From: a virus
Taxonomy: Duplodnaviria; Heunggongvirae; Uroviricota; Caudoviricetes
Virus record (IMG/VR): IMGVR_UViG_2657244931_000004
Coordinates: 1-6,013 of that record
DNA length: 6,013 nt
Direction: 5' to 3' (one strand)
Within the stretch, counting starts at the first letter, position 1. The number at the start of each line of letters is the position of its first letter. This document shows, one piece after another, positions 1-6,013 of the stretch. The notes below the pieces were generated by a model. That model was not told the DNA's origin and made no database searches. It saw only the letters and a program-made list of their open reading frames with translations. The translations under genes were made by a program, and so were the position numbers.

Positions 1-15
1 AAGTGGAGAACGAGC

Positions 16-768
16 ATGAACCTTGAAGCCTTACCAAAATATTACTCCCCAAAATCTCCCAAATTGAGCGATGAGGCACCGGCGACAGGCTCGGGTGGTT
101 TAACGATTACGGATGTGATGGCTGCGCAGGGGATGGTGCAGTCGAAAGCACCGCTTGGATTTGCCTTATTCCTGGCAAAAGTTGGTGTTCAGGATCCTCA
201 GTTTGCGATTGAAGGTCTGCTCAATTACGCGATGGCACTGGATAATCCGACATTGAATAAATTGAGTGAAGAAACCCGGTTACAGATCATCCCTTACCTT
301 GTGAATTTTGCCTTTGCTGATTATTCCAGGTCTGCGGCAAGTAAGGCTCGCTGTGAGCATTGTGCTGGTACTGGATTTCATAATGTATTGCGCGAAGTGG
401 TGAAACACTCCAGAAGCGGGGAATCTGTTATCAAGGAAGAGTGGGTGAAGGAACTATGTCAGCATTGTCATGGTAAGGGAGAAGTCAGCACAGCGTGTAG
501 AGGGTGTAAGGGTAAAGGTATTGTCCTGGATGAAAAAAGGACCCGGCTTCATGGCACGCCTGTTTATAAGATTTGTGGGCGTTGCAATGGAAACCGGTTT
601 AGCCGTTTACCAACCACACTGGCGCGGCATCATGTCCAGAAGCTGGTACCAGACCTGACGGATTATCAGTGGTACAAAGGATATGCAGATGTCATTGATA
701 AACTGGTGACAAAGTGCTGGCAGGAAGAAGCATATGCTGAGGCGCAATTAAGAAAAGTGACGAGATAA
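16..768 (+). CDS. Q: Late-gene antitermination protein Q family (250 aa), with cysteine-rich zinc-finger repeats
   Basis: Complete 250-aa ORF. It sits immediately upstream of a promoter/terminator pair and the lysis cassette, which is the canonical Q position. Residues 113-194 carry three perfect CxxCxGxG motifs (CEHCAGTG, CQHCHGKG, CRGCKGKG) and a fourth partial one (CGRCNGNR). Family assignment rests on synteny and motifs, not a search. Confidence 0.7.
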   Translation: MNLEALPKYYSPKSPKLSDEAPATGSGGLTITDVMAAQGMVQSKAPLGFALFLAKVGVQDPQFAIEGLLNYAMALDNPTLNKLSEETRLQIIPYLVNFAFADYSRSAASKARCEHCAGTGFHNVLREVVKHSRSGESVIKEEWVKELCQHCHGKGEVSTACRGCKGKGIVLDEKRTRLHGTPVYKICGRCNGNRFSRLPTTLARHHVQKLVPDLTDYQWYKGYADVIDKLVTKCWQEEAYAEAQLRKVTR

Positions 769-799
769 ATGATTTTCACCGAAGATAGCGACATGATTC

Positions 800-828
800 T
801 TGCATTTTTCAAAAAATCTGGTTAGGAT
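800..828 (+). promoter_or_regulatory. Candidate Q-dependent late promoter (PR'-like): -35 TTGCAT (800-805), 17-bp spacer, -10 TAGGAT (823-828)
   Basis: Sigma70-like hexamers with 17-bp spacing, 30 nt after the Q stop and about 50 nt upstream of a strong intrinsic terminator, matching the lambda PR'/tR' arrangement. The -10 is a weak match and overlaps a perfect palindrome (821-837). Confidence 0.35.
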
Positions 829-878
829 TTTCCTAACGATGGGCTTTGTATGTCTGCCGTTAACGAAATCATAACAAA

Positions 879-905
879 CCTCGCTTCGGCGGGGTTTTTG
901 CTTTT
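879..905 (+). terminator. Rho-independent terminator (tR'-like): CCUCGC-UUCG-GCGGGG hairpin followed by UUUUUGCUUUU
   Basis: A 6-bp GC-rich stem (one U-G wobble) with a UUCG tetraloop at 879-894, directly followed by a T-rich tract at 895-905. Position downstream of Q and the candidate late promoter fits a terminator that Q antitermination must read through. Confidence 0.65.
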
Positions 906-918
906 CTGGAGGTCAATA

Positions 919-1176
919 ATGCAGGGCGAAAAGCAGCAGCCATATTTTTTTAACCCTGGTATGACTGTTGAACAGCTTGAAGACTGGCTGGAGCAGCAAA
1001 AGCTTCATCTAAGCCGCTATAACCGTCTGGTAAAAGAAAAAGCAGAGCTTGAAGAACGGCTCAGTGATATTTCTGTGGAAATTGAACGAATGTCTGCTGG
1101 TGGTTTTAACGGAAAGTTGAGTTTCCCTTGGGAGTCAAGTTCGCTTCTGAGAAATCATCAACAGGGTAGTATTTGA
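919..1176 (+). CDS. Hypothetical small coiled-coil protein (86 aa) between the late terminator and the holin genes
   Basis: ATG at 919 is preceded by GGAGG (908-912) at 6-nt spacing. The track ORF 850-1176 is in the same frame, but its first 23 codons run through the terminator hairpin, so 919 is the preferred start. The protein is charged and helical (EQLEDWLEQQKLHLSRYNRLVKEKAELEERLSDISVEIERMS); no family recognised. Confidence 0.45.
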   Translation: MQGEKQQPYFFNPGMTVEQLEDWLEQQKLHLSRYNRLVKEKAELEERLSDISVEIERMSAGGFNGKLSFPWESSSLLRNHQQGSI

Positions 1177-1255
1177 CTGAAATAATAAACAGACTGTCAT
1201 TAAGATCCCTTCCCCTCATATCTGAGAGGACCAACAGCAATTAAGAGGGGGCTAA

Positions 1256-1642
1256 ATGTCCGATCCGATTTCCGGTACTGGGCTGGCTGGTGGTGCCCTG
1301 ACGGGTGCCAGTGTTTATGGACTGCTGACCGGAACTGATTACGGCGTTGTATTTGGCGCATTTGCAGGGGCTGTATTCTACATAGCAACAGCAGCAGATC
1401 TGAGTGCATCGCGCCGACTGGCATATTTTATCGTGTCATATATTGCCGGGATTCTTTGCTCTGGGTTGGTTGGCTCCAAGCTGGCGAACTTGACCGGATA
1501 CAGTGATAAACCTCTGGATGCTATTGGTGCCGTAATCGTCTCTGCTTTAGCCGTTAAAATCCTGACGTTCCTGAATAATCAGGATATCGGCTCGCTGGTG
1601 GCGCTCATAACGCGCCGGGGAGGTTCAGGTGGAGCTAAATGA
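1256..1642 (+). CDS. Putative holin or lysis-associated membrane protein (128 aa, 3-4 predicted TM helices, Gly/Ala-rich)
   Basis: RBS GAGGGGG (1245-1251) 4 nt before ATG 1256. Three to four hydrophobic segments and a short basic C-terminus (RRGGSGGAK). It is the first gene of the lysis cassette and overlaps the next gene by 14 nt. Holin versus antiholin cannot be decided from sequence. Confidence 0.55.
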   Translation: MSDPISGTGLAGGALTGASVYGLLTGTDYGVVFGAFAGAVFYIATAADLSASRRLAYFIVSYIAGILCSGLVGSKLANLTGYSDKPLDAIGAVIVSALAVKILTFLNNQDIGSLVALITRRGGSGGAK

Positions 1643-1910
1643 CCCGACAGCAACTATAAATGCGCTGTTATGTGCTTGTGTTGTTATTACTCTGATGTTT
1701 TATCGTCGTGGTGATTCGCGGCATCGTCCTTGGGTTTCACGTTTAGCCTGGCTGATTACTGTTACATACAGTGCTGTTCCGTTGGCCTATCTCTGTGGGA
1801 TTTATCCTCATTCCTCATGGCCCATTATCGTGGCGAACACTATTTTTCTTTCCGTGCTGGTGGCCGTCAGAGGCAACGTTGCACGTCTGGTTGATCATCT
1901 GAGGCACTAA
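1629..1910 (+). CDS. Putative holin (93 aa, 3 predicted TM helices, charged C-terminal tail)
   Basis: GTG start at 1629 preceded by GGGGAGG (1617-1623). Three hydrophobic segments and a basic C-terminus (RGNVARLVDHLRH) give a class-I-holin-like topology. Its stop overlaps the endolysin start (TAATG). The start codon is uncertain. Confidence 0.6.
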   Translation: MELNDPTATINALLCACVVITLMFYRRGDSRHRPWVSRLAWLITVTYSAVPLAYLCGIYPHSSWPIIVANTIFLSVLVAVRGNVARLVDHLRH

Positions 1911-2524
1911 TGAACCAACAATTATTTCAAAAGGCGGCTGGTATTAGCGCCGGGCTGGCTGCGCGCTGGTTTCCGCACATTGATGCGGCGATGAAGGAAT
2001 TCGGCATTACAGCACCAGCGGATCAGGCAATGTTTATCGCTCAGGTAGGCCATGAGTCGATGGGGTTTAGCGCCGTAGTTGAAAATTTTAACTACACACC
2101 ATCTGCGCTTGTGGCGACGTTCGGAAAGAGGATCACACAGCAGCAGGCTGATGTCCTTGGCAGAACATCCGGGCATGCAGCTCGTCAGGATGCTATTGCC
2201 AATCTGGTGTATAGCAACCGACTGGGTAACAAAGCACCAGGTGATGGCTGGAAATATCGTGGTAGAGGATTAATTCAAATCACTGGCCTCCATAATTATC
2301 GCATCTGTGGCGCGGCGCTGAAGTTAGATCTGGTGACTTCACCTGAACAACTGGAACAAGAGCTACAGGCGGCGCGCTCAGCTGCATGGTTCTACACCTC
2401 TAAATGCTGCATGATCTACGGTGCCGATATTAACCGTGTTACGCGCATCATTAACGGCGGTCTGAACGGTATTGAGGATCGTAAGGTCCGATACAACAAG
2501 GCGCGGGCGGCGCTGCTGGTATGA
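1910..2524 (+). CDS. Endolysin, glycoside hydrolase family 19 (chitinase-like lysozyme), 204 aa
   Basis: Contains the conserved AQVGHESMGF motif (catalytic Glu in HES) and YRGRGLIQITGLHNY, as I recall them from GH19-type phage endolysins. There is no hydrophobic N-terminal SAR segment, so export would depend on the holin. Position between holin and Rz is canonical. Confidence 0.85.
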   Translation: MNQQLFQKAAGISAGLAARWFPHIDAAMKEFGITAPADQAMFIAQVGHESMGFSAVVENFNYTPSALVATFGKRITQQQADVLGRTSGHAARQDAIANLVYSNRLGNKAPGDGWKYRGRGLIQITGLHNYRICGAALKLDLVTSPEQLEQELQAARSAAWFYTSKCCMIYGADINRVTRIINGGLNGIEDRKVRYNKARAALLV

Positions 2525-2913
2525 AGATGAGTTATTGGGCGCTCATTTTAACGTTTATTGCTTGTGTCGCTGGTGGTCTTGTCTGGTCAGCGAATCACTA
2601 TCATGGAAAGTTTCTGGAGGAGCAGAAGCGTGCTGACGCTGCGGAACAGCGAGCTGATTCTACTGAGGCTATCACCGCGAATGTTCTGCGTACTATGGCA
2701 ATAACGAACATCATTCAGGAGGCGAATCAACATGCAAAACAGCAGATCGCACTGGAGTCACAGAGAACCCAGGAAGATATCAAAGTGGCTGTTGCGGATG
2801 ATGATTGTGCTTCACGTCCTGTGCCTGCTGCCGCTGCTGACCGGTTGCGGAAGTACGCGAACAGTTTACGTGAGCATTCCGAAGACTCCACTACCAGTCA
2901 GCTTGACTTCTGA
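2521..2913 (+). CDS. Rz-like i-spanin (inner-membrane spanin subunit), 130 aa
   Basis: N-terminal TM segment (YWALILTFIACVAGGLVW) followed by a charged, helical periplasmic domain (EEQKRADAAEQRAD...). The start overlaps the endolysin stop (ATGA). The Rz1 reading frame is embedded in its 3' half. Confidence 0.75.
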   Translation: MKMSYWALILTFIACVAGGLVWSANHYHGKFLEEQKRADAAEQRADSTEAITANVLRTMAITNIIQEANQHAKQQIALESQRTQEDIKVAVADDDCASRPVPAAAADRLRKYANSLREHSEDSTTSQLDF

Positions 2914-3046
2914 TACACCTGTACCGTTTATACCCAACCCACTGACGTATGGTGCAAGTCTTGATTTGAATGTAAGTTTGTTATCCGCGTTGGCTCAATG
3001 TAATAGGGATAAGTCAGATATCAGAATCATTGATAATCAAAATTGA
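2732..3046 (+). CDS. Rz1-like o-spanin (outer-membrane lipoprotein), overlapping architecture; alternative start at 2798
   Basis: Different frame from Rz, beginning inside Rz and running 133 nt past its stop. Lipobox LLTGC after a hydrophobic stretch (MMIVLHVLCLLPLL); proline-rich mature part (PKTPLPVSLTSDTPVPFIPNP) with one Cys (AQCNRDK) in the C-terminal tail. A strong SD AGGAGG (2717-2722) lies 9 nt before ATG 2732; internal ATGs at 2798/2801 would give a conventional-length signal peptide. Confidence 0.65.
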   Translation: MQNSRSHWSHREPRKISKWLLRMMIVLHVLCLLPLLTGCGSTRTVYVSIPKTPLPVSLTSDTPVPFIPNPLTYGASLDLNVSLLSALAQCNRDKSDIRIIDNQN

Positions 3047-3146
3047 TGTATATATCGTCATGTAGATAACGAACAAGGTATTCCTCTGATACGTTTCGTT
3101 GAATACAGGTCATGGGTAGGCATTGCAATATCGCTTCGAAATTATC

Positions 3147-3155
3147 TGTGATAAT
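3147..3155 (+). promoter_or_regulatory. Candidate extended -10 promoter element (TGtGATAAT) for the AT-rich orphan gene
   Basis: TGnGATAAT at 3147-3155 within an AT-rich intergenic stretch, about 90 nt upstream of ATG 3246. No convincing -35 was found. Speculative. Confidence 0.25.
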
Positions 3156-3245
3156 GCTCTTAATTTTGAATGTATGTATTTGGGAAAAGAGATAAAGTAA
3201 TAGTCTAATTAATGGAGATATCCACAAAACACAAAAGGGACTATT

Positions 3246-3752
3246 ATGCGACCAGATCAATTTTTCTATCCAGATACTTTTACCTTTAATTCATCCACCT
3301 ATTATGGTCAACGTGACTCATCTAAAGGTCGATTGTATATTCCTATTGAAAGTGACTTATGTCCATTTAATATCGGCGATATCATTGTGCAAAAAATGGT
3401 CGACAGGGAAAGACTATTTGAAGTGCTTGATTACGAGGTGCAAATTAGTCTCGAGGCTGGTTGCCCTGGCTACTCACATTTGGCGGTATTGATAGTGAGG
3501 GCATTGGATGTAAAAGAGAAGCCGAAGCAGATTACTACCCATTTGACGTTTAACGGTGCTATTAATGCTGGTGGTGATTTTCAAGCCGGTAATGACAATT
3601 CGATCACAAAGAATATAACCATTCAACAACTACATGATGCTATAGAGCATTGCAATGATCCAGAGGTTAAAAGCCTTTGGCAAAAGCTATTGGAAAATCC
3701 GACGTTTGCTTCAATTGCTTCAATATTGGCAAAAAGTGCTTTAGGACAGTAA
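3246..3752 (+). CDS. Hypothetical protein (168 aa), AT-rich orphan cargo gene (moron) between lysis and packaging genes
   Basis: Clean 168-aa ORF with AAAAGGGA upstream of the ATG and an intrinsic terminator directly downstream. Base composition is visibly more AT-rich than the flanking phage genes (by eye, not computed). No signal peptide or TM segment; Ser/Thr/Tyr-rich N-terminus (TFTFNSSTYYGQRDSSKG). No family recognised. Confidence 0.6.
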   Translation: MRPDQFFYPDTFTFNSSTYYGQRDSSKGRLYIPIESDLCPFNIGDIIVQKMVDRERLFEVLDYEVQISLEAGCPGYSHLAVLIVRALDVKEKPKQITTHLTFNGAINAGGDFQAGNDNSITKNITIQQLHDAIEHCNDPEVKSLWQKLLENPTFASIASILAKSALGQ

Positions 3753-3761
3753 TTCATCAAG

Positions 3762-3783
3762 CCCCATTCAATATGGGGTTTTT
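3762..3783 (+). terminator. Rho-independent terminator: CCCCAU-UCAAU-AUGGGG hairpin followed by UUUUU
   Basis: Perfect 6-bp stem (3762-3767 / 3773-3778), 5-nt loop and a T5 run (3779-3783), 10 nt after the stop of the 168-aa ORF. Confidence 0.6.
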
Positions 3784-3809
3784 ATGCTTATTGCAAAGAG
3801 TTTTCTTCA

Positions 3810-4160
3810 ATGCCACCACGAACCCCAAAAGCCTGCCGTGTTCGCGGGTGCCGCCATACCACCACTGACCCGTCAGGTTATTGCGAAAGCCACAAAAGCG
3901 AAGGCTGGAAGCAATACAAGCCAGGACAATCCCGTCATCAGCGCGGCTACGGTTCGAAGTGGGACGTTATCCGCGCGCGTGTGCTGAAACGTGACAAAGG
4001 TTTATGTCAGTTATGTCTGCGTGCCGGTGTGGTGCGTGAAGCGAAAACCGTTGACCACATCATCCCTAAAGCGCATGGCGGTACTGATGCCGACTGTAAT
4101 CTGCAGAGTCTGTGCTGGCCGTGTCATAAGGCGAAGACGGCCCGTGAACGGTTGAAGTGA
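3810..4160 (+). CDS. HNH endonuclease (116 aa), phage packaging-associated type
   Basis: HNH signature DHIIPKAHGG ... N ... CWPCH with paired CxxC motifs (CQLC, CWPC), plus an N-terminal Cys/His cluster (CRVRGCRH...CESH). It lies immediately upstream of the terminase small subunit, as in HK97-like phages. Confidence 0.85.
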   Translation: MPPRTPKACRVRGCRHTTTDPSGYCESHKSEGWKQYKPGQSRHQRGYGSKWDVIRARVLKRDKGLCQLCLRAGVVREAKTVDHIIPKAHGGTDADCNLQSLCWPCHKAKTARERLK

Positions 4161-4186
4161 TAATAATTCTCAACTTCCTGAGGGGA

Positions 4187-4246
4187 GGGGCGGGTCAAAT
4201 CCCTGCGGCCTGACGTCTTCCGGACTGCCCGCCCCATCGTTTTTTT
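4187..4246 (+). other. GC-rich imperfect inverted repeat (GGGGCGGG ... CCCGCCCC) followed by a T7 run; candidate cos region and/or terminator between HNH and terS
   Basis: GGGGCGGG (4187-4194) pairs with CCCGCCCC (4228-4235) around a loop of about 33 nt containing a GACGTC palindrome; T-run at 4240-4246. In HK97-type phages cos lies between the HNH gene and terS. The exact cohesive-end site cannot be identified from sequence. Confidence 0.35.
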
Positions 4247-4285
4247 ATACCCGCGAAAAATGAAATTTAACCAGGAGTGCCGCAT

Positions 4286-4780
4286 ATGGCTGGAACGGCG
4301 GGGCGTTCCGGGCGTCGCCCCAAGCCAACGGCGCGCAAGGCGCTGGCCGGAAACCCCGGCAAGCGAGCCCTGAATAAAGATGAACCTGTTTTTACGCCCA
4401 TCAAAGGTGTTGAGCCACCGGAGTGGTTCGCAGAAGAAAATCTCCCTCTCGCCACGATCATGTGGCAACTGACAACCAAAGAACTCTGCGGTCAGGGCCT
4501 GTTGTGCGTGACTGACCTCGCGGTGCTTGAGCGGTGGTGCGTGGCCTATGAGTTCTGGCGACGTGCCGTGAAAAATATTGCCATACAGGGCAACACCATC
4601 ACCGGTGCAATGGGCGGCAGGGTCAAAAATCCGGAGCTGACCGCCAAAAAAGAACAGGAGTCCGAGATGAGCAGCACGGGGGCAATGCTCGGACTCGACC
4701 CCAGCAGCCGCCAGCGTCTGATTGGCCTGGCGGGGCAGAAGAAAGCCACTAACCCGTTTCTGAAAATCATCGAGTCATGA
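4286..4780 (+). CDS. terS: Terminase small subunit, P27 family (alternative GTG start at 4277)
   Basis: N-terminal motif [21 protein letters not shown] contains the GNPGKR signature I associate with P27-family small terminases. AGGAG (4273-4277) lies 8 nt upstream of ATG 4286. The stop overlaps the terL start (ATGA). Confidence 0.85.
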
Positions 4781-6013
4781 GCCGGAAATCTTACCCCAAC
4801 GTAAATGCTGCCAATCAGTATGCCCGTGATGTTGTGCGCGGAAAGATTGTGGCCTGCCAGTTTGTGATTCAGGCCTGCCAGCGCCATCTTGATGACCTGA
4901 TGGCGGAAAAAAGTAAGTCGTTTCGTTACCGCTTCGACAAGGACCTGGCTGAACGGGCCGCCAAATTTATTCAGCTGTTGCCGCATACCAAGGGTGAGTG
5001 GGCATTCAAACGGATGCCCATCACGCTGGAGCCGTGGCAGCTCTTTGTGATCTGCTGTGCGTTTGGCTGGGTCAATAAAGGTACCCGGCTGCGCCGCTTC
5101 CGGGAGGTGTATACCGAAATCCCCCGTAAGAACGGCAAATCGGCAATCTCTGCCGGTGTCGCCCTGTATTGTTTTGCCTGTGATAACGAGTTTGGCGCGG
5201 AAGTGTATTCCGGTGCCACGACAGAGAAACAGGCGTGGGAAGTCTTTCGCCCGGCGCGACTGATGTGTAAACGCACACCCATGCTGACGGAAGCGTTCGG
5301 GATTGAGGTTAACGCCTCAAACATGAACCGTCCGGAGGATGGTGCGCGGTTTGAACCGCTGATCGGTAACCCCGGTGATGGTTCATCACCCCACTGTGCC
5401 GTGGTGGATGAATATCACGAGCACGCCACAGATGCGCTTTACACCACGATGCTTACCGGGATGGGGGCGCGACGTCAGCCACTGATGTGGGCTATCACTA
5501 CCGCCGGGTACAACATTGAGGGGCCGTGCTACGACAAACGGCGGGAAGTCATCGAGATGCTCAACGGCTCGGTGCCTAACGATGAACTGTTCGGGATCAT
5601 CTATACCGTTGATGAAGGTGACGACTGGACCGACCCGCAGGTGTTGGAAAAAGCCAATCCAAATATTGGCGTGTCGGTTTATCGCGAATTTTTGTTAAGT
5701 CAGCAGCAGCGTGCGAAAAATAACGCCCGTCTGGCAAACGTCTTTAAAACAAAACACCTCAATATCTGGGTGTCGGCGCGTTCGGCGTATTTCAACCTGG
5801 TGAGCTGGCAGAGCTGCGAGGATAAATCACTGACCCTTGAGCAGTTCGAGGGGCAGCCGTGCATTCTGGCCTTTGACCTGGCGCGTAAGCTGGATATGAA
5901 CAGCATGGCGCGACTTTATACCCGCGAGATTGACGGTAAAACGCATTACTACAGTGTGGCCCCGCGTTTCTGGGTACCGTATGACACGGTGTACAGCGTC
6001 GAGAAAAATGAAG
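4777..6013 (+). CDS. terL: Terminase large subunit (ATPase/nuclease), 5' partial; continues beyond window end
   Basis: Open frame from ATG 4777 to the window end (412 codons, no stop), so it is absent from the complete-ORF track. Walker A-like EIPRKNGKS, Walker B-like VVDEYHE, directly downstream of terS. The short ORFs listed in this span are in other frames. Confidence 0.9.

Follow-up and report, generated by a model that had tools for sequence, protein, structure and literature searches.

The small gene between the late terminator and the holin genes of a lambda-Q-type prophage is an orphaned half of a convergent two-gene cassette

In Stx phages such as 933W, the stxAB genes are Q-dependent cargo located behind pR'/tR'. 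Convergent or antisense control modules are also found in temperate phages, namely P22 ant/sar, lambda cII/oop and coliphage 186 pR/pL. In the Salmonella prophage BTP1, the BstA/aba system combines a prophage defence gene with a built-in self-immunity element, which is DNA and not protein. In addition, lambdoid phages contain morons (the Hendrix/Juhala concept), an example being the "ant moron" (PMC2629481).

The window analyzed here, that is, the whole stretch of 6,013 nucleotides of a Caudoviricetes prophage (IMG/VR record IMGVR_UViG_2657244931_000004), contains a small ORF in a slot of the Stx type. As with stxAB, a lambda-type Q gene, a pR'-type promoter that contains a pause element, and a terminator precede the ORF, the lysis cassette with its holin genes lies downstream, and the content of the slot is variable; given this shared position, expression of the small ORF would be expected on Q antitermination. 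In contrast to stxAB, it encodes a small protein (a soluble helix of ~10 kDa) without a toxin or virulence domain, is paired with an antisense gene in relatives and may have other cargo upstream. The preliminary description placed it in the slot of Q-controlled cargo such as stx; the ORF is not free-standing cargo of this kind, being the surviving half of a convergent two-gene cassette. As for morons, the unit with the small ORF is likewise discrete, mosaic and apparently dispensable for lysis and assembly, whereas the small ORF lacks the dedicated promoter and terminator of a classical moron (no terminator-like site is present in 1177–1255). Only the lost partner looks autonomously transcribed, with a terminator of its own.

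Late control region and the slot before the lysis genes

The late antiterminator Q gene (16–768, plus strand) encodes 250 aa and matches PF03589 (E 1e-53) and phrog_127 (E 9e-109). It is a lambda-Q homologue matching the lambda Q structures 7UBM (E 9e-38) and 4MO1, with a DnaJ-type zinc-finger segment inserted within it. A pR'-like late promoter can be proposed from the sequence at 800–828 (plus strand), with the −35 hexamer TTGCAT (800–805), a 17-nt spacer and the −10 hexamer TAGGAT (823–828), which is the spacing of lambda pR' (TTGACT, 17 nt, TAAATT); a simple consensus scan missed this site. The initial transcribed sequence AACGATGGG (835–843, plus strand) is also the one with which the lambda pR' transcript begins, and it lies 6 nt from the −10 hexamer both in the window and in lambda. 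In lambda, it contains the −10-like element responsible for the sigma-70-dependent pause at which Q loads. Transcription would be expected to start at ~835, and a leader RNA of ~70 nt would end at the tR'-like intrinsic terminator (876–905, plus strand), which consists of the stem AAACCTCGC/GCGGGGTTT (876–897) with the loop TTCG, followed by the T-tract TTGCTTTT extending to ~905. Relatives keep a hairpin and a conserved T-tract at this position, and their stem and loop sequences, promoters and Q genes differ. A search of positions 700–1400 against Rfam gave no match near the gathering score.

The distance from the T-tract to the ATG at 919 is only 13 nt. Since this leaves no space for a promoter, and given the Q/pR' context, Q-dependent expression can soundly be inferred; no other ORF lies between the tR'-type terminator and ORF 919–1176, which is reachable only by terminator read-through. 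The proposal that the ORF would be expressed only on Q antitermination is thus supported, as far as sequence can tell, by the lambda-Q homologue, the pR' geometry, AACGATGGG and the canonical terminator. Its placement between the late terminator (876–905) and the first holin gene (start at 1256) was also correct.

The first holin-family gene (1256–1642, plus strand) encodes Phage_holin_8 (PF16931, E 1e-34). Next come a second holin-family gene (1629–1910, PF05449), a GH19 endolysin gene (1910–2524) and spanin genes. The start of the holin module (1206–1255, plus strand) is a recurrent recombination junction, with similarity to other holin-8 prophages beginning at 1210.

The expectation that this slot varies among related prophages was borne out. 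In prophages that share this Q and terminator, a gene for a 213-aa or 80-aa hypothetical protein takes the place of the small ORF; in one locus the 213-aa ORF replaces window positions 913–1209, and two further loci contain other small genes. Near-identical prophages with the same holins lack the small ORF, which belongs to a discrete mosaic unit spanning ~876/913 to ~1205 of the window and is present or absent between conserved neighbours. In other relatives, STAND NTPase or AriA-like ATPase cargo is inserted between Q and the small ORF; since this cargo lies upstream, the small ORF is not simply "the cargo". The small ORF occurs beside four holin families (Phage_holin_8/3_7, 3_1, 3_3 and 2_1) and at least three endolysin types (GH19, GH108 and T4-type lysozymes), and its presence does not depend on which Q family, holin family or packaging module the phage carries. 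It lacks the features of a holin, antiholin or lysis regulator, having no membrane segment and no association with a single holin family. We infer that it is no component of the lysis or assembly machinery. Taken alone, the window offers a conserved hypothetical late gene in a slot already known to be variable, a modest result; the comparison directly shows the tR'-to-holin slot of lambda-Q-type prophages swapping small genes and, in relatives, taking up defence-like cargo.

The small gene and its protein

The small ORF (919–1176, plus strand; ATG 919, TGA 1174–1176) had been described with the right coordinates and as 86 aa; its length is 85 aa plus the stop codon. The Shine-Dalgarno sequence GGAGG reported before this ATG is present at 908–912 (plus strand), spaced 2 nt from the T-tract and 6 nt from the ATG, and a purine-rich site is conserved at this position in relatives. 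An in-frame extension from ATG 850 (108 aa) exists, and the earlier choice of the 919 start over it agrees with several lines of evidence. Homologues share the Met of the 919 start or begin four codons later (Klebsiella), the PHROG profile of phrog_3501 begins at the 919 start, and stop codons 12–48 nt upstream close the extension frame in four relatives.

Since the window contains 58 ORFs of at least 30 aa, the size of the ORF alone is not significant. According to the PHROG profile search, residues 1–84 match the 85-position profile of phrog_3501 (E 1.3e-54), so that the protein, for which no family had been recognized, is a full-length member of the phrog_3501 / ST64B Sb50 family. The homologues form 59 protein clusters, mostly of 81–93 aa, in Enterobacteriaceae; among 1.84 billion proteins, 32 representatives at 50% identity were found, none of them credibly longer. 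Relatives were taken from IMG/VR and from exact-protein look-ups, and a scan of genome contigs gave 133 pattern hits, of which 0 were confirmed. The reading frame, whose conservation had been named as a check, is conserved in relatives with a median dN/dS of 0.16 (203 pairs), and the codons of the PYFFNPG motif carry synonymous changes. ORF 919–1176 genuinely codes for a protein of the phrog_3501 / ST64B-Sb50 family. Its identification as a decayed fragment of a known gene, considered earlier, fails for the ORF itself and is true for its cassette. A literature search for "phrog_3501" found no papers, and a search for "Sb50" found only a primer table and false matches to strain names.

The protein is soluble and acidic, with a mass of ~10 kDa. 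The motifs of the family are PYFFNPG (residues 8–14), EDWL (21–24), N35, KEKAxLEERL (39–48) and SFPW (68–71). All of them are present in the window protein, the sole departure being A43E within KEKAALEERL, which is specific to the clade without the partner gene. The AlphaFold2 model contains a single long amphipathic helix (residues 17–60, pLDDT >90), in agreement with the preliminary description of a helical protein; a richer alignment gave no better model at the termini. "Highly charged", the other property proposed, is true to a moderate degree only (13 acidic and 10 basic residues, pI 5.3). No transmembrane segment was found, the maximum Kyte-Doolittle value (19-residue) being 0.2. Pfam, NCBIfam and PADLOC searches gave nothing above threshold (only crAss001_48 at E 0.06), the PDB sequence profile search returned only designed or generic coiled coils (E ≥0.003), and Foldseek analysis of the model against PDB and BFVD gave no match with E <3, as expected of a single helix. 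The sequences QQPYFF and KLSFPW loosely resemble beta-clamp-binding motifs; distant homologues do not conserve the leading Gln, and no claim is made from this resemblance.

A run of seven T (945–951, plus strand, codons 9–11) is a recurrent frameshift site of the family: T7 was found in 154 copies, T6 in 4 and T8 in 2, the variants occurring across two clades, and the small ORF is disrupted at this run in four loci. Programmed frameshifting here was considered and rejected; the −1 frame meets TAA at once, and the +1 frame meets a stop after 4 codons.

The convergent partner gene and its loss in the window

In nearly all other lineages, the small ORF is half of a convergent pair with a gene on the opposite strand. 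The partner gene (145–157 aa), which is unannotated or alternately annotated, belongs to NCBIfam NF033230, "ECs1072 family" (145–175 bits, cut-off 70), and to the PHROG family phrog_5286; like phrog_3501, these are catalogue entries without functional assignment. Its last ~25–35 codons (about 70–110 nt) overlap the 3' end of the small ORF, its own intrinsic terminator sits within codons 39–48 of the small ORF, and about 140 nt of partner RNA are complementary to the small-ORF mRNA. The cassette consists of a plus-strand terminator or lytic promoter, the small ORF, the opposite-strand partner and usually a second plus-strand terminator, with the small ORF oriented in the direction of the phage lytic operon. 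The minus-strand hairpin with its U-tract is stable in six diverse loci, with compensatory changes in the stem. The nearly invariant KEKAALEERL segment is thus under a double constraint, as a peptide and as an opposite-strand RNA hairpin, which calls for caution in interpreting motif conservation in small phage genes.

The two genes are convergent in all partner-bearing IMG/VR loci examined (80/80), and the small ORF was also found in 10/10 partner-bearing GenBank phage records; this strict co-occurrence is partly forced, since the stop codon and terminator of the partner lie within the small ORF. The partner is present in ST64B and in Klebsiella, Citrobacter, Enterobacter, Photorhabdus, Erwinia and Serratia loci. 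Together, the genes occur in at least three genomic contexts across Enterobacterales at 25–40% identity, including contexts outside the Q slot that adjoin CI-like repressor genes and are far from the lysis genes. In such CI-adjacent loci, a promoter-like site precedes the small ORF (11/12 in L092, weaker in L177). The small ORF is the first gene of the lytic unit, in the same direction, in the window, and the orientation rule also holds in L092, L177 and three further loci.

For the partner, the search for a sigma-70 promoter gave no convincing candidate; the only conserved element is TTGATATTGTTGATTCGCC, which is unique in ST64B. Operator-like reuse of this element upstream of the partner was rejected on the basis of its single occurrence in ST64B. 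Searches with the partner gave no match in Pfam, PADLOC or PDB, the profile search returned only "hypothetical" or "ECs1072 family" proteins in Enterobacterales, and neither protein of the pair is similar to defence, toxin-antitoxin or anti-defence families. The pair does not resemble a type II toxin-antitoxin system: its genes face each other, either one can be intact in loci that have lost or disrupted the other, and Pfam and PADLOC gave no match. ECs1072, the namesake of the partner, is detectable on arrays from uninduced cultures of O157 Sakai; a literature search for this name found one microarray table only. In Sakai Sp4, a weak small-ORF-like frame lies beside ECs1072, at only 8–10 bits, which is a hint only.

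Usually, just one gene of the pair is annotated. In the E. coli TUM1881 record, PGAP lists the partner but not the small ORF; in the ST64B and Klebsiella phage records checked, the small ORF is listed and the partner is missing. Annotation pipelines thus systematically halve a gene pair that is conserved and overlapping. No record of phrog_3501 and NF033230 as an overlapping pair was found, and the pairing appears to have gone unnoticed.

In the window, the partner is reduced to a relic of ~34 codons (1106–1205, minus strand) that overlaps the 3' end of the small ORF. The last ~24 codons and ~10 more past a 66-nt deletion remain, the N-terminal ~88 codons are gone, and the sequence is replaced from about 1206. 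The minus-strand ORF 1106–1240 ends with "...LNDSLFIISVKYYPVDDFSEANLTPKGNSTFR", compared to "...LNDSLFIISDRLK...HYPVDDFSEADWDPKENSVFL" in intact partners; an NCBIfam search with this relic ORF gave no NF033230 match. A degraded relic of the partner's terminator is located at 1032–1062 (minus strand), within codons 38–48 of the small ORF. The template of the U-tract is kept, and the stem is broken by the change of GCC GCC CTT GAG to GCA GAG CTT GAA (A43E); the embedded hairpin of the window has an MFE of −10.6 kcal/mol (z −0.45). The window thus contains neither an intact partner gene nor the embedded terminator of a complete cassette, and its small ORF is an orphan of this cassette, intact and constrained, next to the relic of its partner.

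Window-type copies without the partner form a clade found in ~100 of 5426 complete E. coli genomes and in phage SKA5, and the small ORF also occurs without the partner in Salmonella prophages. Conversely, the partner is intact despite a broken small ORF in some of the 67–70 Klebsiella-type loci, with 3 distinct stops and 2 T-run indels. Neither gene strictly requires the other in the lysogen, and the two are under similar purifying selection.

Possible role of the small protein and competing explanations

Starting from the genuine gene and the orphaned half of a convergent cassette, which the comparisons show, the reading preferred here adds use of the two genes in opposite phases and a small protein that neutralizes a target. 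We give this reading as a whole a probability of roughly 45%, so that it remains tentative. In the prophage, expression of the partner would probably run counter to the silent lytic operon. Lytic transcription (by Q-modified polymerase here, from a pL-like promoter elsewhere) would run antisense through the partner and at the same time yield the small protein, which is probably the first to be made upon late-gene switch-on. The protein is most likely a dimeric coiled coil, whose aromatic and proline end motifs, PYFFNPG and SFPW-PSP, may bind and neutralize a protein target. This target would be the partner protein wherever the partner is present; for the orphan, it may be a partner homologue of another prophage or the same host target. 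Our best guess is that the small protein is a lytic-phase binding protein countering, or taking over from, the lysogen-phase partner, and that in the window prophage it would act as a Q-dependent, non-essential late accessory protein. The cassette architecture represents a testable candidate switch from a lysogen-phase to a lytic-phase function.

Like P22 ant/sar, lambda cII/oop and 186 pR/pL, the cassette consists of face-to-face units overlapping at their 3' ends, of which the lytic one runs antisense. It differs in that both units encode conserved proteins, with putative interference, and in that one unit has its terminator inside the coding sequence of the other. By analogy with BstA/aba, the proposed logic would be that of a lysogen-expressed gene with a linked element that spares the phage's own lytic cycle, whereas neither the small protein nor the partner has a defence domain or a PADLOC match. 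A stronger version, in which the pair is a new lysogeny/lysis toggle of Enterobacterales prophages with the partner as a lysogen-expressed exclusion or abortive-infection effector and the small protein as its first-made lytic neutralizer, is unlikely. If it were true, convergent transcription and the embedded terminator would enforce mutually exclusive expression, and the orphans would be stand-alone anti-exclusion genes directed against partner homologues in other resident prophages.

Among the competing explanations, it is possible, if doubtful, that the small protein is an autonomous late accessory protein, directed during late lytic growth against a conserved host component of enterobacteria, a competing phage or a defence system. 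Its adjacency to the partner would in that case stem only from a common mobile cassette and from the overlap with the partner's 3' end and terminator, without a functional link. The intact and constrained state of the small ORF in a large partner-less clade, the tolerance of the partner to small-ORF loss and the independence from Q, holin and packaging types are consistent with this; however, only one partner-less clade was seen, and maintenance of the pair in at least three contexts, at 25–40% identity across Enterobacterales, is hard to explain by hitch-hiking alone. The reverse polarity, in which the small protein is a mildly harmful shutoff or killing factor silenced by the partner RNA and/or protein in a type I-like manner, is quite unlikely. 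It would account for the convergent overlap with ~140 nt of complementary RNA, for the terminator as additional insulation of the small ORF and for its recurrent knock-outs at the T7 run and by nonsense mutation, but not for its stable carriage in numerous E. coli and Salmonella prophages that lack the partner, for the lack of a membrane segment or toxin-like domain, or for the similar purifying selection on both genes.

The least likely of the explanations is a role in lysis timing, as a cytoplasmic antiholin or a modulator of holin or endolysin made ahead of the lysis cassette. In Q-slot loci the small ORF is indeed always upstream of this cassette, as the first late product, but the diversity of the neighbouring holin and endolysin families, the immunity-region contexts distant from lysis genes, the near-identical prophages with the same holins without the small ORF, and the absence of a transmembrane segment argue against it. 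It is also very unlikely that the window ORF is a functionless, not-yet-decayed leftover of a broken cassette that is not meaningfully expressed. Besides the loss of the partner and its terminator, this is suggested by frameshifts in 4 of the 51 window-type copies, some with stops too, by nonsynonymous changes of the orphan clade at otherwise near-invariant residues (G14C, N35S and W71R), and by its overall pN/pS of 0.56, a statistic that, like the others for this clade, derives from few changes (11 nonsynonymous and 5 synonymous). On the other hand, codons 1–62 have a pN/pS of 0.26 on these counts, as low as in the partner-keeping Klebsiella clade (about 0.2–0.3), and loci with an intact partner likewise show an excess of nonsynonymous changes in the tail. 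The other 47 of the 51 copies are intact, and the Shine-Dalgarno sequence and the start codon are retained.

Late-control region of the prophage

The window comes from a lambdoid prophage of E. coli and covers its late-control and lysis region; positions 760-1260 show 100% identity to strain APEC E19025 and 98.6% to phage SKA5. The gene order is as follows: the Q antiterminator (16-768), the small ORF (919-1176), two holin-family genes (1256-1642 and 1629-1910), a GH19 endolysin (1910-2524), Rz/Rz1, a low-GC accessory gene (3246-3752), and an HNH endonuclease followed by the small and large terminase. The Q protein is homologous to lambda Q (PDB 7UBM, E 9e-38). Relative to lambda Q, a DnaJ-type CXXCXGXG zinc-finger segment is inserted at approximately residues 109-193 (PF00684 match, E 3e-7, under the gathering score). 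In the lysis region, a candidate o-spanin (Rz1/LysC-like, 2732-3046, lipobox LLTGC) lies in the +1 frame of Rz and extends 133 nt beyond the Rz stop, thus overlapping Rz rather than being embedded in it.

The intergenic region between Q and the small ORF has exactly the geometry of lambda pR'. The promoter-like site reads TTGCAT, 17 nt, TAGGAT, 6 nt, AACGATGGG, and that of lambda reads TTGACT, 17 nt, TAAATT, 6 nt, AACGATGGG; the lambda AACGATGGG element contains a -10-like sequence responsible for the sigma-70-dependent pause, during which Q loads. An intrinsic terminator of textbook form (876-905; 9-bp stem, TTCG loop, T-tract) is located downstream. Because the geometry and the AACGATGGG element match those of lambda, the transcript would be expected to start near 835 and to end near 905, at this terminator. 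The resulting leader RNA of ~70 nt (835-905) would be constitutive if the promoter behaves as lambda pR'. Its position is comparable to that of lambda 6S RNA and the StxS small RNA of Stx phages; the Rfam search gave no match to it above threshold. In addition, the pR'-like promoter has a perfect 7-bp inverted repeat (GTTAGGA AAA TCCTAAC, 821-837) overlapping its -10 hexamer; this repeat was registered solely as a terminator-like site on the minus strand.

The small ORF as a gene and a mosaic unit

The small ORF extends from ATG 919 to TGA 1176. Its product has 85 residues, one fewer than the 86 counted in the preliminary description. GGAGG (908-912) is located 6 nt 5' of the ATG, which itself lies 13 nt past the terminator T-tract. 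This spacing is too short for a separate promoter between the T-tract and the ATG, and the gene is so placed that only read-through of the terminator can express it. The proposed requirement for read-through, in practice for Q, is therefore a reasonable prediction from the placement.

No family had been recognised for the product; it matches phrog_3501 across its whole length (E 1e-54). Phage SKA5, Salmonella phages 118970_sal3 and ST64B (Sb50), and five Klebsiella phages have it annotated as hypothetical. Among 5.8 billion proteins searched, the homologues formed 59 clusters, which were confined to Enterobacteriaceae and, with few exceptions, 81-93 aa long. When 1.84 billion representatives were searched exhaustively with a profile, only 32 matched, and the few longer matches were upstream mis-extensions; therefore, the small ORF is not a fragment of a larger protein, and the idea of a decayed piece of a known gene finds no credible longer homologue in this set. 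The reading frame is kept among homologues of similar length, with a median pairwise dN/dS of 0.16 (codons 6-71; 203 pairs with dS above 0.15), and even the most conserved motif contains synonymous changes. The start at 919 was also confirmed, as every homologue opens with MQxxKQQPYFF, or MQQPYFF in Klebsiella, and several relatives have frame-closing stops 12-48 nt upstream. These data establish the small ORF as a true gene. Its family is catalogued but uncharacterised, and the gene counts as a late accessory one. The original observation stands, and its interpretation is partly supported.

According to AlphaFold2, residues 17-60 form a single long helix (pLDDT above 90) and the ends are modelled with lower confidence, which agrees with the earlier description of the protein as helical. 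Of the 12 a/d heptad positions, nine are hydrophobic; the protein has a pI of 5.3 and lacks a membrane segment. Searches of Pfam, NCBIfam, PADLOC and PDB, as well as Foldseek, found no relative.

In related prophages that share the Q gene and terminator, this slot is occupied by other genes, confirming the suspected variability. In locus L085, window positions 913-1209 are swapped for a 1.1-kb segment that codes for a hypothetical protein of 213 aa; L086 diverges from the window after 861 and carries an 80-aa gene with a lambda-type lysis cassette; L087 has another Q-position gene and a 198-aa gene, yet the same holins, with similarity beginning at 1210. The window arrangement occurs in ~101 of 5426 complete E. 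coli genomes. The slot is variable, and the small ORF forms a discrete mosaic unit within it.

Some relatives (L060, L088 and Klebsiella loci) carry extra cargo between Q and the small ORF. This is a STAND-type NTPase (PF20703, PDC-S59) in L060 (2674-3882), and an ABC-type ATPase matching PDC-M29A/AriA, a PDC-M29B-like protein and a 392-aa protein in L088 (663-3889); the cargo of both loci is defence-like. In some Klebsiella prophages (L068, L070, L073, L080; ~3855-3940), tRNA-Thr(UGU) directly precedes the small ORF, taking the place of the hairpin, and a terminator-like site is found farther upstream. This recalls the arrangement in Stx phages, where stx is preceded by tRNA genes.

A second accessory unit is located in the window between Rz1 and the HNH gene (3000-3800; GC 0.32-0.39 vs ~0.5 in the flanks). 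Its ORF 3246-3752 (168 aa, phrog_5789) has no hit in Pfam, NCBIfam or PADLOC and is followed by the unit's own terminator-like hairpin (3759-3781); in related prophages, this position is taken by either a 321-nt ORF or the gene of a GrlR-family regulator.

Convergent partner and embedded terminator

In the gene calls of distant homologues, an opposite-strand gene of ~148 aa recurs, overlapping the 3' end of the small ORF by ~70-110 nt. Systematic tblastn analysis detected this partner in ST64B and all Klebsiella, Citrobacter and Enterobacter-type loci; it was later found also in Photorhabdus, Erwinia and Serratia, and the profile search limited its homologues to Enterobacterales. The partner belongs to NCBIfam NF033230, 'ECs1072 family phage-associated protein' (145-175 bits, cut-off 70), and to phrog_5286, with no match in Pfam, PADLOC or PDB. 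The small ORF was present on the other strand in 80/80 partner-bearing IMG/VR loci, and all ten GenBank phage records bearing the partner are among the 11 that have the small ORF. The two genes are seldom annotated together. In the GenBank records checked for ST64B and two Klebsiella phages, the small ORF is listed and the overlapping gene is missing; in the PGAP annotation of E. coli TUM1881, the partner is present and the small ORF is missing; such omissions concern 3188-3622 (minus strand) in ST64B (L001), 3161-3634 in L002/L004 and ~4106-4342 (plus strand) in L095.

Every full module, that is, the small ORF with an intact partner, contains a minus-strand GC-rich hairpin followed by UUUUUCUUUU, ~45 nt past the partner stop and within codons 39-48 of the small ORF (KEKAALEERL). 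The stems vary through compensatory changes (AGCCGUUC/GGGCGGCU, AGCUGCUC/GAGUAGCU, AGCCGC/GCGGCU). From its sequence, the hairpin is the predicted transcription terminator of the partner; the partner mRNA would then be complementary to roughly the 3' half of the small ORF mRNA, and the near-invariant KEKAALEERL peptide motif would be doubly constrained. A second plus-strand terminator before the holin is common after full modules (e.g., 3707-3726 in ST64B). As far as found in the searches made, a convergent pair with an embedded terminator is apparently undescribed, and it is easy to test.

A conserved element, TTGATATTGTTGATTCGCC(AAAA), is located ~45 nt 5' of the partner ATG, with no good -10 hexamer. 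In ST64B it lies on the minus strand (3645-3663; record 36897-36915) and occurs once in the genome; equivalent sites exist in L054, L063, L072, L091 and L002. It may be a promoter or regulator site of the partner.

The pair is also found outside the Q slot. In a Serratia locus (L177) and in L092 (small ORF 44 and 93 bits to the family profile, respectively), it adjoins a CI-like repressor gene instead of following Q. The small ORF reads with the adjoining phage genes after a promoter-like site (TTGACA, 16 nt, CATAAT in L092), the partner is again convergent on it, and in L092 a minus-strand terminator-like site again lies within the small ORF. In O157 Sakai Sp4 (L176), ECs1072, after which the partner family is named (now ECs_5703; 19361-19816), is antisense in the early-right operon, between cII-like and O-like genes; therefore, the cassette occupies several positions in lambdoid genomes. 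The plus-strand frame opposite ECs1072 weakly resembles the small ORF (8-10 bits). ECs1072 signal is present on arrays of uninduced Sakai cultures.

Decay of the module and possible function

Alignment of the window with the Salmonella 118970_sal3-type locus, ST64B and L054 revealed stepwise decay of the module. Both the sal3 type and the window lack everything past ~1205, the N-terminal ~88 codons of the partner being replaced by the holin module; the window has an additional 66-nt deletion immediately after the small ORF stop codon. The partner relic (1106-1205, minus strand) reads '...LNDSLFIISVKYYPVDDFSEANLTPKGNSTFR' and is no longer recognised by NF033230, and four substitutions, A43E among them, abolished the embedded hairpin. 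The small ORF of the window is thus the orphaned half of a conserved convergent cassette.

Since the losses are reciprocal, neither gene is indispensable to the other in the lysogen: the orphan small ORF persists in the window type, and in Klebsiella prophages with an intact partner the small ORF is broken by three nonsense mutations and two T-run frameshifts. A classical toxin-antitoxin relationship is thereby excluded.

In lysogens, the partner would be transcribed against the silent lytic operon, and the cassette would link it to the small protein. Produced as soon as lytic transcription begins, the small protein would be supplied by the same transcription that opposes the partner. Our preferred, still tentative reading (probability about 0.45) is that the small protein is a coiled-coil binder neutralising or replacing the partner's activity in lytic growth; the orphan would then be directed at a related target or one in the host. 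A late accessory function independent of the partner is the main rival, less probable but with most weight among the alternatives; the small ORF is intact in 47/51 window-type loci, and its pN/pS there (0.26 in codons 1-62; 4 nonsynonymous, 4 synonymous changes) is similar to that in the partner-retaining Klebsiella clade (0.29; partner, 0.24), and the overlapped tail has a nonsynonymous excess in both clades. With the same values, a functionless leftover appears very improbable. The reverse polarity, in which a harmful small protein is kept silent by the arrangement, is improbable. A role in lysis timing, suggested by the position before the holins, is the least probable: the small ORF accompanies genes of at least three types at the Q position (PF03589, PF06530 and unclassified Sb49), four holin families and several endolysin types, and this diversity argues against a holin-specific role.

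The T7 run at 945-951 (codons 9-11) is a recurrent frameshift site of the small ORF family, with T6 in four copies and T8 in two, in two clades; it is seen likewise in L050-L053, L131 and L157. These length changes could reflect a mutational hotspot, on/off variation or sequencing error. In the protein cluster P0001 (67 members), FLTTGM replaces the family motif FFNPGM, which looks like a compensated double frameshift.

Follow-up and report, generated by a model that had tools for sequence, protein, structure and literature searches.

An AT-rich cargo gene between the lysis and packaging modules of an SfV-like E. coli prophage encodes a modular protein with a putative RHIM/BASS-like self-association motif

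Introduction

What is a single AT-rich gene doing between the spanin genes and the packaging genes of a prophage, and does it belong to the phage core or to the cargo that such prophages carry? This question is raised by a stretch of 6,013 nucleotides (IMG/VR record IMGVR_UViG_2657244931_000004, positions 1 to 6,013; here called the window) from an SfV-like E. coli prophage, which combines a lambdoid early/lysis region with HK97-type packaging and a Mu-like contractile tail. A preliminary description made from the sequence alone had presented the gene as an orphan with its own terminator and as a candidate accessory, defense, or effector-like cargo gene.

Results

A cargo cassette with sharp borders and deviant composition

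The gene is flanked on the left by the Rz1/LysC o-spanin gene (2732..3046, plus strand; Pfam LysC, 3.7e-15) and on the right by an HNH endonuclease gene (3810..4160, plus strand; profile match, 5.3e-15) that is the first of an HNH-TerS(P27)-TerL packaging module, and these matches confirm the names that both flanks had been given. Between them lies a mobile cargo cassette (3034..3808, no strand assigned) of ~775 bp, with a GC content of 0.37 and a single gene inside, that is without homology to related prophages having both flanks. Homology is lost abruptly at the Rz1 end on the left and at the HNH start codon on the right; BLASTN breakpoints against SKA5, 118970_sal3, 720R4, ETEC H10407, and others fall at 3005-3033 and 3802-3810, and the last 13-40 nt of the Rz1/LysC gene lie outside the left breakpoint. 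The whole cassette is present at 97-99.7% identity in phage 689R6 and in 29 E. coli genomes. Its composition is foreign: GC is 0.374 at 3047-3790 versus 0.481 at 1-3046 and 0.554 at 3791-6013, and the 168-amino-acid open reading frame has a GC of 0.391 and a GC3 of 0.337, compared with a GC3 of 0.42-0.67 in the adjoining genes. The AT-rich island between higher-GC core genes that had been described is thus borne out by computed GC and codon-position values, which set the gene clearly apart from its flanks.

Comparison of the Rz1-HNH interval across related phages showed the gene to be patchy, not universal. It occurs in 29 of 5426 E. coli genomes, ~1100 of which have the HNH-TerS module, and ~2-3% of prophages with the same module carry it; in relatives, the slot holds Iss, a GrlR-family gene, or other hypothetical ORFs or is empty. 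Iss is a Bor-like serum-survival lipoprotein. The gene's own 90%-identity cluster is found on >1800 contigs of E. coli and Salmonella. Patchy presence with sharp borders, deviant composition, and a terminator of its own are the features of a moron, and they support the earlier view of a self-contained, variable cargo gene at a true cargo hotspot.

Expression signals and selection

The 168-amino-acid coding sequence (3246..3752, plus strand; ATG at 3246, TAA at 3750-3752) is preceded by a Shine-Dalgarno-like AAGGGA (3235..3240, plus strand), read directly from the sequence 5 nt upstream of the ATG, which agrees with the plausible ribosome-binding site noted before. It is followed by an intrinsic-terminator-like hairpin with a T run (3759..3790, plus strand); the stem at 3759-3781 has 9 pairs and a loop of 5, and its folding energy is -16.4 kcal/mol (z = -3.6 versus shuffles), so the hairpin-plus-T5 terminator first proposed by inspection stands. 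Most homologs likewise have a hairpin 3' of the stop codon.

The AT-rich spacer upstream of the gene (3047..3245, plus strand; 199 bp, GC 0.332) is a possible promoter region. Only weak sigma-70-like sites were found upstream of the gene, for example at 3030-3058 (9/12 matches), and the extended -10-like element TGTGATAAT (3147..3155, plus strand), a candidate promoter by its sequence pattern, is not significant alone: the window has 7 sites of this kind and 4.5 are expected, a number not above chance. An Rfam search of 2900-3900 gave no match and hence no evidence for a known RNA in the spacer. Some homologs are opposite in strand to the flanking operons, and those must have their own transcription. 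The gene evolves under purifying selection: seven alleles show 8 synonymous-only versus 3 amino-acid-changing polymorphic codons, and comparison with divergent homologs gave a pN of 0.22-0.27 versus a pS of ~0.85.

A modular family in temperate phages and satellites

The label of orphan could not be kept. The whole protein (residues 1-168) aligns with positions 1-167 of the 168-position profile of PHROG 5789 (E = 7.3e-79), a group with no assigned function; its homologs fall into 22 clusters at 90% identity, and a wider modular family of ~78 clusters at 50% identity carries no annotation. WP_001053662 is an example of a canonical homolog. Searches of Pfam, NCBIfam, and PADLOC gave no match for the window protein, and Pfam, NCBIfam, and PADLOC-DB 2.0 (the last at E <= 1) gave none for ten relatives either; a PDB sequence search returned chance-level matches only (cadherin, IRE1, and pectate lyase; E >= 0.13). 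In the literature, nothing was found on WP_001247186, WP_001053662, phrog_5789, or the motif string.

The family recurs as a lone AT-rich gene (GC 0.35-0.46, below its surroundings in every homologous locus examined), and the carriers are temperate phages and capsid-forming satellites. One setting, found in at least six different phage backbones, is the lysis-packaging junction, a second is the opposite strand within late operons, such as the TerL-portal or Mu I-Mu F intervals, and a third is the slot that separates replication from capsid modules in cfPICI-type satellites, which were found in E. coli, Kluyvera, Enterobacter, Pluralibacter, and Winslowiella; other members adjoin primase genes. 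Members often lie beside spanin genes and are co-oriented with them, which would be compatible with a late function or one in lysis. The family reaches further to marine Gammaproteobacteria, Thermodesulfobacteriota, and Kiritimatiellales. cfPICIs are capsid-forming satellites that by definition lack a holin, and anti-phage systems are known to be carried by satellites and prophages (PMC10085698).

A beta-barrel joined to a conserved C-terminal module

The N-terminal part of the protein is a six-stranded small beta-barrel (residues 1-89; 3246..3512, plus strand), predicted with confidence and a predicted binding or sensor domain. The Ser/Thr/Tyr-rich stretch near the N terminus, which the preliminary description had considered compatible with a secreted-effector signal, corresponds to strands 10-14 and 17-24 (pLDDT >90); because the N terminus is a structured barrel core that is conserved across the family, we rejected the secreted-effector or signal-peptide reading. 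The same description had recognized no transmembrane helix or signal peptide, and this was upheld: no lipobox, signal peptide, or transmembrane segment was found in the window protein (maximum Kyte-Doolittle 19-residue mean, 1.09). Where it had looked to structure prediction and a fold search for an identification, the prediction yielded the confident barrel and the search yielded no known fold (best Foldseek match in PDB, E = 0.07; one weak, unnamed match in BFVD). Since the Foldseek matches in PDB were not significant, assignment to a specific fold, be it a neck protein or PilZ, was rejected in favor of a generic small beta-barrel. The c-di-GMP-binding motifs of PilZ domains are RxxxR and (D/N)xSxxG, a pattern that the window protein does not have. 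Two giant repeat proteins (P0052 and P0120) matching the barrel profile were judged to be compositional or repeat artifacts.

The barrel is followed by a conserved unstructured motif, TFNGAINAGGDFQAGNDNSITKNI (residues 95-122; 3528..3611, plus strand), which has a pLDDT of <50 in both models yet contains the most conserved columns of the family. In its core, F-Q-A-G-N-D-N (residues 112-118; 3579..3599, plus strand), Q113, G115, and N118 vary little or not at all across the extended family: in the module alignment (A2), the sole invariant columns are Q, G, and N together with the D of DPEAK, and in the full-length alignments (A3 and A4), G115 alone of the three is fully invariant, with Q113 and N118 at >=90%. 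Three modeled helices complete the protein (residues 126-166; 3621..3743, plus strand), at residues 126-134, 139-149, and 152-166 (pLDDT 62-77), and include DPEVK and the Ala/Ser-rich C-terminal PTFASIASILAKSALGQ. This last helix is a weakened form of the family's Gly/Ala-zipper hydrophobic tail: its KD17 hydrophobicity is 0.83, versus 1.5-2.1 in most relatives, and it has a Lys in mid-tail, which makes membrane insertion doubtful for the window member. In most relatives, the final helix would be hydrophobic enough for membrane entry.

The C-terminal module is a movable unit. In general, an unstructured phi-Q-phi-G-x-x-N core leads into a pair of helices flanking a DPE(A/V)K turn and then into a last Ala/Gly-rich helix, and in relatives the module is fused to unrelated N termini (a second beta-domain, a Zn-ribbon, a wHTH-like domain, or a helical domain) or occurs alone.

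Relation of the motif to RHIM and BASS motifs

The RHIM core tetrad is (V/I)-Q-(V/I/L/C)-G (PMC9444067), and 41 of 57 family representatives have this strict tetrad at the homologous place, compared with none of the 22 members of the window subfamily, in which the tetrad is FQAG (21 of 22) or LQAG; the window subfamily therefore falls outside the strict RHIM consensus. The G-phi-Q-phi-G signature of BASS3/PP motifs (bioRxiv 10.1101/2020.01.06.895854), shared with RHIM, was found in 0/22 members of the window subfamily and 2/57 of the wider family, and the Pfam RHIM model (PF12721) gave no match at E <= 0.1 for the window protein and none at E <= 10 for ten relatives. Taken as a pattern, the motif suggests a RHIM/BASS-like putative self-association element; the only hint of fibril formation is an indirect one, namely an AlphaFold pLDDT of <50 on a maximally conserved stretch.

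Motif sharing by adjacent genes

Amyloid signaling pairs are defined by a motif common to adjacent gene products (bioRxiv 10.1101/2020.01.06.895854), and the adjacent gene shares the motif in four loci of relatives (L025, L022/L023, L047, and L050). In L025, the C terminus of an AbiTii-domain protein reads ...NVNIGSITGHQVQLGNNNTQ, and P0081, encoded 24 bp further downstream, opens its module with ...TFNIGSISSQQVQVGNNNNQ, a link that comes from a single 3.2-kb metagenomic contig; the other three loci encode tandem motif-bearing pairs of small module-bearing paralogs. Phage L042 has two module proteins, one of the canonical type and one of the window type. Neither the window nor its 40-kb prophage (L010) contains a second motif-bearing ORF, and a first scan of genome contigs with the window subfamily found no relative. 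In E. coli, the window and satellite subfamilies share no genome (0.27 expected, and so uninformative), and an obligate partnership of the two was rejected. Nor was an NLR (NB-ARC/NACHT) or TGP partner with an N-terminal motif seen among the partners of relatives; an NB-ARC match in L060 (E = 6e-4, 35 residues) was set aside as a generic Walker A match.

In abortive-infection proteins, AbiTii usually stands at the N terminus with effector (HEPN) domains fused to it (PMC3710099). Its combination with the motif occurs in 1 of 80 AbiTii homologs, the other 79 being without it, and was rejected as a recurrent architecture. Homology of the module to the ordinary AbiTii C-terminal region was also rejected (hhalign probability, 1.2%), the layout alone being alike. 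The window protein itself has no AbiTii domain (PF18864) and matches no PADLOC AbiT model.

Discussion

The gene is a foreign, variable cargo gene kept by selection, and a defense or exclusion role is plausible from its sequence features. What leads in this direction is the modular sensor-plus-tail build, the accessory slots of prophages and cfPICIs, and the one AbiTii-adjacent relative; no known defense model in PADLOC-DB 2.0 matches the window protein or ten relatives. The account that we tentatively favor, while giving it somewhat less than an even chance, is that the moron cassette encodes an abortive-infection or exclusion protein in which a sensor and a membrane effector are joined by a RHIM/BASS-like motif. 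Such a cytoplasmic two-module protein would stay idle in a lysogen or satellite-bearing cell until an incoming or induced phage provided the signal for the N-terminal barrel, which we infer to bind a ligand or a phage protein. Through the Q/G/N motif, the protein might then assemble with itself or with a co-encoded partner, much as RHIM/BASS amyloids do, and the clustered C-terminal helices could act on the inner membrane, whereby the infection would be aborted or excluded.

The location of the gene also invites a reading in which it belongs to lysis. As a late lysis accessory, translated from the same Q-dependent late transcript as the holins, endolysin, and spanins, the protein might tune lysis timing or the action of spanins or holins at the membrane. 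In lambdoid phages, Q-modified polymerase reads through terminators and would pass the one found here; the gene lies directly 3' of Rz/Rz1 and co-oriented with it in the window and in six relatives (L007, L011, L014, L040, L041, and L042), these loci have lysis cassettes of differing types, and the C-terminal helix of relatives is of a membrane-associating type. We nevertheless consider this role unlikely, given that the gene is present in only ~2-3% of prophages that have the packaging module and close relatives lyse without it, that members also occur on the opposite strand at TerL/portal, between Mu I and Mu F, beside primase genes, and in satellites that are holin-free by definition, and that the low GC marks the gene as foreign to the lysis genes. 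A lysogenic-conversion factor serving host fitness unrelated to phage, like the Bor/Iss proteins of the same slot, would be in line with the Iss and GrlR-family regulator genes found there in other prophages and with the AT-rich layout and own terminator typical of such morons. It appears very unlikely for a protein that has no signal peptide, lipobox, or transmembrane segment and whose neighbors are phage or satellite genes and, once, an Abi-domain gene; the reach of the family to marine Gammaproteobacteria, Thermodesulfobacteriota, and Kiritimatiellales also argues against a host-niche virulence role. As for a divergent virion neck (head-closure/stopper-like) protein or head assembly factor, neither a fold match nor conservation as a core structural gene was seen for the window protein, and we regard this identity as extremely improbable.

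A different kind of alternative turns the motif against defense. Herpesviruses use RHIM proteins to block necroptosis. Decoys of the RHIM type are well established in viruses (PMC9444067; see also PMC7375649), and the window protein, with a degenerate motif and a weak tail, might likewise cap or sequester a cell-death effector of the same family encoded by the host or a satellite. Its subfamily has a divergent FQAG and, within the family, the tail of lowest hydrophobicity, yet retains the invariant Q, G, and N; canonical members live in phage-parasitizing satellites, and one phage (L042) has proteins of both types. Yet purifying selection has kept the whole module and the barrel instead of reducing the protein to a bare motif, toxicity of the canonical proteins would have to be assumed, and there is no signal of co-occurrence or mutual exclusion with the satellite subfamily in E. 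coli, although this comparison (0 shared genomes versus 0.27 expected) is uninformative; a decoy role seems quite unlikely to us.

The abortive-infection or exclusion reading can be extended to the family as a whole, whose members might be single-chain switches for cell death or exclusion and make up a new, amyloid-type (RHIM/BASS-like) class, with the window subfamily as a tuned effector or a decoy. Members of this class would unite a swappable N-terminal sensor, a prion-like Q-x-G-x-x-N, and a C-terminal membrane helix in ~170 residues, would sometimes be split over adjacent genes, as with an AbiTii sensor, and would have temperate phages and capsid-forming satellites as their carriers in Enterobacteria and other Proteobacteria. 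An FQAG/weak-tail decoy that blocked canonical effectors would be a bacterial counterpart of the viral RHIM decoys. We offer this extension as a rather unlikely one.

If the mechanism holds, the control of cell fate by RHIM-like self-templating motifs would extend from filamentous bacteria, fungi, and animals to ordinary enterobacterial prophages and satellites, in a minimal one-protein format open to easy genetic dissection. It would also mean that a defense or counter-defense family has been missed by current detection tools, and it would provide a function for the recurrent cfPICI accessory slot and a signaling target for some AbiTii-domain sensors. Even without an anti-phage role, our results document a well-delimited Rz1-HNH cargo hotspot and a conserved modular family lacking annotation.

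Among known systems, the Bab/Agp (BASS11) pair is located in prophage hotspots of E. coli and acts by abortive infection (bioRxiv 10.1101/2024.11.07.622273). It resembles the system described here in being built on a small prophage protein with a short Q/N/G-rich motif that is unstructured in the monomer, a helical part, and one hydrophobic Gly-containing helix, in having the motif in common with an adjacent sensor-type gene product (here in the relatives L025, L047, L050, and L022), and in its place in prophage cargo hotspots. Within BASS11, I-G-S-V is cited (bioRxiv 10.1101/2024.11.07.622273), and I-G-S-[IV] is part of the canonical family motif, a possible likeness. The order of parts differs: Bab consists of a hydrophobic helix, a Bell-like domain, and the motif, whereas the window protein runs from barrel to motif to helices to C-terminal helix, and it is an all-in-one protein, partnerless in its own prophage, with no TPR-GreA/B-PIN or NLR partner seen.

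With RHIM, fungal PP, and bacterial BASS3 motifs, the family shares a central phi-Q-phi-G followed by x-x-N between short beta-prone segments (NIGSIS / QVQV / NITI), a pattern reminiscent of the RHIM core, whose three strands have VQVG at their center (PMC9444067), but the family motif is internal, not terminal, and there is no NLR (NB-ARC/NACHT) partner. The likeness to AbiTii proteins lies in the one family member encoded 24 bp 3' of an AbiTii-domain protein with the same motif at its C terminus and in the ordinary AbiTii end of Proteobacteria, which consists of a beta-prone Q/G stretch, helices, DPEP, and a Gly/Ala hydrophobic tail; the window protein differs in being without an AbiTii domain, and hhalign detected no homology between the module and the C-terminal region of AbiTii proteins.

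The lambdoid morons bor and iss share the slot, the low GC, the single gene with its own terminator, and the patchy presence among homologous prophages. Their products are secreted lipoproteins encoded on the opposite strand with a role in host fitness, unlike the window protein, which is cytoplasmic, co-oriented with the late operon, and of another family. To HET-S/HeLo and Bell-type pore-formers there is no relation in sequence or fold, and the module, of ~70 residues, has a putative C-terminal membrane helix in place of an N-terminal one; what the two have in common is the concept of a membrane-active helix that is inactive until a prion-like motif assembles.

Results

The 168-aa ORF at 3246-3752 is very probably a gene of a moron-type cassette (an autonomous accessory phage cassette) that encodes a functional two-module protein from an undescribed family that temperate phages and satellites have spread. 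The features that the preliminary description listed for the region were all found where it had placed them. The proposed AT-rich island is evident, with a GC content of 0.374 at 3047-3790 versus 0.481 upstream and 0.554 downstream; GC3 is 0.337 in the ORF versus 0.42 to 0.67 in neighboring genes, and the 199-bp spacer 5' of the ORF has a GC content of 0.332. The suggested ribosome binding site corresponds to AAGGGA, 5 nt 5' of the ATG, and the terminator to a 9-pair hairpin plus T run 3' of the stop codon (-16.4 kcal/mol; z = -3.6). Promoter evidence is weak, comprising one nearby sigma-70-like site (3030-3058; 9/12 matches) and an extended -10-like TGTGATAAT (3147-3155), the frequency of which is not above chance. 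Among 16 near-identical copies, representing 7 alleles, polymorphic codons were synonymous only in 8 cases and protein changing in 3, and comparison with homologs of ~60% identity gave a pN of 0.22 to 0.27 and a saturated pS of 0.83 to 0.86. Judged from its sequence, the ORF is a real gene.

The window is a temperate-phage late-gene junction, with genes for a Q antiterminator (16-768), a PHROG 3501 protein of unassigned function (850-1176; GC, 0.437), two overlapping holin-family proteins (Phage_holin_8, 1256-1642; 3TM Phage_holin_3_7, 1629-1910), a GH19 endolysin (1910-2524), Rz (2521-2913), and an overlapping Rz1/LysC (2732-3046), which extends 133 nt beyond the Rz stop; the ORF is followed by genes for an HNH endonuclease (3810-4160) and a P27-type small terminase (4277-4780) and then by the large terminase start. 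In Escherichia coli SCU-482, the region lies inside a 37-kb prophage adjoining ybhC that combines a lambdoid early region with head genes of the HK97 type and a contractile tail resembling that of Mu; the closest phage records are vB_EcoM-689R6 and SfV-like phages. Many otherwise identical cassettes are preceded by another lysis set, a lambda-type holin and GH24 lysozyme. The Q-holin gap that holds the PHROG 3501 ORF resembles a second cargo slot, occupied in comparison loci by a minus-strand gene with a TIR domain (L018, 22-837), a hypothetical 261-aa protein (L010, an E. coli prophage holding the ORF, 17321-18106), or two ORFs of unassigned function (L041, 1662-3167). The HNH-TerS-TerL(5') segment is doubled in viral contigs L028 (4470-6724 and 8422-10504) and L037 (989-3225 and 5172-7023), with copies ~3.9 kb apart, as if by insertion into TerL with duplication or by contig misassembly.

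Homology with relatives sharing both flanks (SKA5, 118970_sal3, 720R4, enterotoxigenic E. coli [ETEC] H10407, and others) ends at 3005-3033 and restarts at 3802-3810, and these breakpoints define a cassette of ~775 bp. The cassette also substitutes the final Rz1 codons; since the left breakpoint falls within the last 13 to 40 nt of Rz1, every cargo swap alters the o-spanin C terminus. Of 5426 complete E. coli genomes, ~1100 had the HNH-TerS module and 29 had the ORF, and other prophages hold a GrlR-family gene, an opposite-strand Iss lipoprotein gene, unrelated small ORFs, or nothing in the slot; this supports the proposal of variable accessory cargo in a hotspot. Examples are an isolate from cattle with the gene for the serum-survival lipoprotein Iss (L017, 1682-1975) and ETEC H10407 with the GrlR-family regulator gene (L015, 2088-2408). 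In 13 near-identical viral-contig copies, the Rz1 3' end and HNH-TerS flank were kept, and the upstream lysis genes were mosaic.

Two concordant AlphaFold2 runs (alignments of 22 and 40 sequences) predicted a six-stranded beta-barrel at residues 1 to 89 (pLDDT, 80 to 94), an unstructured stretch at residues ~95 to 122 (pLDDT, <50), and three helices at residues 126 to 166 (pLDDT, 62 to 77). The Ser/Thr/Tyr-rich stretch previously considered as a possible secreted effector-type signal forms two core barrel strands in these models, which speaks against that reading. Family conservation is highest in the unstructured stretch: across 27 aligned C-terminal modules, invariance is confined to the columns for Q, G, and N of phi-Q-phi-G-x-x-N and for D of DPEAK, and an alignment of 40 full-length proteins shows complete invariance at G115 and near invariance at Q113, N118, D138, K142, and N151. 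The canonical module reads (F/Y)NIGSISGxQVQVGNNNxQxxNITIQELVEKVAKSxDPEAKSLLKKLLENSTVASIVGAGASALLGLL. Its final helix is a Gly/Ala zipper with a mean Kyte-Doolittle value (17 residues) of 1.5 to 2.1 in most members, versus just 0.83 for PTFASIASILAKSALGQ in the window subfamily. The module is joined to mutually unrelated N-terminal partners (the barrel, a second beta-domain, a zinc ribbon, and wHTH-like and helical domains) and also stands alone. P0109 (326 aa), the sole GNAT fusion, has a barrel, a degenerate module, and a C-terminal GNAT acetyltransferase domain. Two giant proteins with cadherin-like repeats, P0052 (4708 aa) and P0120 (1793 aa), repeatedly matched barrel profile positions 4 to 62, probably through beta-strand or repeat composition; cadherin-23 was also matched weakly when PDB sequences were searched.

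The protein had been called an orphan, a label removed by an end-to-end match to PHROG 5789 (7e-79). Its homologs form 22 clusters at 90% identity, none of them named, and its own cluster spans >1800 E. coli and Salmonella contigs; when 1.8 billion representatives were searched exhaustively with a profile, only 78 matched, nearly all of 145 to 180 aa. Six or more distinct phage backbones carry a homolog directly after the spanins and ahead of the packaging genes. Other homologs lie singly on the opposite strand in the TerL/portal gap, the Mu I/Mu F gap, or at the primase gene 3' end, and between replication and capsid modules in E. coli (51 genomes), Kluyvera, Enterobacter, Pluralibacter, and Winslowiella, where the elements fit the published definition of capsid-forming satellites (cfPICIs) (PMC10085698). 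At every locus examined, the homolog was more AT rich than its surroundings, and most copies have a hairpin at the 3' end. Within the literature searched, both the family and its conserved motif appear undescribed.

A motif HMM was run against every ORF in every fetched locus. In L025, an AbiTii-domain protein ends in NVNIGSITGHQVQLGNNNTQHKKTAKR, and the gene 24 bp 3' of it encodes TFNIGSISSQQVQVGNNNNQIVNITIQQL, followed by helices and the tail (E = 3e-8). This pair, an AbiTii gene and a Zn-ribbon/module gene (753-1889; AGGAG ribosome binding site) with a common NIGSI-QVQ-GNNN motif, lies near a DNA methylase fragment and is known from a single 3.2-kb metagenomic contig. Tandem motif-bearing pairs also occur in L022/L023, Winslowiella (L047), and Enterobacter soli (L050); in the latter two, the upstream partner has a different N-terminal domain and a degenerate tail. 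In L022, a wHTH-barrel-module gene apparently split into two ORFs (5589-6348; frameshift or pseudogene) lies immediately 5' of an intact module-bearing gene, with a HicAB pair ~3 kb away. Phage L042 has module proteins in two separate cargo slots, a paralog in the Q-holin gap (2623-3114, minus strand) and a protein (5001-5504) in which a canonical NVQVGNHN motif follows another type of beta-domain at the N terminus. The scan found no second motif-bearing ORF in the window or the whole prophage, and no genome was common to both E. coli subfamilies; if active at all, the 168-aa protein would act alone in its prophage.

Discussion

We infer the functional readings of this protein from sequence, predicted structure, and gene neighborhood. 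The barrel may serve as a sensor, the motif may drive assembly, and the clustered C-terminal helices could then act on the membrane, with abortive infection or exclusion as the outcome; we offer this complete mechanism tentatively, as possible but short of probable. Its weakest step is amyloid-type assembly, and the window protein has the least membrane-like tail of the family. The defense role raised in the preliminary description is a reasonable hypothesis, newly but indirectly supported.

Among other explanations, a late or lysis accessory is unlikely, and a phage-encoded decoy against canonical effectors is slightly less likely still. A host-fitness conversion factor is a somewhat fainter prospect again, and a neck-related protein is highly improbable.

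Short motifs common to adjacent gene products are how fungal and bacterial amyloid signaling motifs were defined (bioRxiv 10.1101/2020.01.06.895854). Bab/Agp is such a pair, an abortive-infection system of E. coli prophage hotspots with an effector that joins a small helical domain and a hydrophobic helix to the motif (bioRxiv 10.1101/2024.11.07.622273); the domain order of Bab, however, is opposite to that of the present family, and family members showed no partner of the NLR or TGP type. The RHIM has a (V/I)-Q-(V/I/L/C)-G tetrad at the center of a three-strand core (PMC9444067). The strict tetrad occurs in 41 of 57 wider-family representatives and in none of 22 window-subfamily members, which have FQAG or LQAG instead; G-phi-Q-phi-G occurs in 2 of the 57 and 0 of the 22. 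Neither Pfam RHIM nor any PADLOC model matched the protein or ten relatives. AbiTii is an N-terminal domain, usually fused to HEPN effector domains and thought to contact phage components (PMC3710099). P0153, P0184, P0189, and some 60 further AbiTii proteins, of the common 300-aa kind (Burkholderia, Pseudomonas, Stenotrophomonas), are conserved over the last ~115 residues, where NIxIxNFQGILGNV is followed by helices, then DPEP, and finally a hydrophobic tail rich in Gly and Ala. This region is not a HEPN domain; its layout is like that of the present module, but homology was rejected (hhalign probability, 1.2%). Membership in these known families fails where tested. Because of the comparison with amyloid pairs, Bab/Agp, RHIM, and AbiTii, we suggest that the present family may function as an effector module, either fused to a sensor or recruited by it.
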